A stretch of 63,354 bases of DNA from Rubrobacter sp. (GCA_013695475.1 JACDAJ010000204.1:1-63354); one strand, 5' to 3'; positions 1 through 63,354 are shown, numbered from the stretch's first letter. Notes: a model not told the origin generated them from the sequence alone. Numbers and translations are program-made.

Positions 1-522
1 GACTTGAGCTACTTCGTCGGCAGCGGCGCGTGTGACTGCAACCCGGTCATTACCGAACTGTGGTCTTCTTTCGTCGGGGAAGAGAAAGTTCAGGGCCGTG
101 TACCGATCCGGCAAATCGTCGAGGAGTAACTTGTCTACCGGCTCTTCTAGCTGCTTGTCGAAATCGTAGATCCAGAACTCATCAAAGTTGCACAACACCA
201 CGTATTTCGGACGCTGCGGAACGAGACGAAGCCAGTATTCAAAGATTTGGCGGTAATGACGCTCCAGCTTCTCCCCACGCTTCTTCATTTCAAGCAGCAA
301 ACGAGGACGCCACAAGAGATCGGCGTACTTGGTACTCTTCCCCTTCTCTCGAATGCGGTACTCTTGAACGGCCCCTGCTTCATTCAATCCCTCATGGCCG
401 AAAGCGCGGAATAAACGGTCGCAAAAGACCGGAGCTTCACCTTTTTCGTCCCCTGTCAGGCTATGCGCGTATGCGACGAAGCTCCGAAGGTTATCAACCG
501 TCTGGTTTGTCGGAGTCTGCAT
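1..522 (-). CDS. N-terminal part of an MmeI-like type IIL restriction-modification / BREX PglX-like enzyme (gene continues past the left window edge)
   Basis: Own minus-strand translation from the ATG at 522-520: MQTPTNQTVDNLRSFVAYAHSLTGDEKGEAPVFCDRLFRAFGHEG...YADLLWRPRLLLEMKKRGEKLERHYRQIFEYW...KYVVLCNFDEFWIYDF. It stays open to position 1 (174 codons). The pattern matches the MmeI N-terminal domain as I remember it. It is absent from the ORF track because it is open-ended. The region is visibly AT-richer. Confidence 0.6.
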   Translation of the reverse strand, partial: MQTPTNQTVDNLRSFVAYAHSLTGDEKGEAPVFCDRLFRAFGHEGLNEAGAVQEYRIREKGKSTKYADLLWRPRLLLEMKKRGEKLERHYRQIFEYWLRLVPQRPKYVVLCNFDEFWIYDFDKQLEEPVDKLLLDDLPDRYTALNFLFPDERRPQFGNDRVAVTRAAADEVAQV

Positions 523-625
523 ACTCCCCCTCTGTCAATGGACCCCCACCGCTCAACTCACCCTGCTAATGGGTGATACAGACAAAATCATCCTATCAAA
601 TCAGAAAGGCGAGAAACCGCGCTGT

Positions 626-646
626 TAGTGTCAAACTAGTGTCAAA
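626..646. repeat. Direct repeat TAGTGTCAAA x2 with 11-bp phasing, upstream of the MmeI-like gene
   Basis: Read directly: gctgtTAGTGTCAAAcTAGTGTCAAAagcc. It lies between the ATG at 522 and the tRNA 3-prime end at 707. Candidate operator or recombinase arm site. Confidence 0.4.
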
Positions 647-706
647 AGCCCCAGTGCGTTCACTGAGATTTTGTCTTTTCCCCATCATTTGCAGGGCTTT
701 TGTAAG

Positions 707-779
707 TGAGCCGCCCAGGACTCGAACCTGAAACCTAGAGATTAAGAGTCTCTTGCTCTGCCAGTTGAGCTAGCGGCCC
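707..779 (-). tRNA. tRNA-Lys, anticodon CTT
   Basis: The reverse complement GGGCCGC TA GCTC AACTGGCA GAGC A AGAGA CTCTTAA TCTCT AGGTT TCAGG TTCGAGT CCTGG GCGGCTC A folds as a canonical cloverleaf (73 nt, no encoded CCA). TATAAT on the minus strand at 793-798. Confidence 0.9.
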
Positions 780-897
780 GCAACGAATCGGGATTATAGC
801 ATTGGATCCCCGCCGCCATAAGATTAAGTTTTGTTGAACAGTTCGCTTTCGGGATTGCGCCACCAGCCACCCGGTGTTTATAATATGCGTATCTTTC

Positions 898-970
898 TAG
901 CGGCTTTTCCTAAAGCCGCTAAGGGTCGGAAAAGGGTCACCCCCTTATAAAACACCGACCCTTTTCTTTT
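898..970 (+). other. Two adjacent strong hairpins followed by a T-rich run
   Basis: First hairpin: TAGCGGCTTT-tcct-AAAGCCGCTA (898-921, 10-bp stem). Second hairpin: AGGGTCGG...CCGACCCT (922-962), followed by TTTTCTTTTGC. They sit between the tRNA promoter region and the HD gene stop. Role unclear. Confidence 0.35.
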
Positions 971-976
971 GCTTTC

Positions 977-2308
977 TCACCCCACTTCCTCGGCGATGGT
1001 GAGAAGTTCCTCGGTGTGGTGGCGGACGGATGTGAGGAGGCTTTCGTTGGCGGCGAGGATCCTTATCCGGTGGAGCGGGAGGTGGTGGCGCCACATGTCC
1101 TCGCCCGTCATCGCCGAGAGTCCGTGCCAGTCGGTGAGGCTTCCTTCGCCCGGCGGGGGCATGCGCCGGATGTACCGCAGCCGCACTGTGGGATCCTCCT
1201 TCTCCGGGATGTCTATGAGAATATCGAACGGTCCGGCCTCCCCCTTCCGATACCTCGTCAAATACCGCGACCACGCCTCCTCGACACGCCGCCGCCACGA
1301 GGAGTCGTCGCGGAGGCGCATCAGTGAGGAATAGCTTTTGTGCCGCTCGTCGATCTCGAGGGCGCGGAGGTACGGGCGGCGGTCGGTCAGGCGTTTCGTG
1401 AGCATCGAGATCGAGTCCTCCCCGTTCGCGCAATCCTGGATGAGGGCGAAGGCTCCCGCGTCATCCTCCTCCGAGAGCTTGTCCGCCGTGATCCTCTCGG
1501 ACTGGATCGCATCCTGCGCCGCCCGCATGAACATCGCCGTCGGTATCCGCACCGCGTGATGGCCGTAAACATTGAAACCCATCAAATACCGCGAGAACAC
1601 GAGCGACTGGAAACTCCCCGCCCCTTTCTCATCCACCGCGAGAAGGGCCCGGTTCTCCTCGCCGACGATGCGGAGGCTCTCCATGAGCGCGTCCACCCTC
1701 ACGAGGTCGAAGGCGACCTTCGCGCCCCGCGCGTCGCGCACGAGCGAATCGAGCATCGAAACATCGAGCGAACCAAACAGGATGTCCCGGATGAGATGCT
1801 CCGTGGGGGTGAGGCCCATCGGGAGGTCGCCGCCGCGCGTGATGAGCCGGGAGACGTTGTGCGGCTCGATGTCCCACTCGCTCCGGAGAACCTTCGAAAC
1901 CTCCGACTGCTCGACCCACCTCCGGCTCAGCTCCTTCCTTCCGACGATGCCCGGAAGCGCGATGTTCTCGATGGCGCCGGAGTACGGATAGCATCCCACG
2001 TCGAGGAGAAGCGCGGCGGCGAGCGCCGCTTGCATTTCGCGCTCCTCCAAATACGCCCCGGAGTCGGTGATGCGCTTCAAAGTCGCCTGCGCGAGGTGGA
2101 AAACCCCGAGCGCGTGGTCGAAGCGCGTGTGCCTCGCCGCCGGAAACGCCGTCCCGGCGAAGCCGAGTTGGCGCATGCCTTTCAGGCGTTCCATCGCGCG
2201 GGTGTCGAGGAGCGCCCGGATCGCCCGGTTCACGGGGATGTCGCCCCATATATCGTCGCGGACTTTCCGGGACGGCCCGCCGAAGAGATCTCCCACCGTG
2301 CTGCTCAA
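977..2308 (-). CDS. HD-domain phosphohydrolase, dNTP triphosphohydrolase-like (COG1078 / SAMHD1-type)
   Basis: 443-aa ORF. N-terminus ...DIWGDIPVNRAIRALLDTRAMERLKGMRQLGFAGTAFPAARHTRFDHALGVFHLA with an HD signature (H...HD-like LLLDVG), typical of this family. Confidence 0.8.
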   Translation of the reverse strand: MSSTVGDLFGGPSRKVRDDIWGDIPVNRAIRALLDTRAMERLKGMRQLGFAGTAFPAARHTRFDHALGVFHLAQATLKRITDSGAYLEEREMQAALAAALLLDVGCYPYSGAIENIALPGIVGRKELSRRWVEQSEVSKVLRSEWDIEPHNVSRLITRGGDLPMGLTPTEHLIRDILFGSLDVSMLDSLVRDARGAKVAFDLVRVDALMESLRIVGEENRALLAVDEKGAGSFQSLVFSRYLMGFNVYGHHAVRIPTAMFMRAAQDAIQSERITADKLSEEDDAGAFALIQDCANGEDSISMLTKRLTDRRPYLRALEIDERHKSYSSLMRLRDDSSWRRRVEEAWSRYLTRYRKGEAGPFDILIDIPEKEDPTVRLRYIRRMPPPGEGSLTDWHGLSAMTGEDMWRHHLPLHRIRILAANESLLTSVRHHTEELLTIAEEVG

Positions 2309-2370
2309 ATACTCGCGTCCCCTTGTGTCGAACTATCTATATTCTAGCTAAAATCACACCCCCGCCGGAA

Positions 2371-2949
2371 ATGGACGTGTATATTTTCTATTTGCGGGAT
2401 CCGAAGCTGAAAGGAGAGGCCATACACGCCGAGGAGACGAAGGTTCTCGAAGGCGAGAATATAGTTTTGAGGCCGCCGCGCGAGTCCGACGTGGAGGCCG
2501 CATACGCATGGGACAAAGACCCCGAACTCGCCGCGTGGAACGGTCGCGCCCCCCTCTCCATCTCGCTCTCCGCCGCCCGCCGCGACTATCTCTCCCGCTG
2601 GGACGACCGGAGCGTCAAAACCTTCATCATCGAAGTGGACGAAGAACCCGTCGGAATGGCGACCCTTTACGACTTCCGGAAAGGCGGCTGCGAACTCGGC
2701 ATAAAAATAGGGCCGCACGACCTCCGCGGCCACGGCATCGCCTCCGAAGCCGTCGAACTCCTCCTCGAATACACCTTCGAGGAGCTTCGCGTCGGACTCG
2801 TCCGCGGCTCGACCCTTTCCCACAACCATCGCATGCAGCGAGTCTTCGAGAAGCACGGCTTCCGGGAGGTCGGCGACGGCTCCATCCTCAGCCGCTATGA
2901 TAATCGTCGGTACTCGGAACTTTTTTACGAGAAGCGGCGAGGGGATTAG
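2371..2949 (+). CDS. GNAT family N-acetyltransferase
   Basis: ORF 2323..2949. Likely start is MDVY at 2371. ...LRPPRESDVEAAYAWDKDPE...IGPHDLRGHGIASEAVELLLEYTFEELRV is RimJ/RimL-like. Confidence 0.75.
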   Translation: MDVYIFYLRDPKLKGEAIHAEETKVLEGENIVLRPPRESDVEAAYAWDKDPELAAWNGRAPLSISLSAARRDYLSRWDDRSVKTFIIEVDEEPVGMATLYDFRKGGCELGIKIGPHDLRGHGIASEAVELLLEYTFEELRVGLVRGSTLSHNHRMQRVFEKHGFREVGDGSILSRYDNRRYSELFYEKRRGD

Positions 2950-3347
2950 CCGCTCCGAGGTTGTTCCGCCTCCCCGCGAGACAGTCGGAGGAGAGCGGCC
3001 ACGAAAATCCCCATAGCGAACGCTATGACGAACGTCGTTTCGCCCATGCGCCTTTCGAGGAGGCGGTCGGTCAGTTCCGGGTTCGAGAGCGCCGTGGCGG
3101 CGGCGACGCAAAAAAAGATCCCACACGCAAAACACGACGAACCCGCGACGAAACCCCCCGAACTCCGCGAGCGTGTGAGAAGGTATGCAAAGCCGCTCCC
3201 CATCACGCCTCCGGCCGCCGGATAAAGCATCTTCGTTATGGGCTCCGAACCGGAAAGCACGAACGCCGATATCGCCACGACGAGCAAAACGGCTCCGACC
3301 GCGTTGATCGCAAATATGATCTTCGTTCCCGCGCCCATATTTCCCAC
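2946..3347 (-). CDS. Hypothetical small membrane protein (3-4 predicted TM helices)
   Basis: ORF 2946..3404. I prefer the GTG at 3347, preceded by GAGGAGG. The first ~20 codons of the long ORF are encoded by a copy of a dispersed intergenic repeat (3372-3392). Confidence 0.5.
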   Translation of the reverse strand: MGNMGAGTKIIFAINAVGAVLLVVAISAFVLSGSEPITKMLYPAAGGVMGSGFAYLLTRSRSSGGFVAGSSCFACGIFFCVAAATALSNPELTDRLLERRMGETTFVIAFAMGIFVAALLRLSRGEAEQPRSG

Positions 3348-3410
3348 GAATGCCTCCTCGCTTCCATAATAATACGGAACCCGGATAATCACTTTCGCAT
3401 ACATTCGGCG

Positions 3411-3458
3411 GCGCGAATCGTGAATCGAAAAACACGGTTCGCGGCTCCCGGTTCGCTT
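3411..3458. repeat. Dispersed repeat family R1 copy (GCGCGAATCG..AATCGAAAAA..CGGTTCGCGGCTCC)
   Basis: gcgcgaatcgtgaatcgaaaaacacggttcgcggctcccggttcgc. Related copies at 8214-8251, 22274-22299 and 47823-47861. The core is amplified as a tandem array at 13166-13231. Confidence 0.6.
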
Positions 3459-3480
3459 CGAGGAGTGGGGAGTCGGCTAT

Positions 3481-3710
3481 GATCCCCTCCCGCTCCCCGC
3501 GATGCCGCCACATCCCCGCCCGGCGAAAACTCGCCCGGCTTCGCCTCCGGCTTTTCCCCACTCTCGCTCGGAGCCGCTTCGATCCGGGGAGTGAGAGCGA
3601 TCCCCGCCCCCCGCAGCGCCTCCGCATCTCCGCCCGGCGAAAACTCGCCCGGCTCGAGCCGGGGCTTCGGGACGGCCGTTTCGCCCCGGGCTTTTCCCCA
3701 CTCCCGAAAC
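3481..3710. repeat. About 115-bp tandem duplication (2 diverged copies)
   Basis: Both units contain tccccgcccggcgaaaactcgcccggct ... cttttccccactc (3512-3570 and 3628-3693). Confidence 0.55.
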
Positions 3711-3836
3711 GGCTTCGTCGCCGGAGGCGCGGAGAGCGTATTTCGTTTTTCCGACTCTTTCACCGCCTCCACTTCCTCCGGGAGCGAAGCGACCCCCCGA
3801 TTCTCGCGAACCCGCCGACCGAGTTCGGAGCCGTTC

Positions 3837-4790
3837 ATGAACGATGCCACGCGCTTTTATCCGCGTACAATTGAGAGCGTGGACACGGAACTGAAACTCG
3901 ACATCCGCGACAAGGGCGCGATGAGCGGCGTCCTCACCCTCGGGAGCCTCGACCCCGCCTTCGAGGCGATGGCGAAACTCGAAGACGGCTCCCCCGCCTC
4001 ACTCGACCTCCGACACGTGGATTTCGTGGAACCCGCCGGACTGTGCGGTCTCGCCGCCCTCCTCGAACGCCTCACCGCCCGCTCCGAGAATGTGAGCCTC
4101 TCCCTTCGCGGCCGGAACGTCGCCGCGTACCTCGAACGGATGGACTTCTTCCGAATGTTCGAGGGAAAGCTCGAAACGAACGTGGATGTCTCTTCCCTCG
4201 AAGACCGCGAGCGCCACGACCCCGGCACTCTCCAAGAACTCATAAATTTCCACAACGAGGACGAAATACCCGCCATCATCCACCGCATATCGAAGATCCT
4301 CGAAAATCAGGAATATTTGCTGAAAGAACGGGTCGCCGTATGCTCGACCCTCTCCGAAATCTGCGCGAACGCCGCCGAGCACGGCACCTCGTCCTTCGGG
4401 GCGTATGCCGCCGTCCAGGCGTACCACCACATCGTGAGCGGCCCCCGGAGGCGGGGCGAGGAAGTCCTCGTCGCCATCGCCGACGGCGGAGTGGGCGTCC
4501 GGGAGACGCTTTCGAGGAACCCGAAATACGCCGAGAATACCGGGACGGACAATGATGCGATTCGGCACGCGCTCGAGATGGGGGTTTCGACGACGGGGGA
4601 GGTCGGGAGGGGCGGCGGACTCACGCTCGTCGCGCAGATCGCCGCCCGGAACGGAGGCTCGCTCTCCATCCGATCCGGCTCCGGACGCATCACCGTTTAC
4701 GAGAAACGTAAAAACTCCCGCCACGTCCCTCCCTTCCCCGGAACCTTCGTCCGCGTCTCACTCCCCCGACACGCCAAAGAGGATGCATGA
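3837..4790 (+). CDS. STAS-like domain fused to a GHKL/HATPase_c domain (RsbW/SpoIIAB-like ATP-binding protein)
   Basis: ATG at 3837 after GGAG. The N-terminal half (...SLDLRHVDFVEPAGLCGLAALLERL...VAAYLERMDFF) looks STAS-like. The C-terminal half carries an N-box (EICANAAEHG), G1 (IADGGVGV) and G2 (GRGGGLTLV). Confidence 0.7.
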   Translation: MNDATRFYPRTIESVDTELKLDIRDKGAMSGVLTLGSLDPAFEAMAKLEDGSPASLDLRHVDFVEPAGLCGLAALLERLTARSENVSLSLRGRNVAAYLERMDFFRMFEGKLETNVDVSSLEDRERHDPGTLQELINFHNEDEIPAIIHRISKILENQEYLLKERVAVCSTLSEICANAAEHGTSSFGAYAAVQAYHHIVSGPRRRGEEVLVAIADGGVGVRETLSRNPKYAENTGTDNDAIRHALEMGVSTTGEVGRGGGLTLVAQIAARNGGSLSIRSGSGRITVYEKRKNSRHVPPFPGTFVRVSLPRHAKEDA

Positions 4791-5112
4791 TGCGGCCCCC
4801 GGTCAATGCCCCCCTCGCCGCCCGGAATTTATGAGTGTCTCTCGCACAATGCGGGACCCTCTCGGGCCGCTCCGCACAACGCCCCACAGCGAATTGCGGA
4901 AGTGTCGAGGCTTCGGGAACCGGACGCCAGGAAACACTTTCTCGGACGGAGCTTCGCGGGCGGGGTGGCCCGGCTTTCATGAACTCCACCGCCTCGCGAA
5001 GGGCGAATCGGCGGAGAACCCGCCACGGCGACGGTGGGAGAGAGATGGAATCGCCCCGCCCCGACATCGGAACACCCCCCGAGACAAATCCGGAAATCGT
5101 CGGAATATCCTC

Positions 5113-5141
5113 TTGACTCCCCACGACACCCCCGGTACAAT
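5113..5141 (+). promoter_or_regulatory. Sigma-70-type promoter: TTGACT - 17 bp - TACAAT
   Basis: -35 TTGACT at 5113-5118 and -10 TACAAT at 5136-5141. The ATG at 5150 sits about 8 nt after the -10, so the transcript may be leaderless. Confidence 0.55.
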
Positions 5142-5149
5142 CCTTTCAT

Positions 5150-5749
5150 ATGATTTCACTGAACACAATGAGAAAAAATCCGGCGTTGTCTGAGGAGCGT
5201 GCGAGCCGCGTCTTCGAGGTCTCCGGCGGGGATTTCGGGAATCGGCTCATGGTGACGCGGGGGATGGGGCGCGACGTGCGCCAGGCTCTCGTGGACGCCC
5301 TCACGGAGTTGCCGAAGGGCGGCGTCCTTTATGTGGACACCCGCTCGCTCGAGTTCGTGGATTATTCGTTCGCGGACGAGGCACTCGGCATTCTCGTTTC
5401 GAGGGTCGCGGGCGGCGAGTACGGGGAGAGGCATCTCGTCCTCGTCGAGTCTGACCGAGATCTCCTCGAGAACGTCGAGGCTTCCCTCCGCCAAAGAAAC
5501 CTCGCCATGCTCCGAGTCCCCGAGGTCGGCGGCGAACCCGCCGTCGTCGGAGTCCTCGAAGGCCATCTCCTCGAAACCCTCGAAGCCGTCCGGAAGGTCG
5601 GCCCCATAACCACCGCCGACCTCGCCGCCCGGCTCGAAGTCAACCACACCGCGTGCAACAACCGCGCCACAAACCTCGTCGAACGCGGCCTCATAGCTCG
5701 CCGCAAAGAATCCGGCGGAAGGCGTTATCTCTACGAGAGGATCGTGTGA
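5150..5749 (+). CDS. STAS-like (DUF4325-type) domain fused to a C-terminal winged-helix DNA-binding domain
   Basis: ...RGMGRDVRQALVDALTELPKGGVLYVDTRSLEFVDYSFADEALGILV is DUF4325-like. The C-terminus ...ITTADLAARLEVNHTACNNRATNLVERGLIARRKESGGRRYLY is MarR/ArsR-like wHTH. An alternative start is the ATG at 5168. Confidence 0.7.
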   Translation: MISLNTMRKNPALSEERASRVFEVSGGDFGNRLMVTRGMGRDVRQALVDALTELPKGGVLYVDTRSLEFVDYSFADEALGILVSRVAGGEYGERHLVLVESDRDLLENVEASLRQRNLAMLRVPEVGGEPAVVGVLEGHLLETLEAVRKVGPITTADLAARLEVNHTACNNRATNLVERGLIARRKESGGRRYLYERIV

Positions 5750-5767
5750 TGCTTTTATTTAATCTCA

Positions 5768-5789
5768 ATTTCACTCATGTCAGTGAAAT
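5768..5789. promoter_or_regulatory. Perfect palindrome ATTTCACT-catgtc-AGTGAAAT (candidate operator)
   Basis: Read directly, about 55 bp upstream of the operon starting at 5844. A near-identical site is at 25107-25124 and a degenerate one at 5153-5174. Confidence 0.5.
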
Positions 5790-5843
5790 AAACGATTTCG
5801 GTGAAAACGAAGCGAAGAGCGAAACAGCGAAGGGAGCGAAGTG

Positions 5844-6488
5844 ATGCGTGAGGAGTACATGATCGAGCGTCAGGGAAAGCGGTTCGTCCTTTATGCGGGG
5901 CTTCTCGAAGAGGCTCACAATCGGGGACTCCGGAGCATCGAGACGGAGCTTCTTCAGGTTCCGGGCATGGAGAATAGCGAGGTCGCCATTGTGAAGGCGG
6001 TCGTGCGGACGGAGGAGGGGAAGTTCTCCGGCATCGGGGATGCGAGTCCCGAGAACGTGAGTCGGACCATCGCGCCGCATCTCATCCGGATGGCCGAGAC
6101 TCGGGCGAAGGCGCGGGCATTGCGGGACGCCATCAATGTCTCGGTGACGGCTTTCGAGGAGCTTGGCGGCTCGGAGGGAAACGACGGCGCATCGGCGGTG
6201 GCCGAAGCTCCCGCTAAATCCGCCAAATCCGCCAAAAAGACGGCGGCGGAGCGTCCGGCGGCTGGTTCGGGGAAGGTCGAGAGCGGTTCGGGCGAGGCGG
6301 CTTCCGAAGTCGCCAAAGGCGAGCTTCCGGCGACGAGGAAGCAGCTCAATTATCTCGAGTCGTTGATCGGGGACGTCGTGGACGACGGGGTGCCGAAGTT
6401 CGAGGAGATGGTCGGGAAGAAGGTCGCCGAGTTGACGCGGGAGGAGGCGTCGGAGTGGATCGGGCGCCTCTCCGGGAAGGCGGCGTAG
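5844..6488 (+). CDS. Hypothetical protein; N-terminal core weakly reminiscent of Rad52/Sak-type annealing proteins, acidic/Ala-rich linker, DUF3072-like C-terminal motif
   Basis: RBS GGGAG 7 nt upstream. ...[20 protein letters not shown]...; C-terminus [12 protein letters not shown]...[13 protein letters not shown]. The family call is from memory and weak. Confidence 0.55.
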
Positions 6489-6493
6489 TGAGG

Positions 6494-6691
6494 ATGTGGG
6501 CGCCCGCCCTCGGTGGGGAGGTTCGTTATCACGAGGATCTCCCCTCGTGCTGCCGGAGCGAGGCTCGCGGCTCGGACGACGCATTCGGGTGCGTCTCGTG
6601 CGGGGCGGAGTGGCGGGCGGTGGAAGCGGAGCCGTCCGAGGAATGCGCCTTCGGCGTTGTCTCGGAGCGGGATCATCGGGGAGCCGCCTAA
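6494..6691 (+). CDS. Small Cys-rich (CC...CxxC) zinc-ribbon-like protein, paralog 1
   Basis: MWAPALGGEVRYHEDLPSCCRSEARGSDDAFGCVSCGAEWRAVE... Starts at or overlapping the stop of the upstream gene (GTG 6488 or ATG 6494). Confidence 0.5.
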   Translation: MWAPALGGEVRYHEDLPSCCRSEARGSDDAFGCVSCGAEWRAVEAEPSEECAFGVVSERDHRGAA

Positions 6692-6715
6692 AAATGGGCG
6701 TGGGGAGGATGCGGA

Positions 6716-6931
6716 ATGACGATGGACATACGGCTCATAAAAGAGATGCGCGGGGAGATGCTCCGGGAGGTCGAGGCGAATCGGCTCGCGAAGAAGATGC
6801 GGGCGCGGGGGAGGCTCCGGCGCGAATCGCGGTTCGCGGTCTTCGCGAGGGAAGCGAGGCTCGACTTCATCCGGCTCGCCGATGCGCTCCGGGTCACGGG
6901 AAAAGTCGCGAAGCGGAAGGAGAGGCCGTGA
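6716..6931 (+). CDS. Small basic helical protein (71 aa), unknown function
   Basis: RBS GGGGAGGA 7 nt upstream. [32 protein letters not shown]... Confidence 0.55.
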
Positions 6932-7209
6932 AGAAGACAAGAAAGAAGCCCGCCCTCCGCTCCGACACGACGGTGATGGACGTGGGGAGGAACGGTCGGG
7001 AGATGTACATTCGGGCGATGCCTTCGTGTTGCCTCGGCGCTTTGAAAGAGGCCGTCGCGCGAGGGTCGGACGGGCGGAGGCTCCTTTCGATGGAATGCCC
7101 GGAGTGCGGGCGGGAGTGGCGCATCACATCGAGCCTCGACGAGCGGGTGCTCGAACGGTTTGCGACGCACGGCGGCCCGAGGGTCGGCGGGGGGTATCCG
7201 GCGGCATGA
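6928..7209 (+). CDS. Small Cys-rich (CC...CxxC) zinc-ribbon-like protein, paralog 2
   Basis: The GTG at 6928 overlaps the upstream TGA (GTGA), with RBS AAGGAGAGG. ...[39 protein letters not shown]... Its stop overlaps the sigma start (ATGA). Confidence 0.55.
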
Positions 7210-8069
7210 ACGAGAAAGAAAAGGGAGGAGCCATGCAAGATACGTTGACGCAATATCTCGGGCAAATAAGGGGCGGGAGGCTCCTCGACGCGAGCGAGGA
7301 AGTGAGCCTCGGACGGCGTGTCCGGGAGGGCGACATGGCGGCGAGGCGGCGGCTCATCGAGTCGAATTTGCGGCTCGTCATCTCGATCGCGAAGAAGTAT
7401 CGGGGTCGGGGGGTTTCGTTCGAGGATCTCATACAAGAAGGAAACGCCGGGCTTATAAAGGCGGTCGGGAAGTTCGATCCGGAGATGGGGAACCGCTTCT
7501 CGACGTACGCGACGTGGTGGATCCGGCAGGCCGTCACCCGCGCCGTCGCCGACCATTCGAGGGCCGTCAGGCTCCCGGCGCACGTCATGGACGCCATCTT
7601 CCGCCTCCGAAAAGCCGAGAACGCCATGAGCGTGGAGTTCGGGCGCGAGCCGACGGACGACGAACTCGCCGAAGCCCTCGAAACAAAGCCGGAGGAAGTC
7701 CGTCGGCTCCGGCGCGTCAGCCAGCCGATATCGAGCATGAACGTCCGCCTCGGAACCGAGGAGGGTGCGGCGGAACTCGGGGAAATTTTTCCGGACGACG
7801 ACTCGCGCCGCGACTATGCCCGTGTCGAGGCGGGGGCGTGGGAAGGGCGGCTCCACGAGGCCGTCCGCTCATTGCCGGACCGCGAGGCGTGCATTTTGAG
7901 CATGAGGCACGGCCTCGACGGGAGCGGGGTTCGGACGTTGCGGGAGGTTTCCGAGGAGCTTGGGATTTCGCAGGAAAGGGCGCGGCAGGTCGAGATAAAG
8001 GCGCTCAAAACCATACGGTCGGGACGGTACGCGAGCTCGCTCCGCGCCGGGCTTCCCGAAGCCGTGTGA
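7206..8069 (+). CDS. RNA polymerase sigma factor, sigma-70 family (group 2/3-like, regions 2-4)
   Basis: MNEKEKGG...[65 protein letters not shown]...[22 protein letters not shown]. Confidence 0.9.
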
Positions 8070-8098
8070 AAGTGGATTTCGCGAGAATCTCCCCACGG

Positions 8099-8123
8099 AA
8101 CCCGCACATTTCAGCTTGTCAGC
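8099..8123. repeat. 25-nt block AACCCGCRCATTTCAGCKTGYCAGC shared with 57887-57912
   Basis: gaacccgcacatttcagcttgtcagcc here versus taacccgcgcatttcagcgtgccagct at 57886. Followed by the inverted repeat GCTTGTCAGC / GCTGACAAGC (8112-8121 / 8160-8169). Confidence 0.55.
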
Positions 8124-8281
8124 CGATCATCGTTTCAGGGAAGGATGAATTGCCGACTCGCTGACAAGCGCGAAGCTCATGCCACTGCGATCCACTTCCG
8201 CATACGTCCGGTGGCGTGAATCGAAAGAGAACCGCGCTTTTTCGATTCGCGTAGAATCTCTCTTCGCCACCCGAAAAAGAA

Positions 8282-8319
8282 GGGACTCGCCAAACGAAAG
8301 CGGCGAGTCCCTTCTTTGT
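8282..8319. terminator. Bidirectional intrinsic terminator between the sigma gene and the M23 peptidase gene
   Basis: GGGACTCGCC-aaacgaaagc-GGCGAGTCCC, flanked by an A-run upstream and TTCTTTGTG downstream. Confidence 0.7.
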
Positions 8320-8336
8320 GTGGATCCGGGTTTATT

Positions 8337-9326
8337 TCACGGGCCGAAATTCCGTATGAGGTTGCCGGGGGGGCGCCGGATCTGGCCGCGTTCGGCGTAG
8401 CCTCGGCACGCCTGTCCTTGCACGAACTTCCAGCCGCCGATGAACCTGCCGTTGACGGGGACATACTGTGTGCCTCGGAGGAGCGCGAAGTGGACGTGGC
8501 GGCCGTATGAGGCTCCGCCGCACGACACGTCGTTTCCGGTGAGGTCGAGGATGGCTCCGACTTTTATTTGGGAACCTTGCGCGGGCTTGATGTTTTGGAT
8601 GAGATGGTAGTAATCCGTGGTGAAGCCGTTTGGGTGGTAGACGCGGATCCAACCCCGGCGGTTTCCGCACATCGTATAAACCCTCCCGCCACCGGCGGCC
8701 CTCACCCTCTGATCGTTGGCGTTCGGCCCTGCGAAGTCGAGCGCGGCGTACGGCCTGTCGTAGCCCGTGTTCCACCCGTGCGGGCCTCCGGTGAACCTCC
8801 ACACCGCCGCCTTCCGCCACGGAAGCATAAGCCCGGTTCTCAGCGGTGCGGCCGCGCTCGATGTCCGGCTCGCCTCGGAGAAGTTCCCCTTCTCGCCCTC
8901 GTCAACGACCTCCGCGGGCGCTTCGGAGGCGAGGTTCGAGAACTCCGGCGGGCCTTCGAGAGCCACCTTCCAATCGCCACCCGTATCCTCCGCGACGAAG
9001 AGCCACCCCTTCGGATAATGGCCGCGCTTCTTCGGAGCCTCGACGACTGCCGCGCCGAATGCCCATTCGCCGCCCTCCCCGCCCTCGCGCATGACGTTCA
9101 CTTGCGTGCGGTCTTGCTCCTTCACCTCCGCGAAACTCCTCGCGGACGTGTTCGACTCGACCCCCATCGCCTCGACGACCGCCGCTTCGAGGTTCTCCTC
9201 GCCGCCGGACTGAGCCTTCGCCGACACCGAGAGCGGCAAGATAAGAGCCGCCGCCAGCCCGACGAAAACCGTGAACCTCATAAGGTTCTTGCGAGACTTT
9301 ACCGGCATGGCAAATGAACTTGCCAT
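8337..9326 (-). CDS. Secreted M23-family metallopeptidase (LasA / beta-lytic protease-like)
   Basis: Signal peptide MRFTVFVGLAAALILPLSVSAKA. C-terminal domain ...YAALDFAGPN...YHPNGFTTDYYHL...GGASYGRHVHFALL. The exact start (9326, 9308 or 9281) is uncertain. Confidence 0.85.
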   Translation of the reverse strand: MASSFAMPVKSRKNLMRFTVFVGLAAALILPLSVSAKAQSGGEENLEAAVVEAMGVESNTSARSFAEVKEQDRTQVNVMREGGEGGEWAFGAAVVEAPKKRGHYPKGWLFVAEDTGGDWKVALEGPPEFSNLASEAPAEVVDEGEKGNFSEASRTSSAAAPLRTGLMLPWRKAAVWRFTGGPHGWNTGYDRPYAALDFAGPNANDQRVRAAGGGRVYTMCGNRRGWIRVYHPNGFTTDYYHLIQNIKPAQGSQIKVGAILDLTGNDVSCGGASYGRHVHFALLRGTQYVPVNGRFIGGWKFVQGQACRGYAERGQIRRPPGNLIRNFGP

Positions 9327-9330
9327 TTCC

Positions 9331-9340
9331 GGTTTAGAGG
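9331..9340. repeat. Target-site duplication, left copy (GGTTTAGAGG)
   Basis: Identical 10-mer at 10841-10850, immediately outside the IS inverted repeats. Confidence 0.75.
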
Positions 9341-10840
9341 CAATACGGTTTAGTTAAGGGGTGCGCTGACTCTCCTGGTAAGGTGAAGGAAGCACCACCA
9401 ACCTTCTCTCTGCCAAGGAGCCAGCGCATGTCATTAAGAATACGCCACATCGCCCCCGATGCCACCCCGGGCTCGAAACTCTCGCTCGAAGACCTCGCCC
9501 GGGTGCTCCGACCGGAGATCCTCTCAGACGTCCTCCACGAGTGCAAAGCTCACGAGCAGCGCACTCGCAAGTTGCCTGCCGCCACCGTCGTGCTAGTGTG
9601 CGTGGCCATGAATCTGTACACCACCGATTGTCTCGCCCACGTCTTTTTCCGCTTGGTTAGCGGGCTGCGATGGCTGCTGTCCGACCCCGGCGCCTCGCGG
9701 GTGAGCAAGGGGGCATTGTGCCAGGCCCGCTACCGTCTGGGAGCCCGGCCTCCGGTGGCGCTCTTTAAGCGGGTCTGCGCCAAGCCGCTGGCCGTGCCGA
9801 ACACCCCGGGGGCGTTCCTTTTTGGGCTGCGCCCGATGGCCCTTGACGGCACGACATTGGACGTGCCCGACACACCGCACAACGTTCGCGCCTTCGGTAA
9901 GCCCGGCGCCTCGCGGGGAACGAGTGCCTGGCCGCAGGTGCGGGTGGTTGCCCTGAGCGAATGCGCTACCCACGCCATCTTGGATGCGGGAGTCTGGCGC
10001 CACGACGTCGACGAACGCGATGCCGGGCGTCGGCTGATGCGCAGCGTGGGACCGGGGACGTTGCTGCTTTGGGACCGGGGTTTTCACAGCTTTACGATGG
10101 TCAAAGCGGCCCTCGCCAGGGGACCTGGCACCCACCTGCTGGGACGCCTGCCCGCCACGGTCAAACCGAAGGTGCTCCGCACACTCGCGGACGGTACGCA
10201 GCTGGTTCGCTTGCGACCGGCCGGCTACTATAGAGGGCACAGGCGAGCAGAACAGCTTACGGTGCGCTTGCTCCGCTACACCCTGGATGATCCCAACCGT
10301 CCCGGCCATCGGATCGAGCACCGCCTGATCACCTCGCTGCTCGATCCCGAGGACGCCCCCGCCGAGGAACTGGTGCTCGCCTACCACGCCCGCTGGGAGT
10401 TCGAACTGGCTGTCGATGAGATAAAGACTCACCAACGCCCGCCCCAACAACCGCTGCGCTCCCAGAAACCGGTGGGCGTCATACAAGAGATCTACGGGCT
10501 TCTGGTGGCCCACTACGTGATCCGAGCCGTCATGGTAGAGGCGGCGCGAACGGTGGCGCCGCCGCCGAGCCGCTTGAGCTTCACTGCTACGCTGCGCATC
10601 ATCCGCGAGATGGTGCCAGAGGCGCAACGCACCGCCGCTGCGGACCATCCGCGCCTCTACCGACAGCTGCTAGCGGACATAGTCGCAACACCCTTACCGC
10701 CACGAGCGAGCCGTAGTAATCCCCGCGTGGTCAAAAGGAAGATGTCCAACTTCGGGGTCAAGAACCCCTCCCATCGGTATTGGCCTCAGCCGACAAAATC
10801 CTTCCGCGAGGCGGTGGTTCTCCTTAACTAAACCGTATTG
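9341..10840 (+). mobile_element. IS4-family insertion sequence (1500 bp), apparently intact
   Basis: Perfect 19-bp terminal inverted repeats: CAATACGGTTTAGTTAAGG at 9341-9359 and its reverse complement at 10822-10840. Single transposase ORF, flanked by a 10-bp direct repeat. Confidence 0.85.
9428..10831 (+). CDS. IS4-family DDE transposase
   Basis: ORF 9383..10831. The ATG at 9428 follows AAGGAG. N-terminal IS4-type domain (LEDLARVL...KLPAATVVLVCVAMNLY) and a DDE region ending ...YHARWEFELAVDEIKTH. Confidence 0.85.
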   Translation: MSLRIRHIAPDATPGSKLSLEDLARVLRPEILSDVLHECKAHEQRTRKLPAATVVLVCVAMNLYTTDCLAHVFFRLVSGLRWLLSDPGASRVSKGALCQARYRLGARPPVALFKRVCAKPLAVPNTPGAFLFGLRPMALDGTTLDVPDTPHNVRAFGKPGASRGTSAWPQVRVVALSECATHAILDAGVWRHDVDERDAGRRLMRSVGPGTLLLWDRGFHSFTMVKAALARGPGTHLLGRLPATVKPKVLRTLADGTQLVRLRPAGYYRGHRRAEQLTVRLLRYTLDDPNRPGHRIEHRLITSLLDPEDAPAEELVLAYHARWEFELAVDEIKTHQRPPQQPLRSQKPVGVIQEIYGLLVAHYVIRAVMVEAARTVAPPPSRLSFTATLRIIREMVPEAQRTAAADHPRLYRQLLADIVATPLPPRASRSNPRVVKRKMSNFGVKNPSHRYWPQPTKSFREAVVLLN

Positions 10841-10850
10841 GGTTTAGAGG
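10841..10850. repeat. Target-site duplication, right copy (GGTTTAGAGG)
   Basis: See 9331-9340. Confidence 0.75.
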
Positions 10851-11048
10851 GACTTCCCCCCGCGTGCGTTCCGTTCATGATCTTTTGCCCCCTCCTGACG
10901 TGAAGCGTTTTCTATGCTCCGGCAGACCGAGAGCCGGAACCTTGGACGCCATTTACATACGATTTATCGGCCATGTCAAGAGAAGGCTTTAATATTGCCC
11001 CGATTCGCGGGAAAATAACCGCCGCCGACGGAAGCCGAAGGGAGATTT

Positions 11049-11984
11049 GTGGAGAAGAGAGAGAACACCGCCGATCACAGCGACAAACTTTTCGAGGAGG
11101 TGGGCGGGATGGTCGAGAAAGGCTTCCCGACCATCCACGCCGAGTCCCACCGAACCGAATCTGGGACGCCATATTTGAAATCGCCGGGCGTCGTCATGAT
11201 CTCGAAGCCGAACACGAACATCGAAGGCATGCGCCCCTTCCTCGAAGGCTTCGACCCCGAACTCCAATTTCCGGGCTATCTCGACGACCCGACCGAACTC
11301 CCCGACTCCTCGCAACTTTGCAAAACGGCCGGACAAAATTGCTACGCGAGCTTCGGCCCGCGCCGCACGACGAACGAGAACGCCGCCTCATACTTCGAGC
11401 GGTTGACTTCCGCCGGACATGGCTCGGTTTTGGAGCATTCCAACTTCAGCTTTCTTCTCTATGGCATAAGCCGGAGCGTCACCCACGAACTCGTACGGCA
11501 CAGATCCGGACTCGGAGTCAGCCAAATTTCACAACGGTACGTTTCCGGCTCCGTCCTCCGATTCGTCGAGCGCCCGGAGTACCAAAATGATGAGGAGCTT
11601 CATCGGCTTTTCGAGGAGCGCGCCGACCGGGCCGCCGCCGAATACGATGCGATGGCCGAGACCCTCCTCGAAAAACAAGAGGGCGGCGCGGCGGCGCTCT
11701 CGGCGGACTATAAAACCGACGCGAGGAAGAAAGTCCAGCAAACCGCGCGTTCCCTCCTCCCGAACGAGACCGAGGCTCCGATGGTGTGGACGGGCAACGT
11801 GAGGGCTTTGCGCCACGTCATCGAGATGCGGGCCGACGCGCACGCCGAGTCGGAGATACGCGCCCTCGCGCTCCGGATATTTTTGTGCCTCCAAAAAGCC
11901 GACCCGATCCTCTTCGGAGACTACGAACTCAAAGAGCTCCCGGACGGGACGTTCATGGTGAACACGCCCCACAGGAAGGCATAG
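11049..11984 (+). CDS. thyX: FAD-dependent thymidylate synthase
   Basis: ThyX signature ...HGSVLEHSNFSFLLYGISRSVTHELVRHRSGLGVSQISQRY... GTG start at 11049; an N-terminal extension makes the exact start uncertain. Confidence 0.9.
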   Translation: MEKRENTADHSDKLFEEVGGMVEKGFPTIHAESHRTESGTPYLKSPGVVMISKPNTNIEGMRPFLEGFDPELQFPGYLDDPTELPDSSQLCKTAGQNCYASFGPRRTTNENAASYFERLTSAGHGSVLEHSNFSFLLYGISRSVTHELVRHRSGLGVSQISQRYVSGSVLRFVERPEYQNDEELHRLFEERADRAAAEYDAMAETLLEKQEGGAAALSADYKTDARKKVQQTARSLLPNETEAPMVWTGNVRALRHVIEMRADAHAESEIRALALRIFLCLQKADPILFGDYELKELPDGTFMVNTPHRKA

Positions 11985-12072
11985 CATCGAAGGCGTCCTC
12001 GATCCCCAAACCGTCGGAGAGATACTCGCCCTCATAGAGAGGTACGGATACTTTTTCGTTCTCCTCGGGGCG

Positions 12073-12513
12073 ATGCTCCAGAGTGTCGGGCTTCCCCTCC
12101 CCGCCCAAACCGTTCTCCTCACCGCCGGGGTCATGGCCGGGCAAGGAATACTCGACCCCTTTTTCGCGATGGCGTTCGGGGTGTCGGGCGCGATCCTCGG
12201 CAGCCAGGCCGGATACCTCATCGGACGAAAAGGCGGTCGCCCGTTCGTGCTTCGATGGGGGAAATACCCCGGCGCGACCGAAGAACGGCTCGACCGGGCG
12301 GAGGCGTTCTTCGGGAAGCACGGAAGGCGGGCGGTCTTCGTCGCCCGCTTCGTCCCCGTCCTCAAAACCTTCGGATACCTCGCCGCCGGGGTCATAAAAA
12401 TGCCGCATGCGGTCTTCTTCCGATACGATCTCCTCGGGACGACGCTGTGGGCCGCCGTCTCGATACTCGCCGGATACCTCATCTCCGAAAGCGTCATGTC
12501 GCTCATCGAGTGA
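12073..12513 (+). CDS. DedA-family membrane protein (conserved N-terminus appears to extend upstream to ~11986 without a canonical start)
   Basis: MLQSVGLPLPAQTVLLTAGVMAG...FVARFVPVLKTFGYLAAGV. The in-frame upstream codons read IEGVLDPQTVGEILALIERYGYFFVLLGA, which looks like genuine DedA sequence. Confidence 0.8.
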   Translation: MLQSVGLPLPAQTVLLTAGVMAGQGILDPFFAMAFGVSGAILGSQAGYLIGRKGGRPFVLRWGKYPGATEERLDRAEAFFGKHGRRAVFVARFVPVLKTFGYLAAGVIKMPHAVFFRYDLLGTTLWAAVSILAGYLISESVMSLIE

Positions 12514-12800
12514 GAAAAGCCGGGAGCGGGGTGGCACTCGCTCCGCTCGCTTCGGGGGTCGGGAATGAGGAAAGCCCGGAGGACGCTTCGCTCCGTGGAG
12601 TGGGAAAGCTCGGTGGCGACGACCCTCTCACGGAACCATACTCCACCCCCGGTGCGAGTCCCCTCCGCCCGGAAGGAGAAAGCCCTTCGAAAAAGCCGAG
12701 CCACGCGAACCACACGAAGGGAGCCGGAGGCGAACCGAACTCCCGACTCCCGCGCTTTCCGTATATGATTCACGCCATAAACCTTATGAAAGGGGCGGAG

Positions 12801-13160
12801 ATGGCGAAGACTTTCGAGGAGATGGTGGCCGAGGCGAGGCGGGCCGCCGATCAGAGAAGCGTAGAAGAAGTGCGCGAGGCGATGAAGTCCGGGGAGCAAA
12901 TAACGATCCTCGACGTCCGAGAGCCAGCCGAATGGGAGGACGCCCACATCACCGAGGCGAAGCTCATCCCGCGCGGCCTCCTCGAATACATGGCCGCCGA
13001 CGAGCTCCCGGATAAGGAAGCCCTCATCGTCGTCCACTGCGCGACCGGGGGCCGGAGCGCGCTCGCCGCCAAAACCCTCAAAGAGATGGGGTACGAGAAC
13101 GCCGCGAACATGGACGGCGGCATCACCGCCTGGCGGGAGCGTGGCTACGAAGTCGAGTGA
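12801..13160 (+). CDS. Rhodanese-like sulfurtransferase domain protein
   Basis: The ATG at 12801 follows AAAGGGGCGGAG. Active-site loop HCATGGRS. ...ITILDVREPAEWEDAHI... Confidence 0.8.
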   Translation: MAKTFEEMVAEARRAADQRSVEEVREAMKSGEQITILDVREPAEWEDAHITEAKLIPRGLLEYMAADELPDKEALIVVHCATGGRSALAAKTLKEMGYENAANMDGGITAWRERGYEVE

Positions 13161-13165
13161 ACGGC

Positions 13166-13231
13166 CGATTCGCGGCTCCCGATTTGCGGCTCCCGATTCG
13201 CGGCTCCCGATTCGCGGCTCCCGATTCGCGC
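13166..13231. repeat. 14-bp tandem repeat CGATTCGCGGCTCC, about 4.7 copies
   Basis: Read directly: CGATTCGCGGCTCC CGATTTGCGGCTCC CGATTCGCGGCTCC CGATTCGCGGCTCC CGATTCGCGC, starting 6 bp after the rhodanese stop. Confidence 0.9.
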
Positions 13232-13275
13232 GAAACGAGGCGCTTCGCCACCCGCCCCCGAAAACCGGAGCCATT

Positions 13276-13296
13276 CCCCCGGAACCCGTATGAGCC
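13276..13296. repeat. Dispersed repeat family R2 copy (CCGGRWYCCGTAT orientation)
   Basis: cccccggaacccgtatgagcc; compare tcacccggattccgtatgaggc at 58101. Confidence 0.45.
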
Positions 13297-13537
13297 ATGA
13301 GACGCCTCCTCCGGGGCGGAGGTTCTTATAATTGCCTTCGAGCTATGTTTGACCTTCGATCCGATGGATCGCCGCGGATCCCGCCCGCCGCTCCGGGCCG
13401 ACCCGCCCGGAAACGCGGGCTTCCCGCCCCACAACTCAGTCGCGCCCGCATGCGGACGAGATGCTCGCGCCCCCGGAGAAAGGCCGTCTCCCCCCCGAAT
13501 TCGGCTTCGGGACACTCGAACTCCCGGCATTCGCCCC

Positions 13538-14686
13538 ATGACGCGCCCACTCTCCGCCGTACTTTCGGCGTTCGCCTTCTTCGGGACTTTTTGGGGCGTG
13601 TTCGCCGTGCTTCTCGCAGATTTGACTCGCGCACTCGACCTCTCTCCGGGGCCGCTCGGGGTGGCTCTTTTCGTTGGCGCGCTCGCCTCGATCCTTTCGA
13701 TGGCCGCCTTCGGATGGACTTCGGACATCCTCGGGAGACGACTTTTCATCGTCCTCTCGGCGGCGGTGTTCGGAATGGGCATCGTCGGCCTCGCGCTCGC
13801 CGGAAACTATGGCATGCTCATCGCCGCGCTCGTGGTTTTGTATGCCTCGTCCGGGCTTTTCGATGTCGGGATAAACGCCGCCGCGGTGGACGTCGAGCGG
13901 GTTTCGGGGCGGAGGGTCATGGCTTATTTCCACGCCTCTTTCAGCGCGGGCGGCTTCCTCGGAGCCGTCTCCGCCGGAATTTTATTGTCCGCCGGACTGC
14001 GGTATGAGTTCGTATATCTCATCGTCCTCGTCCCACTCGCCGCCATAATGGCCGCCCTCGTCACGACGAATTTTCCATCCTCCGGTGAAAGTTCGGAGAG
14101 TTCGGCGTCTCCGGCGTCTCTGAGCGGACGATACGCGCTCTTCGCGAACGGCCCGCTCCTTCTCGTCGCGGCCATCGCCACGCTCGGGCTTCTCTCCGAG
14201 GGCGAGATGGAGCATTGGTCGGGGATATACCTTCGGGAGACGCTCGGCCTCTCCGCCCTCGTCGGCGGCTCCGGCGTCGCCGTGTTCTTCGGAGCGATGG
14301 CCGTCGGACGACTCGGCGCGGCATGGGCCATAGAAAAGTTCGGGAACCGGGCGACACTCCTCGTCGCGGGTTCGCTCACCGCCTTCGGAATGACGACCTC
14401 GCTCGCCACGACCGAGCCTTTCCTCGTCGTCGCGGGATTCCTCTTCGTCGGCCTCGCGCTCTCCGCCGTCGTTCCCATCGCTTTCTCGATGGCCGGGGAC
14501 CTCGCCCCCGAAAAAGCCGGAGCCGCCGTCTCCGTCGTCACGACGCTCGGATACGGCGGGTTTTTGATGGGTCCCGTCTTCGTCGGCGGGCTGGCGGAGG
14601 TTTTCGGGCTGCGGCTCGCGCTCGCGACGATCTCGGTCGCGGGGGTGGCGATCTTCATTCTGTCGCTGAGGCTGAGGAAGGTTTGA
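13538..14686 (+). CDS. MFS transporter
   Basis: ATG at 13538 within ORF 13349..14686. About 12 hydrophobic segments: MTRPLSAVLSAFAFFGTFWGVFAVLLADL... Confidence 0.85.
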   Translation: MTRPLSAVLSAFAFFGTFWGVFAVLLADLTRALDLSPGPLGVALFVGALASILSMAAFGWTSDILGRRLFIVLSAAVFGMGIVGLALAGNYGMLIAALVVLYASSGLFDVGINAAAVDVERVSGRRVMAYFHASFSAGGFLGAVSAGILLSAGLRYEFVYLIVLVPLAAIMAALVTTNFPSSGESSESSASPASLSGRYALFANGPLLLVAAIATLGLLSEGEMEHWSGIYLRETLGLSALVGGSGVAVFFGAMAVGRLGAAWAIEKFGNRATLLVAGSLTAFGMTTSLATTEPFLVVAGFLFVGLALSAVVPIAFSMAGDLAPEKAGAAVSVVTTLGYGGFLMGPVFVGGLAEVFGLRLALATISVAGVAIFILSLRLRKV

Positions 14687-14738
14687 GAGATTCGGAGGAG
14701 GAATCCCGAACAAACGACGGGTCGCTCGTACGGAACCT

Positions 14739-14760
14739 TCGCCCGGATTCCGTATCACTC
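14739..14760. repeat. Dispersed repeat family R2 copy
   Basis: tcgcccggattccgtatcactc, with an upstream partner GTACGGAA forming the hairpin TACGGAA/TTCCGTA (14727-14757). The stop codon of the minus-strand VOC gene lies inside it. Confidence 0.6.
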
Positions 14761-15073
14761 CGAGAGACGTATGTTCAAACATCCGACAAAGTTCGGTGAG
14801 ATTCCGATCTCGTCCTCCGAAACATCGCTCGTCATTCCCCGCTTATCGAGAAAGCTCCGCGCCCGCTCCAATGAAGCGACTTCGAGGACGAGCGAAAGAA
14901 GCTCGTTCCTCTCGTGCGCCACGATTCGGATTCCCGGCCCTGTCCGTCCGGTCGCCATAGTCCGGCTCCGATCTCTTCTTGCGGAGACAGCCGGAAAGAA
15001 GGTCGGCGAGCGGCCTCGGATCTCCGTCCCGGATCATTATATGATCCACACGGCGGACGATGGGGCGAGCCAT
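14755..15073 (-). pseudogene. VOC/glyoxalase-like gene split over two frames (frameshift or sequencing error)
   Basis: The N-terminal piece (ORF 14843..15073) starts MARPIVRRVDHIMIRDGDPRPLADLL. The C-terminal piece (ORF 14755..14958) reads ...RIVAHERNELLSLVLEVASLERARSFLDKRGM... The total span is 319 nt, not a multiple of 3. Confidence 0.45.
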
Positions 15074-15082
15074 GACCGTTCT

Positions 15083-16798
15083 TTATTCCCCCCGGACCGC
15101 CCGCGCGAGCTTCTCGTCCGCCGCTTCGATCTCCTCGTCCTCGATCCTCGCAAACAGCGGCTTCGCCCCGGATGTTCCATACGAATCCGGGAGGTCGAGG
15201 TCGGTGATGCGCTCCATCGGGCCGTCGAAGAAGGTTCGCAGTCTTTCCATCGCATCCGGCACGTATGGCGAGGCGTGGTATGCGATGGAGCCGAGCATGG
15301 CGCAGCAAACGTACAAGTTCGCGCCCGTGAGTTCCATGTCTTCTTTTCGCGTCTTCCACGGCGCCGAGGCGTCGAAGAAACGGTTCGCGCTCCGCCCCAT
15401 CGCGAGGAGCTCCGAAAGCGCTTCGCGGGGTCGTTCGTCGAGCATGCGGGATTCGTACCGGGCTTCGATCTCCTTGAAATCCGAGAACGCCGCGAGCGCG
15501 CCGTCCGGCAAATTCTCCGGCCTTTTCAACTCGCCGTCGAAGTATTTCCCGACGAACGAGAGAACCCGGTTCACGTAGTTTCCGAGGTTCCCGATGAGTT
15601 CGGAGTTCACCCGGCCCTGGAAATCCCGCCACGAGAAATTCACGTCCGCCGTCTCCGGCAACGTCGAGGCAAGATAGAAACGGAGCGGGTCGGCAGGGAA
15701 TTTGTCGAGGGCTTCGTGGAGCCACACGGCCAAATTCCGGCTCGTTGACATTTGCATGGCGCGGCGTTCGCCTTCCACGGGAACCTCGAGGTTCATGAAT
15801 TCGTTGGCGGGGACGTCGTATGGGAGGGCGTATGGTTCTTCGCCGCCCTCGGCGACGCCCATGAGTTGGGCGGGCCACATTGTTGTGTGGAAGACTGTGT
15901 TGTCTTTGCCGATGAAGTGGATCATCTTCGTGTCCGGCTCCTGCCAATACTCTCGCCACTTGTCTGGCTCGCCGATCCTCTCGGCCCACTCCATCGTCGA
16001 AGATATATAGCCGATGTGGGCATCGAACCACACATAAAAACGCTTGTCCTCGAAGCTGGGTTCGGGGACGGGAACACCCCACGATATATCGCGTGTGATC
16101 GGGCGTTTCTCCAGCCCGGCGTTTATGAAGCCGAGGATGAAATTCTTGACGGATGTGCGCCAATGCTCCTGCCCGGAGATGTACTCCGTCAGCCGTTCGG
16201 AGAACTTCGGGAGGTCGAAATAAAGGTGCGTCGTCTCCCGCACCTCGACCGGGCCGCCCGTTATTTTCGAGTGCGGCTCGATGAGTTCATACGCCTCATA
16301 CCAGCTTCCGCAATTATCACATTGGTCGCCGCGAGCCTCTTTGTACCCGCACACCGGACACGTCCCCTCGACGTATCTGTCCGGCAGGAACCTTCCCTCG
16401 GTCGCGCTGTACATTTGCTTCGACTCGGCCTCGGAGATGTATCCTCCGGACTTCAGTTTTTCGTAAAAGTGGCGGGTGTTTTCGGCGTGAATTTCGGTGG
16501 AGGTGTGCGAGAAGTTGTCGAAGGAGATGCCGAAGCGGTCGAAGGTCTCTTTCATGTGCGCCCACCAGAAATCCACGACCTCCTTCGGGCTTTTCCCCTC
16601 GCGCTCGGCGGTGAGTGTGATCGGGACCCCGTGGTCGTCGGTGCCGCAAACGTACACGACATCCTCGCCGCGCATTCGGAGATAGCGCACAAAAATGTCG
16701 GCGGGCAAATACGCGCCGGAAATCTGCCCGACGTGAAGCGGCCCGTTGGCGTACGGCAACGCGGAAGTTACAAGGTAACGCTGTGTGTTCTCGCTCAT
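15083..16798 (-). CDS. metG: Methionine--tRNA ligase
   Basis: MSENTQRYLVTSALPYANGPLHVGQISGAYLPADIFVRYLRMRG..., zinc knuckle CPVCGY...CDNCG, and a KMSKS-like MQMSTSRN. Confidence 0.95.
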   Translation of the reverse strand: MSENTQRYLVTSALPYANGPLHVGQISGAYLPADIFVRYLRMRGEDVVYVCGTDDHGVPITLTAEREGKSPKEVVDFWWAHMKETFDRFGISFDNFSHTSTEIHAENTRHFYEKLKSGGYISEAESKQMYSATEGRFLPDRYVEGTCPVCGYKEARGDQCDNCGSWYEAYELIEPHSKITGGPVEVRETTHLYFDLPKFSERLTEYISGQEHWRTSVKNFILGFINAGLEKRPITRDISWGVPVPEPSFEDKRFYVWFDAHIGYISSTMEWAERIGEPDKWREYWQEPDTKMIHFIGKDNTVFHTTMWPAQLMGVAEGGEEPYALPYDVPANEFMNLEVPVEGERRAMQMSTSRNLAVWLHEALDKFPADPLRFYLASTLPETADVNFSWRDFQGRVNSELIGNLGNYVNRVLSFVGKYFDGELKRPENLPDGALAAFSDFKEIEARYESRMLDERPREALSELLAMGRSANRFFDASAPWKTRKEDMELTGANLYVCCAMLGSIAYHASPYVPDAMERLRTFFDGPMERITDLDLPDSYGTSGAKPLFARIEDEEIEAADEKLARAVRGE

Positions 16799-16825
16799 GG
16801 GCGAAAGAATAGCATTTCGGGGAAC

Positions 16826-16985
16826 GTTTCAGGCATCGGGTTTCGGGCTTCAGCAAACCGTGGAAGGAGATGCCTCGTCTCGGATACGAAACTGCCCGGA
16901 AGCTCCGCTTTCCACGGGGCGTTTTCGCCGTCGGAGCCGAATCTCGCCGAAGCTCTCCGAAACCCATACGCCTGACACCCGAAAC
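16826..16985. repeat. About 160-bp imperfect long inverted-repeat (hairpin/MITE-like) element in the metG-dut divergent intergenic region
   Basis: Outer arms GTTTCAGGCATCGGGTTTCGGG (16826-16847) and CCGAAACCCATACGCCTGACACCCGAAAC (16957-16985). Inner arms CCGTGGAAGG (16859-16868) and CTTTCCACGG (16910-16919). Confidence 0.55.
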
Positions 16986-17009
16986 TTGAAAAGCTAATAT
17001 TCCTCCCCG

Positions 17010-25179: not shown

Positions 25180-25932
25180 ATGGAGGCTGGCATGGATTCG
25201 AAGGGGTTTCTCGAAAAGTTGAAGCGGGAGGTCATCGGGCATCCCACGTTGACGCATCCGTTTTTGGAGAGGTTCGCGGAGGGGGATGCCGGCGAAGAGG
25301 GCATCCGTACTTTCGCCATCCAATATTATCGGCACGTCCGGGTGAGTCGTTTGTATTTGGCGTCGCTCATATCGGGGTGTCGGGACGATGAATCGCTCCA
25401 GCTCGCGCTCGCGGAGATACTGCTCGACGAGTACGGTGGTTTGAATCCCGAGGAGACGCATCCCGCGTTGTATCGGCGGTTTATGGATGCGCTCGGGGTT
25501 TCGGAGGAGGAATGGCGGGAGCCTCGGACGTTGCCGGAGATCGAGGCGTATATCTCCGTGCATTACGAATTGTGCCGGAACCCGGACATCCGGCTCGGGC
25601 TGGGGGCGATGGGGCCGGCGAGCGAGTGGCCGGTGCCGCCGATATACGCGAAGCTCTCGGCGGGACTTCGGAAGGCCGCCGGGCTTTCGGACAAAGAACT
25701 CGAGATCTTCATAAGCCACGTGACTATGGACGTGGAGCACGCCCGCATCATGATGGACGCCACCGAGCCGTATGTCCGCGACGAGGCGGGGCAAAGGATC
25801 GTGCGCGAGGGCGCGATGCGTTCCCTCGACGTTCGCGGCATCATGCTCGACGGGCTTTATCAGGCGGTGTACCGGGAGCCGTCGCCGTTTCGCCCGGACG
25901 TGTCGCTGCGGGTGGTGGGGGAGCCTTCGTAA
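25180..25932 (+). CDS. Iron-containing redox enzyme family protein (heme-oxygenase-like / TenA-PqqC-like fold)
   Basis: The ATG at 25180 is 5 nt after GGAGG. ...HPFLERFAEGD...IQYYRHVRVSRLYLA...ILLDEYGG...HPALYRRFMDALG...ISHVTMDVEHA... Confidence 0.7.
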   Translation: MEAGMDSKGFLEKLKREVIGHPTLTHPFLERFAEGDAGEEGIRTFAIQYYRHVRVSRLYLASLISGCRDDESLQLALAEILLDEYGGLNPEETHPALYRRFMDALGVSEEEWREPRTLPEIEAYISVHYELCRNPDIRLGLGAMGPASEWPVPPIYAKLSAGLRKAAGLSDKELEIFISHVTMDVEHARIMMDATEPYVRDEAGQRIVREGAMRSLDVRGIMLDGLYQAVYREPSPFRPDVSLRVVGEPS

Positions 25933-26154
25933 AAGGCGGAAGCGTGGGGGCATCGCTTCGGAGGACGGGAAAAGCGGGGGATCGAGACGCTCGCCGCCGA
26001 AGCCCCGTCCGAGTTCGTCGGGCGGGAAGGTGAAGGTGTCGAAAAAAAGAGAGTCGGGAAAACCCCGACCCCCCGTCTCCGACACTTCATACCGGGTTCG
26101 GGTGAATGGTTCGCATCTTTCGCCTTACGAGCGAGATCGCCGGGTACGGGATTC

Positions 26155-26177
26155 TTCACCCGGACTCGGTATCACTC
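26155..26177. repeat. Dispersed repeat family R2 copy
   Basis: ttcacccggactcggtatcactc; the vapC stop codon lies inside it. The wider match GTACGGGATTCTTCACCCGGACTCGGTATCAC (26143-26177) aligns with 14727-14760. Confidence 0.6.
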
Positions 26178-26570
26178 GAAAAGTTCGATGTTTGCGCGAT
26201 GTCCCGAGGAGCGGGCGAGCGGGCCGTCGGTGGTTATGAGGGGCGCGCCGAGGGTTTCGGCGAGGGCGATGTACGCCGCGTCGTAGGCGGCGACGTTCTC
26301 GCGTAGTTCCCATATGCGTTCGATAAACGGCGTGTGTGGATGGCGGGTGAGTTTCATGGTGGAAAGACGATACAACGCGATCTTCGATCGTTCCTCGGAG
26401 AGGAGGCCGCGCAAGTATTCGCGTCGAAGTGTATGGAGAACCTCGACCTCGAAGAGATGCGGCACGCGAACGCCGTCGTAGTCTTCGGCTTCGATCCTTG
26501 CCCGAATTCTGGCCGACGCGCCAATGTTGAGAAGCACGTCCACCGCCGCCGAGGCATCGAGGACGATCAC
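26172..26570 (-). CDS. vapC: PIN-domain ribonuclease toxin VapC
   Basis: MIVLDASAAVDVLL...AAYDAAYIALAETLGAPLITTD... Confidence 0.85.
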   Translation of the reverse strand: MIVLDASAAVDVLLNIGASARIRARIEAEDYDGVRVPHLFEVEVLHTLRREYLRGLLSEERSKIALYRLSTMKLTRHPHTPFIERIWELRENVAAYDAAYIALAETLGAPLITTDGPLARSSGHRANIELFE

Positions 26571-26575
26571 GGCGT

Positions 26576-26860
26576 CTATCCGAGGTCGCGCGGATCGTCG
26601 GCGTCGCGGAAGCGCCGGATCGTCGCGGCGGACGGTTCATCAAGTTCGACCGGCTCGTCGCGGCTGACTTTATCAAGCCACTCTTTCATCGTCGGCTTCC
26701 CGGCGTTTTGCTTCTCTTCCGCCGTCCGTTCTTCCTCCGTCATCCGCTCCATCTCCGAAAGCAAATAGTCCGAGAGCGTCATCCCACTCTTCGCCGCCCG
26801 GACTTTCAAGGTTTTGTGCAATTCGTCCGGCACATTCCGTATTTGAATCGTCTTCGCCAT
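26576..26860 (-). CDS. vapB: RHH-type antitoxin (FitA/VapB-like)
   Basis: MAKTIQIRNVPDELHKTLKVRAAKSGMTLSDYLL..., directly upstream of vapC. Confidence 0.8.
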   Translation of the reverse strand: MAKTIQIRNVPDELHKTLKVRAAKSGMTLSDYLLSEMERMTEEERTAEEKQNAGKPTMKEWLDKVSRDEPVELDEPSAATIRRFRDADDPRDLG

Positions 26861-26939
26861 GTCGAAATATTAGCGCACGCACGGAACATGCGAATCCGTT
26901 TCACAGCGCGGGTTTGGCGGCGCGGTGTATAAAAAGAGC

Positions 26940-27800
26940 ATGCCCGAACTCCCCGAAGTCGAGACGATAAAGGAGGACATCCGCGAACTCGTCGTCGGGG
27001 CGAAGGTCGAGAGTGCGGAAGTCCTCGACCGGAGCCTCGTCGAGCATCCGAGTGTCGAGGATTTCGAGCGGCGCATCGAGGGCGCGGAGATAGTCGGCGC
27101 GAGTCGGCGGGCGAAGCATCTCGTCGTCGAACTCGACTCCGGCGATTCGGTGGTTTTCCAATTGAAGATCGGAGGCCAGTTTCTTCTCGTCCCTCCCGCC
27201 CGGGAGCCGAAGACGAACCTCATGCTCGTTCTTCGGCTCGCCGACGGTCGGAGTGTTTTCCTCCGGGACGAGACGGGATACACGCGGGCGCAAATTTATA
27301 CGCCGGAGGAACTCGAAGAACGTTTCGCCGACCTCGGGCCGGAGCCGCTGACATCGGAGGAGTTCACGAGCGCGTATTTGAAAGAGAAGGTCGGCTCGCG
27401 GAGGGCGCAGATCAAGCCGCTCCTCCTCGATCAGAAAATCGTCTCCGGCATCGGCAATATTTATGTGGACGAACTCCTCTTCGACGCGAAAGTCCATCCC
27501 CGGCGGAAGGCGAACTCGCTTTCGGATGGCGAGTGGGAGGAAGTTTATTCGGCCATTTTGGAGAATCTGCGAGAAGGAATATTTCATCGCGGGACGACGT
27601 TCAGTTTGTATCGGGATCTCCTCGGTCGGAATGGGTCGCATCAAAACCATCTCAAAGTTTTTCTGCGCGAAGGTGAGGATTGTCCGCGTTGCGGGGTAAA
27701 GATAGCGAGAGAGAAGGTCGGAGGCCGGGCGACGTTCCTTTGTCCGGCGTGTCAGCGGGAGGATGGTTCGGCAGATAATGGGCAGTTAGAATTGATTTAA
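26940..27800 (+). CDS. mutM: Formamidopyrimidine-DNA glycosylase
   Basis: The catalytic N-terminus MPELPEVE starts at 26940 inside ORF 26925..27800. C-terminal zinc finger CPRCG...CPACQ. Confidence 0.9.
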   Translation: MPELPEVETIKEDIRELVVGAKVESAEVLDRSLVEHPSVEDFERRIEGAEIVGASRRAKHLVVELDSGDSVVFQLKIGGQFLLVPPAREPKTNLMLVLRLADGRSVFLRDETGYTRAQIYTPEELEERFADLGPEPLTSEEFTSAYLKEKVGSRRAQIKPLLLDQKIVSGIGNIYVDELLFDAKVHPRRKANSLSDGEWEEVYSAILENLREGIFHRGTTFSLYRDLLGRNGSHQNHLKVFLREGEDCPRCGVKIAREKVGGRATFLCPACQREDGSADNGQLELI

Positions 27801-27837
27801 TGGCGACAATGGACGTGGAAAGAAAAGAGGAGGGAAA

Positions 27838-29334
27838 GTGGCTGAACAATTCGATCTCGTAGTCATCGGCGGCGGGAACGGTGGATATATACCGGCGATC
27901 CGGGCGAGCCAGCTCGGGATGAGCGTCGCAATCATCGAGAAGCGCGAGGGGGGGCACCTCGGCGGGACGTGCCTGAACCTGGGGTGCATCCCGACGAAGG
28001 CGCTCCTCCAAACCGCGCACATGCTCCACGACGCCCGCAACGGCGAGGAGTTCGGCGTGAAGACCGGAGGCGTCGAGTTCGACTACCCGGCCGCGGCGAA
28101 GAGGCGCGAGAAAGTCGTCGGGCAACTCCGGCAAGGCGTTCAAGGTTTGATGAAGAAAAACAAAGTAACCGTATACAACGGCACGGGGAGCTTCGTCGAG
28201 CCGAAGAAGATAAAGGTCGAGCCGAACGACGGGTCGGAAACCGTGGAGCTTGAGGCGAAGAACGTCCTCATCTCGACGGGAAGCGCGGTGAGCACGTTGC
28301 CGGGCCTCGAGTTCGACGGGGACCGCGTCATCTCCTCGGACGACATCGTCACCGAGAACGACGAGTATCCGGAGTCGGTCATCATCCTCGGGAGCGGGGC
28401 CGTCGGGGTCGAGTTCGCGAGCATGTACGACGACTTCGGGACGGACGTGACGGTCGTCGAGCTTCTCGACCGGATCGTCCCGAGCGAAGACCCGGAGATC
28501 TCCGCCGAACTCGCCAAAGCCTTCGACAAACGCGGCATACGCTGCCTCACCGGGGTGAAGGCCGACCCCGACACCCTCGAAAAGACCGACTCGGGCGTGA
28601 AGATAAAAGTCTCCGACGCCGGGGGCGGCGAGAAGGAAGAAGCCGAGGGCGAAGGCGGAAGCTATGGCGGCGAGGACATCCCCGCTGGCGAAGCCGATGG
28701 CGACGGCGAGACCCTCGAAGCCGAGACGCTCCTCGTGGCCGTCGGGCGGAAGACCGTCACCGAGGATTTGAACCTCGACGTCACGAACGTCGAACTCACC
28801 GAAAAGGGCGTCATCGAGGTGGACGAGTTTTATCGGACGGGCGAGGACGGCGTGTACGCCGCCGGGGACGTCGTCGGCGGATACTGGCTGGCGCACGCCG
28901 CCGGGCATGAGGGCATCGTCGCCGTCGAGCACATGGCCGGGGAGGAGCCGATGCCCCTCGATCAAAACCTCGTCCCTCGCGTTACGTTCTGCCGCCCCGA
29001 GGTCGCCTCGTTCGGCCTCACACAAGAACAGGCCGAGGACGAGGGATATGAAGTCCGGGTCGGCAAATTCCCCTTCCGGGCCATTGGGAAGGCTCTCATC
29101 GAGGGCGAGCCGGACGGTTTCGTGAAGGTCGTCGCGGACGAGGAGACGGATCTCATACTCGGGATGCACGCCATCGGGCCGAAGGTCACGGACCTCATCG
29201 CCGAGGGGGTGTTCGCGAAGATGGTCGAGGGTACGCCGGAGGAGATCGGGATGACCGTCCACGCGCATCCCTCGCTCGCCGAGGTCATGGCCGAGGCTGC
29301 GATGGCGACCGACGGACACGCGATTCATTTTTAA
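27838..29334 (+). CDS. lpdA: Dihydrolipoyl dehydrogenase (E3)
   Basis: ...VVIGGGNGGY...GGTCLNLGCIPTKALL... and a C-terminal HAHPSLAE. Contains an acidic ~35-aa insertion (AGGGEKEEAEGEGGSYGGEDIPAGEADGDGE). Confidence 0.92.
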   Translation: MAEQFDLVVIGGGNGGYIPAIRASQLGMSVAIIEKREGGHLGGTCLNLGCIPTKALLQTAHMLHDARNGEEFGVKTGGVEFDYPAAAKRREKVVGQLRQGVQGLMKKNKVTVYNGTGSFVEPKKIKVEPNDGSETVELEAKNVLISTGSAVSTLPGLEFDGDRVISSDDIVTENDEYPESVIILGSGAVGVEFASMYDDFGTDVTVVELLDRIVPSEDPEISAELAKAFDKRGIRCLTGVKADPDTLEKTDSGVKIKVSDAGGGEKEEAEGEGGSYGGEDIPAGEADGDGETLEAETLLVAVGRKTVTEDLNLDVTNVELTEKGVIEVDEFYRTGEDGVYAAGDVVGGYWLAHAAGHEGIVAVEHMAGEEPMPLDQNLVPRVTFCRPEVASFGLTQEQAEDEGYEVRVGKFPFRAIGKALIEGEPDGFVKVVADEETDLILGMHAIGPKVTDLIAEGVFAKMVEGTPEEIGMTVHAHPSLAEVMAEAAMATDGHAIHF

Positions 29335-29370
29335 GCCAGTCAGCCGTCGGCTATCAGCCGTCAGCTTTTC

Positions 29371-29402
29371 GCCGCGCCTCTTTTGGAAGGGGCGCGGTTT
29401 TT
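29371..29402 (+). terminator. Intrinsic terminator after lpd
   Basis: GCCGCGCC-tcttttggaagg-GGCGCGG followed by TTTTT. Confidence 0.7.
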
Positions 29403-29428
29403 CGGGAGGGCTTGAAAAGGGAGGGCGC

Positions 29429-29644
29429 ATGATGTCGGATCGAGTGCGGATGTATCACGCGACGGGACTTCTTCTTTGCGCGGTCCTCGCGCTCACCGGG
29501 ATCCTCGCTTTCGCATCCGGCGTCGAAGCCGTGTGGCTCGCCGTTCCGGGACTCGGGAGCGCGCTCGTTTTATGGGCGACCGGAGCCATCCTCGCCGCGT
29601 CGGGATTGTCGGGGATCCGCCGCTCCCGCACGGAGACGAAATAG
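29429..29644 (+). CDS. Small membrane protein (2 TM), hypothetical
   Basis: MMSDRVRMYHATGLLLCAVLALTGILAFASGVEAVWLAVPGLGSALVLWATGAILAASGL...; high GC3. Confidence 0.5.
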   Translation: MMSDRVRMYHATGLLLCAVLALTGILAFASGVEAVWLAVPGLGSALVLWATGAILAASGLSGIRRSRTETK

Positions 29645-30339
29645 CGAACGAAGCCCCGAAAAGCTCGGAGACTTTCGATCCCACCCGCGACGGTTTCGGC
29701 TTCAAAAATCCACTCGGGATGGCTCCGAAAAGAGATCCGAACGGCGGAAAAACTTTCCTCCGCCGCCTCGACCCCTTTTTATACGGAAACGGTCTTTGCC
29801 TCGGAATGGCCGCCGCCGCACTCCTCGGATTCTCGAAAAACCCGAACGCGGAAGGCGCGAACGCGGAAGGCGCGAACGCGGGACGACTTTCGGAGCTTCC
29901 GCTCTCCCCCGAGATTCTCGATGAACTCTTCGTTCTCCATGCCCGCCAGTTTCGTCCGAAGGCCATACTCGCGGTCGTCCTCGACTGGTTGAAAAACGGC
30001 GGTGGGAAGCCGGACGGGGTTCCACGTCGGATTCGGCTCCCGGAGGGCGGCGACCCGCATGGCGACCCGCACATACTTTGCTTCGGCCCGAGGATGAATC
30101 GGGGCTTCTTCCGGTGCATGCGGCACGCTCACGCCGTCGTTCCGTACCGAATCGAAAATGCGCCGGACGAGTCTCGTGTTTTCGTATATGACCCGAATTA
30201 TCCGAAGAGCCGGAGCCGATATGTTTCCTTCGGGCGGGATGGGGGGTTCCGGTATGGTGGGTTTTCATCGGAGGGTGGGTGGGGGATCACTTTGCTTCCG
30301 CTCTCCGCGATTTCCCCGATTGGAGGGCGGCCCATATGA
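29572..30339 (+). CDS. Hypothetical protein with a Cys...His...Asp/Asn arrangement (possible papain-fold cysteine peptidase); start uncertain
   Basis: ...FDPTRDGFGFKNP...YGNGLCLGMAAAALL...HAHAVVPYRI...VFVYDPNYP... The coding-looking sequence begins right after the stop of the small ORF, but the only canonical starts are ATG 29572 (73-nt overlap) or ATG 29719. Confidence 0.45.
   Translation: MGDRSHPRRVGIVGDPPLPHGDEIANEAPKSSETFDPTRDGFGFKNPLGMAPKRDPNGGKTFLRRLDPFLYGNGLCLGMAAAALLGFSKNPNAEGANAEGANAGRLSELPLSPEILDELFVLHARQFRPKAILAVVLDWLKNGGGKPDGVPRRIRLPEGGDPHGDPHILCFGPRMNRGFFRCMRHAHAVVPYRIENAPDESRVFVYDPNYPKSRSRYVSFGRDGGFRYGGFSSEGGWGITLLPLSAISPIGGRPI
29844..29883 (+). repeat. 15-bp in-frame tandem repeat (NAEGA x ~2.5)
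   Basis: gaacgcggaaggcgc gaacgcggaaggcgc gaacgcggga. Confidence 0.8.
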
Positions 30340-30685
30340 GCGGAATTTGGAGCGGAACCCTCACCCACGCCACGATGCTTTGCCACGAGGATGCACCATA
30401 TTCGCCCGACATATCGGCGGCCATTTGTATGTTCGCCGGAAGGATGGCGACGAGAAGAACGACGCTCGCCGCCGCGGCCCATCGTCTCCGAGCGAAGAGT
30501 CCGGCGGCGCATACGAGTTCCGCCGCGCCGCTCGCATAGACGAGCGTCTCCGGCACGGGGAGGAAGCGTGGGACGATCCCGGCGAACGTCTCGGGCCGGA
30601 CGAAGTGAAGCACGCCGCTCGTCGCGAATATGGCGGCGAGCGCGTTCGGAGCGAGCTTTCGTATCGTATTCATAATCTCCATCAT
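30287..30685 (-). CDS. DoxX-like membrane protein
   Basis: MMEIMNTIRKLAPNALAAIFATSGVLHFVRPETFAGIVPRFLP...LLVAILPANIQMA... Internal Met of ORF 30287..30790. Confidence 0.6.
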   Translation of the reverse strand: MMEIMNTIRKLAPNALAAIFATSGVLHFVRPETFAGIVPRFLPVPETLVYASGAAELVCAAGLFARRRWAAAASVVLLVAILPANIQMAADMSGEYGASSWQSIVAWVRVPLQIPLIWAALQSGKSRRAEAK

Positions 30686-31038
30686 ATGATACGCAGTCCG
30701 GTCGAGAGTTCCGGTCTTCGGGATTCGGGCGGACGAAAGCCGCGAATCGAAGAAAAGCTGCGAGTCGCGTTCCTCGATTCGCGCCGCCAAAGGTGCGCGG
30801 AGGCGACTGGCCGGGCGCCGTATGACCTCCTTCTCTTCGCGGCGATGTTTGCGGGAATTGCCTTCCGCCGCGCCGACGAGGCGAAAAGCTGACGAGCGCG
30901 AAGCGAATGCGAAGCAAAGCGCGTGCTCGGCGAAGCCGCCAGTCGAAGCCGCTCGTTGTGATTCCGCGAACGACCGTGTTTTGTGGTTGGGTTAATATAC
31001 GGTCGTTGGCGAAGGCTCACGGGAACGGAGCGACAAGC

Positions 31039-32067
31039 GTGGCTCGGAAAAAGATAAACATAAACGTCCTCGAGAACGGGGCGAAGACCTTCGAGGTTCG
31101 GCATTCGTGGGAGGGGAGCAAAGTCCCCCCGCCGCCGGACGGAACCCCGACGGAATATCTCCCGTTCAAGCAAGAGCGCGGCAAGCACGGTCGCCCCGAC
31201 TGGCTGAAGGCGAAGGTTCCGGACGGCGAGACGTACCGGGAGATAAAGGACACGATGCGCGGCCTCGGCCTCCACACCGTGTGCGAGGAGGCGCGGTGTC
31301 CGAACATCGGCGAATGCTGGAACAACCGGACCGCGACGTTCATGATCCTCGGCAACGTATGCACCCGGAGTTGTGGATTTTGCGCCGTCCTCACAGGCAA
31401 ACCAACGGAACTCGACCTCGACGAGCCGCGCCGCGTCGCCGACGCCGCGAAGCAAATGGGACTCAAGCACGCCGTCATAACGAGCGTGAACCGCGACGAA
31501 CTGAAAGACGGCGGCGCTTCCATCTTCGCCGAGACGATACAGGCGATACGCGAAGAAATTCCCGGTTGCGCCGTGGAGGTTCTCACACCGGATTTCAAGG
31601 GCGGCCGGGATGCGATCCAAACCGTCATCGCCGCCCGCCCGGATACTTTCAACCACAACATCGAGACGGTTCCGCGGCTTTATCCGGCGGTTCGTCCGCA
31701 GGCGAGGTATCGGCGTTCGCTCGAAGTCCTCAAATATGCGAAGTCCATAAACCCGGACGGACTCACGAAGAGCGGTTTCATGCTCGGCCTCGGCGAGGTC
31801 GAAGAAGAGGTCATCGAGACGATGCGCGACCTCCGCGAGCATGACGTGGATATTTTGACCATCGGGCAGTATCTCCGTCCGTCGGAGAATCATTTGCCGA
31901 TGGTTCGGTATGCGAAGCCCGCCGAGTTCGCCGAGTATCGGAAGCGCGGCGTCGAGATGGGGTTCTCGCACGTCGAGAGCGGGCCTCTCGTCCGGAGTTC
32001 GTACCATGCCCACGAGCAAACCGACGGCGCGCGCGCCCACGCGACGGCGTCGTCCGCGAGCGTATAG
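31039..32067 (+). CDS. lipA: Lipoyl synthase
   Basis: The GTG at 31039 is in frame within ORF 30907..32067. Clusters CEEARCPNIGEC and CTRSCGFC. Confidence 0.9.
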   Translation: MARKKININVLENGAKTFEVRHSWEGSKVPPPPDGTPTEYLPFKQERGKHGRPDWLKAKVPDGETYREIKDTMRGLGLHTVCEEARCPNIGECWNNRTATFMILGNVCTRSCGFCAVLTGKPTELDLDEPRRVADAAKQMGLKHAVITSVNRDELKDGGASIFAETIQAIREEIPGCAVEVLTPDFKGGRDAIQTVIAARPDTFNHNIETVPRLYPAVRPQARYRRSLEVLKYAKSINPDGLTKSGFMLGLGEVEEEVIETMRDLREHDVDILTIGQYLRPSENHLPMVRYAKPAEFAEYRKRGVEMGFSHVESGPLVRSSYHAHEQTDGARAHATASSASV

Positions 32068-32073
32068 CGAACG

Positions 32074-32745
32074 GTGGAACTCGAAAAGCGAGTCTCCGAA
32101 GCCGCCGAAGCCGCCCTCGATGTCCGGCGGCTTCCGGGACTCGCTCCGTATGGCGAGGCGTGGGAGATGCAAAAAGATATGGTGCGCCTTCGGAAGCGCG
32201 ACGAGGTTCCCGACACGCTTTTTCTCCTCGAACATAGTCCGGTTTTCACGGTGGGCCGGGCGGCGGCGGACGCTTCGAACCTCGGGGCGGGGGAGGAATA
32301 TTTGCGTTCTCTCGGGGCGGAGGTTTTTTGGAGCGACCGCGGGGGGGACGCGACGTTCCACGGGCCGGGGCAGATCGTCGGGTATCCGATCCTCCGCCTC
32401 AAAGGCCGGGACACGCACAAATATTTGCGCGACCTCGAAGGGGTCATCGTGGAGGTTCTTTCGGAGTATGGACTCGAAGGGTGGCATCATCCCGAGTATA
32501 CGGGGGTGTGGGTGGGGGAGAGGAAGGTATGTGCGATCGGGGTGAAGTTCTCGTCTGGCTGGATCACCTCCCACGGCTTCGCGCTCAACGTTTCGACCGA
32601 CCTTTCGTGGTTCGAGAGGATCACACCGTGCGGCATTCGGGAGTTTGGTGTGACGAGCCTCGAAAGGGAACTCGGAAGAAGCGTTCCCCTCTCCGAGGTC
32701 GAGGAAAAGATCGTTTCGTGCTTCTCGCGCCGCTTCGGAGGATAA
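32074..32745 (+). CDS. lipB: Octanoyltransferase
   Basis: ...LLEHSPVFTVGR...RGGDATFHGPGQIVGYPIL...KVCAIGVK...SHGFALNV... Confidence 0.9.
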   Translation: MELEKRVSEAAEAALDVRRLPGLAPYGEAWEMQKDMVRLRKRDEVPDTLFLLEHSPVFTVGRAAADASNLGAGEEYLRSLGAEVFWSDRGGDATFHGPGQIVGYPILRLKGRDTHKYLRDLEGVIVEVLSEYGLEGWHHPEYTGVWVGERKVCAIGVKFSSGWITSHGFALNVSTDLSWFERITPCGIREFGVTSLERELGRSVPLSEVEEKIVSCFSRRFGG

Positions 32746-33003
32746 GTATGCACATCACCCGGAAGTTTCTGGAAAACCTTTCAAAAATACGTAAATTGAG
32801 TGATACGTTTGGCGAGGTTCGGGGATAATATAGTCTGCGTTACGTAACCGGGGCGGGATCTCCCCCTACATTCCCTGCCCGCCCCGTCTGATTATCTTCG
32901 GAAGTCCGACTCAATTTAGTATCCTGATTTTATAACCCGGCTTTAATACTCGTAATAACAAGGTCTGCTAGGATGCTGGCGCGAAAGACGATCCAAAGGG
33001 GAA

Positions 33004-34251
33004 ATGATGGCTCTCAAGCGGCAGACATTCGTTGTTTTTGCGACTTTGATCCCGGCTTTAGCTTTGCTCATGTTCGCGGCCTCGGTGAGATCCTAGCCCG
33101 CCGAGGATGCGGTTGACGAGGATGCCTCCGGCGCACGGTATGCCGCCGGGGGACTCGTCGTCGTTTACGAAGAGGGCGAGCAAAAACCCCTCGCTTCCGT
33201 CGGACGCGCCCTCTCCTCCGTGGAGGAGGCCGCCGGTGCCGAGTTGGCGGAGGACATGCCGGACATTGACGCGCAAGTCGTGGAGTTCCCCGAGGTGAAA
33301 GGGGACGCCTCTCAAAATTCGCGCGAGGGTTCCCTCGAAGAGATGAAGAGCGAACTCGAGGACAGTCCGGGGGTCGAGGAGGTTTATTACAACTATGTTC
33401 GCACCGGGACCCAGGCGACGAACGACCCGAGGTTCGGCCAGCAATATGGCCTTCGGAAGACGGGGTTTCCGACAGCGTGGAAGCGGCACCCACGCGGCGT
33501 GAAGGTCGCCGTCGTGGATAGTGGGGTGGCTGCGGGGCATCCGGATCTCCGGGGGAAAGTCGTGGCGGGGTATGACTTCCACAACAACAACGCTTCGGTC
33601 GAGGATCTCAACGGCCACGGCACCCACATAGCGGGGATCATCGCGGCGAAGACAAGCAACGGGGTCGGGGTGGCGAGCGGCTGCCCGAAATGCACGATAG
33701 TCGCGGCGAAGGCTTTGGACAAGAACTTGAGCGGCTTCGACTCGAACATAGCCCGCGCCATAAACTGGAGCGTGAACAACGGCGCGAAGGTGGTCAACCT
33801 CTCGCTCGGGAGCGACGAGGGCGAGAAGAGCGTCCTCAAACGCTCCATTGACTACGCGAGGAGCAAAGGCGCGGTCGTCGTGGTCGCGGGCGGCAATTAC
33901 GGTGACAACCGCCGCGTGTGGCCCGCCGTCTATGACAACGTCGTCTCCGTTTCGTACACCGACGCGAGGGATGTGAGGTCTCGGAACTCGAGCTTTGGCG
34001 GCTGGATCGACATGGCGGCTCCGGGCGTGAATATCGTCTCGACCGTTCCGGGCGGTTACCAGGCGAAGTCCGGGAGCAGCTTCTCGGCTCCGCATGCCGC
34101 CGCCCTCGCGGGCGTCCTCCTCGGACAGAACCGCAGCCCCGGCATTGTCATAAGGCGCATGAAGCTGACCGCCAACGACATCGGGCCTCGCGGCCGCGAT
34201 GCTTTCTACGGATACGGTCGCATAAACGCCGAAAGGGCCAGCCGCCGCTGA
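33004..34251 (+). pseudogene. Subtilisin-like serine protease (S8) interrupted by an in-frame TAG at 33094-33096
   Basis: ATG 33004: MMALKRQTFVVFATLIPALALLMFAASVRS-TAG-PAEDAVDEDASG... continues in the same frame into a propeptide and catalytic domain (VAVVDSG..., HGTHIAG..., SGSSFSAPH). The ORF track only shows 33220..34251. Confidence 0.7.
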
Positions 34252-34263
34252 ACGTGCCTTTAT

Positions 34264-34302
34264 AGCGCATGCCGGAGAACCTTTTCCGGCGTGCGCTCTT
34301 TT
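34264..34302 (+). terminator. Intrinsic terminator after the S8 gene
   Basis: AGCGCATGCCGG-agaacctttt-CCGGCGTGCGCT followed by CTTTT. Confidence 0.75.
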
Positions 34303-34354
34303 GCCTCGCACAGAATCCGGTCGGTACGAAAGGTCGCCATGTTCGCCTGGAATT

Positions 34355-34377
34355 ACTCACCCGGACTCGGTATCCGG
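34355..34377. repeat. Dispersed repeat family R2 copy
   Basis: actcacccggactcggtatccgg, at the 5-prime break of the RTX-like remnant. Confidence 0.55.
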
Positions 34378-34650
34378 CGGAAAGCAAGGGAACGACTCCA
34401 TATACGGCTCCTCCGGCGCGGATCGCATCTCGGGCGGCTCCGGAGGCGACGCTCTCTATGGCGGCGGCGGCTCCGATGTCCTCGTCGGCAACGGTGGGCA
34501 ATATTTCATAAGCGGCGATGATGGAAACGATCGCATCATCGCCGACGAAGGGAACCGGGGCTGGATCCCATGCGGCCCCGGCTTTGATACCGTCCGGGCC
34601 GACCCGGACGACGTCGTGGACAGAACGTGCGGAACGGAGACGATATATCC
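34372..34650 (+). pseudogene. 5-prime-truncated remnant of a calcium-binding (RTX/hemolysin-type GGxGxD repeat) protein
   Basis: ...GNDSIYGSSGADRISGGSGGDALYGGGGSDVLVGNGG...GDDGNDRIIAD...CGPGFDTVRADPDDVVDRTCGTE. No signal peptide or N-terminal domain. The reading frame runs on into the antisense of the next gene. Confidence 0.4.
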
Positions 34651-34663
34651 GGCCTCTCCTTTT

Positions 34664-34960
34664 TTATGCCCGTCGCCCCACGACGACGCGGTATGCGAAG
34701 AGGAGGAGCATCGCGCCGACAATGGCCGTCACCATGCTCCCGAGGTCGAACTGCGTGTATTGCGGGGTTCCGGTGAGTTGCTCGTAAAGGAAGCCTCCGA
34801 CGAAGGCTCCGGCGACGCCGAGGAGTATCGTCACGATGCACCCGCCGGGGTCGCGGCCCGGCATGAGTAGTTTGGCTATGACCCCCGCTATGAGGCCGAA
34901 CAGGATCCAGGCCGCGATTCCCACGTTTTTCTCCTTTTCGTCTATTTCCATATCCGGCAA
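34664..34960 (-). CDS. GlsB/YeaQ/YmgE-family stress-response membrane protein
   Basis: ...GIAAWILFGLIAGVIAKLLMPGRDPGGCIVTILLGVAGAFVGGFL... Confidence 0.8.
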   Translation of the reverse strand: MPDMEIDEKEKNVGIAAWILFGLIAGVIAKLLMPGRDPGGCIVTILLGVAGAFVGGFLYEQLTGTPQYTQFDLGSMVTAIVGAMLLLFAYRVVVGRRA

Positions 34961-35058
34961 AGGTTACGCGGAAAGCCGCCGCCTCGTTTCGGTTCTCCGA
35001 GAAAATCCTGTTAAACGGACGATTTAGTGAACGATTTTGGGATGGCTTCCGTAATGTT

Positions 35059-35283
35059 ATGGCCGCGCCCGCTATGGCCCACTCGTCGGCGACCGGCGGG
35101 GATGTCCAGTTCCAGAACCAAAACAGCCCGCAGACGATCACCCAGACCGCGAACGCGACCCAGTCGAACACGGGCGGCGGAACCGGAGCGGCGGTCGCGC
35201 AGGATCTCTCGATCTCCCAAAGCGCGTCGAACGTTAGCCTCCAGGCCGGAGACGATATCTTTATTTGGTGGTTCTGGTGGTAA
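35059..35283 (+). CDS. Small Q/N/S/T/A-rich ORF ending in IFIWWFWW (possible remnant or small secreted/amyloid-like peptide)
   Basis: MAAPAMAHSSATGGDVQFQNQNSPQTITQTANATQSNTGGGTGAAVAQDLSISQSASNVSLQAGDDIFIWWFWW. Followed by its own terminator. No clear RBS or complete signal peptide. Confidence 0.35.
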   Translation: MAAPAMAHSSATGGDVQFQNQNSPQTITQTANATQSNTGGGTGAAVAQDLSISQSASNVSLQAGDDIFIWWFWW

Positions 35284-35324
35284 ACGAACTCGGATAGCGA
35301 ATCCATCGCTGTCGAATATCCGGA

Positions 35325-35358
35325 TCGGCCCTCCGCTTCGAGAGGGTCGATCTTTTTT
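35325..35358 (+). terminator. Intrinsic terminator
   Basis: TCGGCCCTC-cgcttcga-GAGGGTCGA followed by TCTTTTTT. Confidence 0.7.
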
Positions 35359-35571
35359 GTCGGGCGGCATTGTCCGGGTCGTCGAAGCGAGCGGATGGGA
35401 GGAATGCCGGGCAGATTGGCGATTGGATCGCGGAGGCTCGATGCGCGATCGTCCGGATTATGCGTGCGCCGATGATGGAACCACCCTCGCCGCCAGGCGG
35501 GCGAAGTTTTTTCGGGATGGCCCGGAGCCGCGAACCCGGACTTTTCGGGGATCGAACCTTTCGTCTTCGAG

Positions 35572-36423
35572 CTAACGTACCCGCTTCGCCTCGAATTTCT
35601 CCGGCGGCTCGATGATGCTCTCTTGCGCGGCGACGAGCCGTATCTCCCGCGACCCCGTCCGGTGCGTCTCATCGAGGACGGCGTATATCGCCGAAGCTGT
35701 CATCGAAAGCGTCTCGGAGAGGTTGCCGCTCCGCATGAGATGCGCGAGGAAAAGCGCCGCCGTCGCATCCCCCGCCCCATTCACTTCGAGCGGGAGCGAA
35801 GGCGTCTCCACCAGCCACGCCGCCTCCCCCGAAACCGCGAGCATCTCGATGGTGTTTTTCTCCGCGTCCTTCCGCCTCAAACTCGTCGTGAGGACGACCG
35901 CCGGCCCGAGCCGCCTCGCTTTGTCCGACGCCTCGAGCGCGTCGTCGAGAGTCGAAACCTCCACCCCGGTCAAAAACTCGAGCTCGAACTGGTTCGGCGT
36001 TATATAGTCAGCCGCCGGAACCGCCACATCCCGCATGAAATCCGGTATCCCCGGCCTCACGAAAAACCCCCGCCCGACATCCCCCATTACCGGATCACAG
36101 CAATAAACAGCCTCCGGGTTGAGCTCCTTCACCCGTCCCACCGCCCCCACGACGACCTCCCCGAGCGAAACATCCCCCATGTACCCGGAGAGAACCGCGT
36201 CGCACGTCGGCAAAACGCCCCGGTCCTCGATCCCACGTATCACCCCCGAAATATCCTCCGCCGGAATCACCGGCCCCCGCCACTCCCCATACCCCGTATG
36301 GTTCGAGAAATGAACCGTGTTCACCGGCCATACCTCGAACCCCATCCGCTGCAAAGGAAAAACCGCCGCGCTATTCCCCACATGCCCATATGCCACCGAC
36401 GACTGTATCGAAAGTATGTTCAC
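35572..36423 (-). CDS. pdxY: Pyridoxal kinase
   Basis: GTG at 36423 ([28 protein letters not shown]...). ...GYMG...[10 protein letters not shown]...[12 protein letters not shown]... The remaining 347 upstream codons of ORF 35572..37464 are antisense to the TetR and SMR genes. Confidence 0.88.
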
Positions 36424-36510
36424 CGAAAAGCTCCTCGCTCGCCAAATCGTGGCGCGAATGGTAGCAAGTCCGGCCCCTTCGCGGGTCGCCTCGCTTGACT
36501 TCCATAGCTT

Positions 36511-36540
36511 TTCAATTAACATACAAACAGTATGTATATT
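36511..36540 (+). promoter_or_regulatory. Candidate tetR promoter (TTCAAT-18-TATATT) with embedded inverted repeat ACATAC-aaaca-GTATGT
   Basis: Read directly in the pdxY/tetR divergent region. The palindrome at 36519-36535 lies between the -35 and -10. Confidence 0.4.
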
Positions 36541-36552
36541 AATGGAGGCGAG

Positions 36553-37161
36553 ATGGCGGAGCGGCGGACTCAGGAAGAGAGGAAAGAGGCGACACGGGCG
36601 GCTTTGCTCGGCGCCGGGAGAATGTTGTTCACGGAGAGGGGGTATCACGGGGCTTCGCAGGAGGAGATCGTGGCTCGGGCGGGGATGACTCGGGGGGCTT
36701 TGTACCACAACTTCGAGGATGGGAAGCGGGGTTTGTTTCGGGAGGTTGTCGAGGAGATAGAGGCGGAGATCGACGTCGTCGTGGAGGTCGCGGCCCGCGA
36801 GGAGTTTGAGCGGAGCGGGGGGATGGTCGAGGCGTGGATGGCTGGGAACCTCGCGTATCTCGAAGCGTGCGCGAGGGAGGACGTGCGGAGGATCCTCTTC
36901 GGGGACGCCTCGTCCGCCCTCGAGTGGGAGGAGTGGCGGGAAATTGACGGCTCCCACGGACTCCCGCAAATACGGCAAGGTTTGGAAGCCCTCATCGAAC
37001 TCGGCCTCCTCGGCGAGCAGCCCGTCGAGCCGCTCGCAAGGTTGTGGTACGGAGCGAGCGTCGAGGCTGGGATGTACGTCGCCGAGGCGGAGGACGCCGG
37101 GAAGGCGGTGCGCGAGATGCAAGCCGCGCTCCGGAGGCTCTTCGACGGCATGATCCGATGA
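36553..37161 (+). CDS. TetR/AcrR-family transcriptional regulator
   Basis: The ATG at 36553 is 5 nt after GGAGG. ...[40 protein letters not shown]... Confidence 0.88.
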
Positions 37162-37342
37162 TACGGGAGCCGGGAGGCCGCCGGAAACGATGCCCCATTG
37201 AAAAGCGTCGCGCGTCTCCGCGAGAGTTCGCGCCGCCCGCACGGAACTCTTCGCCCGGATCCCACACGCCCCCCATATGCGGCCCGCCGAAATACGGGCG
37301 AAAGTTCCAGCCGGACAAACTTCAAACCGTGGAGGAAAGAAA

Positions 37343-37663
37343 ATGACGTGGATAATCCTCATAATCGCCGGACTCTTCGAAGTCGGAATGGTGATGGGAC
37401 TCAACTTTTCTGAAGGTTTCACGCGGCTTTGGCCGAGCCTCATAATGCTCGTCTCCGGCGGCATAAGTTTTTATTTGCTCTCCGTCGCCATGCAAAACCT
37501 GCCCGTCGGGACGGCGTACGCGGTGTGGACGAGCATCGGAGCCGTCGGGGCGGTCACGCTCGGCATTCTGTTTTTGGACGAGCCAGCGAACGTGCTTCGC
37601 ATCGTCGGGATCCTCACCGTCCTCGGCGGGGTCGTCCTTCTCCGAGTCGCCGAGGGCGGATAG
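37343..37663 (+). CDS. sugE: SMR-family (SugE/EmrE-like) small multidrug/quaternary-cation efflux protein
   Basis: The ATG at 37343 follows [25 protein letters not shown]...[16 protein letters not shown]... (106 aa, 4 TM). Confidence 0.85.
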
Positions 37664-37725
37664 TGGAGATTTCGTAATTTCTGTGGTCGTCGGAGACGAT
37701 TTCGGCGGCAGATTCGTTTCGTGGA

Positions 37726-38985
37726 GTGTGGAGCATGTTCGCAAAAATCTGGAAATCCAAAATAGCGGCTCCGCTCCGGGGGCGGGCGTTTCGGAGGGTG
37801 TTCGCCGGGGAGGGGCTCGCCGTCCTCGCCGACCAAATGTTCTTCATCGCGCTCACGCTTCTGGTTTTGGATGTGGCGGGGCCGGGGTTGCAGCTCGGCT
37901 CGGTTCTCGCGGTCGCCTCGGTTCCCGGCGCGGCGTTCATGCTCGTCGGCGGCTGGCTCTCCGACCGCGTCTCCCCGGTGTCCATCCTCGTTTTCGCGAA
38001 CGCTGGACGGGCGATCCTCACCGGCATCCTCGCCGCCCTCGTCCTCGCCGACTCGATACAGCTTTGGCACCTTTATTTTCTCGCCGGATTCCTCGGACTC
38101 CTCGATGCTTTCCACTATCCGGCCTCCCTCTCGGTCGTCCCGAAGGTCGTGAGGAAGGAGTCGCTCGCCCCGGCGAACGCCCTCGTCCAGGGGGCGGAGC
38201 AGTTCGGGGGACTCGTCGGGCCCGCCCTCGCCGCCGCCGCCGTCGCCTTCGTGGGACTCGGCGCGACCTTCGGGGTTTTCACTCTCATGTTCCTCGTGAC
38301 CGCACTCATCGTGGCGAGCGCCGTCCGGCCGTCGGCCGAGTTCATGGAAAATGCGGAGGAAGCCGCCGAAGTCGGAGTGGGTTCCTCCGCATCGTCCGGC
38401 GGGATCGTCGAAGGACTCAAATACGTTTGGCGCGACCCGGTGATACGGATGATGGTGCTTCTTTTCACCGCGTTCAGTTTCGCGGCGATCGGGCCGATCA
38501 TAGTCGGAGGAGCCGCCCTCGCCGAAGCCCGTCTCGGCGGAGCGGGTTCCCTCGGAATCCTTTTCTCGGCCTTCGGAGGAGGCTCGCTCGCCGGACTCGC
38601 CCTCTCGTCTTTCGGAACTCCGAGGCCGGGGCGGCGGGGTTTCACGGCGCTCGGCGCGTCGGCGGCGTTCGGCATTCTCCTCGGCTCGCTCGGGTTTTCG
38701 ACGGGGCTTGTCTCGGCGGCAATTTCCGCGGCCGGGGCCGGGGCCGCCGCCGGGTATCTCGGGGTCGTCATGGTTACGTGGCTGCAAGAAAGAACCGATT
38801 CCGCCTTCACCGGGCGCGTGATGAGCCTCGTCATGTTCGCCGCCGTCGCCCTCGACCCCGCCTCATACGCCTTCGCCGGATTCCTGTCCGCCCTCGGACT
38901 CAAAACCCTCTTTCTCGCCGCCGGGGCGGTCATGCTCCTCGCCGTACTCGTCGGCGCTTCGAGCCGGGAGCTTCGGAGGTTTTGA
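37726..38985 (+). CDS. MFS transporter (EntS/MFS_3-like)
   Basis: ...FRRVFAGEGLAVLADQMFFIALTLLVL...GGWLSDRVSP..., about 12 TM. Confidence 0.85.
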   Translation: MWSMFAKIWKSKIAAPLRGRAFRRVFAGEGLAVLADQMFFIALTLLVLDVAGPGLQLGSVLAVASVPGAAFMLVGGWLSDRVSPVSILVFANAGRAILTGILAALVLADSIQLWHLYFLAGFLGLLDAFHYPASLSVVPKVVRKESLAPANALVQGAEQFGGLVGPALAAAAVAFVGLGATFGVFTLMFLVTALIVASAVRPSAEFMENAEEAAEVGVGSSASSGGIVEGLKYVWRDPVIRMMVLLFTAFSFAAIGPIIVGGAALAEARLGGAGSLGILFSAFGGGSLAGLALSSFGTPRPGRRGFTALGASAAFGILLGSLGFSTGLVSAAISAAGAGAAAGYLGVVMVTWLQERTDSAFTGRVMSLVMFAAVALDPASYAFAGFLSALGLKTLFLAAGAVMLLAVLVGASSRELRRF

Positions 38986-39010
38986 TGGATAAATTATCGA
39001 AAGGAGAGTC

Positions 39011-39556
39011 GTGATCCTCGCTGTCATCATCGCCTGCGAAATAAGTTTCTGGCTATTCCTCGGAGCGGGTCTCGCGAGTCGTTATTTGCTGAATTTGCGT
39101 ACGCTCGGAGCCGCGCTCCTCATATGCGTTCCGCTCGTGGATCTCATCCTCCTCGCCGCGACGATCATAGATTTGCGAGGCGGAGCCGAGGCGAGCTTCG
39201 CGCACGGCCTCGCCGCCGTGTACCTCGGATTCTCCGTTGCGTTCGGACACGGCATCATACGGTGGGCCGACGCGCGTTTCGCCCACCGTTTCGCCGGAGG
39301 CCCGCCCCCCGAACCAAAACCGAAGCACGGAAAAGAAAAGATCGCGCACGAATGGCGGGAGTTCGGCAAAGGCTCCGTCGCATGGGCCATAAGCTGTGCG
39401 CTTCTCGCCGGGGCCATAGTTTTCGTGAACGACCCGGCGAGCACGGAAGCGTTCGTTTCGTGGATCGGGCGTCTCACCCTCGTCCTCGGCGTGTGGTTCG
39501 TTTTTTGGCCGCTCGGATACACTGTCTTCCCGCCGAAGCCGAAAGCCGAAGCGTGA
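39011..39556 (+). CDS. Hypothetical membrane protein
   Basis: 181 aa, GTG start, 4-5 hydrophobic segments. Confidence 0.55.
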   Translation: MILAVIIACEISFWLFLGAGLASRYLLNLRTLGAALLICVPLVDLILLAATIIDLRGGAEASFAHGLAAVYLGFSVAFGHGIIRWADARFAHRFAGGPPPEPKPKHGKEKIAHEWREFGKGSVAWAISCALLAGAIVFVNDPASTEAFVSWIGRLTLVLGVWFVFWPLGYTVFPPKPKAEA

Positions 39557-39639
39557 TGAGGTTAATCTTCCCCGCATAGCGGGCAAACACGGGTGCGGAA
39601 GTCGAATCGGAAAGATCGAATAATTAAGGAGTTTCCGAC

Positions 39640-40404
39640 ATGGCCGAAAGACTCGATGGAACCGTCGCGCTCATCACGGGCGCGTCGAGCGGTATCGGAC
39701 AGGCGGCGGCGAAGTCGCTCGCCGAAAACGGCGCGACGGTCGCGGTGGTTGCGAGACGGAGGGAACGCCTCGACGACCTCGTGAAAGAGATCGAAAGTTC
39801 GGGCGGAAAGGCTCTCGCTGTCGAGGCCGACGTCACCGAACAAAGTCAGGCGATTGACGCCGTGGAGAAGACCGTCTCCGAGCTTGGTCGCCTCGACACG
39901 GTTTTCAACAACGCCGGAGTCATGCTCAACGGCCCCATCGTGGACGCGCCGACCGAGGAGTGGGGCCGGATGGTGGATCTCAACGTGAAGGGGCTTTTGT
40001 ACGTCGCCCACGCCGCTTTGCCCCACCTTCTCTCCGCCGCCGAGAACGGCCCCCGGAACGTCGCCGACCTCATAAACACGTCGTCGGTGGCGGGTCGCCG
40101 GGCGAGGAGCGGGGCCGGGGTATACAACCTCACGAAGTTCGGGGTCGGGGCTTTCAGCGAGTCGCTCCGGCAGGAAGTCACCGAGCGGCACGTCCGCGTC
40201 TCGCTCGTCGAGCCGGGGGCGGTGGACACGGAATTGGCGAGCCATCTCCGCGATGAAATACGCGAGCAGTCCATGAAGCGCTTCGAGGGGAAGGACATTC
40301 TCCAGGCGGAGGACATCGCCGACGCCGTCTCGTACATCGTCACCCGCCCGAGGCACGTGGCGATAAACGAGATCCTCATCCGACCGACCGAACAGGAGGG
40401 ATGA
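39640..40404 (+). CDS. Short-chain dehydrogenase/reductase
   Basis: TGASSGIG, NNAG and a YNLTK catalytic motif. Confidence 0.9.
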   Translation: MAERLDGTVALITGASSGIGQAAAKSLAENGATVAVVARRRERLDDLVKEIESSGGKALAVEADVTEQSQAIDAVEKTVSELGRLDTVFNNAGVMLNGPIVDAPTEEWGRMVDLNVKGLLYVAHAALPHLLSAAENGPRNVADLINTSSVAGRRARSGAGVYNLTKFGVGAFSESLRQEVTERHVRVSLVEPGAVDTELASHLRDEIREQSMKRFEGKDILQAEDIADAVSYIVTRPRHVAINEILIRPTEQEG

Positions 40405-40407
40405 AAG

Positions 40408-41226
40408 TTGAAATTCGGAATCTCCACGTTCGTCACCAACGACGGCATCGCCCCGGCCCCGCTCGCCCGCGCCGTCGAGGATCGGGGGTTCGACTCGATC
40501 TTCCTCGCAGAGCATACGCACATACCGACGAGTCGGAAGACACCGTATCCGGGTGGCGGGGATTTGCCGCGGAAATATTACCGGACGCTTGATCCGTTCA
40601 TCACGCTCACCGCGATGGCGATGGTCACGGAGAAATTATTGCTTGGGACGGGGATCGCGCTCATGATCCAACGCGACCCCATCGTCACCGCGAAGGAGAT
40701 CGCAAGCCTCGACCTCGTCTCCGGCGGACGCTTTCTCTTCGGCGTCGGAGTTGGATGGAACCGCGAGGAAATATCTAACCACGGAGCCGACCCGAGGAAG
40801 CGCGGACGCCTCATGGACGAGCGCATCCGGGCGATGCGCGAGATATGGACGAAGGACGAGGCCGAGTTCCACGGCGAGTTCGTTGACTTCGATCCGGTCT
40901 TCGCGTGGCCGAAGCCCGTCCAAAAACCGCACCCGCCCATATACGTCGGAGGAGGTTCTCCGGCCTTCGACCGAACCGCCGAATACGGCGACGTGTGGCT
41001 CGCCAACGGACTCCCGCCCGAAAAGCTCGAACCGTTAATTCCCGAGATGCGCGAGAAGGCCGGAAGGGACGTTCCCGTCGCCGTATTCGGGGCCGCGCCG
41101 GAGAACATCGAAGGATATGAGAAACTCGGTGTCGAGCGGGTTCTTCTCAGCCTCGAAACGATGTCCGAGTCCGAGACGATAAAGAAGCTCGACGAGCTTG
41201 CCGGGGCGGTCGAAGCGGCGGGGTGA
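40408..41226 (+). CDS. LLM-class (luciferase-like) F420-dependent oxidoreductase
   Basis: TTG start. MKFGISTFVTNDGIAPAPLARAVEDRGFDSIFLAEHTHIP...GVGVGWNREE... Confidence 0.85.
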   Translation: MKFGISTFVTNDGIAPAPLARAVEDRGFDSIFLAEHTHIPTSRKTPYPGGGDLPRKYYRTLDPFITLTAMAMVTEKLLLGTGIALMIQRDPIVTAKEIASLDLVSGGRFLFGVGVGWNREEISNHGADPRKRGRLMDERIRAMREIWTKDEAEFHGEFVDFDPVFAWPKPVQKPHPPIYVGGGSPAFDRTAEYGDVWLANGLPPEKLEPLIPEMREKAGRDVPVAVFGAAPENIEGYEKLGVERVLLSLETMSESETIKKLDELAGAVEAAG

Positions 41227-41330
41227 GAACGTGTCCCGGCCGGGGTCGTCCGGTTGGCGGCTTCGCGGCGCCTCGTCCACGGTAATGTGATCTCGGTCAT
41301 ATATAATCGGGATAAACCACGGGCGACGAA

Positions 41331-44165
41331 ATGGGGCTTGAAACCATGCCGGAAAACAATGCTTTCGATGCGAAACAGAAACTCTCCTCGGGCGGCGAAG
41401 AGTACACGTATTCGAGTTTGAAGAAACTCGATGAGCAAATTGACGCGGACGTGTTCTCGCTCCCGTTCTCCATACGAATCATCCTTGAGTCCCTCCTCCG
41501 AAACTGCGGCGGCAAGTTCGTGGACGAGAAAGCCGTCGAGTCCCTCGCCTCGTGGCCGGAGAACATCGGCGAGGAGCTTGCTTATCTTCCGGCCCGCGTC
41601 ATCATGCAGGATTTCACGGGGGTTCCGGCCATCGTGGATCTCGCGGCGATGCGGAGCGCGATGCAGTCCGTCGGCGGAGACCCCTCGAAAATAAACCCGC
41701 TCGTCCCGACCGATCTCGTCATTGACCACTCCGTCCAAGTTGATGCCTTCGGAAACGGAATGGCCCTCCAATTCAACGCTGAGCGCGAGTTTGAGCGGAA
41801 CCATGAGCGATATGAATTCCTGAAATGGGGGCAGCAAGCCTTCGACGATTTCACCGTCGTGCCGCCCGCGACGGGCATTGTCCATCAAGTGAATTTGGAA
41901 TATTTGGCGAAGGGCGTTTGGATCAAAGACGGTGTCGTCATGCCGGACACGCTGGTTGGTACGGACTCTCACACGACCATGATCAACGGCCTCGGCGTCC
42001 TCGGATGGGGCGTCGGCGGCATCGAAGCCGAAGCCGTCACCCTCGGACAGCCGTACTATATGCTCCAGCCCGACGTTATCGGATTCAAACTCACGGGCGC
42101 ATTGGAAGAGGGTGTCACCGCCACCGACCTCGTCCTCACCGTCACGCAAATGCTCCGCTCGAAAGGCGTCGTCGGGAAGTTCGTCGAATTTTACGGGGAT
42201 GGATTGAGCAAACTCTCTCTTCCCGACCGGGCGACCATCGGGAACATGTCGCCGGAGTTCGGCTCGACGTGCGCGTTCTTCCCATACGACTTCGAGACGA
42301 TCCGGTACATGCGCGGAACCGGACGCGACGAGGAATTGTGCGAGCTTGTCGAGGCGTACGCCAAAGAACAAGGACTCTGGCGTACGGACGACACGCCCGA
42401 CCCGAACTTCACGGAGACATTGGATCTCGACCTCTCGACGGTCGAGGCGTCTCTCGCGGGGCCTCGCCGACCACAGGATCGCATCTCCATCGGCGACATG
42501 AAGCCGTCGTTCCGAAAGGCTCTCTCCGAAATAACTGGCGTTGACTACGATGCCGACAGCAAACTCAACGGCCACTCCCGCGCCGACACCGAGTCAATGG
42601 AGGCGTCGGACACCCCGGCGGACTCCTCAGCCGCGTCCGGCGAAGGCGAACCCGACCCGACCGCCGGAGCCGCCTCCGACTCCCCCGAATCCGACACGGG
42701 CGACACCATCACAATCACCCTCGACGGCGAGGAAGCATATTTGAAGCATGGCTCCGCAGTCATCGCGGCGATCACGTCATGCACGAACACGTCGAATCCG
42801 TCCGTCATGCTCGCCGCCGGACTCCTCGCTAAAAAAGCCGTCGAAAAGGGACTCGACGTGCATCCGCACGTGAAGACGAGCCTCGCCCCCGGCTCGAAGG
42901 TGGTGACGGAATATTTGACGACTTCGGGCCTCCTTCCGTACCTCGAGAAACTCCATTTCGATGTCGTCGGATACGGATGCACGACGTGCATCGGAAACTC
43001 CGGCCCGCTGCCGGAGGAAGTCTCCGAGGCCGTCGCCGAAAACGACCTCGTCGTGGCCGCCGTGCTTTCGGGGAACCGGAACTTCGAGGGTCGCATAAAC
43101 CCGGACGTGAAGGCGAACTATCTCGCCTCGCCGCCGCTCGTCGTGGCGTACGCGCTCGCCGGGACGGTGGACATTGACCTCTCGAACGACTCGCTCGGCG
43201 ACGACACGGACGGAAACCCGGTTTATTTGAAAGATATATGGCCGACGCAAAAAGAGGTGTCCGACGAGCTCGGGACTGCCCTCGACCCGGCGGTGTACCG
43301 CGAACAATACGGCGACGTGTACACCGGAAACGAGCAATGGAACAACGTGGACGTTCCCGAGGGCGACCTTTATGAATGGGACGAGGATTCCACGTACATC
43401 CAGGAACCCGCCTTCTTCAAAGACCTCTCCCCCGAGCCGGAGCCATTGACCGACATAGAAAACGCCCGTGTCCTCGCCAAGCTCGGCGACTCCATAACCA
43501 CCGACCACATCTCGCCCGCCGGAGCCATCCCGTCCAAAATGCCCGCCGGGCAATATTTGCTGGAGAAAGGTGTGGATTCCCGGGATTTCAACTCCTTCGG
43601 GAGCCGCCGCGGAAACCACGAAGTCATGGTTCGGGGAACCTTCGGAAACATCCGGCTCAAAAACCAGCTCGTGGACAAAGAGGGCGGATACACTCGCCAC
43701 TTCGACGAGGGAGACACGGAAGGTTCCGAGACGACGATATACGAAGCGGCGATACAATATCAGGATGACGGCGTGCCGCTCGTCGTCCTCGGAGGGAAGG
43801 AATATGGTTCCGGGTCGTCGCGTGACTGGGCGGCGAAAGGGTCGTTCCTTCTCGGGGTGAAGGCCGTCATCGCCGAGAGCTTCGAGAGGATACACCGCTC
43901 GAACCTCATCGGAATGGGGGTGCTTCCCGTTCAATACGCCGATGGCCAAAACGCCGAATCGCTCGGTCTCGACGGATCGGAGACGTTCACTATTCGTGGT
44001 CTCGACGACATCACGGCTGGCGAGGAACTCACCGTCGAGGTGAATGGCGGTGAGAAGGATTTCAAGGTGAAAGCGCGTGTGGATTCACCGGTCGAGGTCG
44101 AGTATTTGCACAACGGCGGGATTTTGCAGACTGTGCTTCGCCAGCTTCTCAAGGAAGACGATTAG
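41331..44165 (+). CDS. acnA: Aconitate hydratase A
   Basis: 944 aa. ...VIDHSVQVD...[24 protein letters not shown]...[10 protein letters not shown]...[11 protein letters not shown]...[10 protein letters not shown]... Carries an acidic insertion around residues 405-470. Confidence 0.95.
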
Positions 44166-44171
44166 CCAGAG

Positions 44172-44651
44172 TTGCACGAGGATGTGAAGAGGGCGATCAG
44201 CCTGCGCGAGAGTGGAGACCCCGAAAGCGCGAGGTCTCTGCTCTCCGTCTTTCTGCGAAAGAACCCTGGCGATGCGGAAGCCCATTACCAGATGGCGTGG
44301 AGCCTCGACGTGAGGGGCATGGAGCGCGAGACTATTCCGCATCATCGTCTCGCCCTCGAAGGCCAGCTTTCCGATGAAGATCGATCCGGGGCATTGCTTT
44401 CGCTTGGGAGCAGTCTCCGGGCCATCGGGGAGTATGGGGAGGCCGTTTCGATTCTCCGACAGGGAGCTTCAGAGTTTCCGGGAGATCGGGCGATACAGAC
44501 TTTCCTCGCGATGGCGCTTTATAACGTTGGCGAGAATGAAGAAGCTGTTGGACTGTTGCTGAAACACCTCGCCGAGACCACCTCCGACCCGGAGATAAAG
44601 TCATACGAAAAGGCCATTCTCTTTTATTCGGAAAGACTGGATGGGGTATGA
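44172..44651 (+). CDS. Tetratricopeptide-repeat protein
   Basis: TTG start just after the acnA stop. ...GDAEAHYQMAWSLDVRG...LGSSLRAIGEYGEAVSIL... Lower GC than its neighbours. Confidence 0.65.
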   Translation: MHEDVKRAISLRESGDPESARSLLSVFLRKNPGDAEAHYQMAWSLDVRGMERETIPHHRLALEGQLSDEDRSGALLSLGSSLRAIGEYGEAVSILRQGASEFPGDRAIQTFLAMALYNVGENEEAVGLLLKHLAETTSDPEIKSYEKAILFYSERLDGV

Positions 44652-44920
44652 ACTGGCTGGAGTTCGATTGGGACGAGGGCAATGAGGACAAGGTTCTCAG
44701 GCGAGTCTCGGAGAAGGAGCTTCGGGAGACGTTCACCGATCCGGATCAAATAGACCGCGAAGCATATATTGTGGAGGGGGAGAGGCGGTGGACGTTTTTC
44801 GCCAAAACGTGGGAAGGCCGGATAATGTTCGTGGTTTATACGATGCGGGAAGATAAGGTGCGTGTGATCTCCGCTCGGGAGGCCGAAGATGATGAAAAGC
44901 GAATCTATCAGAGGGGTTAG
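44648..44920 (+). CDS. brnT: BrnT-family (DUF497) ribonuclease toxin
   Basis: MNWLEFDWDEGNEDKVLRRV...RIMFVVYTMREDKVRVISAREA... Confidence 0.85.
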   Translation: MNWLEFDWDEGNEDKVLRRVSEKELRETFTDPDQIDREAYIVEGERRWTFFAKTWEGRIMFVVYTMREDKVRVISAREAEDDEKRIYQRG

Positions 44921-44932
44921 AATGAAGGCATC

Positions 44933-45241
44933 ATGAAAAAAATAAAGAATTGGAACGAAATACCGGAGTTCGAGACCGAGAACGAAGAACGCGAATTCTG
45001 GGAGACGCACTCCATAAGCCCGGATCTCGCCGACGACTTCGACCGTCCGGCGCAAGGGCCGATGGCTCGCAAAATGCGTGAGGCGAGGGCGATGGTGCCG
45101 AACCTCGACGAAGACACATTCCGGCGGCTCATCGAACTCAGCGTGGTCGAGAGCGTGGATCCGAGAGATTTAATCACCCGCTTCATCGCCGATGGACTCC
45201 GCGAGGAAGAGAAGCGCGCCGGCCTCACCAACCACCGATAA
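44933..45241 (+). CDS. brnA: BrnA-type antitoxin (CopG/RHH C-terminus)
   Basis: ...IPEFETENEEREFWETHS...NLDEDTFRRLIELSVVESVDPRDLITRFI... Confidence 0.8.
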   Translation: MKKIKNWNEIPEFETENEEREFWETHSISPDLADDFDRPAQGPMARKMREARAMVPNLDEDTFRRLIELSVVESVDPRDLITRFIADGLREEEKRAGLTNHR

Positions 45242-45243
45242 CC

Positions 45244-46209
45244 ATGCCGAACAAAATCCTTATAACCCGAGAAATCCCGGACAAAGGAATGGCTCTCCTC
45301 GAAAACTTCGATACGAAAGTCCTCGGTGAAGGTGTCCCCGAACGGAGCGAACTCCTCGAAGCCGTGGAAGGCGTCTCGGCAGTCCTCTCCACCGTCACAG
45401 AGAAGATGGACGCGGAAGTCATGGACGCCGCCGGAGAGGACCTCAAAGTCATCGCGAACATGGCCGTCGGATACGACAACGTGGATGTGGATGCCGCGAC
45501 CGAGCGAAACATCGTCGTCGCGAACACGCCCGGAGTCCTCGACGAGACGACCGCCGATACCGCGTTCATGCTGCTTTTGGCGGCGGCGAGGCGACTCGGC
45601 GAAGGCGAGCGAATGCTCCGCGCCGGGAAGTGGGACGCGTGGGGGCCGAAGCAACTCATCGGTCCGGACGTGTTCGGAAAGAAGCTCGGCATAGTCGGCT
45701 TCGGGCGCATCGGACAGGCCGTGGCGAAGCGGGCGAGGGGCTTCGGAATGGGGATTTTTTATAATGCCCGCTCCCGCAAAAAGGATGCGGAGAAGGAACT
45801 CGATGCCCGCCGCCTCGACCTCGACGAACTCCTCCGAGAATGCGACTTCGTCTCCGTCCATACACCGCTTTCCGACGAGACTCATCATCTCGTCGGGGAG
45901 CGCGAACTCTCTTTGATGAAGCCCGAGGCCGTCCTCGTGAATACTTCCCGCGGCCCCGTCGTGGACGAGGCGGCGCTCGCCGACGCCCTCGAAAGCAAGC
46001 GCATTTTCGCCGCCGGACTCGATGTTTACGAGGAGGAGCCGAGCGTCCATCCGAGGCTCCTCGAACTCGAGAACGTCGTCCTCGCGCCGCACATCGGGAG
46101 CGCGTCCATCGAAACGAGGGGCAAAATGGCGGAGCTCGCGGCGAAGAACATCGCCGCGGTTTTGCGCGGCGAGACTCCACCGAACCCGGTGAATCCCGAA
46201 GCTCTGTGA
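45244..46209 (+). CDS. gyaR: D-2-hydroxyacid dehydrogenase / glyoxylate reductase
   Basis: ...GIVGFGRIGQAVAKRA...VNTSRGPVVDEAAL...AGLDVYEEEP...APHIGSAS... Confidence 0.9.
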   Translation: MPNKILITREIPDKGMALLENFDTKVLGEGVPERSELLEAVEGVSAVLSTVTEKMDAEVMDAAGEDLKVIANMAVGYDNVDVDAATERNIVVANTPGVLDETTADTAFMLLLAAARRLGEGERMLRAGKWDAWGPKQLIGPDVFGKKLGIVGFGRIGQAVAKRARGFGMGIFYNARSRKKDAEKELDARRLDLDELLRECDFVSVHTPLSDETHHLVGERELSLMKPEAVLVNTSRGPVVDEAALADALESKRIFAAGLDVYEEEPSVHPRLLELENVVLAPHIGSASIETRGKMAELAAKNIAAVLRGETPPNPVNPEAL

Positions 46210-46274
46210 ATTAGTCGGCCTGGATTTCGGGTAGCTGGTATCCTGCCGCTGACAACCGGAGGAACGGAGGAGAA

Positions 46275-46487
46275 ATGCCGGACACGAACGAACCCCTCAG
46301 CCGCGGAAGATTCCTGAAACTTTGCGCCGCCGGAGCCCTCGGACTCGCCGTGACTTTCGCCGCCGCCTGTGGCGAGGAAGACGAGGACGAGGAAGACGAG
46401 GAAGAAGACGAAAACGGCGAAGACGAAAACGGCGAAGACGAAGAAGACGAAGAAGACGAAGAAGACGGAGGCGGCGGTCTTTATTGA
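46275..46487 (+). CDS. Tat-signal lipoprotein whose mature part is an almost pure Asp/Glu tract
   Basis: GGAGGAG RBS. MPDTNEPLSRGRFLKLCAAGALGLAVTFAAAC-GEEDEDEEDEEEDENGEDENGEDEEDEEDEEDGGGGLY (twin-Arg motif, lipobox AAC). Confidence 0.5.
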   Translation: MPDTNEPLSRGRFLKLCAAGALGLAVTFAAACGEEDEDEEDEEEDENGEDENGEDEEDEEDEEDGGGGLY

Positions 46488-46635
46488 AGCGGCTCGCCGG
46501 ACACGCGATCCTCGAATTAGCGAGAAGCGCCGAATCGAAGCCCATAAACGGTGATGCCGCCGATGAGGGGGCCCATTCGTCCCAACCGAGGCGCGCCCCC
46601 GTCCCGCCAAACTCGCCAGCGCGTCCCATGCTCGC

Positions 46636-46664
46636 TTGACCATGCTTTAGTTTACCGGTAAACT
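46636..46664 (+). promoter_or_regulatory. Promoter TTGACC-17-TAAACT overlapped by the perfect 16-bp palindrome AGTTTACCGGTAAACT
   Basis: -35 at 46636-41, -10 at 46659-64, palindrome at 46649-46664. It is 53 bp upstream of the dioxygenase ATG. Confidence 0.5.
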
Positions 46665-46716
46665 TTGAAAATCGCGGGATCCGCGGTGGCGTTGGAAATT
46701 TCGAGAGGAGTGGTTT

Positions 46717-47691
46717 ATGGAGCTTGGCGGATTGCACCACGTTACGGCGGTGACGGGGGATGCATCGGGGAACGTTACTTTTTACACGGATGTGCTTGGG
46801 ATGCGGCTGGTGAAAAAGACTGTGAATCAAGACGATGTTTCGGCGTACCATCTTTTTTACGGGGATGAGATCGGGAACGCCGGAACCGAGATGACATTCT
46901 TCGACTGGTCGGCGGCGGGTCGGCATCGTCCGACGGCGGGCGAGGTTTCGGCGACCGCTTTCCGTATTTCCGGGCGAGATGCTCTCGAATGGTGGAAGGG
47001 GCGGTTCGACGAGCGCGGCGTTTCGCATGGAGAAATATACGAGCGCGGGGGGCGAGGCGTGCTTCCGTTCTCGGATCCAGAGTGGCAAAGGCTCGAGCTT
47101 GTGGACGACTCCGCAGGTGGTGGGACTTCACCCGGCGTTCCGTGGGAGAAAGCTCCCGTCGAGCCGGACAAAGGCATTCGCGGCCTCGAAGGGGTTTCGC
47201 TCTCGGTGGCGGAGATCGAGCCGACCGAGGCGGTTTTGACGGGCGTGATGGGCTTCCGCAAAGCCGACGAATACGAGGAGGACGGGCGTCGAGCCGTCGT
47301 CTTCGAGGTCGGGCCGGGCGGCTCCGGCGCGGAGGTGAGGGTGGTCGAGAGGCCGGATCTCCCATCCTCGCCGTTCTCGGGGGCGGGGGGCGTGCATCAC
47401 GTCGCGTTCCGAACCCCGGACGCGGAGGAACACGCGGCGTGGGCGGAGAGGGTTTCCAAAATCGGCATCCCGAACTCCGGCGTCGTCGAGCGGTTCTATT
47501 TCAAAAGTTTGTATTTCCGGGAGCCGGGCGGGGTTCTCTTCGAGCTCGCCACCGACGGCCCCGGCTTCGCCACCGACGAGGACGCCGGGCATCTCGGCGA
47601 GAGGCTCTCATTGCCTCCGTTTCTCGAAGCGCGCCGAGAGGAGATAGAGGCCGGACTCAAACCGATCACCACCACCGCTCCACGAGGGTGA
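46717..47691 (+). CDS. Ring-cleaving dioxygenase, glyoxalase/VOC superfamily (MhqO/YkcA-like)
   Basis: MELGGLHHVTAVTGDASGNVTFYTDVLGMRLVKKTVNQDDVSAYHLFYGD...GGVHHVAFRTPD...YFREPGGVLFELATD... Confidence 0.85.
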   Translation: MELGGLHHVTAVTGDASGNVTFYTDVLGMRLVKKTVNQDDVSAYHLFYGDEIGNAGTEMTFFDWSAAGRHRPTAGEVSATAFRISGRDALEWWKGRFDERGVSHGEIYERGGRGVLPFSDPEWQRLELVDDSAGGGTSPGVPWEKAPVEPDKGIRGLEGVSLSVAEIEPTEAVLTGVMGFRKADEYEEDGRRAVVFEVGPGGSGAEVRVVERPDLPSSPFSGAGGVHHVAFRTPDAEEHAAWAERVSKIGIPNSGVVERFYFKSLYFREPGGVLFELATDGPGFATDEDAGHLGERLSLPPFLEARREEIEAGLKPITTTAPRG

Positions 47692-47822
47692 TCGCCGCCG
47701 CGCATAATGTCTTGTCGTCGGTGTGGATCGAGGGAAGACGAGACGGGCAGCGAAGAATTTCTCGCGCGGCTCCGGTCGAGAGTTTCGGTTTTCGGGAGGC
47801 GAGCGGCGAATAATGCTATTTC

Positions 47823-47861
47823 GCGCGAATCGAAAAAAATACGGTTCGATGATTCGCGGCC
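47823..47861. repeat. Dispersed repeat family R1 copy
   Basis: gcgcgaatcgaaaaaaatacggttcgatgattcgcggcc. Confidence 0.55.
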
Positions 47862-47916
47862 CTCTTTCTCGATTCGCTCCGTCGGACGGATGCGGAAGCG
47901 ACTGGCCGGATCGCGT

Positions 47917-47946
47917 ATCAGCCAGCTTTTCGTTTTTGCTGGCTGG
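47917..47946. repeat. Hairpin family R3: GCCAGC-TTTTCGTTTTT-GCTGGC
   Basis: atcaGCCAGCttttcgtttttGCTGGCtgg. A near-identical hairpin is at 57900-57929. Confidence 0.6.
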
Positions 47947-47987
47947 CAAGCGAAGTGCGCGGCGAGCGCGAAGCAGAAGCGAAGTCG

Positions 47988-49454
47988 TTATTCCGGGTCG
48001 CCGTCGCCGGGCGGGACGGCGGACATTTGCTCCGGCTTTTTGGATCTCACGGCTCGGATGATGCCGAGTCCGCCGAGGATTCCGGCGACGAGGGATATGG
48101 GCCATGCGATGGCTTTCGGGAACTTCGCGCCGAGGAGGGAGGCGGCGAGGAGCGCAGCCCCGACGGCGGCGGCGATGGTGTTTTCGTGGGTGTCCAATGG
48201 GGCGGCGCTTTTTTGGAGCGCCGAGCTTCCGACGCGGGCGGCGGTCGCCGCCGCTCCGCCGCCGCTCCCGGCGAAGTTCCGGCGGACGCGGCGGTTCCGG
48301 CGTTCCGCGCTTTGTATGCGAGCCTCCGGCCGGACTCTCGGGCGGGCTTCGGGGCGGCGGGATTTCTCCAGCCGGATCTCCCTCGCGTTCGAGAGGTCGT
48401 CCTCGAACGCCCGCTCCATCTCCCCGCCGAACTCCTTGTCCTCGGCGACGAGATCCATCTCCCAGTTCGCCGTCAAACTGCTCACGTTCAAATTCGTCGA
48501 ACCGACCCTCGACCACCACCCGTCCACGACGGTCGTCTTCGCATGCATCATCGGCCCGCCATACTCGAAGATGCGGATGCCCGATTCGAGAAACTGCCGA
48601 TATCCCGTCCTCGAAACCACCCCGATCCACGGCAAGTCGTTCGTCGCCGGAACCAAAACGCGCACGTCCACGCCGTCCTTCGCCGCCGACATGAGAGCCT
48701 GGGTGAGGACGGGCATCGAGAGGAAATAAGCGTCGGCGATCCAGATTCTATCCTGCGCCCCGGCGCATATTAGCTGCAAAACGCGGAGTATCCTCATCCT
48801 CGACGGTTCTTGTATGACGATGCGGACGTTCTTGTCCCCGATGTCCGGGATGTCGCCGGGTCGAGCGTATTCCCCATCCGGCAACTTTTCCCCGGACTCG
48901 TTCCAGACTTCGGCGAAGGCCCGGTCTATGTCGGCGACGGCGGAACCTCGGACGCCGACGGCGGTGTCGCGGTACGGGAGGCCGGAGTCGGGGGAGGTCA
49001 CGAGCCAGCCGTCGTCTATGCATATTCCTCCGGTCGAGCCGTACTCGCCGTCCACGACGAGGAGCTTCCGGTGGTCGCGCCGCGTCGCCCCGAAAGGCGA
49101 GCCGAGCGTCGGCGGATTCACCGCCCGAACCTCGACCCCGGAACTCCGCATATCCCTCCAGAAAGAGCGCGGCACATCGAGGCACCCAAACCAGTCATAA
49201 AGCACGCGAACCGGAACGCCCTCGGAGGCTTTCCGCGAAAGAGCCTCGGCGAAGCGCCCCCCGACGCCGTCGTTTCGGAAGATGTAATTTTCGAGGTGGA
49301 TGTATTTCTCCGCGCCGGATATTTCCGCGAGCCACTCGTCATAAGTATTCGGCCCGTTGAGGAGGAGGCCGAGGCGGTTCCCCTCCCGGAGCGGCGCGTC
49401 GCTCGCCCGGGCGAGGGCTTTGTTCAGGCGGTCGTTTTCCCGGAGTTCGTCCAT
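47988..49454 (-). CDS. Phospholipase D / cardiolipin synthase-like protein with two HKD motifs and a C-terminal membrane anchor
   Basis: Internal Met MDELREND... (49454) of ORF 47988..49742. HRKLLVVDGEYGSTGG and HAKTTVVDGWWSRVGSTN. C-terminal hydrophobic segments AAVGAALLAASLLGA and WPISLVAGILGGLGII. Confidence 0.85.
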   Translation of the reverse strand: MDELRENDRLNKALARASDAPLREGNRLGLLLNGPNTYDEWLAEISGAEKYIHLENYIFRNDGVGGRFAEALSRKASEGVPVRVLYDWFGCLDVPRSFWRDMRSSGVEVRAVNPPTLGSPFGATRRDHRKLLVVDGEYGSTGGICIDDGWLVTSPDSGLPYRDTAVGVRGSAVADIDRAFAEVWNESGEKLPDGEYARPGDIPDIGDKNVRIVIQEPSRMRILRVLQLICAGAQDRIWIADAYFLSMPVLTQALMSAAKDGVDVRVLVPATNDLPWIGVVSRTGYRQFLESGIRIFEYGGPMMHAKTTVVDGWWSRVGSTNLNVSSLTANWEMDLVAEDKEFGGEMERAFEDDLSNAREIRLEKSRRPEARPRVRPEARIQSAERRNRRVRRNFAGSGGGAAATAARVGSSALQKSAAPLDTHENTIAAAVGAALLAASLLGAKFPKAIAWPISLVAGILGGLGIIRAVRSKKPEQMSAVPPGDGDPE

Positions 49455-49740
49455 TTGGTGGGATTTTACCCGCTCTCGACTTTCTTTCCTTCGATCCACC
49501 GCCTCCACGCCCGGCGAAATCTCGACAACCCGGCACCGTACTTTGACGGCGGAAGTTTCGATACTCGCTTTCCCCGACTCCCGAAACGAGCGAAGCGAGT
49601 GCCTCCCGCCTCCCCGCTCCCGGAGCGAAGCGGCCCGAGCGAAGCGAACTCGACGAGAGGAGCGACCCTCCGTCGCCCGCTTGACGAGCGAAAGCATCGG
49701 ATGCAAACTTCGGGGTTTCCATACGAGCGGGAGGGTGTCC

Positions 49741-50568
49741 ATGAAGGTTTATATTTCGGCGGACATGGAGGGCGTCACGGGCGTGACGCATCCGCAGGAT
49801 GTGATCCCCGGCCGCGAACGCTTCGACGACTTCCGAAAACACCTCACCGCCGACGTGAACGCCGCCATCGAAGGCGCCGCGAAAGCGGGAGCGACCGAGT
49901 TCCTCGTCAACGAAGCGCACGACGGTATGCGAAACATCGTCCTCGAAGACCTCGACGAGCGGGCCGAGGTCATAGTCGGGAGCCGGAAGCCGCTCTCGAT
50001 GATGGAGGGCTTCGAAGGCTCGGACGTCGCCTTCCTCGTCGGATACCATGCGATGGCCGGAGTCGAAGGAATTCTCAGCCACACGTTCCATACCCCGCTC
50101 GCCGCCGTCGCCGTCGAACTCAACGGCGAGCCATGCAGCGAAGCGAGGATGAACGCGACTTTGGCGGGAACGAAAGGCGTCCCCGTCGGCCTCGTCACCG
50201 GCGACGACGTGGCTTGCGCCGAGGCGAAATCTTTGTACGCGGGAGTGAGAACGGCGAAAGTGAAAACCGCGATAGACCGGTACACCGCCCGGTGCGTCCA
50301 CCCGAGGAAAGCGGTCGAGGCGATTCGGAGCGCGGCGGAGGTGGCGGTGGAGAATTCATCGTCGCTCGCGCCATACATCCTTTCGCCTCCGTACACTTTC
50401 ACAGTCGAGTTCGCGACGGCGAGCACGGCGGCGGGCGTGATGTTTTTCCCGGGGCTCGAGCGCGTGGATGAGCGGCGCGTGTTCATCGCCCACGAGGATT
50501 TCGAGACGGCATTCAAAATGTTCATCGGGGTCATGCGGATGGCGAGCTACGACCCGGACTACGGATAA
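49741..50568 (+). CDS. M55-family metallopeptidase (DppA-like D-aminopeptidase)
   Basis: MKVYISADMEGVTGVTHPQDV...VNEAHDGMRN...GYHAMAG... Confidence 0.85.
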   Translation: MKVYISADMEGVTGVTHPQDVIPGRERFDDFRKHLTADVNAAIEGAAKAGATEFLVNEAHDGMRNIVLEDLDERAEVIVGSRKPLSMMEGFEGSDVAFLVGYHAMAGVEGILSHTFHTPLAAVAVELNGEPCSEARMNATLAGTKGVPVGLVTGDDVACAEAKSLYAGVRTAKVKTAIDRYTARCVHPRKAVEAIRSAAEVAVENSSSLAPYILSPPYTFTVEFATASTAAGVMFFPGLERVDERRVFIAHEDFETAFKMFIGVMRMASYDPDYG

Positions 50569-50577
50569 GGAGTTCCA

Positions 50578-52263
50578 ATGACCGAGCCCGCGCGCGACAA
50601 ATGGTCGGAGTGGCTCCTCGCCCGCCGCGACGGCGGGGACCCCGAACAAAGAAAAAAGACCCTCGAATTCCTCGCCCCCGTGCGTGAAAAAGTTCTCGAA
50701 AACGCCGCTCTCTCCGGCGGCGAGACGCTCCTCGACGTCGGGGCGGGAGACGGCCTCATCGCCTTCGGCGCGCTCGATGTGGTCGGGGAGGATGGCGCGG
50801 TCGTATTCTCCGACATTTCCCGCGACCTCCTCGACCACAGCCGGAGTCTGGCGCGGGAGATGGACGTTCTCGGAAGGTGCCGTTTCGTCGAGGCTTCGGC
50901 GGATGATCTCTCGGAGGTCGAAAGCTCGTCCGTGGATGTGGTGACGACTCGCTCGGTTCTCATATACGTCGAGGACAAAAGGCGTGCTTTCGAAGAGTTC
51001 CATCGGGTACTCGCGCCGGGTGGGCGGCTCTCGGTTTGGGAGCCGATAAACAATTTCCGCGACGCCCTCGCCCCGGACTTCTTCCTCGGATGCGACACTT
51101 CCCCCGTCGAAGACCTCGCCGGAAAAGTGGCGGCGGTGTATCGGCGCATCCAGCCCATGGACGCCGACCCGATGCTCGACTTCGATGAGCGGAGTCTTTT
51201 TTCTCTCGCGGAGGAGGCGGGATTCGAGGAGACATCCCTCGATCTCGAGGCCCGAACACGAGCCGGAAGCTCGTATAACGAAGAGTCGCCGGAGTGGGGG
51301 AAATTCATAAAAAGAAGCGGAAACCCGAAGATCCCGACGCTCGAGGAAGCGATGGACGAAGCATTGACGCCCGAAGAACGGGAAAGGTTCGCCTCCCATC
51401 TCCGCCCTCTCGTGGAAGGCGGCAAACAAAGGACGTCCACCGCCGCCGCGTACTTGTGGGCGACCAAAAAAAGGAGGCATGATTCCATGCCAAACTCCGA
51501 AACACCCGTCGCCGTCGTAACCGGAGCCGCCCGCGGCATTGGAAAGGAAGTCGCCAAAACCCTCGCCGAGCGCGGCTTCGCCGTCGCCGTCAACGACCTC
51601 GAAGCCCCGGAGGACGTGGCCGAGGAAACCGGAGGAATCTCCTTTCCCGGCGACGTGTCCGATGAAGAATCCGTGCGAGGGATGGTTCGGGCGGTGACGG
51701 ATCATTTCGGGCGTGTGGACGTTCTCGTGAACAACGCGGGCATAAGCTCGATCCTCCCGGCGGAGGAAACCTCGACCGAAGTATGGCGGCGCACCCTCGA
51801 CATAAATCTCACCGGGCCGTTCCTCATGTGCCGGGAGTTCGGGAAGATGATGCTCGAACGCGGCTCCGGCTCCATCGTGAACATAAGCTCCATCGCGGGG
51901 CTTCTCGGCGTCTCCGACCGCGCCGCGTACAACGCCTCGAAGCATGGCCTCGTCGGCCTCACACGCACTCTCGCGGGGGAGTGGGGGGGGCGGGGCGTGC
52001 GGGTGAACGCGGTGTGTCCGGGGTGGGTGAAGACGGAGATGGACGAAGAGGATCAAAGCGGGGGCGGATACTCCGACTCGGACATCGAAGGCCGCACCCC
52101 GATGGCCCGCTTCGCGAAGCCGGAGGACATCGCGAACGCCGTCGCATTCCTCGCCGACTCCTCGCAAAGCGGGTACATAAGCGGGCATACATTGTCCGTG
52201 GATGGCGGGTGGTTCGGGGATGGGTCGTGGGAGAGTTTGCGGAGGCGGAAGCAGGATTTGTAG
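50578..52263 (+). CDS. Single ORF joining a class-I SAM-dependent methyltransferase (aa 1-~300) to an SDR/FabG-like reductase (aa ~304-561)
   Basis: MT motif I LLDVGAGDG. SDR motifs VVTGAARGIG, NNAG and YNASKHG. The junction ...WATKKRRHDS-MPNSETP contains an A7 run (51466-72), GGAGG (51473-77) and an in-frame ATG at 51487. Confidence 0.8.
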   Translation: MTEPARDKWSEWLLARRDGGDPEQRKKTLEFLAPVREKVLENAALSGGETLLDVGAGDGLIAFGALDVVGEDGAVVFSDISRDLLDHSRSLAREMDVLGRCRFVEASADDLSEVESSSVDVVTTRSVLIYVEDKRRAFEEFHRVLAPGGRLSVWEPINNFRDALAPDFFLGCDTSPVEDLAGKVAAVYRRIQPMDADPMLDFDERSLFSLAEEAGFEETSLDLEARTRAGSSYNEESPEWGKFIKRSGNPKIPTLEEAMDEALTPEERERFASHLRPLVEGGKQRTSTAAAYLWATKKRRHDSMPNSETPVAVVTGAARGIGKEVAKTLAERGFAVAVNDLEAPEDVAEETGGISFPGDVSDEESVRGMVRAVTDHFGRVDVLVNNAGISSILPAEETSTEVWRRTLDINLTGPFLMCREFGKMMLERGSGSIVNISSIAGLLGVSDRAAYNASKHGLVGLTRTLAGEWGGRGVRVNAVCPGWVKTEMDEEDQSGGGYSDSDIEGRTPMARFAKPEDIANAVAFLADSSQSGYISGHTLSVDGGWFGDGSWESLRRRKQDL

Positions 52264-52273
52264 AGGAGGACAT

Positions 52274-52645
52274 TCAAGGGAGGGGTGATATCCGGACTGC
52301 CCCGTCCACTTTCACTTCGATGTTTATTTCGTGTCCATGCAACAAGGACATGCCGATCAGCGGATCTCCGCCCGAGGCGAGGATTTGCACGCCGCGTTCT
52401 TCGCCATCCCATAATATTCTCGTGCGAAATATCTCGAGGGTGGCGCGTCTGCCGTCTGCGAGGATGGCTTCACGGATGCCCTGTGATGTCAGTCCCAATG
52501 CCTCGATCTCCGTTTTCGGCAAGGTCAGATAGCCCGTGAGCCCGGTGTCGAGCACGGCGGCGACCTCGATCCGGCCATCGTCGAAACCCAGGATTTCGAC
52601 ATGCAAAATAGCTTCGCGACGCGCGTTCACCGCGCCGATCATCAT
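52274..52645 (-). CDS. Retropepsin-like (clan AA) aspartic protease, AF_0612/TIGR03698-like
   Basis: 123 aa, with a DTG active-site motif in ...EVAAVLDTGLTGYLTLP... and ...LIGMSLL... Confidence 0.7.
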   Translation of the reverse strand: MMIGAVNARREAILHVEILGFDDGRIEVAAVLDTGLTGYLTLPKTEIEALGLTSQGIREAILADGRRATLEIFRTRILWDGEERGVQILASGGDPLIGMSLLHGHEINIEVKVDGAVRISPLP

Positions 52646-52905
52646 GCGAGTTCAGCGACCCCGCCGATGCGGTACGCGGCTCGGTCGCCGATTCGCAGAC
52701 CGTACAGAACGGCGTCGGGGTTCTTCGCCAACGCCCGATCCGAGGCCGCGAGGTCGTCGGCGTCCAGCTCGTACGAACCCGTGGTAATGTCCACCACCAC
52801 GAACTCTCCCCGATGTTCCCCTTCGACATCCCGGCGTATCCGGCGCTCGTAGATTTCTTTGCCTCGCCGGGCGACTTCCTCCGCAGTGTATCCAGCGTAC
52901 GCCAT
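52642..52905 (-). CDS. Small (87 aa) protein translationally coupled to the retropepsin-like gene; unknown function
   Basis: GAGGAG RBS. MAYAGYTAEEVARRGKEIYERRIRRDVEGEHRGEFVVVDITTGSYELDADDLAASDRALAKNPDAVLYGLRIG... 4-nt ATGA overlap with the downstream gene. Confidence 0.6.
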   Translation of the reverse strand: MAYAGYTAEEVARRGKEIYERRIRRDVEGEHRGEFVVVDITTGSYELDADDLAASDRALAKNPDAVLYGLRIGDRAAYRIGGVAELA

Positions 52906-52972
52906 GCCTCATACTCCTCGCTCGCGGCAATTTCTCGTTCATGATTTTATCTGGCGAGCCGGAAGAGCGCGG

Positions 52973-53653
52973 CTATCCGATCCGCTGCGCGAACACCGAT
53001 TTCACCAATGGCCCGCCGAGATGGTGTATTCCCCCGTCCGCGTCTTCGACGACGACCACGCCGTCTATGTCCCGGATCTCCCGCACGGTGAGAACCCTCC
53101 CCGGCACGAGGCCGCGCTCCCCGAGATAGTCGAGCATCGGGATGCTCTCGTCGCTGACTTTGGAAATGCGGACTTTTTGCCCGGCCTCGGCTTCCCCGAG
53201 CGGCTTTGAGTCGTCCGGCTGGAGAATGCCCTCCCGCGTCGGTATGGGGTCGCCGTGGGGATCATGGCCGGGGTGTCCGAGGAACTCCGAAAGCCTCTCC
53301 GTGAAAACATCGGAAACGGCATGCTCTAGTTTTTCGGCCTCGTCATGGACTTCCTCCCACGTGTATCCGAGGTGTTCGAGGAGGAAGGTCTCGATGAGCC
53401 GATGCCGCCGGACGAGCCGGAGCGCCTCTTCGTGGCCGCGTTCGGTGAGCGAGGCTCCGTGGTACCGCTCGTACTCGACGAAGCCCATGGTTTGCAGACG
53501 CCCGAGCATGTTCGTCACCGACGCCGGAGCGACCGCGAGATGGCCGGACACCTCCTTTGTCAAGGCCGCGCCGTCCCCGGCTATCGTCCATATGGCCTTA
53601 ATATAGTCGCCCGTCGAGACGGAGAGCGGGTGTGCTTGCGCCGAATCAGTCAT
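52973..53653 (-). CDS. mntR: DtxR-family metal-dependent repressor (MntR/IdeR-like) with a C-terminal FeoA/SH3-like domain
   Basis: Internal Met MTDSAQAHPLSVSTGDYIKAIW... (53653). ...ASVTNMLGRLQTMGFVEYERYHGASLTERG...RRHRLIETFL... Confidence 0.88.
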   Translation of the reverse strand: MTDSAQAHPLSVSTGDYIKAIWTIAGDGAALTKEVSGHLAVAPASVTNMLGRLQTMGFVEYERYHGASLTERGHEEALRLVRRHRLIETFLLEHLGYTWEEVHDEAEKLEHAVSDVFTERLSEFLGHPGHDPHGDPIPTREGILQPDDSKPLGEAEAGQKVRISKVSDESIPMLDYLGERGLVPGRVLTVREIRDIDGVVVVEDADGGIHHLGGPLVKSVFAQRIG

Positions 53654-53903
53654 CGCACGGCGAATACTAGCATTTAGCATGAGGGGCTTCCCGATGGAGC
53701 TGCTCGCCGCTGGCGAACCCTCCGGCGAACCGCTGTCGCTTTGATTCAAGGCCACCGAGGAGCCTCCATCCCCGACCGAAGATACTGCGAATCCGGCCTC
53801 GAAGCCGCTGTCGGATCCGCCATGAAAACGAAGCCGCAGACCATGATCGCGGCGTGAACAAATTATATTTTGAGTTGAATCGCAGCTTGACGATTGCCGC
53901 GCA

Positions 53904-53932
53904 TTAGTGCAAACTTTAGCCAAAGCTAAAAT
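53904..53932 (+). promoter_or_regulatory. Promoter TTAGTG-17-TAAAAT with palindrome TTTAGC-caaa-GCTAAA (candidate DtxR/MntR box)
   Basis: The palindrome at 53915-53930 overlaps the spacer and -10. It is upstream of the metal ABC transporter operon and divergent from mntR. Confidence 0.5.
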
Positions 53933-53969
53933 ATTTCAGAGAACGGCGGAAATACAAAAACGGAAAGGG

Positions 53970-54989
53970 TTGTCGGTTGTGAGAAGCACGAGGTTGTTGG
54001 AAAGAGGGGGATCGGGGTTCGCGGGGTTGTCGGGGGTTTCGAGGGGTCTCGGATTTTTGTTTGCCGCAGTGTTCGCCGCGCTGTTCGCTATGGGATGCGG
54101 GGGTTCCGGCGAGTCCGGAGGTTCCGGGGAAGCGGGGGCGGTCGAGGGGACGATACAGGCGACGACGACCACGACGCACATCACGGACATGGTGGAAAGC
54201 ATCGGCGGCGATGAGGTCGAGACGACGGCTTTGATGGGGCCGGGTGTGGATCCGCATCTTTACGAGGCGAGCCAGGGCGACATAGGCGCTTTGCAGGAGG
54301 CCGACGCTATTTTCTACAACGGGCTTTTCCTCGAAGGCCAGTTGAACGACACCTTGATCCAGGTCGGACAAGAAGCTCCGACCGTGCGTGTAACCGAGGC
54401 TATGCCGGAGGAGGAGTTGCTTCCTTCCGGCGACTACGAGGGGCAGAACGACCCGCACGTGTGGTTTGATCCCGAGTTGTGGGTGACGGGCGTGGATCCG
54501 GTCGTCGAGCAACTCTCGGAACTCAAGCCCGACGCCGCCGAGGACTTCGAGCAGCGCGGCGAGGAATACCGCGCCGAGGCGATGGAGGCGCACGAGTACG
54601 TTCAGGAGCGGGTCGAGTCCATCCCCGAAGACGAGCGGGTTCTCGTGACTTCGCATGACGCTTTCAGCTATTTCGGCGAGGCATATGGTTTCGAGGTCGA
54701 GGGTCTTCAAGGGCTTTCCACCGAGACCGAGGCCGGGGCCGGGGACGTGAGCGCGCTCGCGGACTCCCTCGTCGAAGAAGAGATACCGGCCATATTCGTC
54801 GAGTCTTCCATCCCGAGGCGCAACGTCGAAGCGGTTCAGGCTGCGGCCCGGGATCAAGGCTGGGACGTGACGATCCCCGAGCAAGCCCTCTTCGCCGACG
54901 CGATGGGCGAACCCGGCACCGAGGCCGGAACATACTCCGGTATGCTCCGCGCCAACGCCGACACGATAGTCGGCGGCCTCGGCGGCTAA
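53970..54989 (+). CDS. Metal (Mn/Zn) ABC transporter substrate-binding lipoprotein (TroA/MntC/ZnuA family)
   Basis: Lipobox FAMGC. ...ITDMVESIGGDEV...GVDPHLYEAS...DPHVWFDP...VTSHDAFSYFG... TTG 53970 or GTG 53979 start. Confidence 0.88.
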   Translation: MSVVRSTRLLERGGSGFAGLSGVSRGLGFLFAAVFAALFAMGCGGSGESGGSGEAGAVEGTIQATTTTTHITDMVESIGGDEVETTALMGPGVDPHLYEASQGDIGALQEADAIFYNGLFLEGQLNDTLIQVGQEAPTVRVTEAMPEEELLPSGDYEGQNDPHVWFDPELWVTGVDPVVEQLSELKPDAAEDFEQRGEEYRAEAMEAHEYVQERVESIPEDERVLVTSHDAFSYFGEAYGFEVEGLQGLSTETEAGAGDVSALADSLVEEEIPAIFVESSIPRRNVEAVQAAARDQGWDVTIPEQALFADAMGEPGTEAGTYSGMLRANADTIVGGLGG

Positions 54990-55067
54990 CAAAGTCAAGG
55001 AGCGCGACAACGCCGGGCGGCGCCCCCGAAATGGGCAGCCGCCCGGTTTATCGGAGGAAAGAGACAT

Positions 55068-55853
55068 ATGAGACAGGTGGAAATGGGAAATCGAAGCGGA
55101 CGGAACCTCGAAGCGCTGCCGGACGAGATGCCGCTCGAAGTGAGCGGTTTGACCGTCGCGTATCGGGACAAGCCCGTGCTTTGGGACATAACTTTCGAGG
55201 TTCCCGAGGGGCAGCTCGTCGCCATCGTCGGGCCGAACGGGGCCGGGAAGACGACGTTGTTAAAAGCGGTGATGGGCATGATCGAACCCGCCGCGGGGCG
55301 CGCCCTCGTGTACGGAATGCCCTTCGAGAAAGCCCGCCACCTCGTCGGATACGTCCCGCAACGCGGAAGCGTGGACTGGGATTTCCCGACGAGCGCATTG
55401 GATGTCGTCCAAATGGGACTTTACGGAAAGCTCGGATGGTTCCGGAGGCCGGGACGAAAAGAACGCGAAAAGGCGATGGAATGCCTCGAGCAAGTCGGAA
55501 TAGCCTCGTTCGCCGACCGCCAGATTTCGCAGCTTTCGGGCGGTCAGCAACAACGGGTGTTCCTCGCCCGCGCCCTCGCGCAGGATGCGAACCTTTATCT
55601 CACCGACGAGCCGTTCGCAGCCGTTGACTACAAAACCGAGCGGGCGATCGTCGAGCTTCTCCGCGAACTCAAATCACAGGGGAAGACGGTGGTCGTCGTC
55701 CACCATGACCTCGGGACGGTTCCGGAATACTTCGACCGGGTGGTTATTTTGAACAAAAACCTCGTCGCCGAAGGCCCGGTCGGGAAGGTTTTCAACAAAG
55801 AGAACCTTTCGGAAGCGTACGGCGGAAACGTCTCGTACCTCGCGGGAAGCTGA
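55068..55853 (+). CDS. Metal ABC transporter ATP-binding protein
   Basis: Walker A GPNGAGKTT, signature LSGGQQQR, Walker B LYLTDEP. Confidence 0.92.
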   Translation: MRQVEMGNRSGRNLEALPDEMPLEVSGLTVAYRDKPVLWDITFEVPEGQLVAIVGPNGAGKTTLLKAVMGMIEPAAGRALVYGMPFEKARHLVGYVPQRGSVDWDFPTSALDVVQMGLYGKLGWFRRPGRKEREKAMECLEQVGIASFADRQISQLSGGQQQRVFLARALAQDANLYLTDEPFAAVDYKTERAIVELLRELKSQGKTVVVVHHDLGTVPEYFDRVVILNKNLVAEGPVGKVFNKENLSEAYGGNVSYLAGS

Positions 55854-55854
55854 A

Positions 55855-56763
55855 ATGCTCGACCTTTTCTCGGCCCTCTTCACGGACTATACGCTCCGAA
55901 ACGTCGCGCTCGGGTGCGCGGTTCTCGGTGTCGTGAGCGGCGTTCTCGGGTGCTTCGCCGTCCTTCGTCGGCAAGGGCTTCTTGGCGACGCGCTCGCGCA
56001 CGCCACATTGCCCGGCGTGTGCGTCGCGTTCATTTTGACCGGGACTCGGACGCCCGCGATCCTCCTTCTCGGAGCCGCCATCTCCGCAAGCCTCGGGGCG
56101 CTCCTCATCCTCGCGGTCGTCGGTGGGACGCGCATAAAACAGGACGCCGCTCTCGGCATCGTGCTTTCGGTGTTCTTCGGGGCCGGGACGGTGATGCTCA
56201 CGTACATCGCCGGGACGGGGAACTCCGGGCAAAGCGGCCTCGACCGCTTCATATTCGGACAAGCCGCCACGATCGTCCGCGAAGATGTCGTCACGATGGG
56301 GATTCTCGCGGGCATCGCGCTCGTCGTGGTCGCGGTTCTTTTCAAAGAGTTCAAAATCCTCTCCTTCGACCCGGAGTTCGCGGCGAGCATGGGATACCCC
56401 GTCGGGAAATTGAACATCCTCCTCACCGCGCTCATCGTGGTCGCCATCGTCATTGGGATACAAACCGTCGGCGTTATTTTGATGGCCGCCATGCTCATCA
56501 CCCCCGCCGCCGCCGCGAGGCAATGGACGGATAAACTTTCGATGATGGTTTTCGTATCCGGGTTTTTCGGGGCTTTGAGTGGGGTTTCGGGGGCGATGGT
56601 GAGCGCGTCCGGCTCGAACCTTCCGACCGGGCCGATCATCGTCCTCGCCGCGACTGGCATCTTCCTCCTCTCCCTCGTCTTCGGCGCGAGACACGGGTTT
56701 TTGTGGAGTCGCCTCCGCGAACGCCGGAACCGACGCGCCGCCCTCGAAGGAGGTTCACCGTGA
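55855..56763 (+). CDS. Metal ABC transporter permease (ABC-3 family)
   Basis: 302 aa, 8-9 TM. ...LGDALAHATLPGV... Confidence 0.9.
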   Translation: MLDLFSALFTDYTLRNVALGCAVLGVVSGVLGCFAVLRRQGLLGDALAHATLPGVCVAFILTGTRTPAILLLGAAISASLGALLILAVVGGTRIKQDAALGIVLSVFFGAGTVMLTYIAGTGNSGQSGLDRFIFGQAATIVREDVVTMGILAGIALVVVAVLFKEFKILSFDPEFAASMGYPVGKLNILLTALIVVAIVIGIQTVGVILMAAMLITPAAAARQWTDKLSMMVFVSGFFGALSGVSGAMVSASGSNLPTGPIIVLAATGIFLLSLVFGARHGFLWSRLRERRNRRAALEGGSP

Positions 56764-57857
56764 GCGCGGATTTCATCGTCATAACGACCGCGATACTCGT
56801 CGCGGTTCCGTGCGCGCTCCTCGGGACGCTTCTCGTTCTCCGGCAAATGGCGATGATCGGGGATGCGATCAGCCACGCCGTATTGCCGGGGATCGTGTTC
56901 GCGTTCTTCATTTCGGAGTCGCTCGGCGCGCTCACCTCGCTCATCGGCGCGGCGGTTTTCGGGCTTCTTTGCGCCGTCCTCATCGAAGCGTTGAAAAACA
57001 CCGGGAGAGTGAAAGAAGACTCGTCCATCGGCATCGTGTTCACGGCTCTCTTCGCGCTCGGGGTGTTTTTAATCTCGCGCTTCGCCGGGAGCGTACACCT
57101 CGATTTGCAGCATGTTCTTTATGGGGAGATCGCATTTTCGCCGCTCAATTCGCTCATCATCGGCGGCGTGAACCTCGGCCCGATCTCTTTTTGGACGCTC
57201 GGTGTCGTCACGGTCATAGCCGTCTCTTTCGTCCTCCTTTTTTACAAGGAACTCAAAATAGCGACCTTCGACGCGGGCCTCGCCGCCGCCGTCGGGCTTT
57301 CGCCCGTCCTCGTCCATTATCTCCTCATGGGGGCGGTTTCGATCACCGTCGTCGGAGCCTTCGATTCGGTCGGGGCGATCCTCGTCGTCGCCTTCCTCAT
57401 CGCCCCCGCCGCGACGGCTTATTTGCTCACCGAGCAACTTTGGCGGATGATGGCTCTCGCCGTCGCCCTCGGGACGCTCTCCGCTGTCTCCGGCTATTAT
57501 TTCGCCGCCTTCCTCGATGTTTCGATCTCCGGGATGATGGCGACGATGACGGGTTTTCTCTTCATCCTCGCCCTCCTTTTCTCGCCCTCCCACGGCCTCG
57601 CCGCCGCTTTCTCGCGCCGCCGTGAGAACCGCCGCATATTCTCCCGCGACCTTCTTCTCTCCCGCATCGGAACCCTCGGAGAGAAGACGACCGAGGAGGA
57701 ACTCGCCCGAAGCCTCGGATGGGAGAGGAGGAAGATCTCCCGCTCCCTCGACGAGGCGTTGCGCGGAGGTTTCATCGTGAGGCCGTCGAGCGGCGAGGTC
57801 GCCGCGACGAGGAAAGGCCGGGACGCCGCACGCGAAAGAGCCGGAAGCCTCGCGTGA
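56760..57857 (+). CDS. Metal ABC transporter permease (ABC-3) with a ~85-aa C-terminal winged-helix-like extension
   Basis: The GTG at 56760 overlaps the upstream TGA, after GAAGGAGG. ...IGDAISHAVLPGI... C-terminus ...LLLSRIGTLGEKTTEEELARSLGWERRKISRSLDEALRGGFIVRPSSGEVAATRKG... Confidence 0.88.
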   Translation: MSADFIVITTAILVAVPCALLGTLLVLRQMAMIGDAISHAVLPGIVFAFFISESLGALTSLIGAAVFGLLCAVLIEALKNTGRVKEDSSIGIVFTALFALGVFLISRFAGSVHLDLQHVLYGEIAFSPLNSLIIGGVNLGPISFWTLGVVTVIAVSFVLLFYKELKIATFDAGLAAAVGLSPVLVHYLLMGAVSITVVGAFDSVGAILVVAFLIAPAATAYLLTEQLWRMMALAVALGTLSAVSGYYFAAFLDVSISGMMATMTGFLFILALLFSPSHGLAAAFSRRRENRRIFSRDLLLSRIGTLGEKTTEEELARSLGWERRKISRSLDEALRGGFIVRPSSGEVAATRKGRDAARERAGSLA

Positions 57858-57886
57858 GGGCGGGTTCCGTGGGGATGATTCTCGCG

Positions 57887-57929
57887 TAACCCGCGCATTT
57901 CAGCGTGCCAGCTTTTTGTTTTTGCTGAC
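57887..57929. repeat. Shared 25-nt block plus R3 hairpin GCCAGC-TTTTTGTTTTT-GCTGAC
   Basis: aacccgcgcatttcagcgtGCCAGCtttttgtttttGCTGAC. The whole is enclosed by the 10-bp inverted repeat TAACCCGCGC (57886-95) / GCGCGGGTTA (57949-58). Confidence 0.6.
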
Positions 57930-57988
57930 TCGATGACGAGGGAAGCCCGCGCGGGTTATGGAAACCCATGATTCCGCAACCCGGTGTG

Positions 57989-58120
57989 ATACGGAATCCG
58001 GACGATCACTTCCCGAAAGCCGTGTTCGTCGGTCGGCGACTCCCGAAGCGAGCGACAGCGAGCGGCTCCCGAACCCGCCGCCGACCGAGTTCGAAACCAT
58101 TCACCCGGATTCCGTATGAG
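57989..58120. repeat. Inverted pair of R2 repeats flanking ~95 bp (MITE-like hairpin element)
   Basis: ATACGGAATCCGGACGATCAC (57989-58009) and CACCCGGATTCCGTATGAG (58102-58120). Inner complementary segments cgtcggtcggcg / cgccgaccgag. Confidence 0.5.
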
Positions 58121-58421
58121 GCGATCCGCGAAATAAAAAACCCGCGCCACCGACGACGAACGACCGTGCCATCGTCCGGAGAGTCGAAACTTTTTTGGGA
58201 GATCCACGAAGCGTCCTTCGGGGTGCTTTTTCCTTCCGGTCGGCGGGGGATGGAAGGGTCGTGGATTGAGGAAATACGACTCGCCGTCCGCGCTTCCCCG
58301 ATTTTCGAGGTCGGAGGTTTTCATAATCCGTTTCGCGTTATACATGCGACGGTGGGTGGTAGAAATTAGCCGTGTCTGAGATTGCTTTTAACGAGGGGCG
58401 AACGAAGGATCCGGGTCGGGT

Positions 58422-59231
58422 TTGATGGAATTTTTCATCGGGCTTCCCCCTGTTTCGCAGGCTTTTCTCGCGACGCTTTTCACGTGGGGGATGACCGCGC
58501 TCGGGGCTGCGCTCGTGTTCGGGACGAAGAAGGTTCCACGGAGGCTCCTCGACGCGATGCTTGGTTTCGCCGCCGGGGTCATGATCGCCGCGAGTTTTTG
58601 GTCGCTTCTCGCGCCCGCCATCGAACTCTCGGCGAACGGCCCGCTCCCCGAATGGCTCCCGCCCGTCATCGGTTTCCTCCTCGGCGGCGTTTTCCTCCGC
58701 GGCCTCGATCTCACTTTGCCCCACCTCCACCCCGGAATGAAGATGAGCGAGGCCGAGGGAGTGGATACGACGTGGCGGCGGAGTGTTCTTCTCGTCTCGG
58801 CGATCACGCTCCACAATATTCCGGAAGGACTCGCCATCGGGGTGGCGTTCGGGGCGGTCGCGTCCGGCCTCGAAGGGGCGACTCTCGGAGCCGCCATCGC
58901 GCTCGCCATCGGCATCGGCCTCCAGAATTTCCCCGAGGGAACCGCCGTCTCAATGCCACTTCGCCGCGATGGGATGTCCCGCCGAAAGAGCTTTTTCTAC
59001 GGGCAGCTTTCCGGCTCCGTCGAGCCGATCGCGGCCGTCGTCGGAGCCGCCGTCGTCATCGTCGCGCAGCCGATGCTTCCGTATGCGCTCGCGTTCGCCG
59101 CCGGGGCTATGATCTTCGTCGTCGCCGAAGAACTCATCCCCGAAGCGAAACGCGGCTCCCCCGACATCGCCGCCCTCTCCCTCATGGTCGGCTTCGCCGT
59201 AATGATGACCCTCGATGTCGCCCTCGGCTGA
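58422..59231 (+). CDS. ZIP-family divalent metal transporter (ZupT/GufA-like)
   Basis: ...[18 protein letters not shown]...[13 protein letters not shown]...[17 protein letters not shown]... Confidence 0.9.
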
Positions 59232-59310
59232 AACGGGGGAAATAGTCCGAAAATAGCCCCGATCCCCCGAAATCTGTCCAAACCGTAACGAAATTATTAA
59301 GTTTCGTTAA

Positions 59311-59480
59311 ATAATCGCTTCGGTCGGGATACACGTTATTTCCGATAAGTAAGCGGGTTTCGTGGATATTCTGTCTGTTTTGCGATGTTGAGGGGTGTTG
59401 CGGCGAGGTTGCGAGTTCTTTAGATTTCACGGCTGGAGGGGGGATGCCTATCCCCCGAATGAAGTTAATAGCGATCAATA
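59311..59480 (+). promoter_or_regulatory. Structured ~170-nt leader upstream of the secreted hydrolase; weak candidate ydaO-type (c-di-AMP) riboswitch
   Basis: Closing helix TCGCT (59315-19) / AGCGA (59470-74). Strong hairpin GGGGGAT-gcct-ATCCCCC (59439-56). Only partial matches to remembered ydaO elements (AATCGCTT, GGGGTG, CCCGAA, AGTTAA). Confidence 0.2.
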
Positions 59481-59496
59481 TGGAGGGGGTTCGGCC

Positions 59497-61314
59497 ATGC
59501 CTCGGAGAATCGGTATCTTAACAACGCTCGCCGCTGTCGTGGCGGTACTTTTGGTTGCATTGCCCGCGGGGGCGCAGTCGGGGGACGTGGCTTCGATGGA
59601 GGCTGAGGCGGCTGCGGCGCAGGAGCGACTGGCTGAGTTGCAAGGAGAGGTCGGGGCCGCGTACGAGGCGTATGAGGAGGCATTGACGGGGCTCGAGGCT
59701 CTCAACTCGGACATCAGCGCGACGGGTGGCGAGTTGATGGAGGCGGAGAAGGAGCTTGTGGAGGCACAGGGGAACCTCGAGGATCAGGCGTCGAGGGTTT
59801 ACCGGAGCGGGAATGTCGGGTTCATAGACGTGCTTGTGGGGGTCGAGAGCTTCTCGGACTTCGCGGCCCGGATGGAGCTTTGGGTGCGGGTTCTCGGTCA
59901 GCAGCAAGCCGAGGTGAATCGGGTCGGCGAGCTTCGGGACGCGCTCGCGGCCGACCGGGCCGCGCTGGAGCAGCAACGGGAGGATCGCTCGGCGGCGGTC
60001 GAGGCTGCGGCGGGGCAGAGGACCGAGGCCGCGGAGCTCGAGGCCGAGACGATGGAATATCTCAATTCGCTCGATGGGCAGATGCAGGCGACGGTTCAGG
60101 CGCAGCTCTTCGCCGACGCCGAGGCTCAGGCGAGGCAGGATCGCATCCTCGAAGCCCGCGAGCGTGAAAATGCCCTCGCCGAGTCATTGAGGCAGCAAGC
60201 CGAAGAGGCCGCCGAGCGGGCCGCCGAGCAGCAAGCCGCAGCCGAGGAGGCGGAAGCCGCCGCGCAGAAAGCCGCCGACGCAGAGCAGGACGCGGCAGAG
60301 AGGGAAGCCGCGGAGCGTCGGGCGGCGGCCGAGATGCAGGCCGCCGAGGAGCAGATACAGGCTGAGCTTGCGGCCGCGGCGGAGTCCGACCGTCAAGCGG
60401 ATCTCGCCGAGGAGCAAGCGGCGGAGCAAGCGGAGATCGCCGCTCAGGAAGAGGCTGATCGCCAGGCGGAGATAGCCGCTCAGGAAGAGTCAGCCGCCGA
60501 GCTCGCGGCGCAGCAGCAAGCCGCCGAGGAAGAAGCGGCTCGACAGGCGGAGATCGCCGCTCAGGAGCAGGCCGCCGCCGAACTCGCCGATCAGCAAGCC
60601 GCCGCCGAGGAGCAAGCCGCCCTCGAAGCCGCGGCCGCCGAGGAGGAGTCGCAGCAGATCATGGCCGATCAGCAAGCCGCAGCCGAAGAACAAGCCGCCC
60701 TCAACGCCGCGGCGGCGGAAGAACAGGCGGAAACTGTCGAACAGGCGGAGACCGTCGAGCAGCCGGTCGTCGAGCAGGCGGAGACACTCGAGCAGCCGGT
60801 CGTCGAGCAGGCGGAGACCGTCGAGCAGGCGGAGACTGTCGAGCAGCCCGTCGAGGAGGCGGAGACACTCGAGCAGCCGGTCGTCGAGCAAGCGGAGACC
60901 CCGCCAGCCGGGGACACCGGAGGAAGCACGGGTGGCGGAACCACCACGGGCGGAAGCACGGGCGGTGGAAACTTGCAGGGGCCGGGCGCGAGCGCGAACG
61001 GGCCGTGGCAGCCGCACGTCGCGCAGGTTGCGAACAGCGTCTCTCAAATGTTCGGAGTTCCGGCGACGACGTACCCCGGACACTCTCCGGACGAGAGCCT
61101 CGCGGTTGACTTCATGGTCGGGTCGGACTCGGCCCTCGGACAGCAGATCGCCGACCACCTCGCTGCGAACATGGACTCATACGGCATTGACTACATAATG
61201 TGGAACGACGATTTCTACTCGCGCTTCACCAACTACAACGGCGCCGCATACACGTGGGTTCCCTGGGGCGACGGGGCGCACTACGACCACGTCCACGTTT
61301 CCTGGCCCGCATAG
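59497..61314 (+). CDS. Secreted coiled-coil protein with a long A/E/Q low-complexity linker and a C-terminal LAS-type (H-x6-D ... HxH) zinc peptidase-like domain; probable cell-wall hydrolase
   Basis: The ATG at 59497 follows GGAGGGGG. Signal peptide MPRRIGILTTLAAVVAVLLVALPAGAQS. PcsB/RipA-like coiled coil (...ASRVYRSGNVGFIDVLVGVESFSDFAARMEL...). C-terminus ...YPGHSPDESLAVDFMV...YDHVHVSW. Confidence 0.75.
   Translation: MPRRIGILTTLAAVVAVLLVALPAGAQSGDVASMEAEAAAAQERLAELQGEVGAAYEAYEEALTGLEALNSDISATGGELMEAEKELVEAQGNLEDQASRVYRSGNVGFIDVLVGVESFSDFAARMELWVRVLGQQQAEVNRVGELRDALAADRAALEQQREDRSAAVEAAAGQRTEAAELEAETMEYLNSLDGQMQATVQAQLFADAEAQARQDRILEARERENALAESLRQQAEEAAERAAEQQAAAEEAEAAAQKAADAEQDAAEREAAERRAAAEMQAAEEQIQAELAAAAESDRQADLAEEQAAEQAEIAAQEEADRQAEIAAQEESAAELAAQQQAAEEEAARQAEIAAQEQAAAELADQQAAAEEQAALEAAAAEEESQQIMADQQAAAEEQAALNAAAAEEQAETVEQAETVEQPVVEQAETLEQPVVEQAETVEQAETVEQPVEEAETLEQPVVEQAETPPAGDTGGSTGGGTTTGGSTGGGNLQGPGASANGPWQPHVAQVANSVSQMFGVPATTYPGHSPDESLAVDFMVGSDSALGQQIADHLAANMDSYGIDYIMWNDDFYSRFTNYNGAAYTWVPWGDGAHYDHVHVSWPA
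60721..60900 (+). repeat. In-frame tandem repeats (AETVEQ / PVVEQAETLEQ units, 18/33-bp periodicity)
   Basis: gaacaggcggaaactgtc gaacaggcggagaccgtc gagcagccggtcgtc gagcaggcggagacactc ... read directly. Confidence 0.8.
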
Positions 61315-61342
61315 CAACGGGCGAAAGCCAAGTTTCCGGGAA

Positions 61343-61382
61343 AGGCCCGTCCTCCGAAAGATCGGGGGGCGGGTCTTTTTTG
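61343..61382 (+). terminator. Strong intrinsic terminator
   Basis: AGGCCCGTCCTCCG-aaagat-CGGGGGGCGGGTCT (14-bp stem including G-U pairs) followed by a T-run. Confidence 0.8.
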
Positions 61383-61423
61383 GTTTATTCGGGCATGAGA
61401 TCTCGTGCGGGGGAGGAGCTTGA

Positions 61424-62113
61424 ATGAATCTGCCGTTCATATCCGACAGCGATTTCCTCGAAGCTGTGAGGAGGTTGGTGAAGGCTGTCGAAGATGGGAG
61501 AGTCAAAGCGGATAGTGACCCGTACCGGAACGGCATTGACCCGTTCTCGTCTCTGGTGGACGCCGCCCACCAGAATATCTCCCCCCGTGAATGGCTGGAA
61601 CAAGAGAAGGCTCGGCAGGCGCAGAAATCGTTGCAAAATGCGATTGGAGCTTTCCATCAGAATATCCTCGGCTCCATGCCCGGCTGGCGGGACGCCGGAT
61701 ACGCCGGGAGCTTCGACGTGGAGAACTCTTCGAGGGGTATCATTGCCGAAGTAAAGAACAAGCACAATACGATGAATGCCACTGGTGCGAGAGGAGTATA
61801 TGCCACCCTCGCGGAACATTTAGATGGGGACAAGTCTGGCTTCACGGCGTATCTCGTGCAAATAATCCCGAAAACACCCACTCCATACGACGAGATGTTT
61901 GCATCGCATCGAAGCACCCCGCTACGGGAAGACATAAGGCGCATTGACGGAAAGTCTTTCTACGCCCTCGCATCCGGCGACCCCGACGCGGTTCAGAAAA
62001 TCTACGAGGCGATGCCGGAAATGCTCTCGAAAATACTCCCCGTCAAGCCGCATACATTGTCTTCTTCACCCGAATTCATCGAATTCTACGAACAAGTTTA
62101 TGGGAATGACTAA
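61424..62113 (+). CDS. Type II restriction endonuclease, Eco47II/Sau96I-like (PD-(D/E)xK: ...FDVEN...IAEVKNKHNTMN...)
   Basis: 229 aa, RBS GGGGGAGGAG. ...QKSLQNAIGAFHQNILG...GIIAEVKNKHNTMNATG... The family call is from memory and unverified. Lower GC. Confidence 0.55.
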   Translation: MNLPFISDSDFLEAVRRLVKAVEDGRVKADSDPYRNGIDPFSSLVDAAHQNISPREWLEQEKARQAQKSLQNAIGAFHQNILGSMPGWRDAGYAGSFDVENSSRGIIAEVKNKHNTMNATGARGVYATLAEHLDGDKSGFTAYLVQIIPKTPTPYDEMFASHRSTPLREDIRRIDGKSFYALASGDPDAVQKIYEAMPEMLSKILPVKPHTLSSSPEFIEFYEQVYGND

Positions 62114-62116
62114 AAC

Positions 62117-62139
62117 AACCTTTGCATATTGCAAAGGTT
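62117..62139. promoter_or_regulatory. Perfect 23-bp palindrome AACCTTTGCA-tat-TGCAAAGGTT between the R and M genes
   Basis: Read directly. No T-run follows it, so it looks more like an operator than a terminator. It is 18 bp upstream of the methyltransferase ATG. Confidence 0.6.
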
Positions 62140-62156
62140 ACTGTTAACGTTGCTCC

Positions 62157-63354
62157 ATGGACAAGCTATTCACCGTTTCGGAAGCTGCGAATCAACTCTC
62201 CGTATCCTCGGACACGATACGAAGGTGGGAGAAGAAGGGGCTTATAAGGTCTCGGAGGTCGGAGAGGAACCATCGGGTCTTTGATCTCGGGGAGGTGAGG
62301 CGCCTTCAAGCCAAATTACAGGGCGTCGGCTCCGAGGACAGCCACAAAGTTTTGAAAGACGAGTACGAAGGCGAGCCGAAATACAAAGCCATTGGCTTGT
62401 TCGCCGGAGCCGGGGGAACCGCCCTCGGCTTCGAGAACGCGAGCATCGGGCATTCGCTTCTAAACGAGTTCGACCGTAATGCGGCGGCGACCCTTCGAGC
62501 CAATCGTTCCGGGTGGAACGTCGTGCATGACGATGTCGCGGACATCGACTTCCGACCGTACGAGGGCGAGGTTGACATACTCGAAGGGGGATTCCCGTGC
62601 CAGGCATTCAGCTACGCCGGGAAGAAGCTCGGCTTCGGTGACACGAGGGGGACCCTTTTCTACGAGTTCGCGAGGGCGGTCGAGGAGACATCGCCCAGAG
62701 TCGTTGTGGGGGAGAACGTGCGCGGCCTCGTCAACCACGACGGTGGAAGGACGCTCCGGACGATGGTCTCGACATTGGAGGGCCTCGGATACCGGGCGGC
62801 ATATAAAGTCCTTCGCTCCCAGTATCTCGACGTTCCTCAAAAGCGCGAGCGCCTCTTCATGTTCGCGCTCAGGGAGGATGTGAAAAGCCCGATCCTCTTC
62901 CCCAAAGAGCGTGACTATATAGTCTCTCTCCGAGAGGCCATAGGCGACAGGCCCGAGTCCGAGGGGCAACGGTACTCCGAAAATAAGAAGGCTATTTTGG
63001 AGCAAGTTCCGCCGGGTGGATATTGGCGAGACCTTCCGGAGGACACCCAGCGTTCTTATTTGAAGGCAAGCTATTTCTTGACCGGGGGAAAGACGGGCAT
63101 GGCGCGTCGGCTCTCATGGGACGAGCCGAGTCTCACCCTGACATGCAGCCCGTCCCAGAAACAAACGGAAAGATGCCACCCCGAAGAAACCCGCCCTCTC
63201 AACGTGCGTGAGTACGCCCGCATCCAAACCTTCCCCGACGACTGGAATTTCTCGGGATCCGTCGGTGCTCAATACAAGCAAATCGGAAACGCCGTCCCGG
63301 TGAACCTCGGCTACCACATAGGAAAGGCCGCCATAGCCATGCTCGAAGGCAACG
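62157..63354 (+). CDS. DNA (cytosine-5)-methyltransferase with an N-terminal MerR-type HTH domain (3-prime end beyond the window)
   Basis: Own translation: MDKLFTVSEAANQLSVSSDTIRRWEKKGLIRSRR...; motif I LFAGAGG, IV GFPCQAFS, VI GENVRGL, VIII QKRERLF, X QIGNAVPV. Open to the window end, hence absent from the ORF track. Confidence 0.9.
   Translation, partial: MDKLFTVSEAANQLSVSSDTIRRWEKKGLIRSRRSERNHRVFDLGEVRRLQAKLQGVGSEDSHKVLKDEYEGEPKYKAIGLFAGAGGTALGFENASIGHSLLNEFDRNAAATLRANRSGWNVVHDDVADIDFRPYEGEVDILEGGFPCQAFSYAGKKLGFGDTRGTLFYEFARAVEETSPRVVVGENVRGLVNHDGGRTLRTMVSTLEGLGYRAAYKVLRSQYLDVPQKRERLFMFALREDVKSPILFPKERDYIVSLREAIGDRPESEGQRYSENKKAILEQVPPGGYWRDLPEDTQRSYLKASYFLTGGKTGMARRLSWDEPSLTLTCSPSQKQTERCHPEETRPLNVREYARIQTFPDDWNFSGSVGAQYKQIGNAVPVNLGYHIGKAAIAMLEGN

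Follow-up and report, generated by a model that had tools for sequence, protein, structure and literature searches.

The closest described relatives of the genes analysed here are CapK and CapS, the 'controller of associated pathways', a DNA-damage-sensing pair of kinase and repressor (Chambers et al., EMBO J 2026, PMC13373217; CapS structures 9Z71, 9Z72 and 9Z73). CapS, which joins STAS and wHTH domains, binds DNA and represses the operon next to it; it does not act on a sigma protein. The order of kinase, repressor and cargo is kept in all 443 capKS loci, 348 of which precede immune operons, and CapS sites mapped by ChIP-seq and binding assays are found at the repressor promoter and ahead of the cargo (PMC13373217). 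A second described system is VapK-VapS-VapC (VapS-VapC structure 9Z7O; PMC13373217), in which the kinase has STAS and GHKL domains only, as does A, and a short C-terminal tail of VapS, in place of a wHTH, blocks the toxin. In the partner-switching modules SpoIIAB/SpoIIAA/sigma-F and RsbW/RsbV/sigma-B, a GHKL Ser kinase targets a conserved STAS serine and a sigma factor is the final output.

The window, a stretch of 63,354 nucleotides from Rubrobacter sp., holds seven ORFs (A to G) in one cluster, all present on the + strand in the ORF listing (Table 1). The earlier note had not recognised this architecture as a described system; A and B correspond to the known CapK/CapS pair. As in capKS, the gene for a STAS-GHKL kinase stands directly before that for a STAS-wHTH repressor, a cargo operon comes next, both proteins are significantly homologous to their counterparts with the phospho-acceptor serine conserved, and two palindromes with common half-sites lie at the repressor promoter and ahead of the cargo. 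In contrast to CapKS, kinase A has no N-terminal HTH, the half-site is TCACT and not TTAA, and the two palindromes have equal half-site spacing, where the pair bound by E. roggenkampii CapS is one narrow and one wide. The system belongs to a deep-branching actinobacterium (the main text of PMC13373217 contains no actinobacterial term), the pair is fixed in the core genome, and in place of CBASS, Bub, Thoeris or YegP the cargo encodes an SSAP-like protein, two Cys4 mini-proteins and a sigma factor. We consider it probable that A and B are a CapK/CapS-type kinase-repressor pair in which B silences the C-D-(E)-F-G operon through the palindromes O1 and O2, and A relieves this silencing.

Table 1. 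Genes, promoters and putative operators, in window coordinates
Feature	Position	Strand	Description	Basis
Promoter-like site of A	3844..3871	+	ATGCCA-16-TACAAT	consensus scan
Gene A	3879..4790	+	CapK/VapK-like STAS and GHKL Ser kinase, 303 aa from revised start	Pfam, phrog_3364, hhalign
Promoter of B	5113..5141	+	TTGACT-17-TACAAT	10/12 consensus positions match
Gene B	5150..5749	+	CapS-like, N-terminal STAS/DUF4325-like and C-terminal MarR-type wHTH	MarR_2, PDB profile, hhalign
Operator O1 (putative)	5152..5175	.	palindrome, core 5156-5171 TCACTGAACACAATGA	24.8 bits, PWM
Operator O2 (putative)	5767..5790	.	palindrome, core 5771-5786 TCACTCATGTCAGTGA	32.5 bits, PWM
Gene C	5844..6488	+	214 aa, SSAP-like N-terminal domain, acidic linker, DUF3072-like C-terminal domain	ATG 5844 start
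Gene D	6488..6691	+	67 aa, Cys4 mini-protein, DLPxCC ... FECxxCGAxW	26-species alignment
Gene E	6716..6931	+	71 aa, basic helical, lineage-specific insertion between D and F	GGAGG upstream
Gene F	6928..7209	+	93 aa, Cys4 paralogue of D	24-species alignment
Gene G	7206..8069	+	287 aa, primary-like (group-2-type) sigma-70	Pfam regions 1.2, 2, 3, 4
Candidate third operator O3	25104..25127	.	TAATTCACTGAAAATAGTGAAATA	24.8 bits, PWM, equal to the window's O1

The kinase and repressor genes

The start of A is most likely GTG 3879 and not 3837, because all 21 loci examined keep a TACAAT element (3866-3871 here) 7-9 nt before an ATG or GTG start and orthologues mostly measure 302-304 aa; the 3837 start proposed previously is probably inside the promoter region, and the transcript of A is likely leaderless or near-leaderless. 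Pfam matches of A to HATPase_c (1.8e-5), STAS_2 (3.3e-4) and STAS (2.3e-3) all fall slightly under the gathering scores, phrog_3364 matches it over its full length at 5e-34, and PDB chains matched by the A profile are those of CheA, histidine kinases and STAS proteins. Aligned to E. roggenkampii CapK (hhalign 98.6%, E 8e-16), the N-box Asn of A pairs with the CapK motif SELIGNVRDH, which identifies A as a CapK homologue at the sequence level. The N, G1 and G2 boxes are invariant in the A alignment and the ATP-binding motifs are intact, with identities of 68-87% across Rubrobacteraceae. Deletion of the N-terminal HTH that A lacks has no effect in CapK (PMC13373217). The N-terminal part of the A STAS domain is unaligned with CapK in hhalign, so a counterpart of the ssDNA-contacting Trp68 is not assigned. 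A-like kinases also occur in phages and at prophage moron positions.

The promoter of B ends 8 nt before the conserved ATG 5150 (an alternative start is TTG 5186), and the TTGnnn-17-TAnAAT arrangement is kept in the short A-B spacer of other species. The wHTH is matched by MarR_2 at residues 143-192 (6.9e-8, Pfam), and DUF4325 is reached for the N-terminal domain via relatives: a Nitrospirota homologue reaches 4.5e-5, which passes the cut-off, and the orthologue in R. radiotolerans 0.0088. The B profile matches the CapS crystal structures over the full length and both domains (9Z72 and 9Z73, E 2.7e-12; 9Z71, E 1.1e-10), and hhalign aligns B with CapS at 96.5% (E 1e-9), so that by sequence B is a CapS homologue. 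In this alignment Ser73 of B falls on the CapS phospho-acceptor Ser54 (DYSF versus DSSF), and the residue does not vary in Rubrobacter or in the Nitrospirota and phage relatives. The B profile matches VapS weakly (E 0.25), and the full wHTH of B has no counterpart in VapS. In Nitrospirota the relatives of A and B are separated by 1-3.5 kb, and in the one such locus examined in detail a PIN-domain gene lies between them, whereas the Rubrobacter cluster has no PIN toxin.

These domain matches bear out several claims of the earlier note, namely that a STAS domain is joined to a GHKL ATPase in A, that such an antagonist-like domain is fused to a kinase module in one protein and to a wHTH in the other, and that A and B are built from the STAS/GHKL parts of partner-switching modules. 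Of the profile searches it had proposed, those for the sigma regions and the wHTH gave direct matches, HATPase_c and STAS came just under their gathering scores, and the DUF4325 assignment in B stood via relatives only.

The downstream operon and its position in the genome

The start and stop overlaps described previously are all found: TAGTG between the C stop and the D GTG start (6486-6490), GTGA between the F GTG start and the E stop (6928-6931), and ATGA between the G ATG start and the F stop (7206-7209). D and E do not overlap and are separated by a 24-nt gap with GGAGG. These junctions agree with the tightly coupled operon ending in a sigma factor that had been proposed. Six of the seven ORFs share their order in about 30 Rubrobacteraceae species, and the position of the block is fixed in these species, with HD_assoc and GNAT genes on one side and ThyX on the other. 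Such comparisons place the block in the core genome and not among accessory elements. The IS4-type transposase beside the cluster is missing from six other contigs of the same species and is strain-specific. The idea of an accessory or ex-phage module does not hold against this fixed slot and absent IS, nor does the possibility, allowed for earlier, that the gene order might be conserved in no other genome.

The N-terminal domain of the C protein is very highly conserved, with many invariant columns over residues 1-110; a variable acidic linker joins it to a helical C-terminal domain. The C family comprises 3440 clusters at 50% identity, with members on 41 viral contigs. Phage homologues with 48% identity have a Gam-like inhibitor and SSB as neighbours or carry the annotation 'DNA repair and recombination protein', and one relative adjoins RuvC on a Rubrobacter plasmid; C relatives occupy the SSAP slot in phage recombination modules. 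The predicted fold of C (N-terminal domain pLDDT 54-78, a moderate confidence) gives weak matches to ERF (4.5e-4), SAK3 (2.2e-3) and Rad52 (2.5e-2) in BFVD, and to 80-alpha Sak. Unlike the Rad52-superfamily SSAPs (ERF, Sak, Sak3), C has no significant sequence match among Pfam SSAP families or PDB chains and its C-terminal domain is DUF3072-like; of 38 family members, 8 hit DUF3072 itself. The labels Rad52/Sak-like and DUF3072-like in the earlier note are upheld only indirectly, by phage context, weak fold matches and those relatives that hit DUF3072. Phage context and modelled fold suggest that C is phage-derived and probably binds or anneals ssDNA. Like DdrA of Deinococcus, C would be a Rad52-type protein in a radiation-resistant bacterium. 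DdrA itself, however, is reported absent from R. radiotolerans (PMC4148983).

The two mini-proteins D and F, claimed previously to be paralogous, are indeed so (hhalign 95.6%, E 1.3e-8). Across 26 species D is invariant at D17, L18, P19, C21, C22, F33, C35, C38, G39, W42, G65, A66 and A67, and so ends in Gly-Ala-Ala; the gene is translationally coupled to C. In F an N-terminal LRPDTT motif is conserved, as is the tail ending PAA, which is predicted to be disordered (AlphaFold pLDDT of about 70-78 in the core and below 50 in the tail). D has no match in Pfam, PHROG, NCBIfam or PADLOC and in the PDB matches generic zinc knuckles only, F has no match in a fold search (best E 2.7) and only Rubrobacter-type homologues, and family, profile and fold searches gave no known relatives or fold matches for either. 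Both are real genes, in frame with invariant Cys in 26 and 24 aligned species, with divergence by codon position (D, 0.28/0.26/0.47; F, 0.30/0.24/0.48) patterned as in the large genes; the doubt that the small ORFs might lack conservation or coding signal does not apply to them. R. radiotolerans has D and is missing F. E has homologues beyond this species only in one other locus (57% identity, truncated where the contig stops) and, as a weak match, in another (L019), with no Pfam, PHROG or NCBIfam family match and no second copy in the window.

Like ZAS factors, WhiB-like proteins and RbpA, D and F are small actinobacterial Cys proteins upstream of and coupled to a sigma-70-family gene. This resemblance is positional only: the ZAS motif H-x3-C-x2-C is absent from both in the 26- and 24-species alignments, and neither matches Pfam WhiB-like, RbpA or ZAS-type families at E 0.1 or better. 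Their CC...C-x(1,2)-C pattern is also unlike those known for WhiB or RbpA. The proposal that F (or D) is a Cys4 zinc anti-sigma factor is a guess. C, D and F all end in Ala-Ala, against a background of 2 in 150 long ORFs. The codons for Ala and for stop show synonymous variation but the residues stay the same, so the Ala-Ala end is selected at the protein level.

Given that CapKS-like genes regulate CBASS, Bub and Thoeris, and that most capKS loci precede immune operons (PMC13373217), the C-G operon could be an anti-phage or conflict system or a domesticated prophage remnant instead of a DNA-repair or stress regulon. The abundance of the C family on viral contigs and in phage genomes, the moron positions of A-like kinases and the sigma-70-like protein of the MZA defence system fit such an origin, the match of G to the MzaA model being far below its cut-off. 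We nevertheless regard immune cargo as unlikely: the block sits between housekeeping genes at one chromosomal position in about 30 species, unlike a variable defence island, the invariant columns of C are unlike fast-evolving immune genes, and C, D, E and F have no PADLOC match. Among the 41 viral C loci, none has a D or F homologue and only two have a sigma gene.

The sigma-70-family factor expected at the operon end is confirmed by the Pfam regions of G, which lacks region 1.1. NCBIfam RpoD and RpoS models match it at about 1e-78, all under their cut-offs, the SigBFG model reaches 132.8 where 234 is required, and the best PDB matches are SigA of Firmicutes (238 bits). Identity is 66-75% in species with full-length matches. 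By these scores G is primary-like and not a SigB/F-type partner-switching sigma. Classical partner switching, in which A would hold G as an anti-sigma kinase, B or the STAS domain of A would be the antagonist and F an extra zinc anti-sigma factor, is improbable. It would fit the SpoIIAB/RsbW-type kinase domain of A (weak PDB profile matches to anti-sigma F factor, E about 0.05), the STAS domains of both proteins, the sigma gene 2.4 kb downstream in every species and the overlap of F with G in this window. Against it, B is a significant full-length CapS homologue with a DNA-binding wHTH, and the link to the sigma gene is accounted for in terms of transcription, by two conserved putative operators, rather than by sequestration. 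G is not group 3, the cluster has no PP2C phosphatase gene, D and F lack the ZAS motif, the Nitrospirota A-B pair is without any sigma gene, and no sigma gene was found near the phage A-like kinases.

Two palindromes and a third site

O1 and O2 share the palindrome TCACT(G/C)-N4-CAGTGA. O1 lies immediately past the -10 element and transcription start of B, and all 31 of 31 species share its core TCACTGA-NN-ACAGTGA unchanged, would-be wobble positions included. O2 sits between B and C, here about 60 nt upstream of C and, with an exact core, at 52-70 nt in 30 Rubrobacteraceae loci, while the spacer around it varies between species; in L019 the copy at this place is degenerate (16.3 bits). A consensus scan of this window found no canonical promoter in front of C, and O2 could act instead on read-through from the B promoter. 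The PWM scan returned only three sites of at least 9 bits in the window, and no further site of at least 16 bits in 480 kb of related loci. The third site, the candidate O3, lies 19 kb from the cluster in a divergent AT-rich promoter region, flanked on the - strand by an unknown 195-aa protein and on the + strand by a protein of the CADD/Haem_oxygenas_2 family, and may mark a further member of the B regulon.

Shared gene order alone is no proof that A and B work with C-G, since the unrelated flanking genes HD_assoc, GNAT and ThyX are likewise order-conserved, and the functional link therefore rests on O2. That A/B and C-G are neighbours by regional synteny, the palindrome belonging to another regulator and B acting elsewhere, would suit this conserved flank, the equal score of O3 at unrelated genes and the fact that binding of B is read from sequence, yet it is hardly probable when one site sits exactly on the promoter of B, the signature of an autoregulated repressor, the pair reproduces the two-site layout mapped for CapS (PMC13373217), and the motif is absent from the rest of the 480 kb of related DNA.

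Proposed circuit

In the CapK/CapS-type reading that we favour, B would be a dimeric STAS-wHTH repressor on the two palindrome copies, regulating itself at O1 and keeping the C-D-(E)-F-G operon off at O2. A, expressed from its own unregulated promoter, would be switched on by single-stranded DNA from DNA damage or repair, by analogy with CapK, and active A would phosphorylate Ser73 in the B STAS domain, such that the B dimer dissociates and leaves the DNA, and B and the operon are transcribed. We carry over the ssDNA signal and the phosphorylation from enterobacterial CapK/CapS, which are about 25% identical. Unlike the STAS proteins of SpoIIAB/RsbW modules, B would thus be a DNA-binding repressor. 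Of the products, C would be phage-derived and probably ssDNA-binding or -annealing, G would be an extra primary-like sigma that redirects RNA polymerase to a wider regulon, and D and F would be zinc-type mini-proteins, probably partners of G, RNA polymerase or C. Their conserved Ala-Ala ends may make C, D and F short-lived ClpXP-type substrates, allowing the response to be switched off again.

The CapK/CapS architecture is known already; on this reading its cargo here is non-immune. LexA, IrrE and DdrA-D are all missing from R. radiotolerans RSPS-4 (PMC4148983), and another damage regulator is therefore needed there. The cluster suggests how radiation-resistant Rubrobacter, at least one strain of which is without LexA, may turn on a damage response.

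Genes A and B are homologues of CapK and CapS

Assigning genes A and B of the cluster depends on a system described recently in other bacteria. [quoted passage not shown] Activation by single-stranded DNA proceeds via a conserved aromatic residue (W68 in CapK, F54 in VapK), while the N-terminal HTH of CapK was found to be dispensable (PMC13373217). The earlier note had regarded the architecture of A and B as undescribed, a claim overtaken by the CapK/CapS pair, known since 2026 (PMC13373217), whose CapS structures are matched by a profile of B.

Profile comparison identifies gene A as a CapK homologue with an intact ATP site. The A family aligns with CapK in hhalign (98.6%, E 8e-16), with A residues 85-278 corresponding to CapK 123-326. 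The N-box (SEICANAAEH), G1 (DGGVG) and G2 (RGGGL) motifs are all kept, and E174, N178, H182, D216, G218, G220, R258, G259, G261 and L262 are invariant in the family. Pfam gave marginal STAS and HATPase_c matches for A itself (STAS_2 3.3e-4 and STAS 2.3e-3, both below gathering scores), and phrog_3364 matched along the whole length. The tentative STAS assignment also draws on matches of the A profile to STAS chains (SpoIIAA-like 4hyl, 0.0027; MlaB, 0.005; TM1442, 0.019) and on a Gordonia phage homologue of A with a STAS match above cut-off (4.9e-5). This N-terminal STAS-like part did not align to CapK in hhalign; its Phe63 is invariant and its Phe42 nearly so, in a region without alignment to the CapK W68 stretch. 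Since a TACAAT hexamer, with no operator beside it, is conserved 7-9 nt before the start codon of A, the most likely start was moved to GTG 3879. The resulting protein has 303 aa (most orthologues have 302-304 aa), lacks a match to any HTH family, and has its STAS-like region starting near the N-terminus, so that its predicted domain layout resembles VapK and differs from CapK in lacking the N-terminal HTH. A tblastn search of plasmids with A found only distant, unannotated relatives and did not find the enterobacterial CapK.

Gene B likewise proves to be a CapS homologue, in which the position of the phospho-acceptor serine is conserved at the level of sequence. Pfam places a MarR-type wHTH (MarR_2) in B, and DUF4325, for which nothing functional was found in the literature, was reached via relatives. 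Searched against PDB sequences, a profile of B orthologues matched 9Z72/9Z73 (E 2.7e-12) and 9Z71 (E 1.1e-10) over residues 34-199, covering both domains; these three entries are CapS structures (Chambers et al., EMBO J 2026, PMC13373217). The CapK and CapS sequences used for comparison, from E. roggenkampii, were taken from the source data of the same paper. With this CapS the B family aligns in hhalign (96.5%, E 1e-9), and Ser73 of B falls on CapS Ser54 (DYSF versus DSSF), which is the second Ser of 'TDSSF' as counted in the construct sequence; in SpoIIAA this position is Ser58. Ser73 is invariant in 13 diverse B sequences, including those of Nitrospirota and phage LYGO9. The equivalence of the serines was set via CapS and not via SpoIIAA; the B family gave no meaningful hhalign alignment to an approximate query sequence of B. 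subtilis SpoIIAA.

Two predicted operators stand at the positions expected from CapS, and the promoters of A and B are conserved. In an alignment of the spacers between B and C, the first gene of the downstream operon, a palindrome (O2) is conserved amid varying surroundings, and a pattern search located a second copy (O1) at the very start of B. O1 has the form GATTTCACTGA-NN-ACAGTGAGGA, begins 7 nt after the conserved ATG of B and lies directly 3' of a conserved TTGnnn-17-TAnAAT promoter (TTGACT-17-TACAAT at 5113-5141 in the window). It is invariant in 31/31 species, even at would-be codon wobble sites. O2, of the form (C/T)TCACT(C)-N4-CAGTGAAGA, lies 52-70 nt upstream of C and is kept in 30 Rubrobacteraceae loci, the copy in locus L019 being degenerate. 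The pattern shared by the two is TCACT-N6-AGTGA. A weight matrix built from the O1/O2 sites returned three sites of at least 9 bits in the 63-kb window, namely O1, O2 and 25104-25127, and no other site of at least 16 bits in 480 kb of related loci. No canonical promoter was found ahead of C in the window; in many species a TA(G/T)(T/C)CT hexamer stands directly next to the left half-site of O2.

The placing of O1 and O2, one on the repressor promoter and one before the cargo, is that of the CapS sites, which also share a half-site with each other. The half-site itself differs (TTAA for CapS, TCACT here), and E. roggenkampii CapS has one narrow and one wide palindrome whereas O1 and O2 are identically spaced. 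By analogy with CapKS, B would bind O1 and O2 as a dimer, A would be activated by single-stranded DNA and phosphorylate Ser73 of B, and the B gene and the C-G operon would then be de-repressed.

The third palindrome, O3 (25104-25127, TAATTCACTGAAAATAGTGAAATA, 24.8 bits), occupies an AT-rich promoter region that separates the divergent genes for an unknown 195-aa protein (24480-25067, minus strand) and a CADD/Haem_oxygenas_2-family protein (25180-25932, plus strand). Just downstream of this region are a PIN/FitA-like toxin-antitoxin pair and an Fpg glycosylase. O3 may mark a further member of the regulon.

Layout and conservation of the cluster in Rubrobacteraceae

Genes of the cluster, with positions in the window
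Gene	Position	Strand	Remark
A	3837/3879-4790	+	start moved to 3879
B	5150-5749	+	
C	5844-6488	+	
D	6488-6691	+	
E	6716-6931	+	
F	6928-7209	+	
G	7206-8069	+	

The window DNA has a G+C content of ~63%, and database searches place the nearest relatives of every cluster protein in Rubrobacter / Rubrobacteraceae. The start/stop overlaps reported in the earlier note, TAGTG (C/D), GTGA (E/F) and ATGA (F/G), are all present in the sequence; the D-E gap measures 24 nt and contains GGAGG. The same note had treated the small ORFs as genes, and for the mini-proteins D and F this holds: they align without frame disruption in 26 and 24 species, respectively. Their pairwise divergence by codon position (0.28/0.26/0.47 for D, 0.30/0.24/0.48 for F) has an excess at third positions, the same pattern as in the large genes. 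Automatic gene callers overlooked D in 6/6 same-species contigs shown, and called a 108-aa opposite-strand ORF in its place in two same-species contigs. They also put a 31-aa ORF, which is probably spurious, into the B-C spacer across O2 (window 5749-5843; L001 5034-5129).

A genome scan with a single-protein query and one genome per species, which recovers close relatives only, returned 32 Rubrobacteraceae loci, and in six more contigs of the same species the cluster is identical. The gene order seen in the window recurs across related genomes: tblastn with all window proteins found A-B-C-D-F-G in virtually every locus of sufficient length. Sequence identity between orthologues is 68-87% (A), 56-75% (B), 64-82% (C), 40-57% (D), 47-62% (F) and, in full-length tblastn matches, 66-75% (G). 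Among the loci compared, the 71-aa protein E has homologues in L010 and, weakly, in L019, besides the window species itself, and in no others; R. radiotolerans has D and lacks F. Upstream, the genes for an HD_assoc-domain protein and a GNAT protein keep their position across loci, as does ThyX downstream, where an M23 peptidase is also present in some species. The cluster position is fixed in the core genome of ~30 species. A 482-aa ORF at 9383-10831, between the M23 peptidase gene and thyX, was taken as an IS4-type transposase; it is missing from six other same-species contigs and is therefore a recent strain-specific insertion. The suggestion of an accessory or ex-phage module is ruled out by the core synteny together with the strain-specific nature of this IS. 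With order and flanks both conserved, the cluster is a block of the core genome passed on by vertical descent, neither accessory nor an ex-phage island.

Several features around the cluster vary. Between the GNAT gene and A, the window (2946-3836) holds an extra 152-aa membrane-like ORF on the minus strand and an imperfect direct duplication of ~114-140 bp upstream of A (3489-3566 and 3603-3706); the GNAT-A gap is often much shorter in other species, measuring tens of bp in several. In the complete genome of Rubrobacter marinus (chromosome, L029 ~10356-10920), the D and F regions match only in fragments and their ORFs run on in other frames, which suggests frameshifts in both mini-protein genes, representing either pseudogenes or sequencing errors. 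A tRNA-Lys (CTT) gene lies just upstream of the HD_assoc-domain gene (706-779, minus strand). An integrated element may abut its far side, since a tyrosine-integrase gene lies beyond the tRNA in another same-species contig (L003 63-1211).

Distant A/B relatives occur in other settings. In three Nitrospirota MAGs (L042, L044, L045), an A homologue (29% identity) and a B homologue (30-32%) lie 1-3.5 kb apart, and these loci have no sigma gene and no TCACT palindrome. In L045 a PIN-domain gene sits between the two homologues. This arrangement resembles VapK-VapS-VapC, but the STAS protein also aligns over the wHTH region of B. Relatives of A are also found in the moron region of temperate phages, between lysis or tail genes and the integrase. 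For example, in Streptococcus phage LYGO9 (L046 3438-4627) the gene for an A-like STAS/GHKL ATPase overlaps the next gene, which encodes a 99-aa DUF4325 (STAS-only) protein; this is a kinase-STAS pair in moron position with no obvious cargo. Gordonia phage Phishy (L047 2920-3771) encodes an A-like STAS/GHKL ATPase.

The downstream operon C-G

Gene C is best read as a putative Rad52-superfamily SSAP-like protein joined to a DUF3072-like domain. Its N-terminal ~110 aa form a domain in which many alignment columns are invariant throughout the family; a variable, acidic linker connects this domain to a helical C-terminal one, which is conserved. In scans against Pfam, PHROG, NCBIfam and PADLOC the only matches were phrog_22961 and phrog_987, neither of known function, and for the N-terminal domain there was no Pfam match and no PDB sequence match, also when the family profile was searched. 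The AlphaFold model has a mean pLDDT of ~60 (54-78 in the N-terminal domain, ~90 in the C-terminal domain). Foldseek found nothing significant for it in the PDB, the top match being 80-alpha Sak (E 0.012, probability 0.23); in BFVD it matched ERF (4.5e-4, probability 0.99), SAK3 (2.2e-3) and Rad52 (2.5e-2), all with low TM-scores. DUF3072 (PF11272) matches 8/38 diverse family members (best E 8.9e-7), and the window C has no match. The family is large (5262 clusters at 90% identity, 3440 at 50% identity), and homologues of the same three-part build occur in phages, in genomic contexts that fit an SSAP. In Paenibacillus phage API480 the homologue lies between a Gam-like host-nuclease inhibitor and SSB, and that of Rossellomorea phage phiT1, with regulators on one side and the replicative helicase on the other, carries the annotation 'DNA repair and recombination protein'. 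One could speculate that C acts in protecting or annealing single-stranded DNA.

Homologues of C occur in 41 IMG/VR contigs. D and F are absent from all 41 of these viral loci, and only two have a sigma gene; the C-D-F-G combination is therefore not phage-borne and, by this sequence comparison, is specific to Rubrobacter. A full-length second paralogue of C (49.5% identity) is carried by the 264-kb Rubrobacter marinus plasmid NZ_CP045122.1 (L050 6001-6672); ruvC and a gene for an unknown 140-aa protein immediately precede it, a DUF6883/DUF4926 pair follows, and this plasmid locus has no D, F, sigma gene or palindrome.

D and F, Cys4 mini-proteins, are paralogous, as had been proposed from their shared motif (hhalign 95.6%, E 1.3e-8). 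Across 26 species D keeps DLP-CC, F-C-xx-CG-x-W and a Gly-Ala-Ala end, and across 24 species F keeps LR-DT, E-Y, P-CC, C-x(1,2)-C, W and SSLD, the second Cys pair of F being C-x-C in about half of the species. The searches made found no relatives of either outside Rubrobacteraceae. None of the scans against Pfam, PHROG, NCBIfam and PADLOC was informative for D, E or F, with no anti-sigma Pfam match for D and F, and the profiles of D and F found only generic zinc knuckles in the PDB. Zinc anti-sigma factors of the ZAS type have an H-x3-C-x2-C motif within a domain binding sigma regions 2 and 4; no His stands four residues before C-x-x-C in the D or F alignments. In the AlphaFold model of F (mean pLDDT ~60), which gave no fold match, Cys-Cys sits at the N-terminus of a helix and C-x-x-C in a beta-hairpin. 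The tail of F is highly conserved and predicted to be disordered, a combination characteristic of segments that fold when bound to a partner. As a matter of speculation, D and F could bind G, RNA polymerase or C.

Gene G encodes a sigma factor with regions 1.2-4.2 and no region 1.1. By sequence scores it resembles primary sigma factors most and is not of the SigB/F/G type: its best PDB match is the primary SigA of Firmicutes (238 bits), the RpoD and RpoS models reach ~264 bits, in each case short of the cut-off, and TIGR02980 (SigBFG) gives 132.8 bits against a cut-off of 234. G might conceivably drive a secondary regulon.

A C-terminal Ala-Ala is shared by C and D in all species and by F in 22/24, compared with 2/150 long ORFs in the window background. 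The Ala codons (GCC, GCG, GCT, GCA) and stop codons at these ends vary between species (window and orthologues L007-L040). This synonymous variation points to selection on Ala-Ala at the protein level, and it rules out a by-product of the overlapping start signals. C-terminal Ala-Ala is a key determinant of ssrA-type ClpXP degrons, examples being the ssrA tag (LAA), RseA(1-108) (VAA) and the SOS protein RecN (LAA). The ends of C, D and F could, speculatively, be degrons of this ssrA/ClpXP type, serving a transient response.

Alternative readings and meaning of the locus

Several rival readings can be set against a CapKS-type switch. A less probable one is that C-G is immune or prophage-remnant cargo, given that C is a phage-type protein and that capKS, a DNA-damage-sensing pair, is found mainly before anti-phage operons and largely on variable islands (PMC13373217). 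Against this, the Rubrobacter locus occupies its fixed core-genome position in ~30 species, C is very strongly conserved, and PADLOC matches are lacking for C, D, E and F, with G matching only the generic sigma part of MzaA. Classical partner switching, in which A would be an anti-sigma factor for G, is unlikely: known systems (RsbW/RsbV/SigB, SpoIIAB/SpoIIAA/SigF) target a group-3 SigB/F/G sigma factor whereas G is primary-like, B is a DNA-binding CapS homologue, and the A-B pair is found elsewhere with no sigma gene. Pure synteny, with A/B and C-G lacking a functional link, is argued against by O2 before C, and since the O1/O2 layout reproduces the mapped CapS arrangement, A/B is tied to the C-G operon by more than synteny.

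Beyond an A/B architecture already described, three things are new: the pair is fixed in the core genome of a whole family of actinobacteria, its operators have a new sequence, and its cargo combines a sigma factor with an SSAP-like protein and two unknown Cys4 mini-proteins ending in Ala-Ala. The main text describing CapKS mentions neither Rubrobacter nor Actinobacteria nor Rad52, and the cargo classes listed there include no sigma-factor or recombination operon (PMC13373217).

A more ambitious and rather improbable proposal is that A/B and G together form a master SOS-like damage switch of Rubrobacteraceae, a radiation-resistant lineage in which LexA and IrrE/DdrO are missing from at least one strain. 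Single-stranded DNA would activate A, which would inactivate B; a Rad52-type repair protein (C) would then be made along with a dedicated sigma factor to switch on the broader set of genes for repair and desiccation. D and F, as a novel class of zinc mini-proteins, would bind the sigma factor or RNA polymerase and tune it, and C, D and F would be cleared via their C-terminal Ala-Ala degrons after repair.

The R. radiotolerans RSPS-4 genome was reported to have no LexA, IrrE/PprA or DdrA-D, and alternative damage-response mechanisms were called for (PMC4148983); the A-G locus is a candidate for a mechanism of this kind.

In this extremely radiation- and desiccation-resistant family, a CapK/CapS-type switch is a fixed part of the core genome, with a sigma factor and a recombination-type protein as its predicted output. 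If the logic inferred for A, B and the operon holds, the uncharacterised Cys4 proteins D and F and the large C family (more than 3000 clusters, phage and bacterial) would be candidate RNA polymerase or DNA-repair accessory factors, and a STAS-kinase/STAS-repressor module could head a sigma-factor cascade, beyond immune systems. It would also give a concrete answer to how Rubrobacter, lacking LexA, IrrE and Ddr genes in RSPS-4, turns on its damage response.
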